Part shown: positions 1-64,000 of the stretch, in pieces | Position numbering within the stretch: the first letter of the stretch is position 1 | How the letters are laid out: each line of letters starts with the position of its first letter | NCBI GenBank assembly: GCA_963675295.2 | Contig: CAXXKJ010000002.1 | Span: 2,208,001-2,272,000, forward strand | Source of the DNA: a bacterium | GTDB taxonomy: Bacteria > Electryoneota > Electryoneia > Electryoneales > Electryoneaceae | Direction: 5' to 3' | DNA length: 64,000 nucleotides | Translations under genes and position numbers: made by a program | The notes under the pieces: generated by a model | Databases searched by the model: none | Seen by the model: the letters and a program-made list of their open reading frames with translations, nothing else | Told to the model about the DNA's origin: nothing

Positions 1-152
1 GGTGATTGCGGCATGCTGCCGCCATGCGAGAGGTAGGGGAGAGGCGGTATCAGTTGAAGTTTTCGTCACGATGAATCGTAAGAAATACAAGAGTTTGCAT
101 TGAAATGAACTCAATGATTCAAGAAAACCTGAAGTAAGTGCGGAGCAAGAGT

Positions 153-180
153 TAAAGTTGTCAGTTCAGGATTCCGATAG
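153..180 (+). promoter_or_regulatory. sigma28 (FliA/SigD)-type promoter of flagellin 1
   Basis: TAAA (153-156), 16 nt, TCCGATAG (173-180); fits TAAA-N15/16-GCCGATAA, about 105 nt upstream of a flagellin start. Confidence 0.75.
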
Positions 181-286
181 GAGAGGGAACGACCGAAAGG
201 ACAGTCGTCCCAACTCCCCAGGCCGGACGGCTGAACCTCAACAACAGGCGAGCGATAGCAGCCGCCTTTGTAGAAGGAGCCCGACC

Positions 287-1123
287 ATGAGCACAACACG
301 CATTAACCACAACATCCTCTCGATGACGGCGCAGAGGAACCTGAATGGGACTCAGAACAGTCTGGACACTGCGATCCAGCGTCTGAGCTCCGGTCTGCGC
401 GTGAACTACGCGTGGGACGACCCGGCCGGCTTGGCGGTGTCGGAACGTTTCCGTGCGCAGATCGAGTCGATGGACATGGCAGAACGGAACGCCAACTACA
501 ACGTCAACCTGCTGGCGACGGCGGAAGGTGCGTTGTCGGTGGTCGACGACAAGCTGGTCCGCATGCGTGCGCTGGCGATCCAGGCCAGTAACGGCGCGTT
601 GACCTCGGAAGACCGTGCGTATCTCGACACGGAGTTCCAGCAGATGGTCAGTGAAATCACGCGAATCGCGAACACGACCAACTACAACGGTCTGTACCTG
701 CTGAACGGTAGCCTCAGCCAGACCGGCATCAAGTTCCACATCGGCACGTTCAACACCATGCAGGACGACTACTACTACGTGCAGATGCAGTCGATGACGT
801 CAAACGATCTCGGCATCGACGCGCTGAACTTGACAGACACGGTCAATGCCCAGGGTGCGATTCTCAGTCTCGACAACGCGATCGAGATCAAGGACGCGGA
901 GCGTACCCGGATCGGTGCCTTCGTCAACCGTCTCCAGGGCACGATTCAGAACCTGCAGATCCAGCGCGAAAACGCCACGGCGTCTGAATCGGAAATCCGT
1001 GACGCGGATGTTGCGCGCGAGATGAGTGAATTCGTCCGCTCGCAGATCCTGATGCAGACCGGTGTCTCGGTGCTGGCGCAGGCGAACCAGGTTCCGCAGA
1101 TGATCGCGCAGCTGGTGGGATAA
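287..1123 (+). CDS. fliC: flagellin (short, 278 aa)
   Basis: RINHN...RLSSGLRVN..DDPAGLAVSE N-terminus and ESEIRDAD.A.EM...ILMQ.G.SVLAQANQ C-terminus; AAGGAG RBS before ATG 287 (the ORF-track start at 158 is probably too long). Confidence 0.95.
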   Translation: MSTTRINHNILSMTAQRNLNGTQNSLDTAIQRLSSGLRVNYAWDDPAGLAVSERFRAQIESMDMAERNANYNVNLLATAEGALSVVDDKLVRMRALAIQASNGALTSEDRAYLDTEFQQMVSEITRIANTTNYNGLYLLNGSLSQTGIKFHIGTFNTMQDDYYYVQMQSMTSNDLGIDALNLTDTVNAQGAILSLDNAIEIKDAERTRIGAFVNRLQGTIQNLQIQRENATASESEIRDADVAREMSEFVRSQILMQTGVSVLAQANQVPQMIAQLVG

Positions 1124-1183
1124 TCTGATGCGCGTGCAAACCACAATAACGCCTGATCCACTCACCGGGAGGAGGAACCCTCG

Positions 1184-1570
1184 ATGAGCAACCCGATGGC
1201 CAATGGGGCCAAGCTGTACAGTATCGGGCAGGTGCACGCGATTACGGGTATCCCGAAGCCAACACTCCGATTCTGGGAAAAGGAATTCTCGGGCTATTTG
1301 GCACCGCAGAGGACCGAAGGGAATCAGCGGCGATATGACGAGCAGGCGATCCAACGAATTGAACGGATCAACAAGCTCGTACACAGTGAAGGCTATACGC
1401 TCGAGGGCGCGCGACGGAAGCTGGCCGCGGAAGATGCAGCAAAAGAAGCAGCCGAGGCGGCCATGCCCGGCATCGATGAGAAGCACCTGCACCAGTTAGC
1501 GGAAACCATGTCGGACTATCTGTTGAAGAAATTGTTCATCCACAGCCAGTCCGGCGAAAACCCGAGTTAA
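1184..1570 (+). CDS. MerR-family HTH transcriptional regulator
   Basis: YSIGQV...TLRFWEKEF...PQRTEGNQRRY...EGYTLEGAR motif; GGAGGA RBS. Confidence 0.88.
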   Translation: MSNPMANGAKLYSIGQVHAITGIPKPTLRFWEKEFSGYLAPQRTEGNQRRYDEQAIQRIERINKLVHSEGYTLEGARRKLAAEDAAKEAAEAAMPGIDEKHLHQLAETMSDYLLKKLFIHSQSGENPS

Positions 1571-1833
1571 CAGCAAGAGAGCTTGCTGATACTGTCCGGA
1601 ACGAATCCCGTCTGTTCCGGCTAAGCAGGCATCCGGTGGGATAACGCCCCGCTCTTTGACAAGCGAGCCAACTACCGATCATCGCGGATGGAGTGCTCAC
1701 AACGGCGAGTTTTCGCCGATTCCACGCGACACTGCACAGGTATCGCAACCCCGCATGATACCGGTGGTAGGCCTAAGTGTTTTAAGGATCGGGTGACCGT
1801 GCCGCGTTCAGGCACACCCACAAGGAGGTACAC

Positions 1834-2667
1834 ATGAGTACCAGGATTAACCACAATATTTTGTCGCTGACCGCGCAAAGGAATCTGCAGACCACCCAAC
1901 TCGATATGGACACGGCGCTCACGCGTCTGTCCTCGGGTCTGCGTGTGAACTTCGCGTGGGATGACCCAGCCGGCCTGGCAGTTTCGGAACGGTTCCGTGC
2001 CCAGATCGCCTCGATGGAAGAGGCGGAAAGGAACGCGAACTACAACATCAACCTGCTCGCCACGGCGGAAGGGGCCCTTCAGGTCATCGACGAAAAACTC
2101 GTCCGGATGCGTGCGCTGGCGGTGCAGGCGAGTAACGGTGCTCTCACCAGTGAGGACCGCAGCTACCTGCACACTGAATTCGACCAGCTTCGTTCAGAAG
2201 TGACACGCATTGCCAACACGACCAACTACAACGGACTGTATCTGCTCGACGGCAGTCTCAGCGGAACCGGCATCAAGTTCCACATCGGCACGTACAATAC
2301 TCGCAACGACGATTACTACTACGTGACGATGACTTCGATGACCGCGACCGATCTCGGGATTGACGGTTTGACCTTGGCCGATACGGCGAACGCGCAGTCG
2401 GCGATTACCACCATCGACAGCGCGATCACGACCAAGGACAACGAGCGTACACGGATCGGTTCGTATGTGGAACGTCTGCAGAACACCGTGTTGAACCTGC
2501 AGATCCAGCGCGAGAACGCAACAGCGTCCGAATCGCAGATTCGCGACGCGGACATCGCGGCGGAAATGAGCAACTTCGTGCGTGCTCAGATCCTCATGCA
2601 GTCCGGCGTCTCCATGCTGGCGCAGGCCAACCAGGTCCCGCAGATCGTTGCCGGTCTGATTGGCTAG
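1834..2667 (+). CDS. fliC: flagellin (short, 277 aa), paralog of 287-1123
   Basis: Same flagellin N- and C-terminal motifs; AAGGAGG RBS. Confidence 0.95.
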   Translation: MSTRINHNILSLTAQRNLQTTQLDMDTALTRLSSGLRVNFAWDDPAGLAVSERFRAQIASMEEAERNANYNINLLATAEGALQVIDEKLVRMRALAVQASNGALTSEDRSYLHTEFDQLRSEVTRIANTTNYNGLYLLDGSLSGTGIKFHIGTYNTRNDDYYYVTMTSMTATDLGIDGLTLADTANAQSAITTIDSAITTKDNERTRIGSYVERLQNTVLNLQIQRENATASESQIRDADIAAEMSNFVRAQILMQSGVSMLAQANQVPQIVAGLIG

Positions 2668-2685
2668 TCTCGAATTCTACGCCAA

Positions 2686-2718
2686 AGAAAACCCCTCACT
2701 TCGGTGAGGGGTTTTTCT
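2686..2718. terminator. bidirectional intrinsic terminator
   Basis: AAAACCCCTCAC-TTCG-GTGAGGGGTTTTT between convergent genes. Confidence 0.9.
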
Positions 2719-2742
2719 GTTTGTCGGAGTAGGATACAACCG

Positions 2743-3144
2743 CTACAAACCCGGTGCCTGCAGGCTGCCGGGGATCAACTCACGAATGCGCTGGAACAGT
2801 TCAGAGAGATCGAACGGTTTTTCCAGGTAGGCGTCCGGCTCGTATTCCGATTCCTCGACCAGACGTTTCAGATGCGCGTAGCCAGTGATCAGAAACACCG
2901 GGATCTCCGGGCTGTGCGCCTTGATCTTGTCCATCAGCTGGGCACCGTTCATGCCCGGCATGAAGATATCGCTGATCACGAGATCGACGTTGCCATCAAT
3001 CTCCTGAAACAAGTCCCAGGCTTTCTGCCCATCCGGTGCCCCGAGAACCTCCGCACCGAACATCTGGAACCCCTGAGTGTAGAGATCCAGCAAATCCGGT
3101 TCGTCTTCAGCGATGAGCAGTTTCAACTTTCCGTTGTCAGACAA
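2743..3144 (-). CDS. single-domain response regulator (receiver)
   Basis: LIAEDE, VISDIFMPGMNG, ITGY, KPF receiver motifs. Confidence 0.92.
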   Translation of the reverse strand: MSDNGKLKLLIAEDEPDLLDLYTQGFQMFGAEVLGAPDGQKAWDLFQEIDGNVDLVISDIFMPGMNGAQLMDKIKAHSPEIPVFLITGYAHLKRLVEESEYEPDAYLEKPFDLSELFQRIRELIPGSLQAPGL

Positions 3145-3364
3145 GGTCGTTCTCCAATGCCAAAAAACCGGCTGTTACAGTGGGTATGATTGACGTTGAA
3201 GATAGAGAACAGGGTCCGGTCTCTCCAAGCAAACTCCAAGAAACTGCCCCCACCTTCGAGCTAGCTACAGGTATTATTATTAAAATTATATTATTGATAA
3301 TATAATTATAATTTAACCCTGAGGCAACGCCGGGATTGACCGTTCAGCCCGGAGAAATGTATCG

Positions 3365-4432
3365 CTATTTTTCGATAGGCTCAGTGTTGACAAGATCTTG
3401 AACGCTCTCCGCGTCCGTGCGCTGAGAGTCATCTTCCGGACCCTGGGCAAATCGATCAAGTGCCCGCAGGGTTTCGTCCATCGTTTCCACCTCGATGATC
3501 CGCATCCAGGTTCGCCGTGAATCGATGTGTCCCTTGATGTAGTTGCGCACCACTTTCCGCAGTTCGAGCACGCCACGCCGTTCGCCCTTGTCGGCGACAT
3601 TGGCGCGCAGGTGTTCCATCGCCACGCGTGCCTTTTCCGCACGGTCCGGCAGCGGATCGACGGTCTCGCCCGCCAGCGCCTGCCATGTTCGCTGCAGCAG
3701 CCACGGGTTGCCGATCCCGCCCCGGGCGATCATCACGCCGTCGACGCCGTCCAGCGCAGCCATCGTTTGCGCGTCACGCACCGTCCAGATATCGCCGTTG
3801 CCCATCACCGGCACGTCGATTTGCGTCGCGGCTTTCGACAACGCTGGCCAGTCGGCGGGGTGGCGGGGACGGTCGGCCTTGAGCCGCGCGTGAATCGTCG
3901 CCTGGCTCGCGCCGGCCTCTAGGCAGGCGTGCACCACGTCCACCACTTCCGTTTTTTCCCGGATGCCGAGTCGGGTTTTAATCGAGACGGGGATACCGTC
4001 CGCGTTCTCGACCATCCGTCGCACCGATTCCGCGGCCACATCCGGCGTCGCCATCATCCCGCAGCCCGCGCCACGGTTGGCGACCTTGCGCACCGGGCAG
4101 CCCATGTTGAGGTCGAACCCGTCCGGGTTGTACCGCTCACGGACAGCCGCGACGGCTTCGCCCAGCGCTTCCGGTACATTATCGTAGAGTTGCACGACCA
4201 GCGGACGTTCCATTTCCTCGAAATGGACCATATCCCACACCCGTTTCGCGCCGGCTAGCAATCCCCGTGCGGGAGCGAATTCGGTGTACAGGATCACCTT
4301 CGGCGCGATCGAGCGCACCAGGCGCCGGTAGGGGCTATCGGTGACGGCTTCCATCGGCGCCAGCGCGACCAGCGGCCGCTGGCTGTGCCACGGTGACGGC
4401 GAGGGTGTTGTTGTGCTACGGTCAATCGGCAT
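3365..4432 (-). CDS. dusB: tRNA-dihydrouridine synthase
   Basis: LAPMEAVTD, DLNMGCP, GNGDI, GVMIARG motifs; start uncertain (MPIDRS chosen). Confidence 0.88.
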   Translation of the reverse strand: MPIDRSTTTPSPSPWHSQRPLVALAPMEAVTDSPYRRLVRSIAPKVILYTEFAPARGLLAGAKRVWDMVHFEEMERPLVVQLYDNVPEALGEAVAAVRERYNPDGFDLNMGCPVRKVANRGAGCGMMATPDVAAESVRRMVENADGIPVSIKTRLGIREKTEVVDVVHACLEAGASQATIHARLKADRPRHPADWPALSKAATQIDVPVMGNGDIWTVRDAQTMAALDGVDGVMIARGGIGNPWLLQRTWQALAGETVDPLPDRAEKARVAMEHLRANVADKGERRGVLELRKVVRNYIKGHIDSRRTWMRIIEVETMDETLRALDRFAQGPEDDSQRTDAESVQDLVNTEPIEK

Positions 4433-4634
4433 AACGGTACGGATTTCGTTCACGATAGCGGAACCGGCAATTTGCAACCGGATTCCGGCGGTAAGTATTC
4501 CGCACAACGCGGAAAACGCAAGTATACGACTGTAAGAGGTACACATTCCTCTCGGGAGGCGTTCCCAAACTCCGCCTGCCGAGCCTCGTCTGCAAGCGCT
4601 ACATTGTCACGATTGGGCTGGAAACGAGGGTAGT

Positions 4635-5267
4635 ATGCGCGGAAGAGGATTCTTTGCGGCAGCGTTTCTGCTGTTGACCTTGATCGTCTGGGCCGGTTGT
4701 GCCGGGCCGTCACAAGACCGGCGTTCCGATGCGGACACGCAAACTCTGGATCAGCAGCCGGGTGACGCCGATGTCGAACTGGACGAGCAGGTCTATGTAA
4801 ACGTGTATGGATCCGGCGGTGACGACTGGCGTGATTCCTGGCAACCGGACATCAAACCGCCGGCGAGGTTCGACCTGACCGCCGGGCGTGACGAGTCCAC
4901 GGACAGCGCCGACGAGGACAGCTTGCGCATGGTGCAGGGATTCCGGCTGCAGTTGGCCGATGTTCTCGAGCATGGGGCCGCGACCGAGATCCAGGATCGC
5001 GCGCTGGCGTGGTTTGATCACGTCTACGTCACCTTCCGCAGTCCGAACTACAAGATCCGAGCCGGGAATTATCAGACACGCGGCGAAGCGGTTTTGAAGC
5101 TGGAGGTTGCACGGGAACACGGTTTCCGCGATGCGTGGATTGTCCCCGACTATGTGTTCGAGAACCCGCCGCCGCCGATGCGAACTGTCGTGGACAGCCT
5201 GGCGGCGGACAGCCTCGCCGTGGATGCGGAAACTCTTGCGCCACAACCCACGGATGCACCTGAGTAA
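4635..5267 (+). CDS. SPOR-domain lipoprotein
   Basis: Lipobox-like WAGC; GFRLQL...PNYKIRAGNY...GFRDAWIV SPOR pattern. Confidence 0.75.
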   Translation: MRGRGFFAAAFLLLTLIVWAGCAGPSQDRRSDADTQTLDQQPGDADVELDEQVYVNVYGSGGDDWRDSWQPDIKPPARFDLTAGRDESTDSADEDSLRMVQGFRLQLADVLEHGAATEIQDRALAWFDHVYVTFRSPNYKIRAGNYQTRGEAVLKLEVAREHGFRDAWIVPDYVFENPPPPMRTVVDSLAADSLAVDAETLAPQPTDAPE

Positions 5268-5302
5268 CAGATCTGGGCGAACTGTACTGAGATCCTGAAC
5301 GG

Positions 5303-6673
5303 ATGAGCCACGAATTCTCGTCAAAACGCAGCCGCATCGTCGCGGCGATCTTTATTGCAGCATTGGTCGTGATTCTGACCATTGTCATCCTTGTCGTCAA
5401 CACCATGTACGGATCGTCCGAGGTTGAGGACGACCTGGCGGCCCTGCCGGAAGATGTCCTCTCAGCCACTGACAGCACCGGCTTCTCATTCGATGAGGAT
5501 GCTCTTGTCTGGACCAACAGCCACCTGCGCAACGGTGAGGCGCTGTCCACATTTTTCGACCGCATGGATGTGCCCGACACGTTGCGGCCACCGCTGATCT
5601 CCGCTCTGAAATCGCAGATCGACATCCGTAAAATGCCAGCGGGGACGGAAATCGACCTCGGCTGGGAAGGATTGCGCCTGCAACGAGTCGATTTCTCGCA
5701 TGGCCGGTTCGATTCCGTGCTGCAAGCAGGCCGTAACGGAGATGAATTCGTCGCTCAATGGGTGGTGCTGCCCTCGGACACGTTGCTCGCCTACTACGAG
5801 GGCGAGATTCCGATCGGGGGGAGCGTCTACGAGTCCATCGTCGCGGGGCGCGGGAACGCCCGTCTCGCGATCAAGTTCTTCGAGGTCTTCCAGTTCACGC
5901 ACTACTTCGCGGTGGATACCCGCCGTGGTGACCGCTTCTCATTTGTTGTCGAGGAAATCTGGCGTGAGGACGAACGTGTCGGCTTCGGCAACATCCTCGC
6001 CGCACGCTATGCTGGTGAGTTCGACACATTGACCGCGGTGTTCAAGGCGGACGGAATCGGCGCGGGCGAGCTGTTCGACGCCGAGGGCGAGACCTTCCGG
6101 CGTGATTTGCTCCGGGTCCCGTTCCCGGCCGCACGCATCACCAGCACGTATGGCGTTCGCCGGCACCCGATCTCCGGACAGGTGAAAATGCATCACGGCG
6201 TTGACCTCGCGGCCGATCGTGGCACGCCGGTCGTGGCGGCGGGGAAGGGAGTCGTCACCAAAGCCGAGTACGGTCATCCCGGCTACGGCAACTGGGTGCA
6301 TATCAAACACGGCGACAGCGGTTTCGAAACACGTTACGGTCATTTCCAGAAGATCGCGAAACGAATCCGTGCTGGCGTGCATGTCGACCAGGGCACCGTC
6401 ATCGGCTATGTCGGCAGCACCGGGCATGCCACCGGACCGCACCTGCACTACGAAGTGTTTCGTGACGGTCAGCGGATGAACCCGCTGAAGGTGAAAGGCT
6501 CGCCGGTGCAGCGCATTGACGGGGAGGAGCTGGCGCTGTTCCTTGATCAGGTCTACCGGCCGTGGTCGTTCGTCCTCGATCAGGGCGACGAGCACTGGCG
6601 GATGTTGTATCCAGCCACCGCGATGCCGATGCCGAGCGTGCTCACCACCGCCCTCGCTTCATCCGCACCGTAA
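5303..6673 (+). CDS. M23 family peptidoglycan endopeptidase
   Basis: HHGVDLAA..GTPV, YGH, TGPHLHYEV; N-terminal membrane anchor. Confidence 0.92.
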   Translation: MSHEFSSKRSRIVAAIFIAALVVILTIVILVVNTMYGSSEVEDDLAALPEDVLSATDSTGFSFDEDALVWTNSHLRNGEALSTFFDRMDVPDTLRPPLISALKSQIDIRKMPAGTEIDLGWEGLRLQRVDFSHGRFDSVLQAGRNGDEFVAQWVVLPSDTLLAYYEGEIPIGGSVYESIVAGRGNARLAIKFFEVFQFTHYFAVDTRRGDRFSFVVEEIWREDERVGFGNILAARYAGEFDTLTAVFKADGIGAGELFDAEGETFRRDLLRVPFPAARITSTYGVRRHPISGQVKMHHGVDLAADRGTPVVAAGKGVVTKAEYGHPGYGNWVHIKHGDSGFETRYGHFQKIAKRIRAGVHVDQGTVIGYVGSTGHATGPHLHYEVFRDGQRMNPLKVKGSPVQRIDGEELALFLDQVYRPWSFVLDQGDEHWRMLYPATAMPMPSVLTTALASSAP

Positions 6674-6791
6674 CGTGGTGACGCATGGTATGTGCCCCTG
6701 ATGGCTCCGCCAGCAGGGCTGATCGCCGCCTTCCGTCACCGGCATCACAATTCTCCCGCCTGATCATTCTCACCGCGCTCCGCCACGTTGT

Positions 6792-6898
6792 TCACCGCGT
6801 AGCGGTGACGGGTGGTTAGCGTGTGGCTTCAGCCACACGTCGTCCGTCGGACTCCAACCCTTCGCCGCCTCTTTTCGCGTCCTGTAGGGACGCCGCAT
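6792..6898 (+). repeat. REP-like three-hairpin element, family A, copy 1
   Basis: CCGCGTAGCGG, then CGTGTGGCTTCAGCCACACG, then GCGTCCTGTAGGGACGCCGCA; recurs at 17444, 43018 and 44529. Confidence 0.9.
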
Positions 6899-6975
6899 CT
6901 CACACATCCCCCAACGAAAAAACGGGACAACCCATCGGCTGTCCCGTCCTTGATTCATCGAATGTTACACCATCA

Positions 6976-7755
6976 TCACGCGTCTTCGTTCGCTTTCGCC
7001 AACGGCTTCCGTGCCAATCCGACAATATCCGGCGAGGTTTCGGCGTCGAACGGTGTCCCGGAGAAATCACCGTAGAAATCGTTCGCGGCGAATCCTGCGG
7101 TTTTCAGTTCGGCGGCGAGGTCGTCGTGAATCCACGGGCTCAGCTCGGTCGAATACACGTCGTGTACCCAGCCTTCGTTGACCTGTCGGAAGTGGACGAT
7201 ATTGAAGCGAACCTTGTCACCCTCGAAATCGTTGAACCGGAAGTACAGCTGTTCATGCCCGCTTGAACGGTGCGTTGTCGGCAGCAGGAACCGTTCCTGT
7301 GTCTTCAGCAACCGGTCGTAATTGCGGTTTTGGAACACGAACACGCCGCCCGGTTTCAGCAGCGCGAACACATCTCGAAACAACTGTCCCAGTTCATCAC
7401 GATTCTGCAGGTGTGGGATGGAATTCCCGAGGCACAGGATCGCGTCCAGCGGGCCGTCCACTTTTTCGTGAAGTTCGGCGAAAGTACCGTTGACAAACTG
7501 GATACCGTCGTCATCGTCCGGAACCGTCGCCCGTGCGACATCGAGCAGGGCCTGCGAGGCGTCATACGCGATGACGTCGCAGCCCCATTTCCGGAACATC
7601 AGCGAATGGTGGCCGGTACCGCAGGCGAGATCGAGCACGCGGTTGATGCGGTTTTCGCCGAACAGGCGCTGCAGGAACGGGGTTTCCCGTTCGAGCCGCG
7701 TCTTCCAGCGGATCATGCTGTCGTATTTCTCACCGAGCTCGTCATAAAATGACAT
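6976..7755 (-). CDS. class I SAM-dependent methyltransferase (glycine/sarcosine N-methyltransferase-like)
   Basis: VLDLACGTG, ILCLGNSIPHL, LKPGGVFVFQNRNYD. Confidence 0.85.
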   Translation of the reverse strand: MSFYDELGEKYDSMIRWKTRLERETPFLQRLFGENRINRVLDLACGTGHHSLMFRKWGCDVIAYDASQALLDVARATVPDDDDGIQFVNGTFAELHEKVDGPLDAILCLGNSIPHLQNRDELGQLFRDVFALLKPGGVFVFQNRNYDRLLKTQERFLLPTTHRSSGHEQLYFRFNDFEGDKVRFNIVHFRQVNEGWVHDVYSTELSPWIHDDLAAELKTAGFAANDFYGDFSGTPFDAETSPDIVGLARKPLAKANEDA

Positions 7756-7773
7756 GATAACAATCCTCGGGGG

Positions 7774-8094
7774 TCAGCGGACTGGTTTGACGTCCGCGTC
7801 CGGACTGTAATGGATACGATAGACGGTGTCGCCGGGATAGATCAGGTTCTTCTCCCGCGCGACCTCCTCCAACGTGTGCGGATCGCCCTGTTCGAGCAGA
7901 GCGAGCCGTTCGGTGAGGAATTCCCGGCGTGCTTCCAGCGCGCGAGCTTCGGTCGTCAGCTCAGAGTGCTGCTGCTTCAGCTCGCGCACCTGCAACAAGC
8001 CTGCTTCGCGGTCAAAAATGACAAACGTAGCCAGTGCGAGAAACAGTCCGGCGAGGCAAGCGTACATCCACGTGCGTTTACCGGAAATGATCAT
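7774..8094 (-). CDS. ftsB: septum formation initiator FtsB/DivIC
   Basis: TM helix plus coiled coil plus EEVARE..LIYPGD; immediately downstream of eno, a conserved position. Confidence 0.8.
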   Translation of the reverse strand: MIISGKRTWMYACLAGLFLALATFVIFDREAGLLQVRELKQQHSELTTEARALEARREFLTERLALLEQGDPHTLEEVAREKNLIYPGDTVYRIHYSPDADVKPVR

Positions 8095-8119
8095 GGCTTA
8101 CGTATGCCCCCGTGTTGGT

Positions 8120-9406
<1,287 letters not shown>

Positions 9407-9512
9407 CTATCATCCTCACGAGATCGCACGACGGCACGCGGGCCGCCGTTCAATGGCAGAAAAAAGCGTTTGTGGTCACTTGATACAGGATTGTCCACAA
9501 ACGCGCAATGGG

Positions 9513-9878
9513 TTAAAAGTCTTCGCTGTCCGGATCAATGAAGAATTCGTCATCATCGGCCGGCGCAGGCAAGGCTTGCTGGATTTCCAGCGCGTCTTCG
9601 AACCGGTCATCCGGCACCAGAATATTAGCGGAATACCCGGTGCTGATATCTCCGCTGTAAATCGCTTCGATATAGCTGGGAATTCCCTCTTCATCCAGTG
9701 CGTCGAGCAATTGGGTTGCGTGCGTCAACGACGAAACAGGATCGAGTTCTACCCACGCGTCATCGTCAACCTCATCAAACATTTCCCGGGCGCTCCCCTC
9801 GACCAGGGGGCCACCACCGACGACGCACTCGTCCACATCGTCATCGTAGTCAATGCGAGTGCTCGGACAATACCGCAT
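9513..9878 (-). CDS. acidic hypothetical protein, DUF2007-like, with degenerate N-terminal zinc ribbon
   Basis: A..L...L.EEGIP...ILVP....EDA pattern; GGAG RBS. Confidence 0.6.
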   Translation of the reverse strand: MRYCPSTRIDYDDDVDECVVGGGPLVEGSAREMFDEVDDDAWVELDPVSSLTHATQLLDALDEEGIPSYIEAIYSGDISTGYSANILVPDDRFEDALEIQQALPAPADDDEFFIDPDSEDF

Positions 9879-9911
9879 TCCATCTCCGAAAAACTGAGGT
9901 TACCGTCTTGC

Positions 9912-12059
9912 TCAGGGAAGGGCGACCACCAACGGCGAATCGGTCACGTCCCACTGTCCCTTCGCGATATTCTCACCCGCTGTGAAAGCCAGGTAACTGT
10001 ACTTGCCGTAATGGGGCAACTTCCGCGCCAACGGTTGCAACGCACCGGAAGACGATCCCCATACATCCATGTGTACGACGTTCGGGTGGTCGTTGTTTCG
10101 ACTCGCCCACACGAGCGCGAGAGCCTCAGGCGACGGCGGCGAATCCTGCAAACTGCCGGTCATCAGCACGCGTTCGGAGGCGTGTTCGCGTCCCATACGA
10201 AGCACTGATCGTTCCGCCAGCATCTCATCCGTCACGTCTCCCGCTTCCACGTACTCCGCATCCGTCCGAGCCAGCATCGTTTCCGCGAACTGCTTGTAAG
10301 CGTTTCGCATTGGATCACTCGCTGGTGGCAACACCACGATCGGCTGCTCCGCGCCATAAAAACCGGACAGCGTCGGCGGGGCTTCCAGCGGATCCAGTTC
10401 ACGGAAAACGTTGTAGTCAGGATCGATGTCAACGCGCACCGGACGCTCCTCGGCCGGAACGCGGGCATGGTACATCTCGCCATTCACGTCACGCAAGACG
10501 TGATCCACGGAAGAGCCGCTCGCAAAGTGCACCCGAACCGGCACGTCCACGTGGAACGGATCTCCGTCCTGTGTCTGGACTAAGTCGAATTCCAACAAGT
10601 AGTTAGCGTCACCTGTGTTCTGCTGCACGATGGGATTCTGCACCTTAAAAGCTGGAGCCCCGGGACGATCAATCCACTGCCGTTCGTACCACCCGAAATC
10701 CTCGCCGCTCACCACTTCGAATTTGTCAAAGAAGTCGGCCCACGCCACCTTCTCGAACTGGTGCTCCATGTAGAAGTCACTCAGCGCCTGCGTGAACACG
10801 TCCGGGCCAATCCGGTTGGCGATCATGTGATACACCATCATCACCTTGCCGTAGCCGATCGTGCGGCTGCCGGCGGTCGTCCGCGAGGTGAACTCCCGCA
10901 CCGGGAAGTCTTTGTCCTCACCACGAATCACGTAATCGCTGTAGTCCCGCAACAGGTCGAGCCGGTACTGCCGCTGCCCGCTCGGATCACGCTGCCCGGC
11001 ATAGATATAATCTGCCTGATAGACGGTCAACCCTTCGCACCAGTTACCGCTGTCATAATCCACGAGTACGCCGTTACCCCACCAGTTGTGCAGCACTTCA
11101 TGGCCCAGCGAGGTGTACACGATGAACGGCAGTGCCAGCACGTCGGTTCCCAGCAACGTGTAGCTCGGCATGCCATAGCCAGTCGGGAACCAGTTTTCGA
11201 CCACGCTGAAGCGGTCGAACTGGTACGGGCCGATCATCTCGTTGTACATCGCGATGTAGCGTGCGGAATGGGTCAGGTAGCGTTCAACCAGCTCAGGATC
11301 GTCCTGATAGTGGTACATCGCGATCTCGGTACCGTCCTGGTCGATCGTGTCCAGTATGTAGGGCCCGGCGACGAGATACGATCCATCAAGCGGATGCACC
11401 GAGGAGAAGTGGACCGAGGTGTCGGTGTGCGCCGAGATGTTGCCCTCCGCCAATCCTTCCCAGGATTCCGGGTGCAGGATCGTCGTCTCGAACGTGCTCA
11501 ATCCCGCATCGCCTGGCAGGAACGGATAATACCCCGTGTTCGGCACCAGGAACGCGCCCCGCTCTTCGATCAGGCCGGTGGTTTCGTCTGCAATTGCCCA
11601 GCGGTTGAACGAGGCGACCTCAACGTCATCGTTGATCGGTCCGCAGTAGCTGAAGGTGAGGGTTACGTCGCCGGTGGCGCTGACGGGGATGCCGTACAAC
11701 GCCAGGTGGTCGTTGCTCTCATTCCAATCGGAATCACTCAGCAAACGGCCCATCTGCTTGCCGACGGCTTCGTAACCCGAACCCAGCAGCAGCAGTTCGC
11801 CCTGCTGGACATCGCCCTCCGCGCGGGCCTCGCCGATATTCAGATCTTTGTGCAGCAGGAAGAAGAAGGTGTCGATCCGGGCCGGGGTCCAGGTGAGATT
11901 GACCTGTGCGTCCAGCATGTGATCGGTGGGGGAGAGTTCGTAGGTCGCTTCGTACGACGAGACCTGTCCTAACGGATAGGTTTCGGCCTCCTGCTTCGGT
12001 GCACATCCCGCGAGCAGCAGCCCCAGCAACACGACGGATACGACGGCGATCCTGTTCAT
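9912..12059 (-). CDS. M1 family metallo-aminopeptidase lipoprotein
   Basis: LAGC lipobox, GYGMPS, HEVLHNWWGN plus WCEGL zinc motif, YGK. Confidence 0.88.
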   Translation of the reverse strand: MNRIAVVSVVLLGLLLAGCAPKQEAETYPLGQVSSYEATYELSPTDHMLDAQVNLTWTPARIDTFFFLLHKDLNIGEARAEGDVQQGELLLLGSGYEAVGKQMGRLLSDSDWNESNDHLALYGIPVSATGDVTLTFSYCGPINDDVEVASFNRWAIADETTGLIEERGAFLVPNTGYYPFLPGDAGLSTFETTILHPESWEGLAEGNISAHTDTSVHFSSVHPLDGSYLVAGPYILDTIDQDGTEIAMYHYQDDPELVERYLTHSARYIAMYNEMIGPYQFDRFSVVENWFPTGYGMPSYTLLGTDVLALPFIVYTSLGHEVLHNWWGNGVLVDYDSGNWCEGLTVYQADYIYAGQRDPSGQRQYRLDLLRDYSDYVIRGEDKDFPVREFTSRTTAGSRTIGYGKVMMVYHMIANRIGPDVFTQALSDFYMEHQFEKVAWADFFDKFEVVSGEDFGWYERQWIDRPGAPAFKVQNPIVQQNTGDANYLLEFDLVQTQDGDPFHVDVPVRVHFASGSSVDHVLRDVNGEMYHARVPAEERPVRVDIDPDYNVFRELDPLEAPPTLSGFYGAEQPIVVLPPASDPMRNAYKQFAETMLARTDAEYVEAGDVTDEMLAERSVLRMGREHASERVLMTGSLQDSPPSPEALALVWASRNNDHPNVVHMDVWGSSSGALQPLARKLPHYGKYSYLAFTAGENIAKGQWDVTDSPLVVALP

Positions 12060-12080
12060 CGTACTTCTCCCTCGTTGACC

Positions 12081-12836
12081 TCACAGCCCCAGCGACCACA
12101 ACACGATCAACCCACCGGATGTTGTCGCGATCAGGTTGACGATATCGTTATCAACCCAGCGCAATCCACGGAGAAGACGGCTCTTTTTTCCAGCGGGAGG
12201 CGTTTCGTGGAGCTCACCGGTTGGACCGTTCCACAAGCCTTGCACCCACGCACCGGCGAGACTGTCGAGCAGCGATCCGGCAGTGCCTGCAAGAGTCACC
12301 CACAATGCGTACTTCCACAGGATCATCCCGGTCGCGGCGCAGAGCACGGCGATAAACGCCGCGCCGGCCACCGTGGCCAGCGTTCCCACCAGGCTGATCG
12401 CGCCCGATTGCCCGGGAGGCACGGTGCGAAATGTGCGCAGGCTCAGCGGACGTCCGCCGAAAGATCCGCCCCATTCCGTCGCCCACGTGTCCGCGGCTGC
12501 GGCAGCGAAACTGGCGGCGACCGCCACGCCGAACCGTGGATCGCTAAGCACCAGCGCGACAGCGGCGAACACCATCCCCGGCAACCCGTTGGCGAGTACC
12601 TGCCGCGCATGGCGGGTGCGGTCTCGTTCACGTGATGCTCCCGGCCAGCGTGTCCATACCGATGAGCTGATCAGGAACGCCAGCGGCGCCGTCAGCCAGC
12701 TCCAGCCACCGGCCCACAACAGTGGCAACGCCATTAACGTCGCGACGAACGTCGCCGGCCAGGTCAGCAGGCGAAAGGCGAGGATCAGTCCCACGCCGAT
12801 CAGGACAACGATGAGGTAGGTCATGGCAGCGCTCAC
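12081..12836 (-). CDS. DUF92 membrane protein
   Basis: R.ARQVLANG, ADTWATE.G, VPPGQSGAISLVGT, DSLAGA, NDIVNL. Confidence 0.88.
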   Translation of the reverse strand: MSAAMTYLIVVLIGVGLILAFRLLTWPATFVATLMALPLLWAGGWSWLTAPLAFLISSSVWTRWPGASRERDRTRHARQVLANGLPGMVFAAVALVLSDPRFGVAVAASFAAAAADTWATEWGGSFGGRPLSLRTFRTVPPGQSGAISLVGTLATVAGAAFIAVLCAATGMILWKYALWVTLAGTAGSLLDSLAGAWVQGLWNGPTGELHETPPAGKKSRLLRGLRWVDNDIVNLIATTSGGLIVLWSLGL

Positions 12837-12970
12837 GGCTGCCCTCCGTCAGATTGCAGTCAACTCGAACGTAGCGGGAGCGGAGAACGCTGTCAAGAGG
12901 GTTCCGCCAACAACGGTTCACTATCTTCCAACCTGCTCAATACGGGTCCAAGTCCAAGCGAAGGCGTGTA

Positions 12971-13750
12971 ATGACACAGACTTTGCCATCCATGACCACA
13001 CTGCGCAAACTGTCGCAGAAGAAGTACCGTGACCGGGAGGGGTTGTACCTGGTCGAGGGTGCCTCGGCGCTGCGGGACGCGATCCTCAGTGATCAGCCGC
13101 CGGTGATGCTGTTGTATGAAGATCGTGCGAACGACCGCGAGGTGGACAACCACCTGCTCGAGTTGGCGCTTGAACGCAAGGTTCCGGTGCGCGAGCTAAC
13201 GGACGGCGAACTGGTCCGCATCAGCGGGCTCAAGACCGCGCCGCCGGTCGCCGGGATATTTGCCCTGCCGGAGGCGCATGACCCAATCGGGCCGGGACCC
13301 GGCGAGGTGGTGCTGGCATTGGACCGGGTGATGGACCCCGGCAACCTCGGAACGTTGATCCGCTCGGCGTTGTTTTACGGCGTGCACGATATCTGGCTCG
13401 GGGAGGGCACCGCGGACCCATTCAACCCGAAGGTGGTGCGTGCGAGCATGGGGGCACAGTTGCATGCGCGGCTCTGCCGGAACGTCAAGCTGGAACACGT
13501 GCTCGCGGCGGAAGTACAGAGAGGGACACGCGTGCTCGCGACTGACATGGACGGCAACGACCGGTTTCAGCCGGTAGCTTCCGGTTCTCCGCCCGCGATC
13601 CTGCTGCTCGGGAATGAACCGGCCGGTGTTGCACCGGGGCTGATCACGGTGGCGTCCGAACATGTTGCGATCACTCGGCGTGGGCCGGTAGATTCGTTGA
13701 ATGTGGCGATGGCGGGGGCAATCCTGCTGGATCGCCTGCTCGCTCGCTGA
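12971..13750 (+). CDS. TrmH/SpoU RNA methyltransferase
   Basis: DPGNLGTLIRS, KVVRASMGA, GNEPAG, DSLNVAMAG. Confidence 0.93.
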   Translation: MTQTLPSMTTLRKLSQKKYRDREGLYLVEGASALRDAILSDQPPVMLLYEDRANDREVDNHLLELALERKVPVRELTDGELVRISGLKTAPPVAGIFALPEAHDPIGPGPGEVVLALDRVMDPGNLGTLIRSALFYGVHDIWLGEGTADPFNPKVVRASMGAQLHARLCRNVKLEHVLAAEVQRGTRVLATDMDGNDRFQPVASGSPPAILLLGNEPAGVAPGLITVASEHVAITRRGPVDSLNVAMAGAILLDRLLAR

Positions 13751-13764
13751 CGAACGGAATCCTC

Positions 13765-14727
13765 ATGGAACAGCTTCCGCAGAACGAACCCACAAAGCAG
13801 CCCGATCCGAAGAACGAGTACCCGATCAGCGGCAGGGACGTTGTCACCGTCGTTGTCACCACGCTGCTCATTCTGCTCGGAGGCTTTATCGTCATCGGTG
13901 CGCTCGGCACGATGGAGCTGGTAACGCCGAACGGTGATGTCGACATGGACACCATCGATCAGTGGGCGAGTGGCAACCTGGACACGCTGCCGATGTCGCT
14001 GAAGGTCGCGGCGATGTTCACGCAGATGCTGCTGATCGTCCCCGCGTGGGTGTTCATTCGCAGGAAAAAACTCGATACGGCGATATTCCTGCGTGTCCGT
14101 CCTGTCCCGGTGCAGCTGATCTTTTACTCGGTGTTAATCGGGCTCGGTGTGGCGTTGCTCGGGGACGAGCTCAGCCGCCTGATGAACTACGTCCTGCCAC
14201 TGCCGGAGGATATGGCGTACGGCATCCAGCGCATGATGCAGATCGACACCGTGCTCGACTTTCTCACCATGGGCCTGACCGTTACTCTCATCGCGCCGAT
14301 CGTCGAGGAGATGCTCTTCCGTGGCTTCTTTCAGCGCTACTTCGAGGCACGGCGTGGCGTAACCTCTGGCGTGATGATGGCCAGCGCGTTGTTCGCGGTC
14401 TACCATTTCAACATCTATTGGATGATCCCGATTTTGCTGATGGCGACCGTGATGGGCGCCATGGCGTGGCGCGCGGAATCGGTGCTGCCGACGATTATTG
14501 TGCACATGACGAACAACGGTCTCGGCCTGCTCGCGGCGAACGTGTACCCCGACGAGGAGCCGGGCTGGTTCCTGATGGGCGATCACGTGCATCCGTTGAT
14601 TTTGCTGGTCGCCATCGTGTTCCTCGTCTGGGGCTTGCGCAGCTACTTCAAGTTGTCGGAACAGAAGAATTTAGGCGGGCATGGTCCGGGCGGTCCGGTG
14701 GGTAAAAACCTCGACTCGGCGGTGTAA
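13765..14727 (+). CDS. CPBP intramembrane metalloprotease (CAAX/Abi)
   Basis: EEMLFRG, FAVYH, HMTNN motifs; multiple TM segments. Confidence 0.92.
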   Translation: MEQLPQNEPTKQPDPKNEYPISGRDVVTVVVTTLLILLGGFIVIGALGTMELVTPNGDVDMDTIDQWASGNLDTLPMSLKVAAMFTQMLLIVPAWVFIRRKKLDTAIFLRVRPVPVQLIFYSVLIGLGVALLGDELSRLMNYVLPLPEDMAYGIQRMMQIDTVLDFLTMGLTVTLIAPIVEEMLFRGFFQRYFEARRGVTSGVMMASALFAVYHFNIYWMIPILLMATVMGAMAWRAESVLPTIIVHMTNNGLGLLAANVYPDEEPGWFLMGDHVHPLILLVAIVFLVWGLRSYFKLSEQKNLGGHGPGGPVGKNLDSAV

Positions 14728-16316
14728 TGGAAACGGTTCGTGTTGGTATCAGCATCCGGAAACCGGAACTGCACATCCGGCTCAACGGCAACACGGCGAT
14801 CTCGATGCCGGACCGGGCCGAACCCTACATCCTGCCACCGGGAACGTATACCGCACGTCTCGCGCAACGCAGCGAGACGCCGCTCTGGGGCGCGAAAGTG
14901 TGCTCCTTCATTGACCGTTCGCTGGCTGAGGAAGCCGCCGAGCTGCTTAGCGATTACGACCTCGCCTGTGACCTGATCACCATGGGCGGGTCCGTGTCGT
15001 GGGGCGACGACACCACGCTCGACACAACCGTAACCAGCGTCGTCATCGGGCACGGGGAAGATTCGGACCAGGTCCTTGCGAAAGCCCGGGAGCTGCTGAA
15101 CACCATCCCCGCCGAGGTGACTGTCAACATCCCCGGCCTCCGGCGTTACCAGGATGAGCTCCCGCGTGTCGAGGCGGTCCGATTGAATCCGCCCACTGGT
15201 GGACGAATCCAGATCCAGCGCGAGGGCGGCACCATCAGCAACACGGTCGCCTCGCCGGTGACCATCGTCCCGCAGGACCCGAACGATCATTTCGAGCTCG
15301 GCGACGTCACCATCGGCATCCAGTTCCACTGGCAGCACGACGAAGCGCTGAGTTTTCGCGGCTCAATGCAAATTGTTGCCGATGGGAACGGCCTGACCGC
15401 AGTCAACGAAGTCGAGCTGGACGAGTACCTCACCTCGCTGCTCGGTAGCGAGATGCGATCCGACTGGCCGGACGAAGCCCTTGCGGCGCAGGCGATTGCC
15501 GCACGTTCGACAGTGCTTGCGACACGCAACCGTCACCATTTCGGCGAAGCGTTCCAGCTCTGCCACGACGACCACTGCCAATGCTACCAGGGCGTATCCC
15601 GTGAGAGCGACGATGCCCGCCGGGTGCTGCAACGGGTCAAGGGCACGCTGCTGATGCACGAGGGGCGTGTCGCGGACGCACGCTACGCCAAGATTTCCGG
15701 GGTGCTCACCGATGGTCACGAGGTCGCGTGGGACGATGAGGTGGTGCCGTACCTGATTCCGGTGCCGTGCGGCCCGACGGACGATGATCGCATGGGCGAG
15801 GTGGAGACTGCGTTCGGACGTTCCGGCGAGGAAAACTTGCGCGAGTGGTTTCGCAACATGCCGGACTGGACCGCCTGCAATCCGGTCGCGCATCCGTATC
15901 CGCCTTCCGCGAAAGAGATGGAAGATCTGTATCTCTGGCATCGTTCCCTGACATGGGAGCAGGTGACGGAGCTGGTGAAAGAGCGGACCGGAACGGACAT
16001 CGGCCGGATTCACCACGTGGAGCCCCTGGAGCGTGGGATCTCGGGCCGAATCGTGTATCTTCGCGTGCACGGTTCCGCGGGGACGGTTACCATCGGCAAG
16101 GAACTGGCGATCCGGCGCCTGTTGTCGGACAGCCACCTGCCGAGCAGCGCGTTTCTCATCCGGGAAACAAAGAGTGGCCTTGATCTCGAAGGGCTCGGCT
16201 GGGGTCACGGCGTCGGCCTTTGCCAATTGGGTTCGTGCGGACTGGCGAATGCCGGATGGAATTTCCGCCGTATCCTGAATTTGTATTATCCGGGGTGTCA
16301 CTTGTTGACAGTGTGA
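14727..16316 (+). CDS. SpoIID/LytB domain protein
   Basis: VNEVELDEYL..SEM, EALAAQAIAARS, CQCYQG, GWGHGVGLCQ, IL..YYPG. Confidence 0.92.
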   Translation: METVRVGISIRKPELHIRLNGNTAISMPDRAEPYILPPGTYTARLAQRSETPLWGAKVCSFIDRSLAEEAAELLSDYDLACDLITMGGSVSWGDDTTLDTTVTSVVIGHGEDSDQVLAKARELLNTIPAEVTVNIPGLRRYQDELPRVEAVRLNPPTGGRIQIQREGGTISNTVASPVTIVPQDPNDHFELGDVTIGIQFHWQHDEALSFRGSMQIVADGNGLTAVNEVELDEYLTSLLGSEMRSDWPDEALAAQAIAARSTVLATRNRHHFGEAFQLCHDDHCQCYQGVSRESDDARRVLQRVKGTLLMHEGRVADARYAKISGVLTDGHEVAWDDEVVPYLIPVPCGPTDDDRMGEVETAFGRSGEENLREWFRNMPDWTACNPVAHPYPPSAKEMEDLYLWHRSLTWEQVTELVKERTGTDIGRIHHVEPLERGISGRIVYLRVHGSAGTVTIGKELAIRRLLSDSHLPSSAFLIRETKSGLDLEGLGWGHGVGLCQLGSCGLANAGWNFRRILNLYYPGCHLLTV

Positions 16317-16350
16317 CACGGATTCAGGCTTATACTGAGGTAGAGAAGGG

Positions 16351-17232
16351 ATGGCCAGAGCTGCCGAAAACAGCGGTCAGCCGGGAGCGGTAAACACGGC
16401 GGAAGACGCGCAGAAGCGTCTCGAACGCATGCGCCGCTGGGTGCGTGGACCGTTTAACCAGTTTCTCTCGTTTATCATTCAGGGGCTGGTCGCGCTGCTG
16501 GGTGTCATCTACCTGAAAGTGTTGAATCGGACGAAGGTTTATGGTCGTAAGCTCCTGCGTGGGCAGGAACCACCGTACCTTTACGTCAGCAATCACCTCA
16601 CCATGATTGACGATTTCCTCATGGACCCGGTGCTGTTCGGGCCGATCGCGATGTCGAAATTCAAGTTGAAGTATTTCCCGTGGCATGTCCCCGAAGAGAA
16701 GAATTTTTTCCTCAATCCGATCCTGTCGTGGTTTCTGCAGAAGTGCCAGGCGATCCCGATCACCCGTGGCCGCGGTGTGTTCCAGCCCGGCATGATGCGG
16801 GTCAAGGAACTGTTGCAGGAAGGGAAGATCATCCACATTTATCCGGAAGGTACCCGTTCCCGCAGCGGTGACATCGGCCGCGGACAGGTCGGCGTCGGCA
16901 AGTTGGCGCGCGAGACGAAGATGAAGGTCGTGCCGGTGTACCACGAAGGCACGCAGAACATCCTCCCGGTCGGATCAAAGAAGCTGCGCATCAACCAGAA
17001 GGTCGCGATCATCGTCGGTGAACCGGTCGAGATGGACGACCTGTACGCTCTCCCGGAAAGCCGCGAGGTGTTCCTCAAGGTCGCGGAACGCATGGTCACC
17101 CACATCCGTGGCCTGCGCCTCAAGCTGCACCAGGACGGCCACAACGCCATCGACATCCCCGCCGACTGGCTGGACGAAGACCGCCACCAGGTCTCCGGCG
17201 TGCCCGAGGAACAGGGCTGGCAGGACGGTTGA
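16351..17232 (+). CDS. lysophospholipid acyltransferase
   Basis: SNHLTMID (HX4D) and IYPEGTRS. Confidence 0.9.
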   Translation: MARAAENSGQPGAVNTAEDAQKRLERMRRWVRGPFNQFLSFIIQGLVALLGVIYLKVLNRTKVYGRKLLRGQEPPYLYVSNHLTMIDDFLMDPVLFGPIAMSKFKLKYFPWHVPEEKNFFLNPILSWFLQKCQAIPITRGRGVFQPGMMRVKELLQEGKIIHIYPEGTRSRSGDIGRGQVGVGKLARETKMKVVPVYHEGTQNILPVGSKKLRINQKVAIIVGEPVEMDDLYALPESREVFLKVAERMVTHIRGLRLKLHQDGHNAIDIPADWLDEDRHQVSGVPEEQGWQDG

Positions 17233-17272
17233 GCTTGATTACAGGTGAATTCGAATAGCTTGCCCATACGGT

Positions 17273-17310
17273 TAGAACCGACAAATAGAACCGACAAATA
17301 GAACCGCAAA
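17273..17310. repeat. 13-bp tandem repeat (TAGAACCGACAAA) x about 3
   Basis: Seen directly. Confidence 0.8.
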
Positions 17311-17437
17311 ACCGGGGACACTTACTCCGCTAAGTGTCCCCGGTTTTTCTCGTCAACGTTTCCTTGATATCGTAGCCCTCCCCTTGCTGCTCAGCTACGT
17401 AATCCGCGGGGACACTTTAGGGACAAAGTGTCCCCGG
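17308..17437. repeat. two GGGGACAC...GTGTCCCC hairpins, family B
   Basis: CCGGGGACACTTA-CTCCGC-TAAGTGTCCCCGG and CGGGGACACTTT-AGGGAC-AAAGTGTCCCCG; near-identical copies at 44241 and 44331. Confidence 0.85.
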
Positions 17438-17443
17438 TTTTCT

Positions 17444-17554
17444 TCACCGCGTAGCGGTGACAGGTGGTTAGCGTGTGGCTTCAGCCACACGAAACGCGCC
17501 GCCCCTTACACCCACCGCCGCAAACAAAACGAGCGCCCTGTAGGGGCGCCGCAT
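17444..17554 (+). repeat. REP-like element, family A, copy 2
   Basis: Same three hairpins as 6792-6898. Confidence 0.9.
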
Positions 17555-17603
17555 CCTTCCAAGCAACTCTGCTTCCTGGTACCGTAATCCTCCGAATCCA
17601 CTC

Positions 17604-18455
17604 TCAATACGCCGCCGAGGTCAACGCTCCGATCACTTCGCCCACCTTGCGCACCGGATGCAGGCTGACACGCTTGTACAGCACCGCTTGCGGGTCTTTT
17701 TCGATCTTCAGCAGCAACGCGTAATACACCCGCCGCATCGCTTCGCTGGTCAACAGACGCGCGGTCGCGCTGGTGGGACGATGGCGTTCAGCCTCATCGT
17801 ACGCTGCTTTCGCGAGACGGATCATCGCGCGGATCAACTTGCGCACCTTCGGCGTGTTGGTTCCGTTCGCGAGATCCTCACGCGTAACCCCGTGTGCCTC
17901 CAGCATTTCACGCGGGACATACACCCGCCCGTTGCGCGCGTCTTCCCGCAGGTCGCGGATCACGTTCGTCAACTGCAACGCCTTGCCCAACGCCAGCCCG
18001 TATTGTTTTGCTTTCGCGCCGGCGACGCCAAAAACTTCGAGGCACAGCAAACCGACCGTGCCCGCCGCACGGTAACAGTATTCGTCAAGCTCGCTCATCT
18101 TGTCGAGCGCGACGTCATGAATGTCGCCTTCCATCCCGAGGATGAGGTCGTCAAAGTATTGCTTCGTCAATCGATACCTGCCGACCGTATCCGCCAACGC
18201 CACTTCCACTGGCGTTTCCGGCGAACCCTTGTACACACGTTCCAGCCCGAGCTTGACCACGTTCAACGCGGCCGCGCGCAGCGAAGGTTCCGGGAGTTCG
18301 TCAACCGCGTCATCGGCAGCACGGCAGAACGCGTAGACGGCGTAAATTGCGTATCGTTTCGTACGGGGGAGCAGTTGGAAGGCGAGAAAAAAGTTGCCCG
18401 CCGAGGTTTTCACCACGGTTTTGCAGGTTTCGTAGGCTTGAGCCAGGTGCTTCAA
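17604..18455 (-). CDS. hpnD: presqualene diphosphate synthase / phytoene synthase family
   Basis: YAFCRAADDAVD, YCYRAAGTVG, QLTNVIRDLRED..GRVYVP; coupled to an hpnC-like gene. Confidence 0.8.
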   Translation of the reverse strand: MKHLAQAYETCKTVVKTSAGNFFLAFQLLPRTKRYAIYAVYAFCRAADDAVDELPEPSLRAAALNVVKLGLERVYKGSPETPVEVALADTVGRYRLTKQYFDDLILGMEGDIHDVALDKMSELDEYCYRAAGTVGLLCLEVFGVAGAKAKQYGLALGKALQLTNVIRDLREDARNGRVYVPREMLEAHGVTREDLANGTNTPKVRKLIRAMIRLAKAAYDEAERHRPTSATARLLTSEAMRRVYYALLLKIEKDPQAVLYKRVSLHPVRKVGEVIGALTSAAY

Positions 18456-19354
18456 AGGGGTTTACCTCGTACGGCACGTACCAGCAGGGCGGCCCGACTC
18501 ATCCGGCTGGCGGTAATATGACGGCTGCACACATCATAATCAGCCTTGCGCAGAGCATGCAAGGCCAACCTCCCACCGCCGTGAAATAGAATCAGTTGCT
18601 TGCGCAGTTTCGGGTCCACATTGTCCAGCAGTGCACGTCCCGTGGCGAACAGGAATTCCGCGCGTTTCGCCTCATAACGGAGCAAGTCACGCACCGGTTC
18701 CACCGTCGGCGAGACGCTGAACATCGCCTCCTCGACGCCGAACCGCCGCATGTCCTTACGCGGCAAATACACCCTGTCTCGTTTTTCGTAGTCTTCCCGA
18801 ACATCCTGCAAAAAGTTGACCAGTTGCAGCCCGGTGCAGATCGCGTCCGACCAGCGGTCCATCGCCGGCGAACGGTAGCCATGCACCCGCAACACCCAGC
18901 GGCCAACAGGATCGGCTGAACCGGCAGTGTACTCACGCAGATCAGACCACGTCTCATACCGCTTGATAAACTGGTCCTGCCGGAATGCGTCGATCATCCG
19001 CTGAAACAGCTCGCGCTCGATGTGGTACCGTTCGACCACATCCTGCAACGCGACAAACGCCGGGTGGGAAGGGGTGGACTCATCGTCGCAGACTGCGTCC
19101 AGCTCACGCTGCCACTCGTCCAACGCCCGGTTCGCGGCGGAGGCTGTGTTCCCGGATTCGCCCTGCTCATCCGCACGATCGTCCGCACCTCGCGCGAACG
19201 CGTACAGCGCGAAGTACGCATTGCGCAACTCGTCACCGAGCAGCAGCTTCGACGCGACATCGAAGTTCTCCCGATGCTTCGTCGCAAACTCCGCGCACCA
19301 CTGCTGAGCGTCGGCTAGTGTGTACGTACTGCGATGTGGTTCCGCTTCGCTCAA
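18452..19354 (-). CDS. hpnC: squalene synthase HpnC
   Basis: HRENFDVAS, YAFARGADDRADE, AFRQDQ, SADPVGR, QLVNFLQDV. Confidence 0.85.
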   Translation of the reverse strand: MSEAEPHRSTYTLADAQQWCAEFATKHRENFDVASKLLLGDELRNAYFALYAFARGADDRADEQGESGNTASAANRALDEWQRELDAVCDDESTPSHPAFVALQDVVERYHIERELFQRMIDAFRQDQFIKRYETWSDLREYTAGSADPVGRWVLRVHGYRSPAMDRWSDAICTGLQLVNFLQDVREDYEKRDRVYLPRKDMRRFGVEEAMFSVSPTVEPVRDLLRYEAKRAEFLFATGRALLDNVDPKLRKQLILFHGGGRLALHALRKADYDVCSRHITASRMSRAALLVRAVRGKPL

Positions 19355-19372
19355 CTCAGGTGTGTACCTTCA

Positions 19373-19557
19373 TGCAAGTGCCCGTGCTTGCTTGCAAGCG
19401 CGGATCATCCGTCAGCCAAAGATTCAAACACGATGCCCTCGGACTTTAGTCCGGGATCATCAACTGCCCAAGCATCCACCGCAATCACGCCGTGTGCCCC
19501 GACCAGCTTGCTGGTCGGGATGATCAACAGATGCCCGCGGAAGCTCCGCTACCGCGG
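19373..19557. repeat. cluster of REP-like elements (family C GCAAGCA(A/G)CACGGGCAC, reversed, plus further hairpins)
   Basis: 19373-19404 is a near-perfect reverse complement of 55775-55806; GCCCTCGG..CCGGGA resembles 47011; GCCCGCGG..CGCTACCGCGG resembles 44416. Confidence 0.75.
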
Positions 19558-19581
19558 TTCATCCGAGCCCCGAGCCCGTTA

Positions 19582-20946
19582 CTACCCTTCCAACCCCTTC
19601 CGAGCCTCGGCGACAGCGTTCTCAACATCCTTCCGATACTCGGCGACACGTTCTTCCGTATCCGCTTCAAAGCGCATCACCAAGACCGGCTGCGTGTTGC
19701 TGGCACGCACGAGGCCCCATCCGTGCGGGTAGTTGACCCGGACACCGTCAATGTCGACCACGTCGTACTTACCCTTGTACGATTCGGCGACCTTCTCGAC
19801 CACCTTGAACTTGATCGCGTCCGGGCAATCGACACGAATTTCCGGTGTGGACGGATATTCCGGCAGATCGGCGAGGATCTCCGACAACGGTTTGTCCGAA
19901 TTCGCCACGATCTCAGTCAGACGCAGCGCCGCGTAGGTCGCGTCATCATAGCCGAAATAGCGGTCGTTAAAGAACATGTGGCCGCTCATCTCGCCGGCGA
20001 GCTTCGCGTTTTCCTCGCGCAGCTTGCCTTTGAGGAACGAGTGCCCGGTACGCCACATGATCGGCTTGCCACCGTGCTTCGCGATGTCGTCGTACAATGC
20101 CTTGCTGCACTTGACTTCACCGATGACCGTCGCGCCGGGGAAATTCTTCAGCACGTCGCGTGCGAACAACGCCAGCAGACGGTCACCCCAAAGGATATTG
20201 CCCTTGTCGTCGATGACGCCGATGCGGTCGCCGTCACCATCAAACCCGACGCCGAACTCCAGCCCCTGCTCGAGCACGGTCTTCTTCAGATCCTGAATAT
20301 TCTCAACGACCGTCGGGTCCGGGTGATGGTTCGGGAAGTTGCCGTCCACCTCGCTGAACAGTTCCACCGGATCCTGGCCCAGTTTGCGGAAGACATCCGG
20401 CGAGGTTGCGCCGGCGATACCGTTCCCGCTATCGAGCGCGAGTTTTACCGGACGGCTGATGCTGATGTTTTCCGCGAGATAGTCCATGTACGCCGGGACA
20501 ACATCCTGTTCCGAATACGTACCCTCGCCGGTTTGGAAGTTCTCGTTGTCGATCCGTTCACGCAGATCCTGGATCATGTCGCCGAAGACCGTCTGCTTGC
20601 CGATCATCATCTTGAACCCGTTGAACTCCGGCGGGTTGTGGCTGCCGGTAATCTGCACCGAGGCGTCCGGGTTCAGGTGGTACGTCGCGAAGTAGGTGAT
20701 CGGGGTGGCGACGGCGCCGATGTCGATCACATCGCAGCCGGAGGCCAGCGCGCCCTTGACAAACGAGTCACGCAGGGCGGGGCCGGTGAGACGGCCGTCG
20801 CGTCCGAGCACGATCGTCTTGCCGCCCTCGTCACGCACCCAAGAACCGACACCACGTCCCAGCGCTTCGACCACATCCGGCGTCAGGTCGTCCGCGACCA
20901 CGCCACGAATATCGTATTGACGGAAAATTTCCGGGTTCATCTTCAT
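19582..20946 (-). CDS. phosphomannomutase/phosphoglucomutase
   Basis: FRQYDIRG, TGSHNP, FDGDGDR, GEMSGH, RASNTQP. Confidence 0.96.
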   Translation of the reverse strand: MKMNPEIFRQYDIRGVVADDLTPDVVEALGRGVGSWVRDEGGKTIVLGRDGRLTGPALRDSFVKGALASGCDVIDIGAVATPITYFATYHLNPDASVQITGSHNPPEFNGFKMMIGKQTVFGDMIQDLRERIDNENFQTGEGTYSEQDVVPAYMDYLAENISISRPVKLALDSGNGIAGATSPDVFRKLGQDPVELFSEVDGNFPNHHPDPTVVENIQDLKKTVLEQGLEFGVGFDGDGDRIGVIDDKGNILWGDRLLALFARDVLKNFPGATVIGEVKCSKALYDDIAKHGGKPIMWRTGHSFLKGKLREENAKLAGEMSGHMFFNDRYFGYDDATYAALRLTEIVANSDKPLSEILADLPEYPSTPEIRVDCPDAIKFKVVEKVAESYKGKYDVVDIDGVRVNYPHGWGLVRASNTQPVLVMRFEADTEERVAEYRKDVENAVAEARKGLEG

Positions 20947-21096
20947 GATGAGTTAACCCCCTGGTGTATGTTTGGTTTTGGAATCACAGTTGTTGGTACC
21001 TGAGTGGTCCGAAACCACTCTTCCTCGCGAAAATACGTGGACGCGTACAGGTAGAGAATGAGCGAAGGAGGTGAAACGGTCTCTCCGGGCCAGGTG

Positions 21097-22266
21097 TTAC
21101 ACTGCCCCGCTTAGAGACTCTAGTTTCACCATCGCCTGCCAGTACAATTCTTCGTACCGGTCAACCGCCGGTTTGAGCAGGAATGTCGTTGACGCCCGTT
21201 TCCGCGAGGCTTGCGACATCGACCGTTGCAGTTCCGGCGACCGGAACAGCCGTTCGCACGCATCGATCATCGACTCCACCGACCCGACCTCACACAGGAA
21301 TCCGGTTTTCTCGTGCTCGATCACTTCCGGCAGCCCGCCGGCGGTATAGCCGATCACCGGCACGCCGCATGCCTGCGCCTCGAGCGCGGCGAGGCCAAAA
21401 CTCTCGGCGTTGGAGGGGAAGAGGAACGCGTCCGCGAAGGGCAGCAGCTTCTCGGCATTTTGTTGCGGGCCGAGGAAATGGACATCGTTCGCGTACGGCG
21501 AGGCGTCCAGCTGATTTTTTGCTGCGGCAGCGTCCGGACCATCACCGATCATCACCAGTTGCGCACGCATCCGTTCACGCAACCCGAGGAACGTGTCGAC
21601 CACATCCTGCACCCGTTTCACCGGCCGGAAGTTGGACATGTGCATCAGCACCGGTACGTCCGGATCGGTGGGGAAGGGACGCGGTTCGCCGTTCTTGCGG
21701 GGCTTGAACCGGTCCGGATCGACGAAGTTGTACACGACCTCGTATGGACACGAACACTTGACCACTTCTTTCACCTTCTCACCGAGCCACGAGCTGACCA
21801 CGGTGACCAGGTCGGATTCTTCGAGCGAAAACCGGGTGATCGGCAGGTAGGACGTATCCTTGCCGATGATGGTAATGTCAGTGCCGTGCAGTGTGGTGAT
21901 CAGCGGCATGGACGACCGTCCGCAGATACGCCGCGCGAGCCAGCCGGAGATCGCATGCGGGATTGCGTAATGGACGTGCATCACGTCCAGGTCGTACTTG
22001 CACGAGACTTCAGCAATCTGTGCGGCCAGCGCGAGGCTGTACGGCGGGTATTCAAACAGCGGGTAATCGGGCACATTGACCATGTGAAAGCGCAGGTTTG
22101 GTCGCAACGTATCCAGCCGCACCGGAACCGCATAGCTGATGACGTGTACCTCATGACCGCGATCCGCAAGCGCGTGCGCCAGTTCCACCGCGACAATCCC
22201 GCTGCCGCCGGTGGTTGGATAGCACACGATTCCGATTTTTAACCGCCGCTTCTCAGCTGGGTTCAT
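21097..22266 (-). CDS. bshA: N-acetyl-alpha-D-glucosaminyl L-malate synthase
   Basis: KIGIVCYPT.GGSG.VA.EL, HVHYAIPHA, TTLHGTDIT, SNFRPVKR, ESFGLAALEA. Confidence 0.96.
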   Translation of the reverse strand: MNPAEKRRLKIGIVCYPTTGGSGIVAVELAHALADRGHEVHVISYAVPVRLDTLRPNLRFHMVNVPDYPLFEYPPYSLALAAQIAEVSCKYDLDVMHVHYAIPHAISGWLARRICGRSSMPLITTLHGTDITIIGKDTSYLPITRFSLEESDLVTVVSSWLGEKVKEVVKCSCPYEVVYNFVDPDRFKPRKNGEPRPFPTDPDVPVLMHMSNFRPVKRVQDVVDTFLGLRERMRAQLVMIGDGPDAAAAKNQLDASPYANDVHFLGPQQNAEKLLPFADAFLFPSNAESFGLAALEAQACGVPVIGYTAGGLPEVIEHEKTGFLCEVGSVESMIDACERLFRSPELQRSMSQASRKRASTTFLLKPAVDRYEELYWQAMVKLESLSGAV

Positions 22267-22994
22267 GGATTCGCCTCACCGGCGCCATTGACCAGCAGCT
22301 CGAACGGATCATTTACCGGAACAGGGTTACGCAGCAGGTACGGTTCGCCTTTCGGTACGCTGATCGCCGCGCCGTACTGTGATCCACGGCCCTCGATCCA
22401 CTGCAGGAACTGCTCACTGGCGAGGAACGTTTTCGGCCCTTCGACACCGGGCGTATAAAACTGCGTCCGGTACGCCTTCACCGCCTCCATCCGCTGTTCC
22501 CACTCCTTGCTGACATCGACAATCAAGTCCGGTTCTGGCGCCCACCACATCGGGTAACGCAGCAACGCCCGCACCTTGTGCCGTTCGTGCTCGGTCTTGT
22601 ACCCGCCGACGTAGGAGAAGAACACTGCTTCCTCAATGAGCTGCATGCCCTGGGTGTGGTCCGGGTGACGGTCTTTCGCCGCCGGCCCGATCACCAGTTT
22701 CGGCTGATGCTTGCGGATCGCGTCGACAACGGCCCGTTGCTGCTCCTTGTCGCGTGCGTTGAGGCCGCCGTCCGGCAGGTTCAGGTTTTCCCGCACGGCA
22801 ATCCCCAGCGCCTTGGCGGCGTTGGCGGCTTCCTGGTCACGTTCTTCCATGCTGCCCCGCGTACCGAGTTCGCCTCGGGTCATGTCGAGCAGCCCGACGG
22901 CGTAGCCCTTGGTAACCAGCTTGACGATCGTGCCGCCGCAGAACAGTTCGACATCATCCGGGTGCGGTCCAATTGCGAGCACATCCAGCGCCAT
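22263..22994 (-). CDS. bshB1: bacillithiol biosynthesis deacetylase
   Basis: HPDDVELFCGGT, TRGELGTRG, RHPDH; ATG overlaps the bshC stop. Confidence 0.93.
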   Translation of the reverse strand: MALDVLAIGPHPDDVELFCGGTIVKLVTKGYAVGLLDMTRGELGTRGSMEERDQEAANAAKALGIAVRENLNLPDGGLNARDKEQQRAVVDAIRKHQPKLVIGPAAKDRHPDHTQGMQLIEEAVFFSYVGGYKTEHERHKVRALLRYPMWWAPEPDLIVDVSKEWEQRMEAVKAYRTQFYTPGVEGPKTFLASEQFLQWIEGRGSQYGAAISVPKGEPYLLRNPVPVNDPFELLVNGAGEANP

Positions 22995-24622
22995 TACTGC
23001 CACTCCTTGAGGTTGATGAACACATGCCGTCCGACTGCCTGCAACGCCGTTTCGTTGAGGCCGTCTAGCATGCTGTTGCCGTAACGAATCAGGTAATACA
23101 CCGGGCCGATCACCCTCTCCTGCGGAATACCGCCGGGGAACAGGTGGGTGGACAACTGCCCGACGTGCTTCAACAGGGTTCCGTGTCGCCGCATCAGGCG
23201 TTCGGAGAATCCGTGCCGCAGCTTGTCCACATGATACCGCATCTTGCCGAACGAGGATTCGACCAGCGTCTCCAGCCCGCCGAAATCGCCGTCCCGGGTC
23301 ATGTCCGTAAGAATCCGTTCATGCGACTTGAGGTCAGCGTCAAGGTCGGCGAGGGCGTGATCGGTTTCATCGTCGCGACGGCTCGCCAGCAACCGATTGG
23401 ACAACTCCTTTTCGCCGACAAAGATGTCGCTCGGCTGCAATTCGTATTTGTTCAGCCAGCGTTCCACTTTCGGCTCAACCAGCGTCAGGCTCGCCCGTGG
23501 CACCACAGCCGGCTTGTGAATCCCCAGCGGTGCAAACGCGCCCGGAAGCTGGGCCCAGTAGGCCATCTCATGCGGCCCGGCGACATACGCCCCCGTCGGC
23601 AGCAGCCAACCCTGCAGCATCGGTCGCAAGGTCACCCCGGCAGACAGCCGTTCCGGCTCATCCTCGGCGAGTTTGATCAACTTGTCGCGTGAGATGATCA
23701 AGTCGCTCATCCCACGGATCGCCTTGCCTTCGAGCACAATCTTCCGCCGCTGCCCTTCTTCCAGCAGGAACAACGCCGGCCGTCCCGGTTCAATCGGTGC
23801 CTGCGACTTGTAGCCCGCGCGTTCGATCATTTGTGACCGTTCGACTAGAATCGCGAGACGGTCATCCACCTCTTCCGCCGCCTTCCGCATGAACGGCGAC
23901 GACAGCCGCTTGATCTCCGGATCTTCCGGATCGAAGAACACGAGGCCGTACGTGCCAAGGAAATCATTCCAGAACCGGCGGAAGGCATCCGCGAAGGTGT
24001 GTTCCGCTGAGTACGCTCTTCGCAGCGAGTTCAACACATCCGCGCTGAATTCGGTGGAGGGTAGTTGCGTGATCAGCTTCTGCAGTAAGTCTTCAGCGCG
24101 ATTACCGAGTTTCAGCGAGCCCACCGGGAAACGGTTGCCACTCTTGGTGTCCTTGTAACTGGAGAGCTGGTTGTCCAGATCAATCCAGTGCGATTGCGCG
24201 CATTCCGGCAGGTTGTGGTCGCTTGTCACCATCCAGAAAATCGGAACCGTGCGAACACCAGTCCCGCGCTCCAGCCGGTCAGCCAGCGCGACGGTCGTCA
24301 TCGCCTTGTACAGGGTGAGCAATGGACCACCGGCGATCCCGACCTGTTGGCCGGTGACCACCGCCATCGTACCAGGCTGCGCCAGTGCGTCCAGGTTTCG
24401 CCGCACCGCCTGCGTCAACGGCAAGTCGCCGTATTGTTTGCGGATCGCGTCCGCGATCGCGCCGATCGGACGTTCGTGTTTCGCTTCCGCCTTGCTTTGA
24501 TCCACCCACGCCACCGGGTCTGGATAGGTTCGGAACCCGTAGTCGATATGCGAGATTCCGGCGATGGTCTCATGTACCAGCGGAGGAATCCCGGGGAAAT
24601 CGTCATACGTCAGCATATCCAT
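22994..24622 (-). CDS. bshC: bacillithiol biosynthesis cysteine-adding enzyme
   Basis: VVTGQQ...GGPL.TLYKA, PIFW...DH..E, LRP..Q..LLP..AYV.GP.E.AYWAQL, PQER. Confidence 0.93.
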   Translation of the reverse strand: MDMLTYDDFPGIPPLVHETIAGISHIDYGFRTYPDPVAWVDQSKAEAKHERPIGAIADAIRKQYGDLPLTQAVRRNLDALAQPGTMAVVTGQQVGIAGGPLLTLYKAMTTVALADRLERGTGVRTVPIFWMVTSDHNLPECAQSHWIDLDNQLSSYKDTKSGNRFPVGSLKLGNRAEDLLQKLITQLPSTEFSADVLNSLRRAYSAEHTFADAFRRFWNDFLGTYGLVFFDPEDPEIKRLSSPFMRKAAEEVDDRLAILVERSQMIERAGYKSQAPIEPGRPALFLLEEGQRRKIVLEGKAIRGMSDLIISRDKLIKLAEDEPERLSAGVTLRPMLQGWLLPTGAYVAGPHEMAYWAQLPGAFAPLGIHKPAVVPRASLTLVEPKVERWLNKYELQPSDIFVGEKELSNRLLASRRDDETDHALADLDADLKSHERILTDMTRDGDFGGLETLVESSFGKMRYHVDKLRHGFSERLMRRHGTLLKHVGQLSTHLFPGGIPQERVIGPVYYLIRYGNSMLDGLNETALQAVGRHVFINLKEWQ

Positions 24623-25413
24623 CAGGCACGCTCCGCAAACGTGATCAACCGTTTGCTCGTTTCTGGGTCAAAACTGCTGGCTTCATAGCCGCCCCAGCGG
24701 GCGACGGGGTTCAATCGGGTAGCCTTCAGCATCATGTCCAATTCGTCAGGTTCAAACAGCCGCACCGATTCCCGGACCTGCCGTGCCGATCCGTCCCGCG
24801 CGGTCAACTCTATTGACTTCTCAATCCTCTTGGTCGCTGCAACGTAGCGCCGCCGCTGACGCACATGCCAGCGTTCGGTCGTGGTTTCATCTTTCGGTAC
24901 GAGGGACGCGACCGCCACCGCCGGGTTCATCAAATCGAGCACCAGCGTCCCGCCCGGGCACAACACCCGGTACATTTCGTTCAGCGCCAACTGGTGTTCT
25001 CTATCATCCCCGAAGTACCCGAAACTGGTGAACACGTTCAGCTCCAGCGGGAACGTGCACTCGCCGAACGGCAACCGGCGCAGATCTCCACGAACGTACT
25101 GTGGTCTGGCAACGCGCTCATCCCGTTGATTATCGACGGCTCGCTGCAGCAGCGGCATCGAGAGGTCCAGCCCGGTCACACGCCAGCCGAACTCCCCGGC
25201 GAGGATCTCGGAATGCCGTCCCGCGCCGCAGGCGAGATCAACCGCGCCGCGCTCGTCCGGATCGCCGACCTGTGTACGCAGGTGTCGCAGGAAGGTTCGC
25301 GCCTCTTCAGAGTCACGATGCTGGTACAGTGCGAGGTAATCGTCGTCGAACCAGTCCTGGAACCACTCGGTGCCGGATTTCCCGGCGTTTTGTGCGGAGG
25401 TCTTCGGTTTCAC
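24622..25413 (-). CDS. SAM-dependent methyltransferase, putative N-methyl-bacillithiol synthase (NmbA-like)
   Basis: WFQDWFDDDYLALYQHRD..EA, DLACGAGRH, FTSFGYF; stop overlaps the bshC start (TGATG). Confidence 0.75.
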   Translation of the reverse strand: MKPKTSAQNAGKSGTEWFQDWFDDDYLALYQHRDSEEARTFLRHLRTQVGDPDERGAVDLACGAGRHSEILAGEFGWRVTGLDLSMPLLQRAVDNQRDERVARPQYVRGDLRRLPFGECTFPLELNVFTSFGYFGDDREHQLALNEMYRVLCPGGTLVLDLMNPAVAVASLVPKDETTTERWHVRQRRRYVAATKRIEKSIELTARDGSARQVRESVRLFEPDELDMMLKATRLNPVARWGGYEASSFDPETSKRLITFAERA

Positions 25414-25535
25414 TCCAGCGAATATAGCGGGCCCGGGTCAGGCGCTTCAAACGGGTTCGGACGGGCCCCGGGGACGGTGAGCCGCCCGTGTCCTGCTTTT
25501 GCCCCGGTTCACGGGACACGCTACCTTACCCGCCG

Positions 25536-27245
25536 ATGAAGAACCTCGCCCTGATTCTCGTGATCGCCCTCGCCATCTATGGCTGCGCGCAAACCGGTCC
25601 GCCTGATGGAGGCCCGGAGGATAAGACTCCGCCGTTGCTTCTCGAGACCATCCCCGCGCAGGGTAGCACGAATGTCGACACCTCGACCACGATCACGCTG
25701 ATCTTCGACGAAGCGGTGAGCCAATCGACCCTGCGCTCAGCGTTCGGCCTCTCTCCTCCGCCGCCGGGAGTGGTGCGCGCGGAGTGGTCCGGCAACAAGG
25801 AAGTCGAGCTCCGGTTCGAGCCCGGCCTGAAACCGGACCGTACCTACGCGCTGACCATCGGGACGCAACTTTCCGACGAGAACCGTAATCAACTCGACGA
25901 CACCATCGTACTCGCGTTTTCCACCGGCGACTCGCTCGACACTGGCTGGCTGCGAGGCCTGCTGGTCACCGATGGTGAGTTGGTCGGCTGGAACATCGCC
26001 GGCTACCACCTCGCGGACAGCACCATCGTCCCGGACCCCTCCGTGGATGTTCCGGACGCGACCACGCAAACCGGCAAGGACGGATCGTGGCAGTTGTCCA
26101 ACCTTCGTGTCGGGCAGTGGCGGGTGTTCGCGTTCAAGGACACCGACGCCGACCGCCTGTGGACTCCGTGGCTCGACCAGCTGGCAGTGCCGCCGTATGA
26201 CGTTCAGGCCGCGCCGGACAGCACCACGCAACCGCGTGAGCTGGTCATGCGCTCCTCGCAACCGATCTTGCTGCCGCAGCCGCAACGCGTCTCCGCCCTG
26301 CGCAAGGACTTTTTCCTGCTCAGGCTGGACCGGCAGCCGTTGAAGCTGGAAGCCGACTATTCACTGACCGAGCTTCCCGCTCCGGAAGAGGGCGATGCCT
26401 ACCCGGAAGACTGGGAGATCAACGAAGACGATTTCACCATCCCCGTGTTCAGCAGGAGCTTCAAACCCGGGGATTCGACCGTGGTCCAGCTCGGGTTGGA
26501 ACGTATACCGGAAGGCGATGCGACAGGATTGCGCATCTTCGGTTCCTTCGGCACTGTGGACACGCTCGACACCGTGCTCGCGGTTGATCTCGCGAACGCC
26601 GCGCTCGAGGACACGCTTTTTCCGACACTGGTCAGCGTCGAACCCGAGGACCGGGCTAGGATGCATCTCGGCCAGCCGCATATCAGGTTCACCTTCAGTG
26701 AGCCGGTACGCTACACCGATTCCACCGGTCTGCGGCTGCTGAAAGGGACAGAGGACACGCTGTACCCATCCGTCTCACGTCCGTACCCGAACCGCCTGGC
26801 CTTCTCCATCGCCGATACCACCTCCGGCGGGAGTATCACGGTAGAACTTTTCGGGAGCAGCATTGCCGACCTTGCGGGGAATACCTTGCAGGACAGCGTG
26901 CTTACCTACCGCTACGCCTGGCTGCCACCCGATTCACTGGGCGTTGTCAGCGGAAGTGTAACCGCGCCCTCAGACGACGCGGTCGTCCATTTGATCTTCA
27001 ATGACGTCCTCGGCAAGCAATTGCCGATCAAGCTGAGCGTACCGGGCAGCTCCGACTTTACCGTGCCGAATGTCCCCGCTGGCAGCTGGCAGGTTGAAGG
27101 CTGGCAGGACGTATCCCGGACCCTCAAGTGGTTTCCGGGAACGGCGGTACCGTTTGCACCCGCCGATCCGATGGTGGTGACACGGGACACGATCGACGTC
27201 CGCGCGCGTTGGGAAACGGGCGGAGTGGAAATTATATTCCCCTGA
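25536..27245 (+). CDS. Ig-like (Big_5) domain lipoprotein
   Basis: YGCAQ..PP.GGP.D.TPP, I...FDE, AFSTGD.LD pattern. Confidence 0.8.
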   Translation: MKNLALILVIALAIYGCAQTGPPDGGPEDKTPPLLLETIPAQGSTNVDTSTTITLIFDEAVSQSTLRSAFGLSPPPPGVVRAEWSGNKEVELRFEPGLKPDRTYALTIGTQLSDENRNQLDDTIVLAFSTGDSLDTGWLRGLLVTDGELVGWNIAGYHLADSTIVPDPSVDVPDATTQTGKDGSWQLSNLRVGQWRVFAFKDTDADRLWTPWLDQLAVPPYDVQAAPDSTTQPRELVMRSSQPILLPQPQRVSALRKDFFLLRLDRQPLKLEADYSLTELPAPEEGDAYPEDWEINEDDFTIPVFSRSFKPGDSTVVQLGLERIPEGDATGLRIFGSFGTVDTLDTVLAVDLANAALEDTLFPTLVSVEPEDRARMHLGQPHIRFTFSEPVRYTDSTGLRLLKGTEDTLYPSVSRPYPNRLAFSIADTTSGGSITVELFGSSIADLAGNTLQDSVLTYRYAWLPPDSLGVVSGSVTAPSDDAVVHLIFNDVLGKQLPIKLSVPGSSDFTVPNVPAGSWQVEGWQDVSRTLKWFPGTAVPFAPADPMVVTRDTIDVRARWETGGVEIIFP

Positions 27246-27279
27246 AATCCTAAACGTTGCTAAGAACGGGAGATACTCG

Positions 27280-28335
27280 ATGGTTTATGCGGTGATCATG
27301 GCCGGCGGAAAGGGAACACGTTTCTGGCCGGTTTCCACACCGGAACGTCCCAAACAGCTGCTGCGTCTGTTTGACGAACGCACGATGATCGAACAAACGG
27401 TCCACCGGCTCGAACCGTTTATCCCGGCGAACCAGCAGCACATTGTCACCATCGAGGAGCAGATCGAAGAGTTCGCGCGCCAGGTCCCTGACCTGGACCG
27501 CAACTCTTTTATCACCGAACCGTTCGCACGCAACACCGGCCCGGCGATTGGCCTCTCCGCCGTGCACCTGCTGAAGAAAGACCCGGACGCGATCATGGTC
27601 GTGCTGCCCGCCGACCATCGCATCGAGGACAAGGACGCCTTCCAGAACACTCTGCGCACTGCGGTCGGGTTCGTCGAGGAGTCGGACGGTATCGTCACCA
27701 TCGGGATTCAGCCGACGAGGCCGGAAACCGGCTACGGCTACATCCAGTATGAGCGCGACGATTTCCGCCCCGGTGTCCACCGTGTCGTTACCTTCGCGGA
27801 AAAGCCGAACCGCGAGACCGCGATCCGCTTCATCGAGACCGGCGAATTCCTCTGGAATTCGGGCATGTTCATCTGGTCCGCGCAGCGCATCCTCTCGGAA
27901 ATCGAGGAACATACGCCCGAGCTGTACGCCGCGCTGATGGAGATTTCGGACGCGCTTGACACCGACGATCCGAAAGAACGGGTCGTTCGGGCTTACCAGA
28001 GCATCAAGCCGATCTCGATTGACTACGGCGTGATGGAGAAGACGCGCAACGCGTACGTCGTCCCCGCCAGTTTCGGCTGGAGCGACATCGGCAGCTGGGA
28101 AGAAGTCTACCAGATGGATACCAAGGACACCTCGGGCAATGTGCGCCAGGGTCCGGTGGTGATCCTCGATACGCAGAACTCGTATGTTGTTTCACGCACC
28201 AAACTCCCGCTGGCCGTGATCGGCATGGAGAATGTGGTCGTCGTCCACACGGAAGAGGGCACCCTCGTCTGCCCCCGGGACCGGCTGCAGGATGTCCGTG
28301 AGGCGGCGGAGTTGGTGCAGAAACGGAAGCTGTAG
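27280..28335 (+). CDS. manC: mannose-1-phosphate guanylyltransferase
   Basis: MAGGKGTRFWP.S...PKQ, RNTGP, ETGYGYI, WNSGMF, ISIDYGVME, WSDIGSW. Confidence 0.93.
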   Translation: MVYAVIMAGGKGTRFWPVSTPERPKQLLRLFDERTMIEQTVHRLEPFIPANQQHIVTIEEQIEEFARQVPDLDRNSFITEPFARNTGPAIGLSAVHLLKKDPDAIMVVLPADHRIEDKDAFQNTLRTAVGFVEESDGIVTIGIQPTRPETGYGYIQYERDDFRPGVHRVVTFAEKPNRETAIRFIETGEFLWNSGMFIWSAQRILSEIEEHTPELYAALMEISDALDTDDPKERVVRAYQSIKPISIDYGVMEKTRNAYVVPASFGWSDIGSWEEVYQMDTKDTSGNVRQGPVVILDTQNSYVVSRTKLPLAVIGMENVVVVHTEEGTLVCPRDRLQDVREAAELVQKRKL

Positions 28336-28337
28336 GC

Positions 28338-28622
28338 GTGGAAGCGTCCGGCAGTCATGGAGCCCGGCCACGCCGTCAGGAGATGTACGACCAGTTGCTG
28401 GAAGTCGCCCGGCGGTACTTTGAACGAGTCGAGGAGGAGTCCGGCGATTTCCGCGGCGGGGTTTGCCGCGTGCGGAATGAACGGTACCTTGTGCTCAACC
28501 GGCAGGCGAAACTCGAACGGCGGCTGAGGACGGTCGCCACGGCACTCGCCTCGCTGGATCTTGACCAGCAATACCTGCTTCCGGCTGTACGGGAAGCGAT
28601 CGACCGATATTCGGAACAGTAG
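28338..28622 (+). CDS. hypothetical protein
   Basis: Fills the operon gap; GDFRGGVCRV...LVLN...LLPAVRE looks conserved; start may be ATG 28383. Confidence 0.65.
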   Translation: MEASGSHGARPRRQEMYDQLLEVARRYFERVEEESGDFRGGVCRVRNERYLVLNRQAKLERRLRTVATALASLDLDQQYLLPAVREAIDRYSEQ

Positions 28623-28645
28623 TCCACCCGTGAGGGGGAGGAGAG

Positions 28646-29347
28646 ATGGAGCGGAAGTTCGATCGGACGGACGAGCTGAAACTGCTGCGCAGCGTCCCAC
28701 TGTATTACGATCTCGACGAAAAAGACCTCGAGCGCATCGCCGGCCTGATGGTCCTGAAGAAATATGGCAAGGATGAGATGATCATCTTTGAGGATGATCT
28801 CGGCCGCAACATGTTCGTGATCAAGAAGGGACGCGTTAAAATCAGCGGCGTCTCCAACGAAGGCGACGAGGCCATCTTCTCGATCTTCAGCGAAGGCGAT
28901 TTCTTCGGCGAGTTGTCGATCATTGACGGCCTCCCGCGCAGCGCGACCGCGACCGCCATTGACGACGTCGAGCTCTGGGTGCTCAACCGTGGCGATTTCC
29001 TCTCGCTGCTCGAATCCTACCCGCAGGTGGCGATCACGTTGCTCAAGGAGCTGGCCGAACGCCTGCGCCGCAGCGACAGCCAGATCAAGGCGTTGACGCT
29101 CAAGGACGCACGCGGCCGTGTCGGCTCGACCCTGGTCCGCCTCGCCGAGGATATCGGCATCGTCCGTGGCGGCAAAGTGGTGCTGGAAGGAATACCCTTG
29201 CAACGCGACATGGCCTCCATCGCTGGCACCAGTCGCGAGACCATCAGCCGCGTCATCAAGCGCTTCGAGGATGAGGGCCTGATGATCAAGGTCGAAAGCA
29301 GCATCGTGTTCAACGATTTCGATGCCTTCAAACAACAGTTTGCCTGA
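28646..29347 (+). CDS. Crp/Fnr family transcriptional regulator
   Basis: FFGELSIIDGLPRSAT cNMP-binding motif; AGTSRETISR HTH. Confidence 0.95.
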   Translation: MERKFDRTDELKLLRSVPLYYDLDEKDLERIAGLMVLKKYGKDEMIIFEDDLGRNMFVIKKGRVKISGVSNEGDEAIFSIFSEGDFFGELSIIDGLPRSATATAIDDVELWVLNRGDFLSLLESYPQVAITLLKELAERLRRSDSQIKALTLKDARGRVGSTLVRLAEDIGIVRGGKVVLEGIPLQRDMASIAGTSRETISRVIKRFEDEGLMIKVESSIVFNDFDAFKQQFA

Positions 29348-29367
29348 GAAAATAAAATCGGACATCG

Positions 29368-30372
29368 ATGTCCGATTTAAAGATTCGCATGCCGAAATAC
29401 GAAGATTCACACCTGCTGGAGGCGTTTCGTCAGGGACACCGTCCCGCCCTCGCACGGATGCTGACCCGGGTGGAAAACCAGCACCCGACGACCACGACTC
29501 TGTTGGATCAACTGTATCCCTCCACCGGCGATGCCTGGCGCATCGGGGTCACCGGCCCGCCCGGTGCCGGCAAGAGTACGCTCGTCAATCAACTCGTGAC
29601 CAATTACCGCAAGTCGGACGATCAGGTTGGCGTCATCGCCTTCGATCCGACCAGCCCGTTTACCGGCGGCGCACTGCTCGGTGACCGTGTCCGCATGGAA
29701 TCCATTGGCATGGACCCGGGCGTGTTCATCCGCTCGATGGCCACTCGTGGCCATCTCGGCGGCCTCGCGGTCGGCGTGGATGAGGCTTGCGACCTGTTCG
29801 ACGCGTTCGGTAACTCGAAAATCCTGGTTGAAACCGTCGGCGTCGGCCAGTCGGAGCTGGAGGTCGCAAACGCCACGGATACGACGTTGGTCGTGATCGT
29901 GCCGCAGTCCGGCGATTCGATCCAGGCGATGAAAGCCGGCTTGATGGAAATTGCGGACATTTTTGTGTTGAATAAGTCCGACCGTGACGGGGCCGAGGAC
30001 GCTTACCGGGAACTCGTCAGCATTATCAGCATGAAGGAAATGGAGGATGGGTGGCGCGCGCCGGTGTTGATGACGGCGGCGAACAAGGGCGACGGCATCG
30101 CGGAATTGTCCGGGATGATCGCCAGCCACCGCAAGCATCTGGTCGAAACCGGCCGTCTCGAACAGCGCCGCCGGAAGCGCGCTGTCGCCAAGACACGGCG
30201 CTTGATCGAGGACGAGCTGAGCAAAAAACTGTGGACCGAGGACCGGGCAGCGCAGACTGAGAGTGGAATTGCGCAAGGGGAAAGCCCGTACACGATGTCC
30301 CAGCGGCTGATCGCAGATTTCTACGAGGAGTTGCGCCGTGAGCAAGAACGCAGCGAAAACGAACGGACATAA
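29368..30372 (+). CDS. meaB: MeaB/ArgK GTPase chaperone of B12-dependent mutases
   Basis: GPPGAGKST, DPTSPFTGGALLGDRVRM, ETVGVGQSE, NKSD. Confidence 0.95.
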   Translation: MSDLKIRMPKYEDSHLLEAFRQGHRPALARMLTRVENQHPTTTTLLDQLYPSTGDAWRIGVTGPPGAGKSTLVNQLVTNYRKSDDQVGVIAFDPTSPFTGGALLGDRVRMESIGMDPGVFIRSMATRGHLGGLAVGVDEACDLFDAFGNSKILVETVGVGQSELEVANATDTTLVVIVPQSGDSIQAMKAGLMEIADIFVLNKSDRDGAEDAYRELVSIISMKEMEDGWRAPVLMTAANKGDGIAELSGMIASHRKHLVETGRLEQRRRKRAVAKTRRLIEDELSKKLWTEDRAAQTESGIAQGESPYTMSQRLIADFYEELRREQERSENERT

Positions 30373-32056
30373 CGGATACTCGCCCGAAGGCGGCAGCTAC
30401 GCCGACGACCGCAAGCGGTGGGAGGAGCAGGTTTACAAGCCGCGCGGCAAGTTCCGCAAAGACAATATCGCGTTCACGACCGTCTCCTCGGCCGAGGTGC
30501 CGCACATCGTCGGCCCGGAATACTTCGAGCAGACCGGCTGGGACCCGAAGGAAAAGCTCGGCTGGCCGGGCGAATACCCGTTCACGCGTGGTGTCCACCC
30601 GACTCTCTATCGTGGTAAACTCTGGACCATGCGCCAGTTCGCCGGGTTCGGCACTCCGCGCGAGACCAACGAACGCTACAAGTACTTGCTCGAAAACGGC
30701 CAGACCGGCCTCTCCGTCGCCTTTGACCTGCCCACGTTGATGGGGCATGACGCCGATGAACCGCTCAGCCTCGGCGAAGTCGGTGTCTGCGGTGTTGCCG
30801 TCTCCTCCCGTGAGGACATGGACATCCTCTTCGACGGCATCGAGATGGACAAGGTCACCACCTCGATGACCATCAACGGCCCCGCCGCGATCATCTGGGC
30901 ATTCTTCATCGCCACCGCCGAACGCAAGGGTATTTCCCGCGACAAGCTCGCCGGCACCTTGCAGAACGACATCCTCAAAGAATTCATCGCGCAGAAGGAA
31001 TTCATCTTCCCGCCGGACCCGAGTGTCAAGCTGGTCGTTGACACCATCGAATTCGCGACCAACGAGATGCCGCTCTGGAATTCAGTGTCGGTCAGCGGTT
31101 ATCACATCCGTGAGGCCGGGTCCACCGCCGCGCAGGAGCTCGCGTTCACGCTGATGGACGGCTTCTGCTACACCGAAGAGGCGATCAAGCGTGGGCTCGA
31201 CATTGACGCTTTCGCGCCGCGAATCTCCCACTTCTTCAACAGCCACATCGATTTCTTCGAGGAGATTGGCAAGTTCCGCGCCGCGCGCCGGATCTATTCC
31301 GACCGTTTGCGCAACCGCTACAACGCGAAGAACGAACGTTCCTGGCTGCTTCGCTTCCACACCCAGACCGCAGGCTGCAGTTTGACCGCCCAGCAGCCGG
31401 AAAACAACATCGTCCGCACCGCAACCGAAGCCCTCGCCGGTGTTTTGGGTGGCACGCAGAGCCTGCACACGAACTCCATGGACGAAACCCTCGCGCTGCC
31501 CTCGGAAAAGGCGGTCACCATCGCCCTCCGCACCCAGCAGATCCTCGCGTATGAGACCGGTGTCGCCAACGTGATGGACCCGCTTGCCGGCAGTTATTAT
31601 GTCGAGTGGATGACCGACAAGCTGGAAAAGGAAGCGCAGGAGTACATTCAGCGGATCGAGGATATGGGCGGTGTTGTCGCTGGAATCGAGAACGGTTTCT
31701 TCCAGAAGGAAATCGCGAGGGCGGCGTACACGCACCAGCAGGAATTGGATCGCAAAGAACGCTTGATTGTCGGCGTTAACGCCTTCGAGAAAAAGAACGA
31801 AAAAATTGAAATTCCGATATTGAAGATCGGCAAGCACGTGCAACAAGAACAGATCCAGCGTCTGAAGGATCTTCGTGAACGCCGCGACAATACCAAGGTC
31901 GAGGAGACGCTGAAAGCGTTGCACACCGCGTGTGCAGATGGTGAAAACGTAATGCCTTACCTGATCGAATGCGCTCATGCGGATGTCACAATGGGCGAGA
32001 TGGTCAGGACAATGGAGGCAGTCTACGGGACATACGTCGAAACTTCGCATTTCTAG
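30338..32056 (+). CDS. acyl-CoA mutase large subunit, isobutyryl-CoA mutase (IcmA)-type
   Basis: PGEYPFTRG, WTMRQFAGFG, QNDILKEFIAQKE, SGYHIREAG; no B12-binding domain. Confidence 0.9.
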   Translation: MSKNAAKTNGHNGYSPEGGSYADDRKRWEEQVYKPRGKFRKDNIAFTTVSSAEVPHIVGPEYFEQTGWDPKEKLGWPGEYPFTRGVHPTLYRGKLWTMRQFAGFGTPRETNERYKYLLENGQTGLSVAFDLPTLMGHDADEPLSLGEVGVCGVAVSSREDMDILFDGIEMDKVTTSMTINGPAAIIWAFFIATAERKGISRDKLAGTLQNDILKEFIAQKEFIFPPDPSVKLVVDTIEFATNEMPLWNSVSVSGYHIREAGSTAAQELAFTLMDGFCYTEEAIKRGLDIDAFAPRISHFFNSHIDFFEEIGKFRAARRIYSDRLRNRYNAKNERSWLLRFHTQTAGCSLTAQQPENNIVRTATEALAGVLGGTQSLHTNSMDETLALPSEKAVTIALRTQQILAYETGVANVMDPLAGSYYVEWMTDKLEKEAQEYIQRIEDMGGVVAGIENGFFQKEIARAAYTHQQELDRKERLIVGVNAFEKKNEKIEIPILKIGKHVQQEQIQRLKDLRERRDNTKVEETLKALHTACADGENVMPYLIECAHADVTMGEMVRTMEAVYGTYVETSHF

Positions 32057-32198
32057 AGATTCGCCCTTGTATTAGATTTAGAATCTTCGCATACTATAGG
32101 TCTAGGCATCCAATGAGAGTTTGCGTCGTGAACTAAGGGGAACACGAGGCAGATTTTTTCCGCTGTGCTCGCACTGAGATGCCATACCGAAGCGGGGA

Positions 32199-35100
32199 TT
32201 GCTGGGGATGGACAGCGTTACTCAGGAGTCGCAAGTCCTGTCCAAATCACTGAAGTCGTTCCTGGATCGTCTCAAGGATGTTCCGGCGAACGGCTCTGCG
32301 TCCACGCGCAGCAATCGTTCCGAAGAGGTCTTCCTCAAAGCATTTCATTCCCATCCAGCCATTCAACTGCTCGTCTCTTCGGTCAACGGCGCGATTGTCG
32401 ATGCCAACCAGGCAGCCTGCAGCTTCTACGGCTACACCCACGAAGAATTCGTCACCCGCAACCTGTCCGACATCAGCACGTTGAATTTCACCGCCTTGCG
32501 CGAAATGTTCGGCAAGCTGGAGATCGAGAAAACCGACAAGTATGCACTTACGCAACGCATCGCGGAAGGCGAATTGCGTGACGTGACGGCCTACACGCTC
32601 GATCTCAACCTCTACGGCCGTTCGCTGCTCTGGCTGACCATCGTCGACGTCACCGAAGAAGCCCGCAACCGCAAGATTCGCGCGCTGCTGCTGGACATCA
32701 GCGAGGCGGCGAGTGTCGCCGATGATATTCACGCCTTCATCGGCCTGGTGCGTGACCGGCTGTCCGATTTCCTTGAGACGACGAACTTCTACGTCGCGCT
32801 CTACGACGAATCGGAGAACATCTACAACTTCCCGTACTACACGGACGAAGAGGATCCAAGCCCGAAACCCGCGCGATTGCAAGGGTCGATTACCGACTAC
32901 ATCCGCCGCACCGGCCGTTCGTTGCTGGTGGACGTTGAATTGGAAGAGCAACTCACCCGCATGGGTGAAATCCACCTGATTGGCTCGCCTTCGGCGGTTT
33001 TCCTCGGGGTTCCGTTGAAGACACCGCACGGAATCATCGGTGTCCTCGCGGTTCAGCACTATCACGACCCGACTGCGTTCAAGGAATCCGACCTCGACCT
33101 GCTCGAATTTGCTTCTGGCCCGATCGCGGTGTTGATCGAACGTCTGCGCGCCGAAAGTGCGTTGCGCGACTCCGAAGCGAACTTCCGCACGTTCATCCGT
33201 GAGAGCGTGCAGGGCATTGTCTTTACCGATCCGAACGATCTGCTGCTGACGGTAAACCGTGAATTCCAACGCATTTTTGGCTATTCCACAGAAGAACTGA
33301 TCGGCCGTCCGAACAACCTCATCGTGCCGAAGGAGTTCATCGACGAAAGCGAAATGCTGGTCATCAAGGCCCGCGACCAGAAGGTGATCAAGCTGGACAC
33401 CGTGCGCCTGGCCAAGGATGGCAGCAACGTCGAAGTGTCGATTATGGGTGTGCCGATTCACCGCGATGGCAAGCACGTTGGCACGTACTGGGTATACCGC
33501 GATCTCACTGACCAGCGCCGGTCGGAAACGCTGCAGACCGTGTTGTACGAGATCACCAAGGCCGCCACGACGCAGGGCGACCTCAACGACGTCATGACCG
33601 TCGTCCACAAGCAGATCTCGAAGCTGATTGAAGCGTCCAACTTCTTCGTCTGCCTTTATGATGAGGAGACGGAAGAATACTACTTCCCGTATTTCGTCGA
33701 CGAACAGGAAGAAATTGATCCGGAACAGCGCTTCAAACTGAAGAATTCGATGACCGACTACATCCGCCGCAACCAGTCAGCGTTACTGCGGACCGAAGCG
33801 GAAGTCGTCGAACTGACCGCCCGCCAGGCAATCCGGACCTATCCGCCGCTCCCGAAATCGTGGCTCGGTGTACAGTTGCGCCGTCCGGACGGTGTCAGCG
33901 GTGTCGTCGTCGTCCAGAGTTACCGCAACGATTACGCGTACGATGAACGCGACCTTGAACTGCTCGAATTTGTTTCCAGCCACATCTCGAGCGTCATCGA
34001 GCATAAGCGTGAACAAGTAGCCTTGATGGCGTCGGAAGAGCGTCACCGTGCCCTCTTCAACCAGTCGCCGGTCGGGGTGCTGCTGTACGATTTCGATTTC
34101 ATCATCACCGACTGCAACGAGCGCCACGCCGAGATCATGGGTGCCGGTTCCCGCGAGGATCTGATCGGAAACGATCTCAGCAACATTCCGCGCAAGGACA
34201 TCCTCACCCTGATGCAACGCGCGCTGAGCGGCATCAACGGGTACTACGAAGGCCCGTATGTTCCGAAACGGCGCGACGATGAGCTGTGGATCTCGCTGAG
34301 CATTTCTCCATACTACGGCGGCGAGCGGCAGATTATCGGCGGCATGGCGGTGGTGATGGACAATACCGAACGCCACCAGGCCGAACAGGAAGCGGAAGTC
34401 CAGCGCGCCTACCAGGAACAGCTGTTCGAAGGTGCGCCGGAAGCGATCATTATCCTCGATACCAATTTGCGCGTGCTGCGGGCAAACCCTGAATTCACCC
34501 GGCTCTTCGGCTATTCCAACGAAGAGGCACAGGGACTGGATCTCGGCCTGCTGATTCTCCCGGAAGGCAAGGACGATGCGCAACGCGGCCAGTATGACGT
34601 GATGCGCAAGGGTGAGATGATTCGTGTCGAGGAAACCAAGTGCAAGCGCCGGGACGGTACCCTGGTCCACGTTTCTATGCTCGGTACGCCGATCGTCATT
34701 GATAACGAAGTCGCAGGCATCTACGCGATCTACCGCGACATCACCCGCCGCAAGCAGGCCAACGACGAGCTCGCAGCCGAAAAGGAACGCCTGGCGGTGA
34801 CCCTCGGGTCGCTCGGCGAAGGCGTGATCACCACCGACATTGACGGTCGCGTCGCGATGATCAACGAGCAGGCGAGCAAGATGACCGGCTGGACCCCGGA
34901 CCTCGCCATCGGCCAGGATTTCGAAATCGTCTTCCCATTACGGGAAGAACAAACCGGCGCCGTCATCGACAGCCCGGTCTACCGCGTCATCGAGTCTGGT
35001 GTGCACGAACGTTGGACACGCGAATGCATCCTCTACACCCGTGACGGCGGCCAGGTACTCATCGTCGGGAACGCCACCCCGGTCCACAACAAGCTGGATG

Positions 35101-36296
35101 AAGTCATCGGCGCGGTGGTCGTCTTTCGCGATGTCACCCAGCAACGCAAGATGGAAGAGGAAGTGGCGAAGATTGAGCGCCTCGAATCCATCGGTGTGCT
35201 CGCCGGCGGCATCGCGCACGACTTCAACAACATCCTCTCCGCCGTGCTCGGCAACATCAGCATCGCCCGCATGGTGCAGGACAATCCCGAGTTCATCGGC
35301 CAACGGCTCGAGGACGCGGAAAAAGCGACTTTGCGCGCCCGTGAACTGACCCAGCAGCTGCTCACCTTCTCCAAGGGTGGCCAGCCGATTCGTAAGGCCG
35401 CCGACCTCGCCGACCTGATCCGCGAATCGGTCGACTTCACCTTGCGCGGGTCGAACGTTCGCGGCGAGATCAAGATTGACGCCGACCTCTGGCCGTCCGA
35501 AATCGACGAGAGCCAGATCAACCGCGTGATCAACAACCTCGTCATCAACGCCAACCAGGCGATGCCCGAGGGCGGCAACCTGTTTGTCCGGGCGATCAAC
35601 GACGTTGTCACTGAAGATATGGTCCTTCCCCTGGATCCGGGACGGTATGTCCGCATCGACGTCGAAGACGATGGTCCCGGCATGTCGGAAGAAGTGGTCG
35701 GGCGTATCTTCGACCCGTTCTTCACCACCAAATCGAAGGGTTCCGGCCTCGGTCTCGCGACTTCATTCTCCATCATTCAGAAGCACGACGGCCTGCTGAC
35801 CGTCCAGTCCGAAATCGGCATTGGCACAACCTTCTCGATCTACCTGCCGGCATCCGACAAGCAGGTCGAGAAGACCGAAACAGATCGTGAAATTCCCGCG
35901 CGCGGCAGCGGACGGGTGCTGGTGATGGACGACGAAGAGTCGGTGCGTGAAGTCGCCGTCGTCATGCTCGGCAACCTCGGATTCGACGCGCTCGCGGTCG
36001 GCGACGGGGAAGAGGCGCTGCTCGCCTACCAGGACGCCAAGGAGAGCGGGATGCCGTTCGACGTCGTGATCATGGACCTCACCATCCCCGGCGGCATGGG
36101 CGGCGAAGAGACCATCCGCAAGCTGCGCGAGTACGATCCGGAGGTTCGTGCAATCGTTTCCAGCGGCTACTCCAACGATCCGGTCATGGCCGCGCACAAG
36201 GATCACGGCTTCTGCGGCGTGATGGCCAAACCGTACCTCGTCAACGACCTCCAGCGTGTTCTCTTCGACGTCCTGCACCCCGCGTCCATGAACTGA
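32199..36296 (+). CDS. hybrid sensor histidine kinase (multiple PAS, two GAF, HisKA, HATPase, receiver)
   Basis: IAHDFNN H-box, NLVINA, DPFFTTK..GSGLGL, IMDLTIPGGMG receiver; start approximate. Confidence 0.95.
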   Translation: MLGMDSVTQESQVLSKSLKSFLDRLKDVPANGSASTRSNRSEEVFLKAFHSHPAIQLLVSSVNGAIVDANQAACSFYGYTHEEFVTRNLSDISTLNFTALREMFGKLEIEKTDKYALTQRIAEGELRDVTAYTLDLNLYGRSLLWLTIVDVTEEARNRKIRALLLDISEAASVADDIHAFIGLVRDRLSDFLETTNFYVALYDESENIYNFPYYTDEEDPSPKPARLQGSITDYIRRTGRSLLVDVELEEQLTRMGEIHLIGSPSAVFLGVPLKTPHGIIGVLAVQHYHDPTAFKESDLDLLEFASGPIAVLIERLRAESALRDSEANFRTFIRESVQGIVFTDPNDLLLTVNREFQRIFGYSTEELIGRPNNLIVPKEFIDESEMLVIKARDQKVIKLDTVRLAKDGSNVEVSIMGVPIHRDGKHVGTYWVYRDLTDQRRSETLQTVLYEITKAATTQGDLNDVMTVVHKQISKLIEASNFFVCLYDEETEEYYFPYFVDEQEEIDPEQRFKLKNSMTDYIRRNQSALLRTEAEVVELTARQAIRTYPPLPKSWLGVQLRRPDGVSGVVVVQSYRNDYAYDERDLELLEFVSSHISSVIEHKREQVALMASEERHRALFNQSPVGVLLYDFDFIITDCNERHAEIMGAGSREDLIGNDLSNIPRKDILTLMQRALSGINGYYEGPYVPKRRDDELWISLSISPYYGGERQIIGGMAVVMDNTERHQAEQEAEVQRAYQEQLFEGAPEAIIILDTNLRVLRANPEFTRLFGYSNEEAQGLDLGLLILPEGKDDAQRGQYDVMRKGEMIRVEETKCKRRDGTLVHVSMLGTPIVIDNEVAGIYAIYRDITRRKQANDELAAEKERLAVTLGSLGEGVITTDIDGRVAMINEQASKMTGWTPDLAIGQDFEIVFPLREEQTGAVIDSPVYRVIESGVHERWTRECILYTRDGGQVLIVGNATPVHNKLDEVIGAVVVFRDVTQQRKMEEEVAKIERLESIGVLAGGIAHDFNNILSAVLGNISIARMVQDNPEFIGQRLEDAEKATLRARELTQQLLTFSKGGQPIRKAADLADLIRESVDFTLRGSNVRGEIKIDADLWPSEIDESQINRVINNLVINANQAMPEGGNLFVRAINDVVTEDMVLPLDPGRYVRIDVEDDGPGMSEEVVGRIFDPFFTTKSKGSGLGLATSFSIIQKHDGLLTVQSEIGIGTTFSIYLPASDKQVEKTETDREIPARGSGRVLVMDDEESVREVAVVMLGNLGFDALAVGDGEEALLAYQDAKESGMPFDVVIMDLTIPGGMGGEETIRKLREYDPEVRAIVSSGYSNDPVMAAHKDHGFCGVMAKPYLVNDLQRVLFDVLHPASMN

Positions 36297-36626
36297 CCTC
36301 GTGGCGAAATCACGGCCATGAGCTCACAAAGCGTACTCCTTCAGCCAGCCAGACCTGTTGCATCCATTCCGTAGCATGAACCGTACATTGCCATCTGATG
36401 ATGGGAAGCTTGCTTTCGCCTTGGTCTTCCAGCCTGAACAGATGGAGTGAGTGACCGACTTGAAACGTGTTGTCAGCCTCATGTGAGACGTTCATGAGGA
36501 CGGAACGATTCAGTGTGAACGAAACTCGTTTTTGGGAAAACCGTCTCTCTTGGCGTACAGGCTTGTATTTCGCTACATTCATGGGTTCTGGTCGAGAGAA
36601 TCTCAGGCAAAGCAAGGGAGTCCCGG

Positions 36627-37040
36627 GTGTCCGGAAATCGCAGGGTACGTGTGGTGTTGGCCAAGCCCGGTCTGGACGGGCATGATCGTGGTGCGAAGGT
36701 GTTGGCGGCGGCGTTTCGTGATGCCGGTTTCGAGGTGATCTACCTCGGGCTGCGGCAGACACCGGAGAGTATCGTCGAGGCAGCGTTGCAGGAGGACGCC
36801 GACGTGATCGCGTTGTCCATCCTTTCCGGCGCGCACATGACGCAGTTCCCGCGCACGCTCGAGGTGATGAAGGAGAAGGGGCTCGAGGACGTTCTGCTCA
36901 CCGGCGGCGGGATCATTCCGGATGAGGACATCGAGACGTTAATGGAGATGGGTACCGGCCGTCTGTTCGGGCCGGGGACACCGCTTCCGGAACCGATCGA
37001 GTACATTCGTGAATGGGTCGCTGCGAACCGGCCGGACTAA
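36627..37040 (+). CDS. cobalamin-binding small subunit of acyl-CoA mutase
   Basis: [31 protein letters not shown]. Confidence 0.95.
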
Positions 37041-37048
37041 GAGTACTC

Positions 37049-37097
37049 AAGTACAAAGTACAAAGTACAAAGTACAAAGTACAAAGTACAAAGTACA
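37049..37097. repeat. heptamer tandem repeat (AAGTACA) x7
   Basis: Seven perfect units counted. Confidence 0.97.
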
Positions 37098-37190
37098 AGA
37101 AGTTAAGTAGTATTTGGTGTTCAGGTCGTATTAGACGTGTATGGATCCTTTTCGCATTTATGTTTAGCCTCTGTGCCTTTATCTTTTAAT

Positions 37191-37318
37191 CTCTTACTGT
37201 CTTTTACTGTCTTTTACTGTCTTTTCCTATCAGTTCCTATTTTTTACTATCAGTTCCTGTCTTTTACTATCTGTTACTTTCTTTTACTTGTTTTCGACTT
37301 TCGACTTTCTATCGACTT
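37191..37318. repeat. degenerate decamer array (CTTTTACTGT-like, about 10 units) followed by TTTCGAC heptamers
   Basis: 10-nt periodicity visible over 37191-37290. Confidence 0.85.
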
Positions 37319-37346
37319 ACATACGACTTCTTTTCAGGAGTGAGGG

Positions 37347-38102
37347 ATGTCCGGACATTCAAAATGGTCAACGATCAAGCGCAAGAAGGGTGCTGCTGAC
37401 GCTGCCCGCGCCCGGGTGTTTACCAAGTTGATCAAGGAAATCACGGTTGCCGCGCGCATGGGCGGCGGTGATCCTGATGCGAACCCCCGGCTGCGTCTCG
37501 CCATCGACAAGGGCAAGCAGGCGAACATGCCGTTGCAGAACGTTGAGCGCGCGATCAAGAAGGGCACCGGCGAACTCGAGGGCGTGGCGTACGAGGAAGT
37601 GACGTACGAGGGCTACGGTCCCGGCGGCGCGGCGGTGATTGTTGAGGCGATTACCGACAACCGCAACCGCACCGTCAGCGAAATCCGTCACCTGTTTAGC
37701 AAGCTGGGCGGGAATCTGGCGGAGACGAACGCCGTTGCGTTCATGTTCGACCGCAAGGCGGTGGTCGAGCTCGAACCCGGCGACAAGACGGAAGATGACG
37801 TTATGGAAGCCGCGCTGGAAGCGGGCGCGGAGGATGTCGTGATGGAGGATGACGGTACGTTCACCGTCACCGGCGAGCCGAATTTGCTGAACGATCTGAA
37901 GGACGCGTTGGAGGCGATCGGCGTCAACATCACCAGCGCGGAATCGACCCTCGTGCCGCAGAATTACATGGATGTGGACGAGAAGCACGCCGGCACGCTG
38001 CTCAAGATGATGGAGCAGTTGGACGACCACGACGACGTGCAGAAGGTCTACTCGAACTTCGACATCAGCGAGGAACTGCTCGAGAAGCTGGCGGAAGAGT
38101 AG
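37347..38102 (+). CDS. yebC: YebC/PmpR family protein
   Basis: MSGHSKWSTIKRKK, NPRLRLAI, YEGYGPGG, DDVQKVYSN. Confidence 0.97.
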   Translation: MSGHSKWSTIKRKKGAADAARARVFTKLIKEITVAARMGGGDPDANPRLRLAIDKGKQANMPLQNVERAIKKGTGELEGVAYEEVTYEGYGPGGAAVIVEAITDNRNRTVSEIRHLFSKLGGNLAETNAVAFMFDRKAVVELEPGDKTEDDVMEAALEAGAEDVVMEDDGTFTVTGEPNLLNDLKDALEAIGVNITSAESTLVPQNYMDVDEKHAGTLLKMMEQLDDHDDVQKVYSNFDISEELLEKLAEE

Positions 38103-38131
38103 CCAGATGGCGCCGGAAGTGCCGCGAGTGT

Positions 38132-38163
38132 AACGGGACCGATTCAGAGTCGGTCCCGTTTTC
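38132..38163 (+). terminator. intrinsic terminator
   Basis: AACGGGACCGA...TCGGTCCCGTTTT. Confidence 0.75.
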
Positions 38164-38291
38164 GGTTTGCGCCGGACAACCCGGCAGTGGGTATGTTCCG
38201 TGGAACTTCCGGTCTCTTTCGCCGTGCGTGCATCAGGCCTGTCGTTCTTCACCTGTCAATTTTCACTTGCTCAACCACTTGGGATCCTGAA

Positions 38292-40127
38292 ATGAAGCTG
38301 CTCCACGCCGTACGCCTCCACCTGCTACCACTGCTACTTCTTCTGCTGTTGTCCGTCGGCTGTACGCAGAACAATTCCCGTCAGCTGCGGAAAGATGTCG
38401 ACACCTTTCTCGCTGACTACAGCGGTCGTTATGTCAAGTTATACACCGAAAATGAGTCTGCAAAGTGGCAGGCGAATGTGATGATCGTGCCAGATGACAA
38501 TACAAATGCGGAACGAGCCAACGCTGCCGCGGAAGCGCTGGCGGACTTCACTGGTTCGCAGGAAAATGTTGCACTGGTCACCGACTTTCTCACGCACGCC
38601 GATAAGCTGAGCAACCTGCAACGGCGGCAGCTGGAAACGATCCTCTACATGGCGGGCAATAATCCGGCGACGGCGGGTGAACTTGTCGAGCGCCGTATCG
38701 AAGCGGAGACTGCGCAGAACGAGGCGCTATACGGATTCGAGTTCACTGTGAACGGCAAGTCGATCACGGCCAACGAGATCGACCAGATCCTGCGTGAATC
38801 GTCCAACCTCAACGAACGATTGCGGGTGTGGAAATCATCAAAAGAGGTGGGCATCGGCCTGAAGGACGGCCTGGCGAATCTCGCCCAGTTGCGCAATGGC
38901 ACCGTGCAGGCGTTGGGGTACGAGGATTTTTTTCAGTACATGGCGTCTGATTACGACATGAGCACGGAGGAGTTACTCGCGTTAACTGATCAGCTCAATG
39001 AAGAGCTGCGTCCGCTCTACCGGGAACTGCACACCTGGGCGCGGTACGAGCTTGCGAAACGTTACCATCAACCGGTCCCGGAACAACTTCCCGCGCATTG
39101 GCTGCCCAACCGTTGGGGGCAGGAATGGTCACCGATACTGACAGTCGACGGCCTGGATCTGGATGCGGCGTTGCAGGGGAAGAGCGCGGAATACATCGTG
39201 CATGCCGGTGAGGACTTTTACGTCAGCCTCGGCTATCCGGAACTCCCGGAAACGTTCTGGCAGCGCTCATCGTTGTATCCCGTTCAGCAGAGCGTCAAGT
39301 ACACGAAGAACAACCACGCATCCGCCTGGCACATCGACCTCGAGAATGACGTCCGCTGCCTGATGAGTGTTGAACCGGACGCCGACTGGTGGGAAACGGT
39401 ACACCACGAGTTCGGGCATGTCTACTACTATCTGGCGTATTCAAACTCAGACGTACCGCCGTTGCTACGCGATGGTGCGAACCGTGCCTTCCACGAGGCC
39501 ATCGGCAGCCTGCTCGGATTTGCGAGTAAGCAGCAACCGTTCCTCGCCGGTCGCGGGTTGGTATCGGCAGATGCCCAGGTCGATCCGATGCAGTCGTTGC
39601 TCAAGGAAGCGCTGCTCAATGTCGTGTTCATCCCGTGGTCGGCGGGGGTGATGACGCAATTTGAACACGCCCTGTACGCGGACAACCTGGCCGAGGACCA
39701 CTTCAACGAATACTGGTGGCGGTTGAAGCTGGAGTATCAGGGCATTGTCCCGCCCGAACCGCGTGGGGAAGAGTTTTGCGACGCTGCGTCCAAGACCCAC
39801 ATCAATAATCATCCAGCGAGTTATTACGATTACGCGTTATCCGAGGTGTTGCTGCACCAGCTGCATGATTACATCGCGACAACGATCCTGAAGCAGGATC
39901 CGCACTCGACCGATTACTTCGGCAGCACCGAGTCCGGTGAGTTCCTCTGGTCGATTCTCGAGAAGGGGGCGACGGTGGATAGCGACGAGTTGTTGCGGGA
40001 AAAGACGGGTTCTGAACTGTCGGCGTCCGCGATGCTGGAGTATTACGAACCGCTGTACGAGTGGTTGGTCGTGCAGAACAAGGGCCGCACCGATACGTTA
40101 CCCGAGCTCAACGATCTGGTGTATTGA
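38292..40127 (+). CDS. M2 family (ACE-like) peptidyl-dipeptidase lipoprotein
   Basis: HHEFGH, GANRAFHEAIG, HASAW, PAHWL.N.WGQ.W; SVGC lipobox. Confidence 0.92.
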   Translation: MKLLHAVRLHLLPLLLLLLLSVGCTQNNSRQLRKDVDTFLADYSGRYVKLYTENESAKWQANVMIVPDDNTNAERANAAAEALADFTGSQENVALVTDFLTHADKLSNLQRRQLETILYMAGNNPATAGELVERRIEAETAQNEALYGFEFTVNGKSITANEIDQILRESSNLNERLRVWKSSKEVGIGLKDGLANLAQLRNGTVQALGYEDFFQYMASDYDMSTEELLALTDQLNEELRPLYRELHTWARYELAKRYHQPVPEQLPAHWLPNRWGQEWSPILTVDGLDLDAALQGKSAEYIVHAGEDFYVSLGYPELPETFWQRSSLYPVQQSVKYTKNNHASAWHIDLENDVRCLMSVEPDADWWETVHHEFGHVYYYLAYSNSDVPPLLRDGANRAFHEAIGSLLGFASKQQPFLAGRGLVSADAQVDPMQSLLKEALLNVVFIPWSAGVMTQFEHALYADNLAEDHFNEYWWRLKLEYQGIVPPEPRGEEFCDAASKTHINNHPASYYDYALSEVLLHQLHDYIATTILKQDPHSTDYFGSTESGEFLWSILEKGATVDSDELLREKTGSELSASAMLEYYEPLYEWLVVQNKGRTDTLPELNDLVY

Positions 40128-40276
40128 GTCGTCTCACGATGCACGATTGGGTGGCCCGGGTCGTCTCGCGACCCGGGTTTCTTCATGTTCTCTTGCCCGT
40201 GTTGGCTTCGACAACGCGGTTGATCCCAGGCTAGAATCCTTGGAATATGTTTAGCATTCGAGCCCCGAGCCCATCA

Positions 40277-42664
40277 CTATTCCGCCCTTAGCACCATCGC
40301 TGGCCGGGTCCGAGCGGCCCGCCACGCCTGCCACGATACCGTGAGCATCGTAATCGCCATCGCGATCAGGGCGGCCATCACGAACGGCAGCGCGGTCAGA
40401 TCGATCCGATACACGAACTCTTCCAGCCACCGTTGCATGCCGAAATACGCCAATGGGGCGGAGATCACGCTGGCGATCAGCACCAGTTTGAGGAATTCGA
40501 CGGCGAGCATCCCGAGGATCCGTCCCTCGCCTGATCCCAGCACCTTCCTCACCGCAATTTCTTTCCGTCGGGTTTCGGCGGCGTACGCGGACAGCCCGAG
40601 CAGGCCCAGGCAGGCGATCACGATGGCCAGCACGCTGAACCCACGCACCACGTTCGCGAAATTCCGGTCGTCTTGGTAAAGGTCGTTGAACTCGTCATCA
40701 AGGAAAGTGAATTCGAATGGTTGCCCTTCGATCACCTCGTTGTACACCTTTTGAATCGCGGCGATTCCCTGGTGCACCTGTCCCGCACGCAGACGCACAG
40801 TCACCACTCCGCCGCCGTCCGGATCGTACCAGAACACCATCGGTTCGATCTGGTGTTTCATGCTGGCGAAATGGTAATTCTGCACCACGCCGACAACGGT
40901 GAACTCCTGCCGAGCGGAATCCGGCCCGGTGTACATGTGCATTCCGACCGGATCATCCCAGTTCAGGTGTTTCGCGGCGGCTTCGTTGATCAGAATCGAG
41001 CTGGTTGTGTCCGCGCCGAATTCGGGGGAGAAGTTGCGCCCGTCCACCAGTCCGATCTGCAGGTTGTCAAGGAACTTATCATCGATGGTCACCGCGCTGA
41101 CGATCCATGTTGACTCCTCGTCGACACCTTCCGGATCGATCCCCGTGCGGCCGTGCGTACGTCCCGGAACGTTGGTCGACGCCGAGATCGACACGACGTC
41201 CGGCAGTTTCGCCAGCTGTTCCATCAGCACCGGACGCAACGGTCCGAACTGCTGCCCGCCAACAGTGAAGGTGAGCACGTTCTCACGGTTATACCCCGGA
41301 TTCATCTTGCGGATGAACTGCAGTTGCTGGCTGACGATCAGCGTGCCTGCGATCAACGCGACCGAGACCGTAAACTGCCCCACAACCAGGATTTGACGCA
41401 GCCGTACACCGCCCTTGCCACTGCGGTATTCGCCCTTCAGAACCGTCACGGGCTTGAAGCTGGACAGCACCACCGCCGGGTAGAACCCCGCCAGTACTCC
41501 GACGAAGATGCCGAACCCGATCAGCGTGGGCGCGACCACCGGGTTGGTCAGAATGTCAAGTGTCAGGCTTTTCTGGAAGAAATTGTTCAACGTTGGCAGC
41601 AGCAGCTCCACTGCAACCACCGCAATGATTGTCGCGATCAACGTTGTCAGAATCGATTCACCGAGGAACTGGACGATCATCTCCCGCCGGCGCGCACCGA
41701 CCACCTTCCGCATCCCGACTTCCCGTGCCCGTTTCAAGGACCGCGCGGTGGACAGGTTCATGAAGTTGAACGCCGCGATCAGCAACACGAACACTCCGAT
41801 CACCAGCAACGCGTACACCTGCGTGATGTCGCTCTTGGCGCTGTTGTAATCGTACAGCATGTGCGCGGATTTCAGGTGAATGTCGAGCAGCGGCTGGATT
41901 TTCGGTTCCCAGACATCAACTTCGCCATTTTCCGCCCACAACCGCTGCGCTTCCGCCTCAACATGCGCCAGGTCCGCGCCCGGCTTTAGCAGCAGGTATC
42001 CGATCGCCGCCAGGCTGTTCCAATTGGTCAGCCATTGCTCAAAATCTTCGGTTTCGTGCAGCGAAAAGATGGCGTCATACTGCAGATGGGAATTGTTCGG
42101 ACAGTCGGCGACAATCCCGGCGACACGGACTTCGTTCTGCGGACCGCCGACAGTGATCGTCTGCCCGATCGGATCGTCGTCACCGAACAGCTTGTGCGCC
42201 ATTTCCGGGGTCAGCAGGATGACGTCCGGTTCGGAGAGGACCGTCGCACGATCTCCGCGAATCAACTCGAAGTCGAAGATGTTGAAGAATTCTGGTCCGG
42301 CGGCGAGCAGGTGTTCGGTCATTACCGCGTGTTCCGGATCGCGTTGCAACGGGGCCTGGCCCCAGTGCGACACACGCACCGCGTCCTCGACCTCCGGCAC
42401 GACTTCCTTCATCTTCGCAGGCATCGGCGGGTTGGTAATCCCGACATAGCTGCTGGTTACGCCTGCCGCGTGGTCGATCGTATACTGCCGGACAATGCGG
42501 TCCGCCTTGCTGTGCATCCGGTCGTAGGAGAGGTCGTCGTACACGTACAGCGTGATCACCATGCACACCGTCAACCCGAGTGCGAAGCCGAGGATGTTGA
42601 TCAGGCTGTAGAGTTTGTTGCGTCCCAGTTGACGCAGGGCGACCAGCAGATAATTCCGGATCAT
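40277..42664 (-). CDS. ABC transporter permease (MacB/FtsX, double repeat)
   Basis: MIRNYL..A.R.L, NFMNLSTARS..RAREVGMRKV.GA, RRKEIAVRKVLG. Confidence 0.93.
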   Translation of the reverse strand: MIRNYLLVALRQLGRNKLYSLINILGFALGLTVCMVITLYVYDDLSYDRMHSKADRIVRQYTIDHAAGVTSSYVGITNPPMPAKMKEVVPEVEDAVRVSHWGQAPLQRDPEHAVMTEHLLAAGPEFFNIFDFELIRGDRATVLSEPDVILLTPEMAHKLFGDDDPIGQTITVGGPQNEVRVAGIVADCPNNSHLQYDAIFSLHETEDFEQWLTNWNSLAAIGYLLLKPGADLAHVEAEAQRLWAENGEVDVWEPKIQPLLDIHLKSAHMLYDYNSAKSDITQVYALLVIGVFVLLIAAFNFMNLSTARSLKRAREVGMRKVVGARRREMIVQFLGESILTTLIATIIAVVAVELLLPTLNNFFQKSLTLDILTNPVVAPTLIGFGIFVGVLAGFYPAVVLSSFKPVTVLKGEYRSGKGGVRLRQILVVGQFTVSVALIAGTLIVSQQLQFIRKMNPGYNRENVLTFTVGGQQFGPLRPVLMEQLAKLPDVVSISASTNVPGRTHGRTGIDPEGVDEESTWIVSAVTIDDKFLDNLQIGLVDGRNFSPEFGADTTSSILINEAAAKHLNWDDPVGMHMYTGPDSARQEFTVVGVVQNYHFASMKHQIEPMVFWYDPDGGGVVTVRLRAGQVHQGIAAIQKVYNEVIEGQPFEFTFLDDEFNDLYQDDRNFANVVRGFSVLAIVIACLGLLGLSAYAAETRRKEIAVRKVLGSGEGRILGMLAVEFLKLVLIASVISAPLAYFGMQRWLEEFVYRIDLTALPFVMAALIAMAITMLTVSWQAWRAARTRPAMVLRAE

Positions 42665-42885
42665 GTCCCAGTTCCTCGTTCCTGTCGCTCGATTGTGACG
42701 GACCCATCAGATGATACAAGGCAACCGCTGTGCCAACGGGGAAGGGAGGTGTGACGGTCGAAATTCTCAGGTAGTACAGGGGTAATCGCGGATCATGGCA
42801 CCGGTTTGCTGCGAGAACCGTCCGCCAGCGGACAGTGTTCGTCCGATGGTGGACAGGGGAAAGGACTACGATCTGTGGAAGAGCT

Positions 42886-43009
42886 GAAGTGCCCATGTCA
42901 AAAAACTTGCTGTCGCGGACCCGTGAACTTTAGTCTGCGGACTAAGGCCTGCGGGCTACGTTCGACGGAAAAACAGGAAGTGCCCGTGTCAAAAAACTTG
43001 CTGTCGCGG
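42886..43009. repeat. 33-bp direct repeat x2 (GAAGTGCCCRTGTCAAAAAACTTGCTGTCGCGG)
   Basis: 42886-42918 and 42977-43009, one mismatch; the spacer contains a GTAG-type REP half. Confidence 0.9.
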
Positions 43010-43017
43010 CCGCTGGA

Positions 43018-43112
43018 TCGCCGCGTAGCGGCGACGCAATGGTAGCGTGTGGCTTCAGCCACACGAACGGCGCGCCCCCCAACCTTTCGTGCGTCCTGCA
43101 GGGACGCCGCAC
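43018..43112 (+). repeat. REP-like element, family A, copy 3
   Basis: Same three hairpins. Confidence 0.9.
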
Positions 43113-43113
43113 C

Positions 43114-43713
43114 CTACCACATGAATCCGACCGATACTCCCAACTCGACCGACACGTACACAATTGAAAACAGTTCAGTGACATTGGCAACCGGCGGTTT
43201 TTCGGGAGTCCACGTAATATCCCAAAACAGGGGCATGCCCGCACCCAACCGTCCCGCGACACGGATGTACCGGCCCATGGTGAACGACCGCCCGTAATAC
43301 AATCCCGCATTCACATTGACCATATCGAAATGGTCAGACCCCACATCCCGTATCATCCGACCCGCACGCAGGTACGCGCCCCAATACGGACTGATGATCG
43401 CGGGTTCACCGTCGTAACGTGGGCTGTAACGTTGATACGCAACTTTCGCAACCCAACTGTCATGAAGCCAGGTTCCGCCTTCCACGTAAATCCCGTGCTT
43501 CTCAGCGAAAGACTGCTCATAGCTTCCAGCGATTCCCAGTCCGAGTCCCTGCAGTGGGTGAATGCTGATCACATGTGTCGGCTTGTGCCCGGTCCATCTG
43601 TGGATCGTCGTATCCGGGGGCGTGTTGAACGGGAGTTCGGCGGCGTGGCCGGGGAGGGTGAGGGTGAATACCCCGGTCAGAAGCAGGAACAGCGCCAGGT
43701 ACCGGATCAACAC
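43114..43713 (-). CDS. exported hypothetical protein, probable outer-membrane beta-barrel
   Basis: Signal peptide, alternating beta strands, C-terminal LGVSVGFMW; start approximate. Confidence 0.65.
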   Translation of the reverse strand: MLIRYLALFLLLTGVFTLTLPGHAAELPFNTPPDTTIHRWTGHKPTHVISIHPLQGLGLGIAGSYEQSFAEKHGIYVEGGTWLHDSWVAKVAYQRYSPRYDGEPAIISPYWGAYLRAGRMIRDVGSDHFDMVNVNAGLYYGRSFTMGRYIRVAGRLGAGMPLFWDITWTPEKPPVANVTELFSIVYVSVELGVSVGFMW

Positions 43714-43962
43714 GCTTCCCCCCGTGACAATTGGTGACGGTGTGCAAGTGTAAGGTAGCACGCGAAAAAGGCTGTTTCCGTCTCCAGGTGCAGGCGTCCG
43801 CTGGATCTTTCCATCCTGCTCAACATCGCTTTGCAGTTCGTGTCGTGATCGCTACATTTCGTTCATCGAAACGAGTGCCCCATCCGCTGTGTCGGGTTGT
43901 TGACGGGCTCTTGCTCATAGCTCAGAGCTCACCGCTCATGGCTCACGAAGGGAGTTGCAAAC

Positions 43963-44202
43963 GTGATCGTGGAAAAAGGCAAGCTGTCGCCCAAGTTCAA
44001 GGGGTTCAAGGATTCGAACACGCTGATCGAATTCGACAAGGGTGGCACGTGGAAGCAGGCGGTGGTCAAGTTCAAATCCAACAAGACCTATATGCCGAGC
44101 GCGGTTGTCACGATGCGCAATAACCGCTACTATCTCAAGGTTGAGGAAATGGGTGTCGAGGTCATGGTCACCAAACCGGGCAGCGATAATCTGTTGTGGT
44201 AA
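43963..44202 (+). CDS. small hypothetical protein (79 aa)
   Basis: GGGAG RBS, codon usage like neighbouring genes, F.GF...T..F..G..W.Q pattern. Confidence 0.65.
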   Translation: MIVEKGKLSPKFKGFKDSNTLIEFDKGGTWKQAVVKFKSNKTYMPSAVVTMRNNRYYLKVEEMGVEVMVTKPGSDNLLW

Positions 44203-44207
44203 AATCA

Positions 44208-44368
44208 GTCCTGAGTCTTGAGATATGAGACGCTGAACCTGGGACACTTACTCCGCTAAGTGTCCCCGAACACTCTCCTCGGTCCAAAGTCCTGAATCCT
44301 GAGTCTTAAGACTTGAGATCTGAGACACGAAATCCGGGGACACTTACTCCGTTAAGTGTCCCCGGATT
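44208..44368. repeat. two family-B hairpins, each preceded by TCYTGAG-like heptamers
   Basis: GGGACACTTACTCCG(C/T)TAAGTGTCCC at 44241 and within 44331-44368. Confidence 0.85.
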
Positions 44369-44528
44369 TCCCACGCCCATAGCCTGTTTTTTCAGTTAAC
44401 CTTGATTTACCCGATGCCCGCAGGAGCTTCTGCTCGCTACCGCGGCTAACCGCTTGTTGTTCAACCGGCGTTGGCTTATCCGTCAACGGACCTTTCCCGA
44501 TGCACGCCGCCCGTTGCTACCCGATACA

Positions 44529-44623
44529 CGCCGCGTAGCGGCGAAACGAGGGTAGCGTGTGGCTTCAGCCACACGAACGCCGCCAACTCCAACCCTTCCG
44601 CGCGTCCTGTCGGGACGCCGCAT
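44529..44623 (+). repeat. REP-like element, family A, copy 4
   Basis: Same three hairpins. Confidence 0.9.
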
Positions 44624-44747
44624 TGTTTCCCTGAAGCCCCCAGCCTGGAAAAAAATCTCCTTGTGCCACGGTCTTGATTGCTCTTTCCGCCACGGTCACG
44701 TATTCTTGACAAGACGGGAATAGACGCGCGAATCTCGGAGGGGGGAG

Positions 44748-46628
44748 ATGCCGAACCGCAATCGTGATCAAACACCAACGGAAGAACAGATCGAACAATG
44801 GCAAGCTCGCTGGGAGCTCTTTCCTGCGAAAGACGGCCACCCCAGCCTCAGCGATCAGGTGTTCCAATTGCTGACCACGCATCAAGCCGGTGAAACCGTT
44901 TCCGCCCGCAAACCCGACGCTGATTCCGATCCGACTCCAGGAACAGGGGATTGGTACCGAGCCTTTAACTGGCCTGAGGTCGAACGTCGCATCCTCGCGG
45001 TTTACGAACTTTTCGAGGCGCGGAAACGGGAATGGGAAGCCAAAGCTTCCATTCCGGCCGGATCATTCCCCTTTGATCAACAGATCAAAGGGGAATGGAA
45101 AGTGTTTGGATACGGGTACACCGGCCTGGATCACGACCTGTCTCTCCCCGCGCTGGACCTCCGCGGTGTTGATTGGTCTCAGCAATCAGCGCCGGAACTT
45201 TGCCTGCCATATGCCCACCTTGACGGCGCGAACCTTTTCAACGCCCACCTTCACGGCGCGGACCTTTCCTGGGCCCACCTTCACGGCGCGGACCTTTCCT
45301 GGGCCCACCTTGACGGCGCGAACCTTCGCTCAGCCCACCTTGACGGCGCAAACCTATACAAAGCGTACCTAAACAGTGCGGATCTTCATTTTGCTGAGCT
45401 TCACAGCGCGATCCTTTTTCAAACCAGTCTTCCCGGCGCGAACCTGCATTCTGCCCGCCTTATTGATGCGGATCTTAGCAATTCCAACCTTAGTGGAGCG
45501 GACCTCAGCGAGGCCCACCTTCACGGCGCATACCTTCGATGGGCTGATATTCAGGGTGCGGAGTTCGCAAACGCTACTTTCGGCACGTACGCTGCACCTA
45601 CAACAACGGCTAGTGAGGAGCAGGACACGGGCAAAAACCAAACCGCCGACCCGGTGATCACTCGATTCGCTGGAAACAGTTATTTGCCTGATAAGCTCAG
45701 TGACCGTATCGGCCAGTGGCGGAATGCACGAACAGATAGTCATTTGCGTGGACGGATTCCAACCCCCTGGCACTTGTTTGGATCACGTTGGGCTTTCACC
45801 TCCTTCACCGGTGTCGCCGTCAATGACGACGTCGCCAACCTCACGTTGGCCCCGGACCTGCAACGTTACATCAAGGATCAACAGTACATTGAACGATTGA
45901 AACAGAAAGCTGATTCGAACTGGAGCCGTTTCTGGCTGCGGGCTTGGGAATTGTCGTCCGACTACGGCTACAATGTCTGGCGTGTAGCGGGTTGGGCTGC
46001 GCTTGTCGTCCAACTGTTCGCCATCGTGCTCGGCTTGGGCGAAATGAGCTGGTGGTGGACTTTGATCGGTGCCCTGCCAGCGTTCGTCATCTGGTTCTGG
46101 CTTGTCTATGGCCCAACGTTATCGCTGTTCACAAATCCGTCACACATACCACGTGAGGTATGGCGAACACTCACCTCGAATCATATCCTCAAAGTCTTCG
46201 ATAAAACGCACGTACAACGATCATATTCTGAAAAACACGGCAAGCGATTTCCTCCAATATGCTGGTTGTTGCTACTTCTGGCACTGCTTGTTGTTCTTGA
46301 TCTTCGGTGGTCACCGGTTGCTACACCCGCGTGGGTCGTTGATTCGCTGCTCGCTGTCCATCTTCCCCAGTCGTGGGTTGCCACACTGGTGCACTGGCTT
46401 GCGGGGTCGGTGGTGATTCTTGGTTCGAATCTCGAACCGCCTCTTTGGCCGCCGCTGGAGTGGCTGTTTATCAGCTTCGACACCTTCACCAACCTCGGTT
46501 TGAAACCGGCTGATCCGGTCAGCAACACTGGCGCGGTTCTCATGTTGATCGAGAACCTGTTTGGCTACATCACGCTCGGTCTGCTGATTTCCGTCTTTGC
46601 CAGCCGTTTCGCCCGTCGGGCGGCGTAG
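44748..46628 (+). CDS. pentapeptide-repeat membrane protein with C-terminal two-TM channel-like domain
   Basis: A(H/D/N)Lxx repeats; SDYG..WR, several TMs, SFDTFTNLG..P...IENLFGYITLGLLIS. Confidence 0.8.
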   Translation: MPNRNRDQTPTEEQIEQWQARWELFPAKDGHPSLSDQVFQLLTTHQAGETVSARKPDADSDPTPGTGDWYRAFNWPEVERRILAVYELFEARKREWEAKASIPAGSFPFDQQIKGEWKVFGYGYTGLDHDLSLPALDLRGVDWSQQSAPELCLPYAHLDGANLFNAHLHGADLSWAHLHGADLSWAHLDGANLRSAHLDGANLYKAYLNSADLHFAELHSAILFQTSLPGANLHSARLIDADLSNSNLSGADLSEAHLHGAYLRWADIQGAEFANATFGTYAAPTTTASEEQDTGKNQTADPVITRFAGNSYLPDKLSDRIGQWRNARTDSHLRGRIPTPWHLFGSRWAFTSFTGVAVNDDVANLTLAPDLQRYIKDQQYIERLKQKADSNWSRFWLRAWELSSDYGYNVWRVAGWAALVVQLFAIVLGLGEMSWWWTLIGALPAFVIWFWLVYGPTLSLFTNPSHIPREVWRTLTSNHILKVFDKTHVQRSYSEKHGKRFPPICWLLLLLALLVVLDLRWSPVATPAWVVDSLLAVHLPQSWVATLVHWLAGSVVILGSNLEPPLWPPLEWLFISFDTFTNLGLKPADPVSNTGAVLMLIENLFGYITLGLLISVFASRFARRAA

Positions 46629-46919
46629 GGGAGGGGGAGCAAGTCACCAGCCACAGCCTGTTGACGGATGTGGGGTTCTTCATCGAGTATTCGCCTTGAC
46701 ACGCAGGCATCCGTTCCGTATACTTGCTGAACATTCGTTCACGGTGAGCGAATGCCTTCTTGTGCAGTCCTTCTCGTCATCACCTGATCGCGGTGGCAAC
46801 CATCCGTACTTCCCGAGCGGTAGTCTTCTCAGTTGATCCCTGCCGTTTTCAAACCAACGCTCTCGTTCCGTATCCCCATGGACTTCCATCTCACTCCACA
46901 TCCCGGCTCCTGGCCTTCA

Positions 46920-47172
46920 CCACCCACCCCGAAGGGGTGGCCTTTTCCCGCTGCCCGCGGGAGCGCTACCGGATTGCCACATCAGCCACTGGTCCATCCG
47001 GGACCTTCTTGCCCTCGGGCTTCAGCCCGGGATGGCCGGAAGTCAGAACACCCACAACCGCCACGCCCTCGGGCTTCAGCCCGGGATAACCAACAGCTCG
47101 ATCTCCCACCGCATCTTGCCCGTGTTGGCTCTGCCAACGCGGCTTATCCGCCTTCCAACCCGAAGGGACGGC
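46920..47172. repeat. REP-like cluster (CACCCCGAAGGGGTG; GCCCTCGGGCTTCAGCCCGGGA x2)
   Basis: Hairpins share the GGCTTCAGCC core with family A. Confidence 0.75.
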
Positions 47173-47771
47173 ACGTTCGTTCAGACCTTCCCACCGGCAT
47201 CGAAGGCGGAGTCCCGATACGTGCGCATGGCCCCATTTATGACAGCACCGGCCAGCCGGTCCCATCAGAATTGTTGGACGAATTCGGCCGTCTCAAACGC
47301 CCGAAGCCCAAACCGCGCCGCAAACGTCCGCCGGGCGTTCCGCCACGGGGCTCTGGCGGCGGTTGGAACAGGGGGATGAAGGGGTCAACTCATCGTCACC
47401 GCAACCAGCTGATCTATCCGGAACTGATCTGGCGTGACAAACACGGCTATCGTTCCGCGCACGCCGGATTCGTCCGCCACCGGCACGAACAGCAGCCAGC
47501 TGCAACGACGCAAGTTGAAACTCGCACCACCTCAAAGCCGCCGAAAAGCCTGCCGGATGGCTGGATTCTGGCGCTTGCCTTCGCCCCTGGGCGAGGGTCT
47601 CGCAACTGGGGGACTGGCGTCAAAACCCCGCATTCGCTGCCCACTGTCCCGACTATCCTCCCGGCGACAGCACCCAGCCGCCTCCCGGGAACCTTGCAGG
47701 TTCGAATTCGGTGTATGTTCAACAGTTCGGCATACCGAACTTCTTCAGCGAACCAGACCAAGGAGCTCCCC

Positions 47772-48710
47772 ATGAGCATACGACCTGTCAAACGCCATTC
47801 GTCCGCCGTGCCGACGTTGGAAGGCGCGGGTGTCCATTTGCGGCGCGCGTTCGGGTTCGGCGACACCGACGCCACGGATCCGTTCCTGCTGCTGGACGAT
47901 TTCCGAAATGAACTCCCGGAAAACTACCTCAAGGGTTTTCCGTGGCACCCGCACCGTGGGATTGAGACGATCACCTACGTCCTCGCCGGAACCGTCGATC
48001 ACGGCGACAGCATCGGCAACTCCGGAACCATCGCCCCGGGCGATGTCCAGTGGATGACTGCCGGACGCGGAATTCTGCATCAGGAGATGCCGAAAGGGGA
48101 CGAACACGGCCGGATGCACGGCTTCCAACTCTGGGCGAACCTGCCGAGGGACAAGAAGATGGTCAAGCCGCGCTACCAGGAAATCCTGGCGAAGGATATC
48201 CCGGAAGAGACCGAGGATGACGGCACCCACGCGCGTATCATCACCGGCGAGTTCTGGGGCAAACGTGGGCCGGTCGAGGGCATCGCCGCCGATCCGGTGT
48301 ACGTCGACATCTCGGTACCGCCGGGTGTCCGGCGTCGGATACCGGTGGAAACTCAGCGGCACGCATTTGCGTACGTGTTCGCCGGGTCTGGTGTCTTCGC
48401 GAACGCATCCGACCCGCAACCGGTGATGACCGAGCGTCCCGACGGGACCGAAGAACTGGCGTGGCAGGAAGTCGAGAACCGGTCGCTGGTGCTGTTTGAC
48501 CGTGGCGACGAAGTCGTGGTCCAGGCAGGGGAAGAGGGCATCCGTTTCCTGCTGGTCAGCGGGCAGCCGCTGCGTGAACCGGTCGCGTGGAAAGGCCCGA
48601 TCGTGATGAACACCGAGGACGAACTCCGGCAGGCGTTTGCCGAGCTGCGGTCCGGCCGTTTCCTTGATCCCTTCGGGGAGGGCAACGGCGGCGGCATCCC
48701 GCACGGTTGA
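47772..48710 (+). CDS. pirin family protein
   Basis: EGAGV, DPFLLLD, GFPWHPHRG.ETITY, QWMTAG.GI.HQE, GP.VMNT; AAGGAG RBS before ATG 47772. Confidence 0.95.
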   Translation: MSIRPVKRHSSAVPTLEGAGVHLRRAFGFGDTDATDPFLLLDDFRNELPENYLKGFPWHPHRGIETITYVLAGTVDHGDSIGNSGTIAPGDVQWMTAGRGILHQEMPKGDEHGRMHGFQLWANLPRDKKMVKPRYQEILAKDIPEETEDDGTHARIITGEFWGKRGPVEGIAADPVYVDISVPPGVRRRIPVETQRHAFAYVFAGSGVFANASDPQPVMTERPDGTEELAWQEVENRSLVLFDRGDEVVVQAGEEGIRFLLVSGQPLREPVAWKGPIVMNTEDELRQAFAELRSGRFLDPFGEGNGGGIPHG

Positions 48711-48731
48711 CGACCAACAATGGAGCGTTAT

Positions 48732-48762
48732 CGCCCGGTTTCGCTGAAACCGGGCGTTCTTC
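48732..48762 (+). terminator. intrinsic terminator
   Basis: CGCCCGGTTTC-GCT-GAAACCGGGCG followed by TTCTT. Confidence 0.7.
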
Positions 48763-48920
48763 CTCTGCTTCGGAAAAATGTACACGATCTGGATTGCTGG
48801 AATTGGCAATTCCACGGTAGCATACAAGAGCTGTACCAAACTGCCTTCCTGAGCCGCTTTCTGAAGTCGCACGCCTGATCTGTTGCCCGTTTCATTTCAC
48901 ATCAATTGGGGGATGGTGAA

Positions 48921-49331
48921 ATGGCAACCTCATCCGCAAGATCTATCCTTGTTTTACGCTGGATCGCACGCATCCTCGGTACCATCATCGCAGTGTTCAC
49001 CCTCACCCGTTTCGCCGTTGAGATCCTGGAACCCGGCGGCTTGAACATCGAGAACGTCCAGCACTGGGTACTGTTGATCCCGATGTGGATCGCCCAGATC
49101 GGCCTTCTGCTCGGCTGGCGCTGGGAAAGGTTCGGCGGTATGCTGGCTTCCGCGTGCTTGATTTTCCTGGGGATAGCGAGCCTGATCATTCTCAGGAATC
49201 CGGCGGTGCTTATCATGTCCGTCTTCATGCTGATTCCGGCGGTGCTGTACATCTACTGCTGGCAGGCGACGAAGAAGCGGGATCTTATGGCACCTGCGGA
49301 AACTCCGGAGGTCCATCATGAACCCGCGTAA
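48921..49331 (+). CDS. small four-TM hypothetical membrane protein
   Basis: LRWIARILG...GLLLGWRWERFGG hydrophobic pattern. Confidence 0.7.
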   Translation: MATSSARSILVLRWIARILGTIIAVFTLTRFAVEILEPGGLNIENVQHWVLLIPMWIAQIGLLLGWRWERFGGMLASACLIFLGIASLIILRNPAVLIMSVFMLIPAVLYIYCWQATKKRDLMAPAETPEVHHEPA

Positions 49332-49863
49332 CCAACACTTCGCGCTGGTGGCAATCGTGCTGCTGGTGATACTGAGTGCGGGCGTGGCCTTCGCCGAGGA
49401 AGACCAGAAGCCGGACCGTCGCTCGTTCTTCCGTTTGAGTGATCACGACGTCCTGCTGCCGATTATCTCGCTCGAATGGGGCGCGCCGGACCGATTCTCG
49501 TTTACCTCACGGTACATCCACGAACTGGGCGAGAAGTTCGACGATCAGGAGTGGTTCAACAGCCTCAGCCTCTCCATCAGTCCGGGCTGGTCGGGCGGAC
49601 GCGCCAGCCTCGGCTACATGCTGCTCTGGGACCCGAAATCCAGCCAGGACTTCGGCATCTTCAGCGAACTGCGGGCGACCTACCTGCGCACATGGGGCGA
49701 GCCGATGTACGCCCCCCTGACCGACGAAAACTATCTCGGCGCGGAGTTCAGCCTCGGCCTCAGCTTCCTGCTCAAAGTCAGCGGCGGATACTACTGGCTG
49801 CTGTCACCGGTCGATGGTCACGACGACTCGTTCGTCGGATTTCATGTCGGGGTGGGGATATAG
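49318..49863 (+). CDS. exported hypothetical protein, probable beta-barrel
   Basis: Signal peptide ending AFA; terminal FHVGVGI; GGAGG RBS. Confidence 0.7.
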   Translation: MNPRNQHFALVAIVLLVILSAGVAFAEEDQKPDRRSFFRLSDHDVLLPIISLEWGAPDRFSFTSRYIHELGEKFDDQEWFNSLSLSISPGWSGGRASLGYMLLWDPKSSQDFGIFSELRATYLRTWGEPMYAPLTDENYLGAEFSLGLSFLLKVSGGYYWLLSPVDGHDDSFVGFHVGVGI

Positions 49864-50063
49864 ACCGGGCTATGGGCAATAGGCTATGGGCTATGGGAGG
49901 GTTGCAACTGCGGCATTATGTTTGAGGTTAGTACTCCACGCTGTTGATATTGCGGTCTGAATAACGGACTTTTTATGGACCGTAATCAGTCTTGATATAG
50001 CCTTTTTTCTGCCCTATTTTATCCCCCGAAGTGTACCATCCCCCCGAACAAGGAGACGGACCG

Positions 50064-50336
50064 ATGATTGACGGCCGCCGCATTAAACCGATCAGCTACC
50101 TCAAGTCGCACGCCGCGGAGGTGCTGAAAGATCTGAAAGAAACAGGCAAGCCCTATGTGATTACGCAGCATGGAGAGGGCAGGGCTATTCTTATGGATAT
50201 TGACAAGTATGAGGAAGAGCTGGAAACCATTGCGAGATTGAAAATGGTGCTCATGGGAAAAGAACAAGTCCGGCAAGGAAAAGCCCGCCCTGCTGAAGAA
50301 GCGTTTGAAGAACTCAAGAAGCTGCGCGCAGGATAA
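50064..50336 (+). CDS. Phd/YefM family antitoxin
   Basis: IKPISYLKSHAAEVL...PYVITQHGE..A.LMD; AAGGAG RBS. Confidence 0.92.
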   Translation: MIDGRRIKPISYLKSHAAEVLKDLKETGKPYVITQHGEGRAILMDIDKYEEELETIARLKMVLMGKEQVRQGKARPAEEAFEELKKLRAG

Positions 50337-50381
50337 TCCTTGTAGGGGTGAGGGGCGGCTGTTGGGGTGACAGCCGGTTTG

Positions 50382-50510
50382 ATGAGCAAACCGGGCCACC
50401 CGTCATACCGGGTTTTCTATGACATTCAGGATGAAGCGGTGTATGTCCGTTTGATCACCGATGGCCGCCGGAACATGCAGGAACTCCTGGCGAAGCGGTT
50501 GTTGGGGTGA
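50382..50510 (+). pseudogene. RelE/ParE toxin C-terminal remnant
   Basis: Frame reads YRVFYDIQDEAVYVRLITDGRRNMQELLAKRLLG*; the N-terminal part is absent and REP sequence lies in its place. Confidence 0.8.
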
Positions 50511-50573
50511 CACCCAGTTTGACAAGCAAACCGGGATACCTGCCGGAATGCTGGAAATGAGACCCGAGGCTGA

Positions 50574-51705
50574 TGCAAATTCCAAGATCAAATGCACCGA
50601 TCAGGTTTTGTGATTGAAGAGGACCTCTTTTGGTGTTCTGTATCCGAGTGATTTTCTGGGTCTGTTGTTGAGTTGCTGTTCGACCGAATGGACGTCCAGA
50701 TCGTGAAGTGACCGGAAGTCCAGCCCCTTCGGAAACCACTGCCGTACCATCCGGTTCATGTTCTCGTTGCGTGCCCGCTCCCACGAGCTGTACGGATGCG
50801 CGAAATAGACCGTCACACCCAGCCGTTCAGCCAGCCATTCATGCCGCGCGAACTCACCGCCGTTATCCGCTGTCAGCGTGTGCAGGGGAAGCTTTCGCTG
50901 CTTCCAGTGGCGTTGAAACGCGGCGACGGAACGCGTGCTGAAGGTCTCGGCACGAAGGTCGGGCAGCAGCGCCAGCACGGTGTATTTGCTGCGTCGCTCG
51001 ACGTGGCTGGCAATCGCTCCCTTGTGCCCCTTGCCGTGGATCGTGTCCGACTCCCAGTCGCCCGCACGGCCCAGTTTGTCAACGATCTCCGGACGTTCTT
51101 CGATGCCCGTCCGGTTGCGGATCATGCCACGGAAGTCCTTGCGTGACCCACGTTTGCGATAGCCGCGACGCCCGTGATTCAGGCACAGGTGAAGCGTGCC
51201 GCCGTTGTCCTGGTCACGGCGGATCCAGCTGTAGATCGTCTGCGTGCTCACCTGCATCGACGGGTCGTCACGAAACTCCCGCCGCAGACGACCGGCCAAC
51301 ACATCCGGCGACCAGTACTCGCCGCGCAGATGCACTTCCAGGTACGCTCTCAGCGCCTCGTTTTCACTGATCCTGCTGTGTCCGGCACGGATCGCCGACC
51401 GTCGCTCAAACGCCTGCTGATGGGCGCTGGCGGGCAGGTAGTCGCCTGCTGAATCCCGGTTCCGCTGCAGCTCACGACTGATCGTCGTCCGGTGACGTCC
51501 AAGCTGTCTCGCGATCTCCGGGACACTCTCTCCCCGATGATGCTGACAGGCTATCATCTCACGCTCACGGAGCGTAAGTTGACCTTGTGGCATTGCTGTT
51601 CCTCGTTCCGTTTTTGTGTTCTCTCAAACCCAAAATACAGAACAAGACGGCAGTGCCACTTCTCTTCAAAACCCGAGCCCTGTGCGATTGATTTTAGAAT
51701 TTTGG
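50574..51705 (-). mobile_element. IS30-family insertion sequence
   Basis: Imperfect terminal IRs (AAATTCCAAGATCAAATGCAC vs reverse-complement AAATTCTAAAATCAATCGCAC, 17/21); flanking 3-bp TGA duplication. Confidence 0.9.
50601..51593 (-). CDS. IS30-family transposase
   Basis: IARQLGRHRTTISREL.RN, GDWESDT, T.DNG.EF, HPYSSWER..NEN.N, LNNRPRK.LG. Confidence 0.97.
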   Translation of the reverse strand: MPQGQLTLREREMIACQHHRGESVPEIARQLGRHRTTISRELQRNRDSAGDYLPASAHQQAFERRSAIRAGHSRISENEALRAYLEVHLRGEYWSPDVLAGRLRREFRDDPSMQVSTQTIYSWIRRDQDNGGTLHLCLNHGRRGYRKRGSRKDFRGMIRNRTGIEERPEIVDKLGRAGDWESDTIHGKGHKGAIASHVERRSKYTVLALLPDLRAETFSTRSVAAFQRHWKQRKLPLHTLTADNGGEFARHEWLAERLGVTVYFAHPYSSWERARNENMNRMVRQWFPKGLDFRSLHDLDVHSVEQQLNNRPRKSLGYRTPKEVLFNHKT

Positions 51706-51871
51706 TGAAGCCCCGGGCCACCCGCCACGGCATTTGATGTTATACCAATGCGATGTATCGCTTTCTTTGCAGAATTTTTTGTCATATCTTGGCGGTAGCC
51801 GCCTGCAGCGGCTGAACAGGTCCCGGCACCAGGGATTGCCGGGCTACGCTTTATTGCTGAAGGTGGACTTG

Positions 51872-52468
51872 ATGCTGCCAGATTTTCTAGACAGCAAACA
51901 TCGGTTGCTACAAATCCTTCAATACTCTATGCGATTTGAGTTCGCAAAATCTTCTCCTTTTCTTGGAATGTTGAACAAGTCAATAATTCACGAAGGCAGA
52001 GATCCGATACTGGTAAACGAAGAGCTCGGTTCAGAGGAAATTGTTGTTCTTAAAGAATCTTCTGCAATCTATGAAATAGATCTCAGAACAGTTAGTTCTA
52101 GAAGTCTAAAAGATATCTACAATGATTTTAAATCCATGGCGGAAAATATTGCAAGCGATCAATCACAACATGCAATAAAAGAACTAGATCGCACCCTTGC
52201 CAAAGTGGGAAATGTTATGGATATGGCAGGAAAACCTTTCACTCCCGATAGCTTTATAGCAATGATGGAAAAGATATGGATAGATTTTGACTGTGATGGT
52301 ATGCCACGATTACCACAAATAGTAGTCGGTCCTGATGCAGAAAACGCCGTCCTTGCGATGTTTCAGAAGCTTGATGAGGAGCCATATAAAACACGCATGA
52401 ACGAGTTGATGGCAAAGAAACACGAGGAATATCTTGAAAGAGAGAGTCATAGAACATTGGTTGACTAA
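51872..52468 (+). CDS. hypothetical protein (198 aa), possibly truncated HK97-like fold
   Basis: AT-rich ORF, AAGGTGGA RBS before ATG 51872, overlaps the next gene; fold suggestion is inference. Confidence 0.75.
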   Translation: MLPDFLDSKHRLLQILQYSMRFEFAKSSPFLGMLNKSIIHEGRDPILVNEELGSEEIVVLKESSAIYEIDLRTVSSRSLKDIYNDFKSMAENIASDQSQHAIKELDRTLAKVGNVMDMAGKPFTPDSFIAMMEKIWIDFDCDGMPRLPQIVVGPDAENAVLAMFQKLDEEPYKTRMNELMAKKHEEYLERESHRTLVD

Positions 52469-54068
52469 GGCGACCGAACGGACTTTCCAGGTACCTTTCG
52501 CTTACATGCTTGCAAGTCGAGGATTTACTGTGCTTCATGTCACTCGACACTGCGCAATGGAACTAGGTAAAGATGTCATTGCTGTTGATAGTGAAGGGCT
52601 TGTTTGTGCTTTTCAATTAAAGACTGGAGATCTGAATAAATCTAAATGGCGGGATATTTATTCACAAATCCAGGAGTTGTTAGAAAGTACTGTAATACAT
52701 CCCTCTATTCCTTCAACTTCTGATTATCAGTCATATCTTGTTATTAATGGAAAAATAGAAGAGGAGGCGCAAATAGCAATTGATGCTAGTAATCGTAATT
52801 GGGTATCGCGTGGATTCCGTCCTCTCAAAACTATTGTAGGATCGCAACTTGAAAAATGGGCTAGTGATCTCGGCACTTCATTGTGGCCTACAGAGATTAG
52901 GGAAATGAAAGATGTTTTGGAGTTGTTTCTCAATGATGGGTTATCTTTATTTCCTAAAGAAAAATATGCTCGCATTATTCAAACGATGCTTCCCTACAAC
53001 TATACAAAGAACAATAAGAAACCAAGTATGGCTGCTCGAAATAGAGCAACATCAAGTGCATCACTTTTAACTTCTATTGTTCTATCAAATTTCAGTAAAA
53101 ATGAAAATTTTGTCGCTGAATTTGAGGCTTGGACTATTTACTTATCGTACGTATTTTCAATAGTAGATCGCTGGTCAACCTCACAACAAAGCTATTCCAA
53201 TGAGATTAATATTGCAAAAACAGCTATCGAACACGCACTTATTAATTTAGTAGATGAAATTAGGGAAAGAAAACACTTTGTTGAGGGTGATGCATCTGTC
53301 GACGCACCTTATTATAGGATACGAATAACTTGGGTAATCGGCATACTAAGTGCATTTGGCATAAAGCGCAGGATTGAATCGCAGAAAGACGATGAGCTTG
53401 ACAATACTATCAAAACATTTGTATTAGACCATATTACTGAAATGGTAATATGGGGAGAATCAGCGATACCTAGCTATCTATCAGTATTTTGGTATCTAAA
53501 GAAGATAGGGAAATACACAAGTGCGAATCACTTTTTGTATGGTGTGATTAATAGTATAGTCGTAGGTCACAGTAACGAGGAAAAGTATATCGCAAACCCA
53601 TATTATCAAGCAATCGACTTGATACCTTATATGCTTGATGATCAGTTAGCAGAGGTATGTCCCTTACCATATAGAGTCTCCACTAAGCCTTTTGAAGATA
53701 ATTCCAAAGGTATATCTTATACGTTAGAATCACTCCTTGATATTATTGTAAGAGAAAATTGGAGGCTACATTTTAAGGTAATATGGCCGTCAGCATCACG
53801 AATAATGTCACGCAAATTCAGATATAAAAAGACCTGGCACTATTATTGGTGGAGGTGTGGTGAAGAAGGCCAGGAGGTAGTTACGTTGAGACATCCGACA
53901 CAGAGCTGGCAGAAGCTTAGGAAAGATACTTCTGATGTTTCTGGAAACATTTTACCAAAATCCATGAAAGAATCTCCTTATTACGTGCTTTATCACTTGC
54001 TCGTATTCCCACACCGAATCTCACCAAGTGTAATTCGGTGGCTTGACCACCAAATAAGAGGGGTGTAA
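52434..54068 (+). CDS. PD-(D/E)xK (Mrr/REase-like) nuclease domain protein with long helical C-terminus
   Basis: ERTFQ...ELGKDVIA...AFQLKTGD catalytic pattern; GAGGA RBS before TTG; AT-rich. Confidence 0.8.
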   Translation: MKERVIEHWLTKATERTFQVPFAYMLASRGFTVLHVTRHCAMELGKDVIAVDSEGLVCAFQLKTGDLNKSKWRDIYSQIQELLESTVIHPSIPSTSDYQSYLVINGKIEEEAQIAIDASNRNWVSRGFRPLKTIVGSQLEKWASDLGTSLWPTEIREMKDVLELFLNDGLSLFPKEKYARIIQTMLPYNYTKNNKKPSMAARNRATSSASLLTSIVLSNFSKNENFVAEFEAWTIYLSYVFSIVDRWSTSQQSYSNEINIAKTAIEHALINLVDEIRERKHFVEGDASVDAPYYRIRITWVIGILSAFGIKRRIESQKDDELDNTIKTFVLDHITEMVIWGESAIPSYLSVFWYLKKIGKYTSANHFLYGVINSIVVGHSNEEKYIANPYYQAIDLIPYMLDDQLAEVCPLPYRVSTKPFEDNSKGISYTLESLLDIIVRENWRLHFKVIWPSASRIMSRKFRYKKTWHYYWWRCGEEGQEVVTLRHPTQSWQKLRKDTSDVSGNILPKSMKESPYYVLYHLLVFPHRISPSVIRWLDHQIRGV

Positions 54069-54090
54069 TAGATCTCACCTCGATTTGATC

Positions 54091-55680
54091 CTAATTACAT
54101 GGAGTTACCTGCCTCACACTATCAATCACCGTCCCATCGACCCACTTGATGATGGCGATATCGTTGTCGAGCAGTTCGGGTTTGGCGGGCGGGCCACCGG
54201 CGAGGCGTTCGACCTCGTGTTTCAGTTCGTGAATGGTTTTCAGGGGCAGGGTGTCGCCGGCGGGCGCGTGTTTGTTCCACGCGTTGACGCGGTCGATCAG
54301 GTCCTGGCGTAGCGGGTTGATCGCGATGCCGCGTTCGGTGACGATCACGTCGATCAGTTCGCCGGGGCCGGTGAGGGTGGTGACGTTGTCGACGATGATC
54401 GGCATACGGTCGCGCATGGACGGGATCGGCAGGATGGTGCATTTGCTGAAGAGGCAGTTCTGCCAACCGCCGATGCCGTGCAGGAGCTGGCCGTCCGAGT
54501 GGGTGACGACGTTGGCGTTGAAATTGACGTCGACCTCGGTCGCGCCGAGCACGACGGCGTCCAGCATGGACGCGAAGTTGCCCTTGCCGTGGTAGTTGTA
54601 GCTGGTGAACGGGCTGGTGTTGATATGGCCCGGATTTTCGCGCATCGAGCGCACGCCTTCCAGGTCAAACGTCTGGCCGTCGAGGATGTAATCGGTCAGG
54701 CCTTCCTCAAGCATATCCACGAGATACTGGGTTGATCCGCCGCGGATGAAGCGGGCCTTGATGCCCATTTCACGCATCATGTCGCGCACGAAGATCGCGA
54801 ACGCGAGCGCGGTACCGCCGGCGCCGGCCTGGAACGACCAGCCGTCATGGAGGATGCCGGTCGCCTTGACGAATTTCGCGGTCAGTTCGGAGATCAGCAG
54901 ACGGTCGGGCGACTTGGTGATGTTGGTGGTGCCGGAGACGATTTTCGACGGGTCGCCGACCTTGTCGAGCACGACGACGGCATCCACGTTCTGCCCCTGG
55001 ATCTGCCATGGGTAGCAGGGGAAGGGGACGAGGTTGTCGGTGACGACGATGACGTGCTTCGCGTACATCGAGTCAGCGAGCGCGAAGCCGAGCAGACCGC
55101 AGGCGGACGGGCCACGGTCGCCAGTGCAATTGCCGAAAGCGTCAGCGGTGGGTGCGGCGATGATCGCGACGTCGATGGAGACGTCACCGTCCTGGATCGC
55201 CTGCCAGCGGCCGCCGTGGCTGCGGAGTACGCCGAAGCCGCGCATCTTGCCCTGGGAGGCGTACGCACCGAGCGGGCCGTTCATCGAGCCTTCGATGTGG
55301 TGGATGGTGCCGTCCTCGAGGCGGTCGATCAGGGGCGCGTGGCACGGGAACGACGCCGACGGGAACCACATCAGGTCCTTGACACCCATCTCTTTCGCGG
55401 CGTCGAAGACCTGGTTCATGACGAGGTCGCCGTTACGGAAATGGTGATGGTTGGAGATGGTCATGCCGTCCCGGAGACCAGCCTTTTCCAGCGCTTCACG
55501 GATGCTGCCGACGACTTTGTTGCCGTCCGCCGGGAAGTCCGCGCAGGTGCGGATCGGGGTGGTCGCCTTGTCGCCTTGGGGGCGAAATTTTCCGACACCC
55601 TGGTACGGGACCTGGTCGCGTCCGTTGACGAAAGTCGGGACAGATCGTCCCGCGGCATTGACTGCGCGTTCGCTGGCCAT
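54091..55680 (-). CDS. citF: citrate lyase alpha subunit (ACP/CoA transferase)
   Basis: GL.DGMTIS.HHHFRNGD, RSHGGR, FQAGAGG, GIGGWQ, VIVTERGIA.NP; start at MASER (the ORF-track extension is repeat-derived). Confidence 0.9.
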   Translation of the reverse strand: MASERAVNAAGRSVPTFVNGRDQVPYQGVGKFRPQGDKATTPIRTCADFPADGNKVVGSIREALEKAGLRDGMTISNHHHFRNGDLVMNQVFDAAKEMGVKDLMWFPSASFPCHAPLIDRLEDGTIHHIEGSMNGPLGAYASQGKMRGFGVLRSHGGRWQAIQDGDVSIDVAIIAAPTADAFGNCTGDRGPSACGLLGFALADSMYAKHVIVVTDNLVPFPCYPWQIQGQNVDAVVVLDKVGDPSKIVSGTTNITKSPDRLLISELTAKFVKATGILHDGWSFQAGAGGTALAFAIFVRDMMREMGIKARFIRGGSTQYLVDMLEEGLTDYILDGQTFDLEGVRSMRENPGHINTSPFTSYNYHGKGNFASMLDAVVLGATEVDVNFNANVVTHSDGQLLHGIGGWQNCLFSKCTILPIPSMRDRMPIIVDNVTTLTGPGELIDVIVTERGIAINPLRQDLIDRVNAWNKHAPAGDTLPLKTIHELKHEVERLAGGPPAKPELLDNDIAIIKWVDGTVIDSVRQVTPCN

Positions 55681-55709
55681 GATGATGTTCTCGGTTAAGC
55701 GTTGTTCAG

Positions 55710-55806
55710 CCGCGTTTGCAAGCAAACACGGGTACGTGCCTGGGCTACCCGTCTGACTGTTTAACTGTTGCGCGTCCGCGTTTGCAAGCAAACACGGGCA
55801 CTTGCA
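55710..55806. repeat. family C repeat x2 (CCGCGTTTGCAAGCAAACACGGG)
   Basis: Direct repeats at 55710 and 55776; inverted copy at 19373. Confidence 0.85.
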
Positions 55807-55930
55807 GTGGAAACACGGACACATTCTTGTTTAACACGGGCATTTCGGGTCGTGATGTGCACGTGAATCTGGGAAGATACGAGTCCGATTGCAGGAGTGG
55901 CGGTGAGGTTTCTCAGAGCCATGCGGACTA

Positions 55931-55958
55931 CAGCCCGGATCAGAATTGATCCGGGCTG
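55931..55958 (-). terminator. hairpin downstream of 55984-57813
   Basis: CAGCCCGGATCA-GAAT-TGATCCGGGCTG. Confidence 0.55.
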
Positions 55959-55983
55959 CATTGGATTCATACCGCCGGGTATC

Positions 55984-57810
55984 TCAGCGGATCAGTGCGA
56001 CGCGGCGGATTTCGTTGCGACCGCCGGGCAGGGTGGCACGGACAAAGTAGATGCCGCTGGCGAAATGGTCAGCGTCGAGGGTGAACTGATGCATGCCGGC
56101 GGATGCCTGTCCACGGGCGAGTTCAGCGACCTGTTGGCCGGAAATGTTGTAGACGGTGACGGCGAGATCGCCGGATTCCGCGAGGTGGACGGTGATCGTG
56201 GCCTGTGCGTTGAACGGGTTCGGGTAGACGGAGAGGACCTCGAACTGGCGCGGTTGGGCCAGGTTGAGGTCAGATGCGACAGATTCGCTGAAGTCGAGCC
56301 AGACGGCTGTCCAGTTGGCGGGGGTGTCCGCCGCAGTCTGCCCGGGCAGCTTCTCAAAGGTGAAGGTGTCCGAGGCGATGATGTCGTTGCCGTCTGCGAG
56401 GTGCAGGGTGTAGGTGTAGGTCCCTGCCGGAGCATAAAACGGGACCGTTTGCCGGGGCGCGGCGGAAACGGTGAAGCCGGGCTGGACGGTGATGCTGTTG
56501 ATCTGCAGCAGCGGTCCGACCTCGGTGCCGTTCGGGGTGATGGCCGAGGTCCAGGCGTCGAAGGTGACCGGTAAATCCGATGTGTTCTCTACGGTGGCGA
56601 TCCAGCGGAAGTTGCCGCCAGAAGCCGGCAGGATGAGGGGCTGGTTGACCGGTGTGGCGGACACGGTCAGCGGCGGGACGGTGTCCGGGAAGTCGAAGAC
56701 GCTGACGAGCCAGCCGTTGTTGTTGCCCTGTCCGCAGATGATGTAGCCGCCGCCATCGACTGGGCAGAAGTCGAGACCGGTGGCGCTGATGGTGAGCATG
56801 AACCCGTGGGTGGATTCCCAGTTGAGGGTGCCGGCCGGGGCCAATTCACCGACCCAGAGCAGCCAGGTGCTGTCATTGCCCTGGTACGCGCCGCAGAAGG
56901 CGACGTTGCCGTCTCCGGTGGTCAGGAAACGGTTGAACCCGTTCCAGCCGTTCACGCCGTATCCGTAGTCCCATTGGTAGATGCCGGACTCGTCCGCGCA
57001 AACGACCCAGGCTTCGGTGTTGAAGCCGGGACCCATGCGTCCGCCGAACATGTAGGTACCGTCGCAGACCGTCGCGCAGGCGAGCAGCTCCATGCCCTCG
57101 GTTCCGTAAGCTTGTTGCCATTGGACGACGCCGTCGGTAGAGGTTTTGACAGCCCAGCCATCTGAGCTGCCCGCGCCGATGGAGAAGGTGCGTCCGACTG
57201 TCAGGTAACCGCCGCCGATGGCTGGAATGATGCCTTCGATGAAGTCGTCGTCGTGCCCGCCGATGGCGTTCTGCCAGATGGTGACACCGTCCGGGGTGAG
57301 CTTCCAGAGGAAACCGTCGTAGCCGGAGAGATAGTCGCCAACTCTTCCGACGACAACGATGTTGCCGTCGTCGTCGACGAGGACGTTGGTGGCTTCATCG
57401 TTGTTGCCGGAGGCCCATGAACTTTGCCAGAGGACGGCTCCGGCGTTGTCGATTCGCATCACCATGGCGTCGCCAACATCGGGGGAGGGGGAATTTGTTC
57501 GACCGGCGATGATGTAGCCGCCGTCCGGGTGGGGTACGATTTTACGCACATCCACGCCGCTCGGATCTACGATGGTCACGAGCTGCAGCCGGGTACCGTC
57601 GGATTCCACCCAGCGCAGGAAAATGGTTGAATCGCGGGCGGAAACGTGGATAAACTGGCCCGCCGGGGCGGGTGCAAGTGAGGCGAGGCTCAGCACATCA
57701 GTATAACTGTCATCCCAGAGCCGGTCACCGGGATCTTGTGCCACAGCGGCGATGGTACCCAACAGGATCAACAGCAGGCAGGCCAACAATGGCACACGAA
57801 ACAGACTCAT
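55984..57810 (-). CDS. secreted beta-propeller protein with T9SS type A-like C-terminal sorting domain
   Basis: Signal peptide; G..lW...yG repeats; YPNPFN...VYNISGQ.V...SGIYFV. Confidence 0.85.
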   Translation of the reverse strand: MSLFRVPLLACLLLILLGTIAAVAQDPGDRLWDDSYTDVLSLASLAPAPAGQFIHVSARDSTIFLRWVESDGTRLQLVTIVDPSGVDVRKIVPHPDGGYIIAGRTNSPSPDVGDAMVMRIDNAGAVLWQSSWASGNNDEATNVLVDDDGNIVVVGRVGDYLSGYDGFLWKLTPDGVTIWQNAIGGHDDDFIEGIIPAIGGGYLTVGRTFSIGAGSSDGWAVKTSTDGVVQWQQAYGTEGMELLACATVCDGTYMFGGRMGPGFNTEAWVVCADESGIYQWDYGYGVNGWNGFNRFLTTGDGNVAFCGAYQGNDSTWLLWVGELAPAGTLNWESTHGFMLTISATGLDFCPVDGGGYIICGQGNNNGWLVSVFDFPDTVPPLTVSATPVNQPLILPASGGNFRWIATVENTSDLPVTFDAWTSAITPNGTEVGPLLQINSITVQPGFTVSAAPRQTVPFYAPAGTYTYTLHLADGNDIIASDTFTFEKLPGQTAADTPANWTAVWLDFSESVASDLNLAQPRQFEVLSVYPNPFNAQATITVHLAESGDLAVTVYNISGQQVAELARGQASAGMHQFTLDADHFASGIYFVRATLPGGRNEIRRVALIR

Positions 57811-58077
57811 CACTACCTCCCAGAAATGATGTCCGCGTCAGTGCACCCTGTAACTGGACACCAGTCGAGGGAGAAAGGTTTCAGGTTTTTCGTTGTGGAA
57901 CTAACATTGCTCTGGTGGAGGCTGTTGGGTGGGATGGGGCGTGTTTGGCTCGGCATTGGTCGCGCAAGGTCTGGCGATGGTGGAATCCGGCGCGGGGTTT
58001 GCTGGATCAGAATCGGACATTAGCAGTGCCTAACTTTGAAACACGTTGCGTGGACCGACGGGATTGAGTTTCGACTC

Positions 58078-58782
58078 ATGATATACGAATACCTGATTTT
58101 CAACGTGCTGATCGTTGCCGGGCCGTTGGCCTCGAGCTGGATGCGTCCGATGCGATACGTGCGCAAGTGGCCACGGGTGTTACTGGCGACGTTGCCGGTA
58201 GCGGCGGTGTTCATCACGTGGGACATCCTGGTGACTGGACGTCACTGGTGGTTCAACTACGACTATACTCTGCCGTTGCGCATTCTTGGGCTGCCGCTGG
58301 GGGAATGGCTGTTCTTCTTCACGGTGCCGTTCGCATGTCTGCTGATCTGGGAGGGATTGAAAGCGCGGAATGCGTTTGAGGGGGAGTGTGTCATCTGGCG
58401 CGCGGGTTCAATTCCAATTACGGTTGGTTTCGCGGTGCTGGGGATCGTATTCTGGCTGATGGGGAAGGAATACACATCGCTGGCGAGTTTCGCGATGGCT
58501 GCGAGTTTCGTGCTTGACCGTGTGCTGGGGGTGAATGTCTTCATGCGCCGACGAGCGACGGTATTCCTGTTCTTCGTAATCGCGCTGACCGCAATTTTCA
58601 ACATGTTCTTGACCGCGCGGCCGGTGGTGCTGTACGGGGAGGAATTTCAGCTCGGATTCCGGGTGATCACGATCCCGATCGAGGATTTTTTCTATGGGAT
58701 GGCGTTGCTCGGGTCGGTGTTGGTCCTGTATGAGAAACTGGGGGAGCGGATGAAGGCTGTGAAGGGCAACGATGCCAAATGA
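58078..58782 (+). CDS. lycopene cyclase domain membrane protein (CrtYc/d-like, two repeats)
   Basis: FITWD...WWFN...GLPLGEWLFF and TIPIEDFFYG. Confidence 0.85.
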   Translation: MIYEYLIFNVLIVAGPLASSWMRPMRYVRKWPRVLLATLPVAAVFITWDILVTGRHWWFNYDYTLPLRILGLPLGEWLFFFTVPFACLLIWEGLKARNAFEGECVIWRAGSIPITVGFAVLGIVFWLMGKEYTSLASFAMAASFVLDRVLGVNVFMRRRATVFLFFVIALTAIFNMFLTARPVVLYGEEFQLGFRVITIPIEDFFYGMALLGSVLVLYEKLGERMKAVKGNDAK

Positions 58783-60247
58783 AGTCGCGGTGATCGGGGG
58801 CGGCCTCGGCGGACTGGCAGGCGCGATCAAGCTGGCGGCGCAGGGGCACACGGTCCGGCTGGTGGAACAGAATTCGTCCCTCGGCGGGAAGATGGGGGAG
58901 GTGCGCGAGGCGGGGTACAGGTTTGATACCGGGCCCAGTTTGCTGACGATGCCGTTCGTGCTCGATGATCTGTTCGCCTCGGTGGGCAAGGATGCCGCGA
59001 AGGAGCTGCCGATCCGTTCGTTACCTGTGATCTGCCGCTATTTCTACCCTGATGGCACGGTGCTCGATGCAGACAGCGATCTTGACCGTTTCCGCGATAA
59101 CCTCGACCAGTTGAAGCCGGGGAATGGGAAGGCGTTGCAACGATTCCTCGATTACTCACGGACGATTTACAACCTCACCGCCGATGTCTTTCTGTTCACT
59201 CCGTTTCACGAAATCGGACGGCTGCTGAAACCGCGTCACCTGAAATCTCTGTTCAGCCTGCCGAAAATCGACGCCTTCCGCACGGTTCACCAATCCAACG
59301 AAGCGTTTTTTGATGATCCGCGGCTGGTGCAGCTGTTTGACCGCTACGCGACGTACAACGGGTCGGACCCGTTCCAGGCACCGGCGACGCTGAACGTGAT
59401 TCCGCACGTCGAATATTCTCTCGGTGGGTACTATGTCGAGGGCGGGATGTATCGGCTGGTGGAGGTGCTGGCGGGATTGGCGGACGAACTGGGTGTCGAG
59501 GTGCACACTGGCGCGACGGTGCGGCGGATTCGTCATCGCAACAAGCAGGTGCGGTCGATTGAGACCAGCGTGGGGGAGATGCGTGCGGACGCGGTATTGT
59601 GCAACATGGATGTGGTCACCGCGCACCGGCGCTTGCTGCCGGAATATGCCGCGAAAGCGGCGAAGCTTGAAAAGTTGGAGCCGTCACTGTCCGGGATGGT
59701 GTTTCTGTGGGGAGTGAAGGGCCGGCACGAGCAGCTGTCGCATCACAATATCCTGTTTTCGCAGGACTATCAACATGAGTTTAAACAACTGTTTGAAACG
59801 CTGATCGTGCCGGATGATCCGACGGTGTACATCTCGATCACCGAACGTGCGGATGCTGATCACGCTCCGGACAGCTGCGAAAACTGGTTCGTGCTGGTGA
59901 ATATGCCGTATCTCGCGCCGGGGCAGGATTGGGACGAGGCGGTGCAGCGGACGCGGGAAGCGGTGTTGCGCAAGTTGCGTGAAATTGGAATCGACCTCGC
60001 TGGGAAGGTGGAAACGGAACAGATCCTGACGCCGGAAGATTTCGCCATGCGGACCGCGAGCAACCGGGGCAGTATTTACGGGCTGTCGTCCAATGGGCGG
60101 GCAGCAGCGTTCCGGCGTCCCCCGAACCGCAGCCGGGAGTTGAACGGCCTGTATTTCGCGGGCGGTTCGGTTCATCCCGGTGGCGGAATTCCGTTGACGC
60201 TACTCTCCGGCCAGATGGCGGCGGAGTTGATCGATGAACGGTTGTAG
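58772..60247 (+). CDS. phytoene desaturase family (CrtI/CrtD-like)
   Basis: VIGGGLGGL, FDTGPSLLTMP, RYATYNGSDP..AP, GSIYG, GGSVHPGGGIP. Confidence 0.92.
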   Translation: MPNEVAVIGGGLGGLAGAIKLAAQGHTVRLVEQNSSLGGKMGEVREAGYRFDTGPSLLTMPFVLDDLFASVGKDAAKELPIRSLPVICRYFYPDGTVLDADSDLDRFRDNLDQLKPGNGKALQRFLDYSRTIYNLTADVFLFTPFHEIGRLLKPRHLKSLFSLPKIDAFRTVHQSNEAFFDDPRLVQLFDRYATYNGSDPFQAPATLNVIPHVEYSLGGYYVEGGMYRLVEVLAGLADELGVEVHTGATVRRIRHRNKQVRSIETSVGEMRADAVLCNMDVVTAHRRLLPEYAAKAAKLEKLEPSLSGMVFLWGVKGRHEQLSHHNILFSQDYQHEFKQLFETLIVPDDPTVYISITERADADHAPDSCENWFVLVNMPYLAPGQDWDEAVQRTREAVLRKLREIGIDLAGKVETEQILTPEDFAMRTASNRGSIYGLSSNGRAAAFRRPPNRSRELNGLYFAGGSVHPGGGIPLTLLSGQMAAELIDERL

Positions 60248-60361
60248 AGACACTTCTAGTAAATGCGGTAAAGGCAGATGGTTTGTGATGAATAGTGCGA
60301 AAAAACTACCGTCTGTCCCCAATAAGAGGAATCTCACCTGTGGATGGGGCCACGAGTTTGA

Positions 60362-62209
60362 CTAGCGAACCAATGCCACTCGGCGGATTTCATTGAGTTC
60401 GCCCGGAACGACGGCGTGCATGAAATACACCCCACTGGCAAGTGAACCGGCGTCGAGAGTGAAAGAATGTGTTCCGGCGGAATGCATGCCGTCGGCCACG
60501 GTATGAACGAGTTGGCCGGTAATGTTGAACATCTGAATCGTCAACGGAGCCGAACCAGGCAATTCAACCGTGATGACCGTCCGGGCGTTGAAGGGGTTCG
60601 GATACACTCCAACCAACCGGAAGCTTGAGGGAAGGCCGGACGACGTTGAGGATTCGTCGGCACCAGTCGTTGTCGATAAGTCCCAGCCCATGGAGGCCCA
60701 ATCCGTTAGTTGGCTGCCGGAAGCGCCGGATTCGGCCTTGGTGAAGGTGAAACTGTCCTCGGTCAAGGCGTCCGGATAATTGCCCGCGCGAAGGGTAAAA
60801 ATGTATTCGCCGGGAGGTGCGTATGCCGGAACACGCTGCGATGCGTAGTGGGAAATGGTTTCGCCAGCTCCGATGGTGAAGTTCAGGTTTTCATCGAGTG
60901 GTCCGACAGTATTGCCGAGCGGGGTTTCCGCGATGGTCCAGGCGTCCAGAGCAACAGGTTCATCAGCGGTGTTTGTCAGGGTCGCATGCCAGTGCAGGTT
61001 GAGGCCGTAGGGCGGAACGATTACCGGCGAGAACAAGGGTTCGGCGGACACGATAACGGGGTAGTAGCCCGGATTCGGGTCATCATAGATACGGAGCAGC
61101 CAACCACCGTCAGGATTGCCCCCGGCGACCATATATCCGCCCGCTGGCAGTTCGATAAATTCGTGTGCGGCACTGTCCCGCTGAGGGATATCTGATCCGT
61201 ACATGGCATCCCATACCAATGTACCATACTGATCAAGCTCGCCGATCCAGAGGTCTTGCCGGTTCCAGCCGGACCCGTGCATCCCACAAAATCCAATGGA
61301 TCCGTCGGCGGCGGGGAGAATGTCTGAGATGCGATCACTACCTTCGCTGAGATTGCCAAAGGTGCTTTCCCATTGGAGGTGGCCCTCAGAATCTGTGCGG
61401 ACACACAGGGCGTATGTTCCGAATTCGGGACTGTACCGAGATCCGCCAAATACGAAACCATCCTCCAGCTGAGCCACAGCTCTGAAATAGTCGTACTCGT
61501 CCGTCGCGTAGGTCTCCTGCCAGATTGTCCCGCCGTTCGGGCTGAGTTCCATTGCCCAGGCATCATATTCATCCGAACTGTGCGGTTTTACATACCCGCA
61601 GATCAGGTAATTTCCTGTATTTGTGACGATAGCGTCGACAATCCAGTGCCATTGTTGCATTCCACCGTAGTCGTCGCGAAAGATGGTCTCACCACTGGGC
61701 GAGAGCTTCCATATCAGGCCGACCTGTGGAAAGGCGCTGCCTCCGGTCGCGAGGATGTCGCCGTCAGCGTCGACGATAATGTTTCCACCGCTGCTCGGGT
61801 CGACGTAGTTCCATTCACGCAGCCAGATCAAGTTGCCGTCTGCATCCGTACGAAATACGGCGAACCTATTCTCATTTGACCGATATATGGATCCCGCGAA
61901 CACGTAGCCACCATCAGGGTAGGCTGCGAAATCGCCGACGACAATGTCGACACCACCTTGTAGAACCAAGGTTTGCAGCAACTCGCCGTCTTCGTTCACC
62001 CAGCGCATGACGGCGGTGGAATCGGTGTTTGCGAGGGTAACGACGCTACCATTCTCAGCGGGTTGAATCGCGGTAAGAGATCCGGGGTCGGGGAATACGT
62101 CGGTCCACAACGTGTCGCCGGGAGTGTAGGCATTGCTGGGATTTGAGCAGAAGAGAGTAACAACGGAGAGGATGAGGATCATGCGGGTCGAGTTCATAGG
62201 GCGCTCCAT
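60362..62209 (-). CDS. secreted beta-propeller protein with T9SS-like C-terminal domain, paralog of 55984-57810
   Basis: PGDTLW start, propeller repeats, DAWT...GP...VP.YAP.G.Y domain, YPNPFN, NEIRRVAL. Confidence 0.85.
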   Translation of the reverse strand: MERPMNSTRMILILSVVTLFCSNPSNAYTPGDTLWTDVFPDPGSLTAIQPAENGSVVTLANTDSTAVMRWVNEDGELLQTLVLQGGVDIVVGDFAAYPDGGYVFAGSIYRSNENRFAVFRTDADGNLIWLREWNYVDPSSGGNIIVDADGDILATGGSAFPQVGLIWKLSPSGETIFRDDYGGMQQWHWIVDAIVTNTGNYLICGYVKPHSSDEYDAWAMELSPNGGTIWQETYATDEYDYFRAVAQLEDGFVFGGSRYSPEFGTYALCVRTDSEGHLQWESTFGNLSEGSDRISDILPAADGSIGFCGMHGSGWNRQDLWIGELDQYGTLVWDAMYGSDIPQRDSAAHEFIELPAGGYMVAGGNPDGGWLLRIYDDPNPGYYPVIVSAEPLFSPVIVPPYGLNLHWHATLTNTADEPVALDAWTIAETPLGNTVGPLDENLNFTIGAGETISHYASQRVPAYAPPGEYIFTLRAGNYPDALTEDSFTFTKAESGASGSQLTDWASMGWDLSTTTGADESSTSSGLPSSFRLVGVYPNPFNARTVITVELPGSAPLTIQMFNITGQLVHTVADGMHSAGTHSFTLDAGSLASGVYFMHAVVPGELNEIRRVALVR

Positions 62210-62233
62210 GATGAAATACGTGTATTGATAGTA

Positions 62234-62261
62234 TCGTACCCGGCCAGCCGGCCGGGTACGA
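62234..62261 (-). terminator. hairpin downstream of MFS gene
   Basis: TCGTACCCGGCC-AGCC-GGCCGGGTACGA. Confidence 0.55.
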
Positions 62262-62290
62262 CGGCAAGACTTAAAGTATAGAGATACGAC

Positions 62291-63751
62291 CTACTTCTGC
62301 AATTCCTGCAGTTCGCCGCGCTGCTTGCGGGTTTCGACGTCGAGCCAGCGGCGTCCAAGCAGCAGCATGATCGGGCTGACCATGGTGCTGATGCCGACGA
62401 TAATCCACATCAGTTCGGTGTTGCGTTCTCCGATGGTGGAGCCTTCCGCGCACATGTTGGCGAGCAGGATGCCGGTAATCGGTCCGGCGGCGACCTTGGC
62501 GAAGAACATCGGGGCCTTGGAGTAGGCCATGTAGCTGGATTCCTTGCCCGGGGGCGCGACGTTCGCGGTGTAGTCGTAAATGCGGGGCGAATACAGCGCC
62601 TCGCCGATGGAGAGCACCACCTGGAACATGACGATCATCATGATCGATTCGCCGACACCCATGAAGAACACCGATCCCGCCGAGACGAACGACCCCAACA
62701 TGATGACGTTGTAGGCTTTCATCTGCCGTGTCAGGGCGGTCATCACCGGCACAAGGAAGATGATGATGAGTGGATTGATAGAGTACAGCTTGCCGGTCCA
62801 CTCGCTGAAGCCGATGCGTTCCATGTACAGCGGGTACAGGGAGTGGTTGTACTGGAAGATCATCTTGACCAGAACGAGCAGGAAAATGAAGGTGATGAAG
62901 ATCCAGAAGGTTCGTTCCTTGACCACCTCCTTCATCACGTCCAAGGCGGTTTTGTGTTGCGATTCCTGCTGGGCTTTGTCCTGCGCTTCGGCTTTTTTGC
63001 GGGACTCTTCGTCGTTCTCGTCACTAGCCAGTTCCTCCGGCGGAATGCGGTTGCGGACGAGGAAGATGACCAGCGCGAGCGAGACGAAGGTAGCAACCAC
63101 CGCGACGGCAAAGATGATCTGGATTGGACGGATGACGAGATCCATGCCGAGGAAGCCGAAAGCGATGGGTTCGGTGAAGGTGGAGCGGAGGCCGTCCAGG
63201 CTGATGCCGGCGATGAAGCTGCCGACATTCATGACGACGTAATACCACGAGAAGGCGTAGGACTGAGCCTTTTTCGTGCTGAACAGCTTGACCGCCGCCG
63301 CAATCAGTGGGATCATGTAGGCGAAGCCGACGGAGAGCACGAACAGGCCGGGGTAGACAAACCACGGGTTGGTGGTGAAGGTGATCGCCAGTCGTCCGAC
63401 GAGGGCAATCAGCAGTCCGACAATCAGCGCTTTCTTGATGCCGAGGCTGTCCGCGATGAAACCGACGAAGAGCATGAAGAACGACATCGATGCGGACCAG
63501 AGGCCGAAGATAGTGCCGGCCATGGTGTCGGTGAGGCCCATGTCCTGCGTGAGGAAGATCATCAGCACGAGGACGGAGGAGAAGTAGGCCAGCGACTCCA
63601 GAACCTTGACGGCGTAGGCGATCCAGATCTCGCGCGGACAATGGCCGAGGTTGATCAAGCCGTTTTTGTAATCGATCGCCGCGTCTTTGAGGGCTGTTCC
63701 AACTCTCAGCGCTGGATTCATCAGCAATTCTCCTGCATCGGATGGATTCAC
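62291..63751 (-). CDS. MFS transporter (POT/peptide transporter-like)
   Basis: About 12 TMs; GFIADSLG.KK, YYVVMNVGS, INPLIII, GEALYSPR..DY. Confidence 0.88.
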   Translation of the reverse strand: MNPSDAGELLMNPALRVGTALKDAAIDYKNGLINLGHCPREIWIAYAVKVLESLAYFSSVLVLMIFLTQDMGLTDTMAGTIFGLWSASMSFFMLFVGFIADSLGIKKALIVGLLIALVGRLAITFTTNPWFVYPGLFVLSVGFAYMIPLIAAAVKLFSTKKAQSYAFSWYYVVMNVGSFIAGISLDGLRSTFTEPIAFGFLGMDLVIRPIQIIFAVAVVATFVSLALVIFLVRNRIPPEELASDENDEESRKKAEAQDKAQQESQHKTALDVMKEVVKERTFWIFITFIFLLVLVKMIFQYNHSLYPLYMERIGFSEWTGKLYSINPLIIIFLVPVMTALTRQMKAYNVIMLGSFVSAGSVFFMGVGESIMMIVMFQVVLSIGEALYSPRIYDYTANVAPPGKESSYMAYSKAPMFFAKVAAGPITGILLANMCAEGSTIGERNTELMWIIVGISTMVSPIMLLLGRRWLDVETRKQRGELQELQK

Positions 63752-63815
63752 GAGTGAAGTTTAAGTACGACTGTGGACTCAGCTACCGCAAGCCCTGACG
63801 GAGAAGGAGCATAAA

Positions 63816-64000
63816 ATGTTGTCTATTGAACCGGCCAGCCTGTGGCGTCCCGGAATCGTATCCGGCCTGATGATGATGCTGTTCATCGGCTGTGGGGACG
63901 ATGGGGTGACGGTCGCGCAAAGCGGCGATTTGCGTATGCCGGCAGGATTTGTGATCGAGGAGTATGCGGTGGTGCCGAACGCGCGGTCAATGGTGTTGGG
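63816..64000 (+). CDS. PQQ-dependent sugar/sorbosone dehydrogenase family lipoprotein, 5' part only
   Basis: AAGGAG RBS; MLSIE...FIGCGDD...LRMPAGFVIEEYAVVPNARSMVL runs off the window. Confidence 0.7.
   Translation, partial: MLSIEPASLWRPGIVSGLMMMLFIGCGDDGVTVAQSGDLRMPAGFVIEEYAVVPNARSMVL

Follow-up and report, generated by a model that had tools for sequence, protein, structure and literature searches.

A conserved, overlapping gene pair for a small protein and a predicted Mrr-like nuclease with a helical body: a candidate anti-phage defence module

Within the 64,000-nucleotide stretch of DNA analysed here (the window), two overlapping genes encoding proteins of 198 and 544 residues (proteins 1 and 2) were identified next to an insertion element and the remains of a toxin-antitoxin module. 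The features of the locus are listed below in the order of their positions.

50031-50507, plus strand: decayed Phd/ParE module, consisting of an intact Phd antitoxin gene and the last 35 codons of ParE
50031-50336, plus strand: Phd/YefM antitoxin (Pfam PhdYeFM_antitox, 58 bits)
50601-51593, minus strand: IS30-like transposase (Pfam HTH_38 and rve), adjoining the cassette
51713..51855, plus strand: conserved upstream segment, 85% identical to the sister species (G001:C7:59742-59880)
51860-51867, plus strand: Shine-Dalgarno-like sequence AAGGTGGA for gene 1, 4 nt before the ATG, as read from the sequence
51872-52468, plus strand: gene 1, 198 aa, with its ATG start inside the ORF 51734..52468
52424-52429, plus strand: Shine-Dalgarno-like sequence GAGGAA for gene 2, within gene 1 and before the TTG, as read from the sequence
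52434-52468, plus strand: dual-coding overlap of gene 1 and gene 2, 35 nt, from the ORF positions
52434-54068, plus strand: gene 2, 544 aa, TTG start, predicted to encode an Mrr-type nuclease domain at the N-terminus and an all-helical domain at the C-terminus
52434-52877, plus strand: predicted Mrr-like PD-(D/E)xK nuclease domain, residues 1 to about 148 (from invariant columns, Foldseek and an Mrr_cat homologue)
52878-54065, plus strand: helical C-terminal domain, residues about 149-544 (from AlphaFold2 secondary structure)
54091-55824, minus strand: CitF (Pfam)

The ORF positions, the GC content and direct reading of the sequence all agreed with the first-pass annotation, which had described two co-oriented AT-rich genes with a 35-nt overlap and a ribosome-binding site for gene 2 inside gene 1. 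The GC fraction was 0.35-0.42 over positions 51750-53999 and 0.58-0.65 in the flanks on either side. Upon pairwise alignment, the homology of the upstream segment to the sister species G001 ended near 51855, about 15 nt before the ATG of gene 1, and because the homology stops there, the left edge of the acquired cassette was placed at about 51855. At the other end, the gap between the stop codons of gene 2 and CitF was only 22 nt. A scan for sigma-70-like promoters gave 3 sites versus 6.8 expected, none of them ahead of gene 1 on the plus strand, and the host may use another type of promoter. The upstream segment was also considered as the attC site of an integron cassette, but this candidate was dropped, given that the segment is present as a single copy in the genome of the window and that the gap to CitF is 22 nt; as to the attC folding, 12 of 200 shuffled sequences folded as well or better (z -1.95).

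The surroundings were also as the first-pass annotation had listed them, namely, an adjacent IS30, a decayed toxin-antitoxin pair, and neither a methyltransferase nor other phage genes nearby. The label "decayed" is correct, because only the last 35 of the 107 ParE residues survive (50403-50507, corresponding to residues 73-107, by tblastn with the ParE of the sister species as query). Using Pfam, no methyltransferase was detected in the six flanking ORFs between 47.8 and 57.8 kb, a set that excludes the 141-aa ORF at 48906-49331, and no capsid-assembly genes were found in the same six ORFs or among 20 neighbours from related loci. The copy in the window is surrounded by housekeeping genes, with a Pirin gene (Pfam) upstream and CitF downstream, and is not part of a large island. 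At the same site of the sister species G001, a DUF7380-DUF4209 protein is encoded in place of the pair, beside two intact Phd/ParE pairs, and the ends of the IS30-like transposase had matches on other contigs of the sister genome but none at this site. The gene family was not found in 60 relatives of the window genome. Judging from its AT-richness, its absence from the relatives and the different cargo in G001, the cassette appears to be foreign, acquired horizontally into a variable hotspot.

In loci from many phyla, the stretch immediately before gene 2 matched the gene 1 profile in 63 of 65 cases. Of the two exceptions, one left no room for gene 1 and the other was a frameshifted copy disrupted by an insertion sequence. 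A search from the gene 1 side through 1560 other genomes of four phyla gave 13 new loci, in which the partner was an Mrr-type nuclease (12 loci) or a caspase-domain protein (one locus). Weak gene 1 profile matches in frames of 742-745 aa from three Bacteroidota genomes were judged spurious, the one scanned (L082) being RelA/SpoT. The overlap was the identical 35 nt in 56 of 64 loci, and the start codon of gene 2 at the aligned position was GTG in 29, ATG in 16 and TTG in nine. In one frame this stretch encodes the conserved tail RExxR-K/T-LV-G/D at the C-terminus of protein 1, and in the next frame the sequence M-L/K-ERVIExWL with which protein 2 begins. Since gene 2 lies in the +1 frame, a fusion of the two products by programmed frameshifting was considered; no slippery site was seen, and the fusion was rejected in favour of separate initiation, as a canonical start codon is present at the aligned position in 54 of the 56 loci. 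The co-occurrence of the homologues, raised in the first-pass annotation as a point to check, was thus established, and the two genes are a real, coupled and strongly conserved operon that recurs far beyond chance. The dual-coding overlap of 35 nt, with its mostly GTG or TTG starts, provides a clean case for studies of translational coupling.

Protein 2 begins with what its sequence supports as an Mrr-like PD-(D/E)xK domain. The E...GxD...QxK motif read at first sight is present, and residues E15, E43, G45, D47, Q61, L62 and K63 are invariant in an alignment of 33 sequences of the family. By Foldseek, the nuclease domain was matched to NucS/EndoMS (probability 1.00, E 0.07-0.13), Card1 (probability 1.00, E 0.44) and EcoO109I (probability 0.82), with E-values of 0.07-1.2 overall and none of the matches at E<=0.001. 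Pfam Mrr_cat gave no match in the window protein and matched one of the 33 members (E 0.032), but a divergent Rhodococcus homologue, tied to the family at an hhalign probability of 99.4% and labelled "restriction endonuclease" by NCBI, scored 22.8 bits against a cut-off of 21.

The remaining part of protein 2, described initially as about 400 residues of unrecognised helical sequence, kept that description: the AlphaFold2 model (pLDDT 90.2, pTM 0.89) is all-helical after residue 150, and no convincing relative of this domain was obtained by Foldseek, PDB-sequence or Atlas searches, the Atlas search giving one unnamed cluster (0.84). PDB sequence searches with the profiles of both families gave matches at chance level only (designed proteins, E 0.19-0.5; a glutathione transferase, E 0.14). 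No P-loop NTPase family of the STAND or NACHT type was found in protein 2 at E<=1, and none at E<=0.5 among the families listed for the 33 members, the nearest to an NTPase being a single weak NPHP3_N match (E 0.062). A DNA-reading domain, such as a winged helix or SRA, was recognisable in neither protein.

In one clade, represented by three loci, the N-terminal domain is of a different kind. The protein of the first of these loci (L085) carries Peptidase_C14 at residues 5-221 (Pfam), and its residues 269-624 align colinearly with the helical domain of protein 2 over 339 columns (probability 31%, E 5.2e-4). A gene 1 homologue lies upstream of this caspase gene (99.4%), and gene 1 was likewise upstream in both of two more metagenome loci with the caspase protein. 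The combination of a caspase domain with a similar helical body and an upstream gene 1 points to effector swapping, and the sequence comparison indicates that the helical domain is the constant body and the N-terminal effector domain the exchangeable one.

The gene 1 family includes 2524 cluster representatives (50% identity) at E<=0.001. For protein 2, a total of 47 homologues including the window protein were collected, in none of which is a Pfam domain on record. The pair is present in Poribacteria, Lentisphaerota, Bacteroidota, Chloroflexota, Planctomycetota, Pseudomonadota, Actinomycetota, bacteria of the candidate phyla radiation and a Methanosarcina bin, in a patchy, horizontal distribution, and neither protein has a family name in spite of this spread. 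Its cultured carriers include Flavisolibacter longurius BT320, Massilia sp. 2TAF26, Roseomonas nepalensis S9.3B, Neorhizobium alkalisoli and Algoriphagus taiwanensis JCM 19755, and a Rhodococcus qingshengii plasmid also bears it. In collections of mobile elements the pair is almost absent. Neither protein was found among 50,697 phage records; the pair was found on one of 72,556 plasmids, this plasmid being mobilizable, and at one locus among 2.9 million contigs of IMG/VR.

Related loci lie in defence islands, a point that the first-pass annotation had put up for checking, with BREX BrxL, type I and type ISP restriction enzymes and DISARM-like genes among the neighbours. Six of the ten immediate upstream neighbours scanned were BrxL, type ISP (two), HsdR (two) and an Eco57I/MmeI-type methylase, and one further upstream neighbour was a ResIII helicase. 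On the downstream side, four of ten were DUF1156, SNF2 with NOV_C, and Schlafen AlbA_2 (two). The first-pass annotation did not recognise the pair as a named system, and the searches gave the same answer. In PADLOC-DB v2.0.0, protein 1 had no match and protein 2 matched only Csx1 over a helical stretch, at an E-value (0.0048, 14.8 bits) that is not meaningful; neither protein matched above threshold in PADLOC, Pfam, NCBIfam or PHROG; and no description of the pair was found in the full-text literature, supplementary candidate lists of defence-discovery papers lying outside the scope of this search. Since no PADLOC, Pfam, NCBIfam or PHROG model matched above threshold, the defence role rests on context.

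Because the pair recurs beside known anti-phage systems in many phyla, the cassette is probably a horizontally acquired, self-contained two-gene module of anti-phage defence, belonging to a family of which no description was found; we estimate the probability of this reading at about 0.55. Counting against it are the housekeeping surroundings of the copy in the window, the negative promoter scan ahead of gene 1 and the near absence of the pair from the mobile-element collections. In such a module, protein 2 would be a combined sensor and effector, the N-terminal Mrr-type PD-(D/E)xK domain representing the killing part that would cut DNA and the helical body of about 400 residues the regulatory part. 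Protein 1 would be the obligate partner, its synthesis matched to that of protein 2 by the 35-nt overlap together with a gene 2 start codon that is mostly not ATG, and would probably bind the helical body, thereby holding the effector silent until infection. In the sister clade, a caspase-type protease appears to substitute for the nuclease on a similar helical body while the protein 1 homologue is retained upstream; this replacement suggests that the constant pair of protein 1 and helical body is the sensing and regulating unit and that the N-terminal domain is an exchangeable effector. Such a layout would match triggered systems of the abortive-infection type. If the pair protects against phage, it represents a new modular system with exchangeable effectors, mainly from uncultured lineages that escape screens in model organisms.

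The prediction of a complex between proteins 1 and 2 gives weak support to their binding: the score was 0.39 (0.39, 0.09 and 0.45 in the individual runs) and the best of three controls 0.00. Of 80 solved complexes 58 attained this mark, as did two of 110 mismatched pairs; those passing at 0.60 or under were seven of the 80 solved complexes and both of the mismatches. A score of 0.39 lies in the range in which passes are more often wrong than right unless a strong prior is at hand. Between runs, at least 0% of the contacts were shared, and the pLDDT of the partner was at least 77.

The predicted binding, weak as it is, also speaks for an addiction module, in which protein 1 would be a labile antitoxin and the nuclease the toxin, the module persisting by killing upon loss and defence being incidental. 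As in type II toxin-antitoxin modules, a small upstream gene overlaps, and is tightly coupled to, the gene for a larger downstream enzyme; the distribution is patchy and horizontal, with one copy on a mobilizable plasmid; and the cassette lies beside Phd/ParE modules in a variable hotspot. Both proteins, however, are far larger than those of classical type II pairs, no DNA-binding domain was detected in protein 1 by Pfam, and the pair repeatedly follows immediately on restriction or BREX operons. Furthermore, the large conserved non-catalytic domain of protein 2, about 400 helical residues joined to an exchangeable effector domain, is hard to explain in a plain toxin. We regard an addiction module as unlikely, noting that many defence systems are formally of the toxin-antitoxin type and that this alternative and the defence reading overlap and are not mutually exclusive.

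A restriction enzyme acting on its own, whether of type IV or not, is a poorer account. In this case protein 2 would cut foreign or modified DNA directly, protein 1 would serve as its subunit for specificity or assembly, and no trigger would be involved, in keeping with the Mrr-type N-terminal domain, the NCBI label of the Rhodococcus homologue, the finding of no methyltransferase in the six flanking window ORFs scanned and the frequency of restriction systems among the neighbours. An enzyme that discriminates between DNAs, however, should carry a DNA-reading domain, recognisable in neither protein, and is a misfit with a caspase-type swap that keeps protein 1 and a similar helical body; we consider it improbable.

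To return to the defence module, what would trip it is a question that turns on protein 1. The AlphaFold2 model of protein 1 is confident (pLDDT 88.0) and includes a hairpin (residues 46-57), a helix of 34 residues (79-112), a second helix (125-134) and short strands (138-146). The segments proposed in the first-pass annotation as capsid-like coincide with these predicted elements, but membership in the HK97 family did not reach significance, and the encapsulin pattern proposed along with it found no support. By Foldseek, the best match of protein 1 was T7 gp10 both in the PDB (E 0.56) and in BFVD (E 7e-3, probability 1.00, TM 0.40), no match being obtained at E<=0.001. Below the Pfam thresholds, Phage_capsid_4 (PF25209) was matched by two of 147 family members (best E 2.9e-4) and SU10_MCP by three, while the non-capsid family Stonustoxin_helical was matched by ten, more than the capsid families. 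The PHROG family phrog_544, "major head protein", matched two of 42 members, and those language-model neighbours of protein 1 that have family names were all of capsid families (scores 0.81-0.82). In the profile searches, the window protein itself gave no capsid match.

Alignment of the protein 1 family by hhalign gave probabilities of 0.13% against T7 gp10, 0.23% against a T7-like alignment and 0.36% against 30 diverse PF25209 capsids, the best path against the last being colinear over 101 columns from the spine helix to the A-domain. In hmmsearch with the T7-like profile, the best E-value among 189 members of the protein 1 family was 0.21. The similarity to HK97 capsids is therefore not significant and is suggestive only, and a complete HK97 fold would need more than the 198 residues of protein 1.

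Separately, it was observed that four kinds of weak signal point to an HK97-type capsid and that three of them point to the T7-like family PF25209.

Because protein 1 has these faint HK97-capsid-like features, the favoured trigger is a step of phage head assembly, at which protein 1 would be engaged, displaced or cleaved by a phage component such as the capsid protein, the scaffold, the portal or the prohead protease. That protein 1 derives from an HK97 capsid protein by domestication and shortening, and serves a widespread modular immune system as its infection-sensing or auto-inhibitory subunit, is nevertheless doubtful. In that case, the same head-assembly components would recognise, recruit or cleave the capsid mimic and thereby release the effector, in most lineages an Mrr nuclease and in others a caspase-type protease, and a structural decoy of a virion protein, encoded by the host, would act as a tripwire. 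If the likeness were true, the host would be using a fragment of a virus shell protein in an immune sensor, and the detection of head assembly by bacteria in the absence of a STAND NTPase could be put to the test. A more direct role, in which protein 1 as a truncated capsid homologue poisons or misdirects phage head assembly and the nuclease removes unpackaged DNA, has the same weak capsid-like signals and the satellite-encoded precedent SaPIbov5 Ccm (PMC8569155, from the available portion of the text) in its favour, but is most improbable, since the capsid similarity is not significant, strict pairing with an exchangeable effector suggests regulation rather than a structural poison, and no other satellite or phage genes were found among the 20 related-locus neighbours or the six flanking window ORFs.

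Among known proteins and systems, protein 2 is similar to the Mrr_cat family (PF04471) in the D...QxK catalytic motif and the strand-helix pattern that follows, and a divergent member of its family exceeds the Pfam cut-off, whereas the window protein stays below threshold. In classical Mrr, DNA binding is the task of the N-terminal domain and catalysis that of the C-terminal one. In protein 2, by contrast, the predicted catalytic domain comes first, ahead of the helical domain of about 400 residues.

With the HK97-fold major capsid proteins of the T7 gp10 type, protein 1 shares the order of N-terminal helix, hairpin, 34-residue helix and helix-strand-helix, the last carrying an "ivv-P" motif; T7 gp10 itself carries PF25209. 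The difference in length, 198 against about 345 residues, leaves protein 1 no room for most of the P-domain sheet or for part of the A domain, and in contrast to capsid genes, the pair is accompanied by no portal, terminase or protease genes among the neighbours scanned. SaPIbov5 Ccm, a satellite-encoded capsid homologue that redirects the capsid assembly of the helper, offers an example of a capsid-protein homologue encoded outside the phage and acting against it. It differs from protein 1 in that its capsid homology is recognisable, that it co-assembles into capsids and that its gene is part of a phage satellite, and it appears without a paired nuclease in the available portion of its description (PMC8569155).

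A close parallel in architecture is Avs8 (PD-lambda-4), as described in the available portion of PMC12236752. Avs8 is also a two-gene operon. Its large protein starts with an Mrr-family PD-(D/E)xK nuclease, the inducible effector, and continues with a sensor part, and the small partner is of unknown function. The differences are that Avs8A contains a P-loop NTPase of the STAND type, whereas no NTPase match was obtained for protein 2, which has an all-helical body; that Avs8B is dispensable (PMC12236752, same portion), whereas the small partner here is kept in 63 of 65 loci; that the PADLOC models gave no match to the pair; and that the capsid-like element here would be encoded by the host and not by the phage. 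Avs8A, nevertheless, provides a precedent for the explanation favoured here, because in the portion of the source available it combines a sensor with an Mrr nuclease at the N-terminus and is activated by HK97-fold capsid proteins (PMC12236752).

Two overlapping genes, a candidate anti-phage defence module, fill an AT-rich island of the window:

51872-52468, + strand: gene 1, ATG start, translated open reading frame of 198 aa (protein 1)
52434-54068, + strand: gene 2, TTG start, translated open reading frame of 544 aa (protein 2)

Both genes are in the same orientation and overlap by 35 nt. From reading of the sequence, a Shine-Dalgarno-like site precedes both starts, that of gene 2 being located inside gene 1. 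The GC content over the pair is 0.35-0.42 as compared with 0.58-0.65 on either flank. On the left side are an IS30-like transposase with HTH_38 and rve domains, an intact Phd antitoxin with a ParE toxin reduced to its last 35 codons, and, further left, Pirin; the right neighbour is CitF. The first-pass annotation of the open frames, overlap, internal ribosome-binding site, GC contrast, IS30 element and toxin-antitoxin remnant was correct in all checkable details. The long CitF open frame holds, close to its 5' end and ahead of the CitF domain itself, two stretches of 25-31 nt (about 55702-55732, and 55775-55804) that have dozens of matches of 93-100% identity spread over many contigs of the three sister genomes; they look like a dispersed short repeat of the genus.

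A total of 47 homologues of gene 2, itself included, were identified by a word-based search (422-568 aa), all without a Pfam domain on record and with 'hypothetical' as the sole name. Scanning of one genome per species gave 65 gene 2 loci, distributed among Poribacteria, Lentisphaerota/Victivallales, Bacteroidota, Chloroflexota, Planctomycetota, Verrucomicrobiota, Acidobacteriota, Pseudomonadota, Myxococcota, Desulfobacterota, candidate-phyla-radiation bacteria and a Methanosarcina bin. A single-sequence search picked up gene 1 ahead of gene 2 in 59 of the 60 loci having an upstream frame, and a 147-sequence profile placed it directly upstream of gene 2 in 63 of 65 loci. Of the two exceptions, one starts at a contig edge and the other (L066; 5609-6198, 8001-8975) is a copy in decay: a frameshift splits gene 1 in two, gene 2 is interrupted and can be aligned only from residue 196 onward, and the stretch separating the pieces of gene 1 from what is left of gene 2 holds an unrelated open reading frame. 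The identical 35-nt overlap was found in 56 of 64 loci, and the start codon of gene 2 was GTG in 29, ATG in 16 and TTG in 9. Six loci of a divergent clade (L054, L056, L057, L058, L060 and L061; candidate-phyla-radiation, Bacteroidota and Thermodesulfobacteriota bins) have no overlap and a gap of 32-148 nt, indicating that the 35-nt overlap marks the main clade and not the whole family. A divergent pair with the same overlap is carried by a mobilizable Rhodococcus plasmid, on which gene 2 is a 'restriction endonuclease' according to NCBI; its two proteins were tied to both families by hhalign (98.1% and 99.4%). As judged from these sequence comparisons, gene 1 and gene 2 form a conserved operon.

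Protein 2 was modelled confidently by AF2 (pLDDT 90.2, pTM 0.89) as an alpha/beta domain at residues 1 to about 148 followed by an entirely helical remainder. Among 33 sequences, E15, E43, G45, D47, Q61, L62 and K63 are invariant in the N-terminal domain, which thereby shows the D...QxK signature of Mrr-type PD-(D/E)xK nucleases. Local Foldseek matches were obtained to the nuclease domains of NucS/EndoMS, Card1, EcoO109I, SfsA and Mus81, with probabilities up to 1.00 and E of 0.07-2. Protein 2 of the window stays below every Pfam, NCBIfam and PADLOC threshold; the Rhodococcus homologue exceeds the Mrr_cat cut-off (22.8 bits vs 21). In the helical body, W233, R297, G341, E342, W451, L495, P526 and R528 are invariant in the same set, and no convincing relative was found by fold, PDB sequence and Atlas searches. 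Family searches detected no NTPase module in protein 2.

The search starting from gene 1 is unbiased as to gene 2. Among 1.84 billion cluster representatives, a profile search gave 2524 relatives at E<=0.001, of which 978 reached E<=1e-30; those listed, 150 in number, have lengths of 192-257 aa. New genome matches were found in 1 of 400 Pseudomonadota, 7 of 400 Bacteroidota, 4 of 380 Planctomycetota and 1 of 380 Chloroflexota. In 12 of these 13 new loci the downstream gene has an N-terminus matching that of the Mrr-type family, and in five the match is mainly confined to the first 148 positions or so. One of the 12, from Planctomycetota (L087; G931:C1:321579-322115), carries two in-frame stops in gene 1 (one TGA, one TAA) ahead of an open gene 2 frame, and may be a recent pseudogene. 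Weak repeated matches to the gene 1 profile (E of about 1e-4) inside 742-745-aa frames at three further loci (L082, L083 and L084) were rejected as chance likeness of helical segments; L082, the only one of the three scanned, is RelA/SpoT.

In the 13th locus (L081/L085), the downstream protein of 630 aa carries a caspase domain (Peptidase_C14 at residues 5-221), and its C-terminal part is colinear with the helical body of protein 2 over 339 columns (probability 31%, E 5.2e-4). The gene upstream is a clear gene 1 homologue (99.4%), and a metagenome scan gave two relatives of the caspase protein (64-68% identity), both with gene 1 upstream. We read these loci, which belong to a single clade and show a weak helical-body match, as a probable exchange of the effector on a two-part chassis that stays constant.

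The model of protein 1 is also confident (pLDDT 88.0, pTM 0.71) and consists of a helix at 6-27, a hairpin at 46-57, a 34-residue helix at 79-112, a helix at 125-134, two short strands, and helices at 154-166 and 172-192. Among 147 sequences, E41, G42, R194 and L196 are invariant, and the N-terminal MLPD and C-terminal K183, R190 and E191 nearly so. For the proposal in the first-pass annotation that this protein has an HK97 capsid-like fold, several weak leads were obtained. The top Foldseek match in PDB was the T7 capsid (3j7v; E 0.56, probability 0.20, TM 0.27-0.33) and that in BFVD a T7M gp10B fragment (E 7e-3, probability 1.00, TM 0.40), with two more capsid-like matches at probabilities of 0.41-0.44. 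Phage_capsid_4 (PF25209), the family carried by T7 gp10, was matched by 2 of 147 members, its E of 2.9e-4 being the best among the families listed; SU10_MCP was matched by 3 of 147 and the PHROG 'major head protein' by 2 of 42. Among 30 language-model neighbours, the only named families were PF25209, Mu-like gpT and Phage_capsid, at scores of 0.81-0.82, which count as leads only. No single capsid match was significant alone, and the non-capsid helical family Stonustoxin_helical was matched by 10 of 147 members, more than the capsid families. By hhalign, the gene 1 family profile matched T7 gp10 alone with a probability of 0.13%, a set of 18 T7-like capsids with 0.23%, and a set of 30 diverse PF25209 capsid segments from Pseudomonadota genomes with 0.36%, and a T7-like profile run by hmmsearch over 189 gene 1 family members found nothing (best E 0.21). 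As modelled, 198 residues with four short strands should leave no room for a full P-domain sheet and A domain. The proposal is suggestive only, and protein 1 does not appear to be a bona fide capsid protein. In Pseudomonadota, PF25209-type capsid domains were detected in 37 of 301 genomes, mostly in open frames of about 600-790 aa, apparently at the C-terminal end of a longer frame.

No member of the gene 2 family was found in 60 genomes of relatives, of which 3 share the genus, 12 the family and 45 the phylum. The insertion site (51713-54106) was compared with those of the sister species G001 (L099; C7:56000-62500) and of G002 (L100; C3:46000-56000). G001 shares the flanks, with Pirin, two intact Phd/ParE pairs, a 140-nt conserved segment and CitF, and carries between this segment and CitF a different gene of 620 aa (DUF7380 and DUF4209); homology to the window ends about 15 nt before the ATG of gene 1 and restarts 14 nt inside the 3' end of CitF. 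In G002, a Phd/ParE pair is followed by some 0.8 kb of AT-rich DNA (GC 0.375-0.395) adjoining CitF, with no open reading frame of 90 aa or more. From this comparison, the Phd/ParE-to-CitF site is a small hotspot for exchange of cargo genes, and the cassette a foreign insertion at this variable site.

In related loci, ten scanned genes that run in the direction of gene 1 and end immediately upstream of it encode a BREX BrxL protease, two type ISP restriction-modification enzymes, an Eco57I/MmeI-type methylase, two type I HsdR proteins, a ResIII helicase, a conjugative coupling protein, an fn3/FlgD_ig protein and one protein without a match at threshold. Ten genes starting right after gene 2 encode a DUF1156 protein, an SNF2 helicase with NOV_C, two Schlafen AlbA_2 proteins, FGAM synthase, a hydrolase and four proteins without a match. 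A cluster of about 1018-aa proteins recurs upstream in 10 loci, mostly of Poribacteria, and two of its members (L007 and L023), on scanning, proved to be type ISP enzymes. These 20 scanned neighbours look like typical defence-island company. Sequenced mobile elements seldom carry the pair: neither protein was matched in 50,697 phage records, and the pair was found on one of 72,556 plasmids and, intact, on one IMG/VR contig. This contig (L131, 13.6 kb) has a GC content of 0.28-0.37 across 10 kb of co-oriented genes around the pair, climbing to 0.45-0.50 at one end.

The predicted complex of protein 1 with protein 2 scored 0.39 (runs 0.39, 0.09 and 0.45) and the best of three controls 0.00. Of 80 solved complexes, 58 passed the mark, as did 2 of 110 mismatched pairs; scores of 0.60 or less account for only 7 of the 80 and for both mismatches that passed. 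Between runs at least 0% of contacts agree, and the partner pLDDT is at least 77. The complex support is weak, and binding is treated as likely because the obligate pairing gives a strong prior. Both proteins would be made together from the operon, translation of the effector being tied to gene 1 through the overlap and weak start codons, and protein 1 on the helical body would keep the N-terminal effector off. Infection would disturb protein 1 or the helical body, and the freed effector would cut DNA, or proteins in the caspase clade. Because the effectors seem exchangeable and non-specific, their action would halt the production of phage and probably sacrifice the cell. Head assembly is the favoured trigger because of the capsid-like features of protein 1; as a speculation, its conserved basic C-terminal tail could plug the effector active site. 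HK97-fold capsid proteins activate Avs8A, in which an Mrr nuclease is joined to a sensor (PMC12236752). If protein 1 is truly a capsid decoy, the pair would gain much in interest.

PADLOC gave no match for the pair, and full-text searches of the literature, supplements excepted, found no description of it; an earlier listing as an unnamed candidate is possible. Protein 2 is not a classical Mrr, and the pair is not a member of any known family tested. It is not an Avs system, because it has no STAND NTPase. In its proposed working, the pair resembles both the sensor-effector defence systems with swappable effectors and the abortive systems of toxin-antitoxin type.
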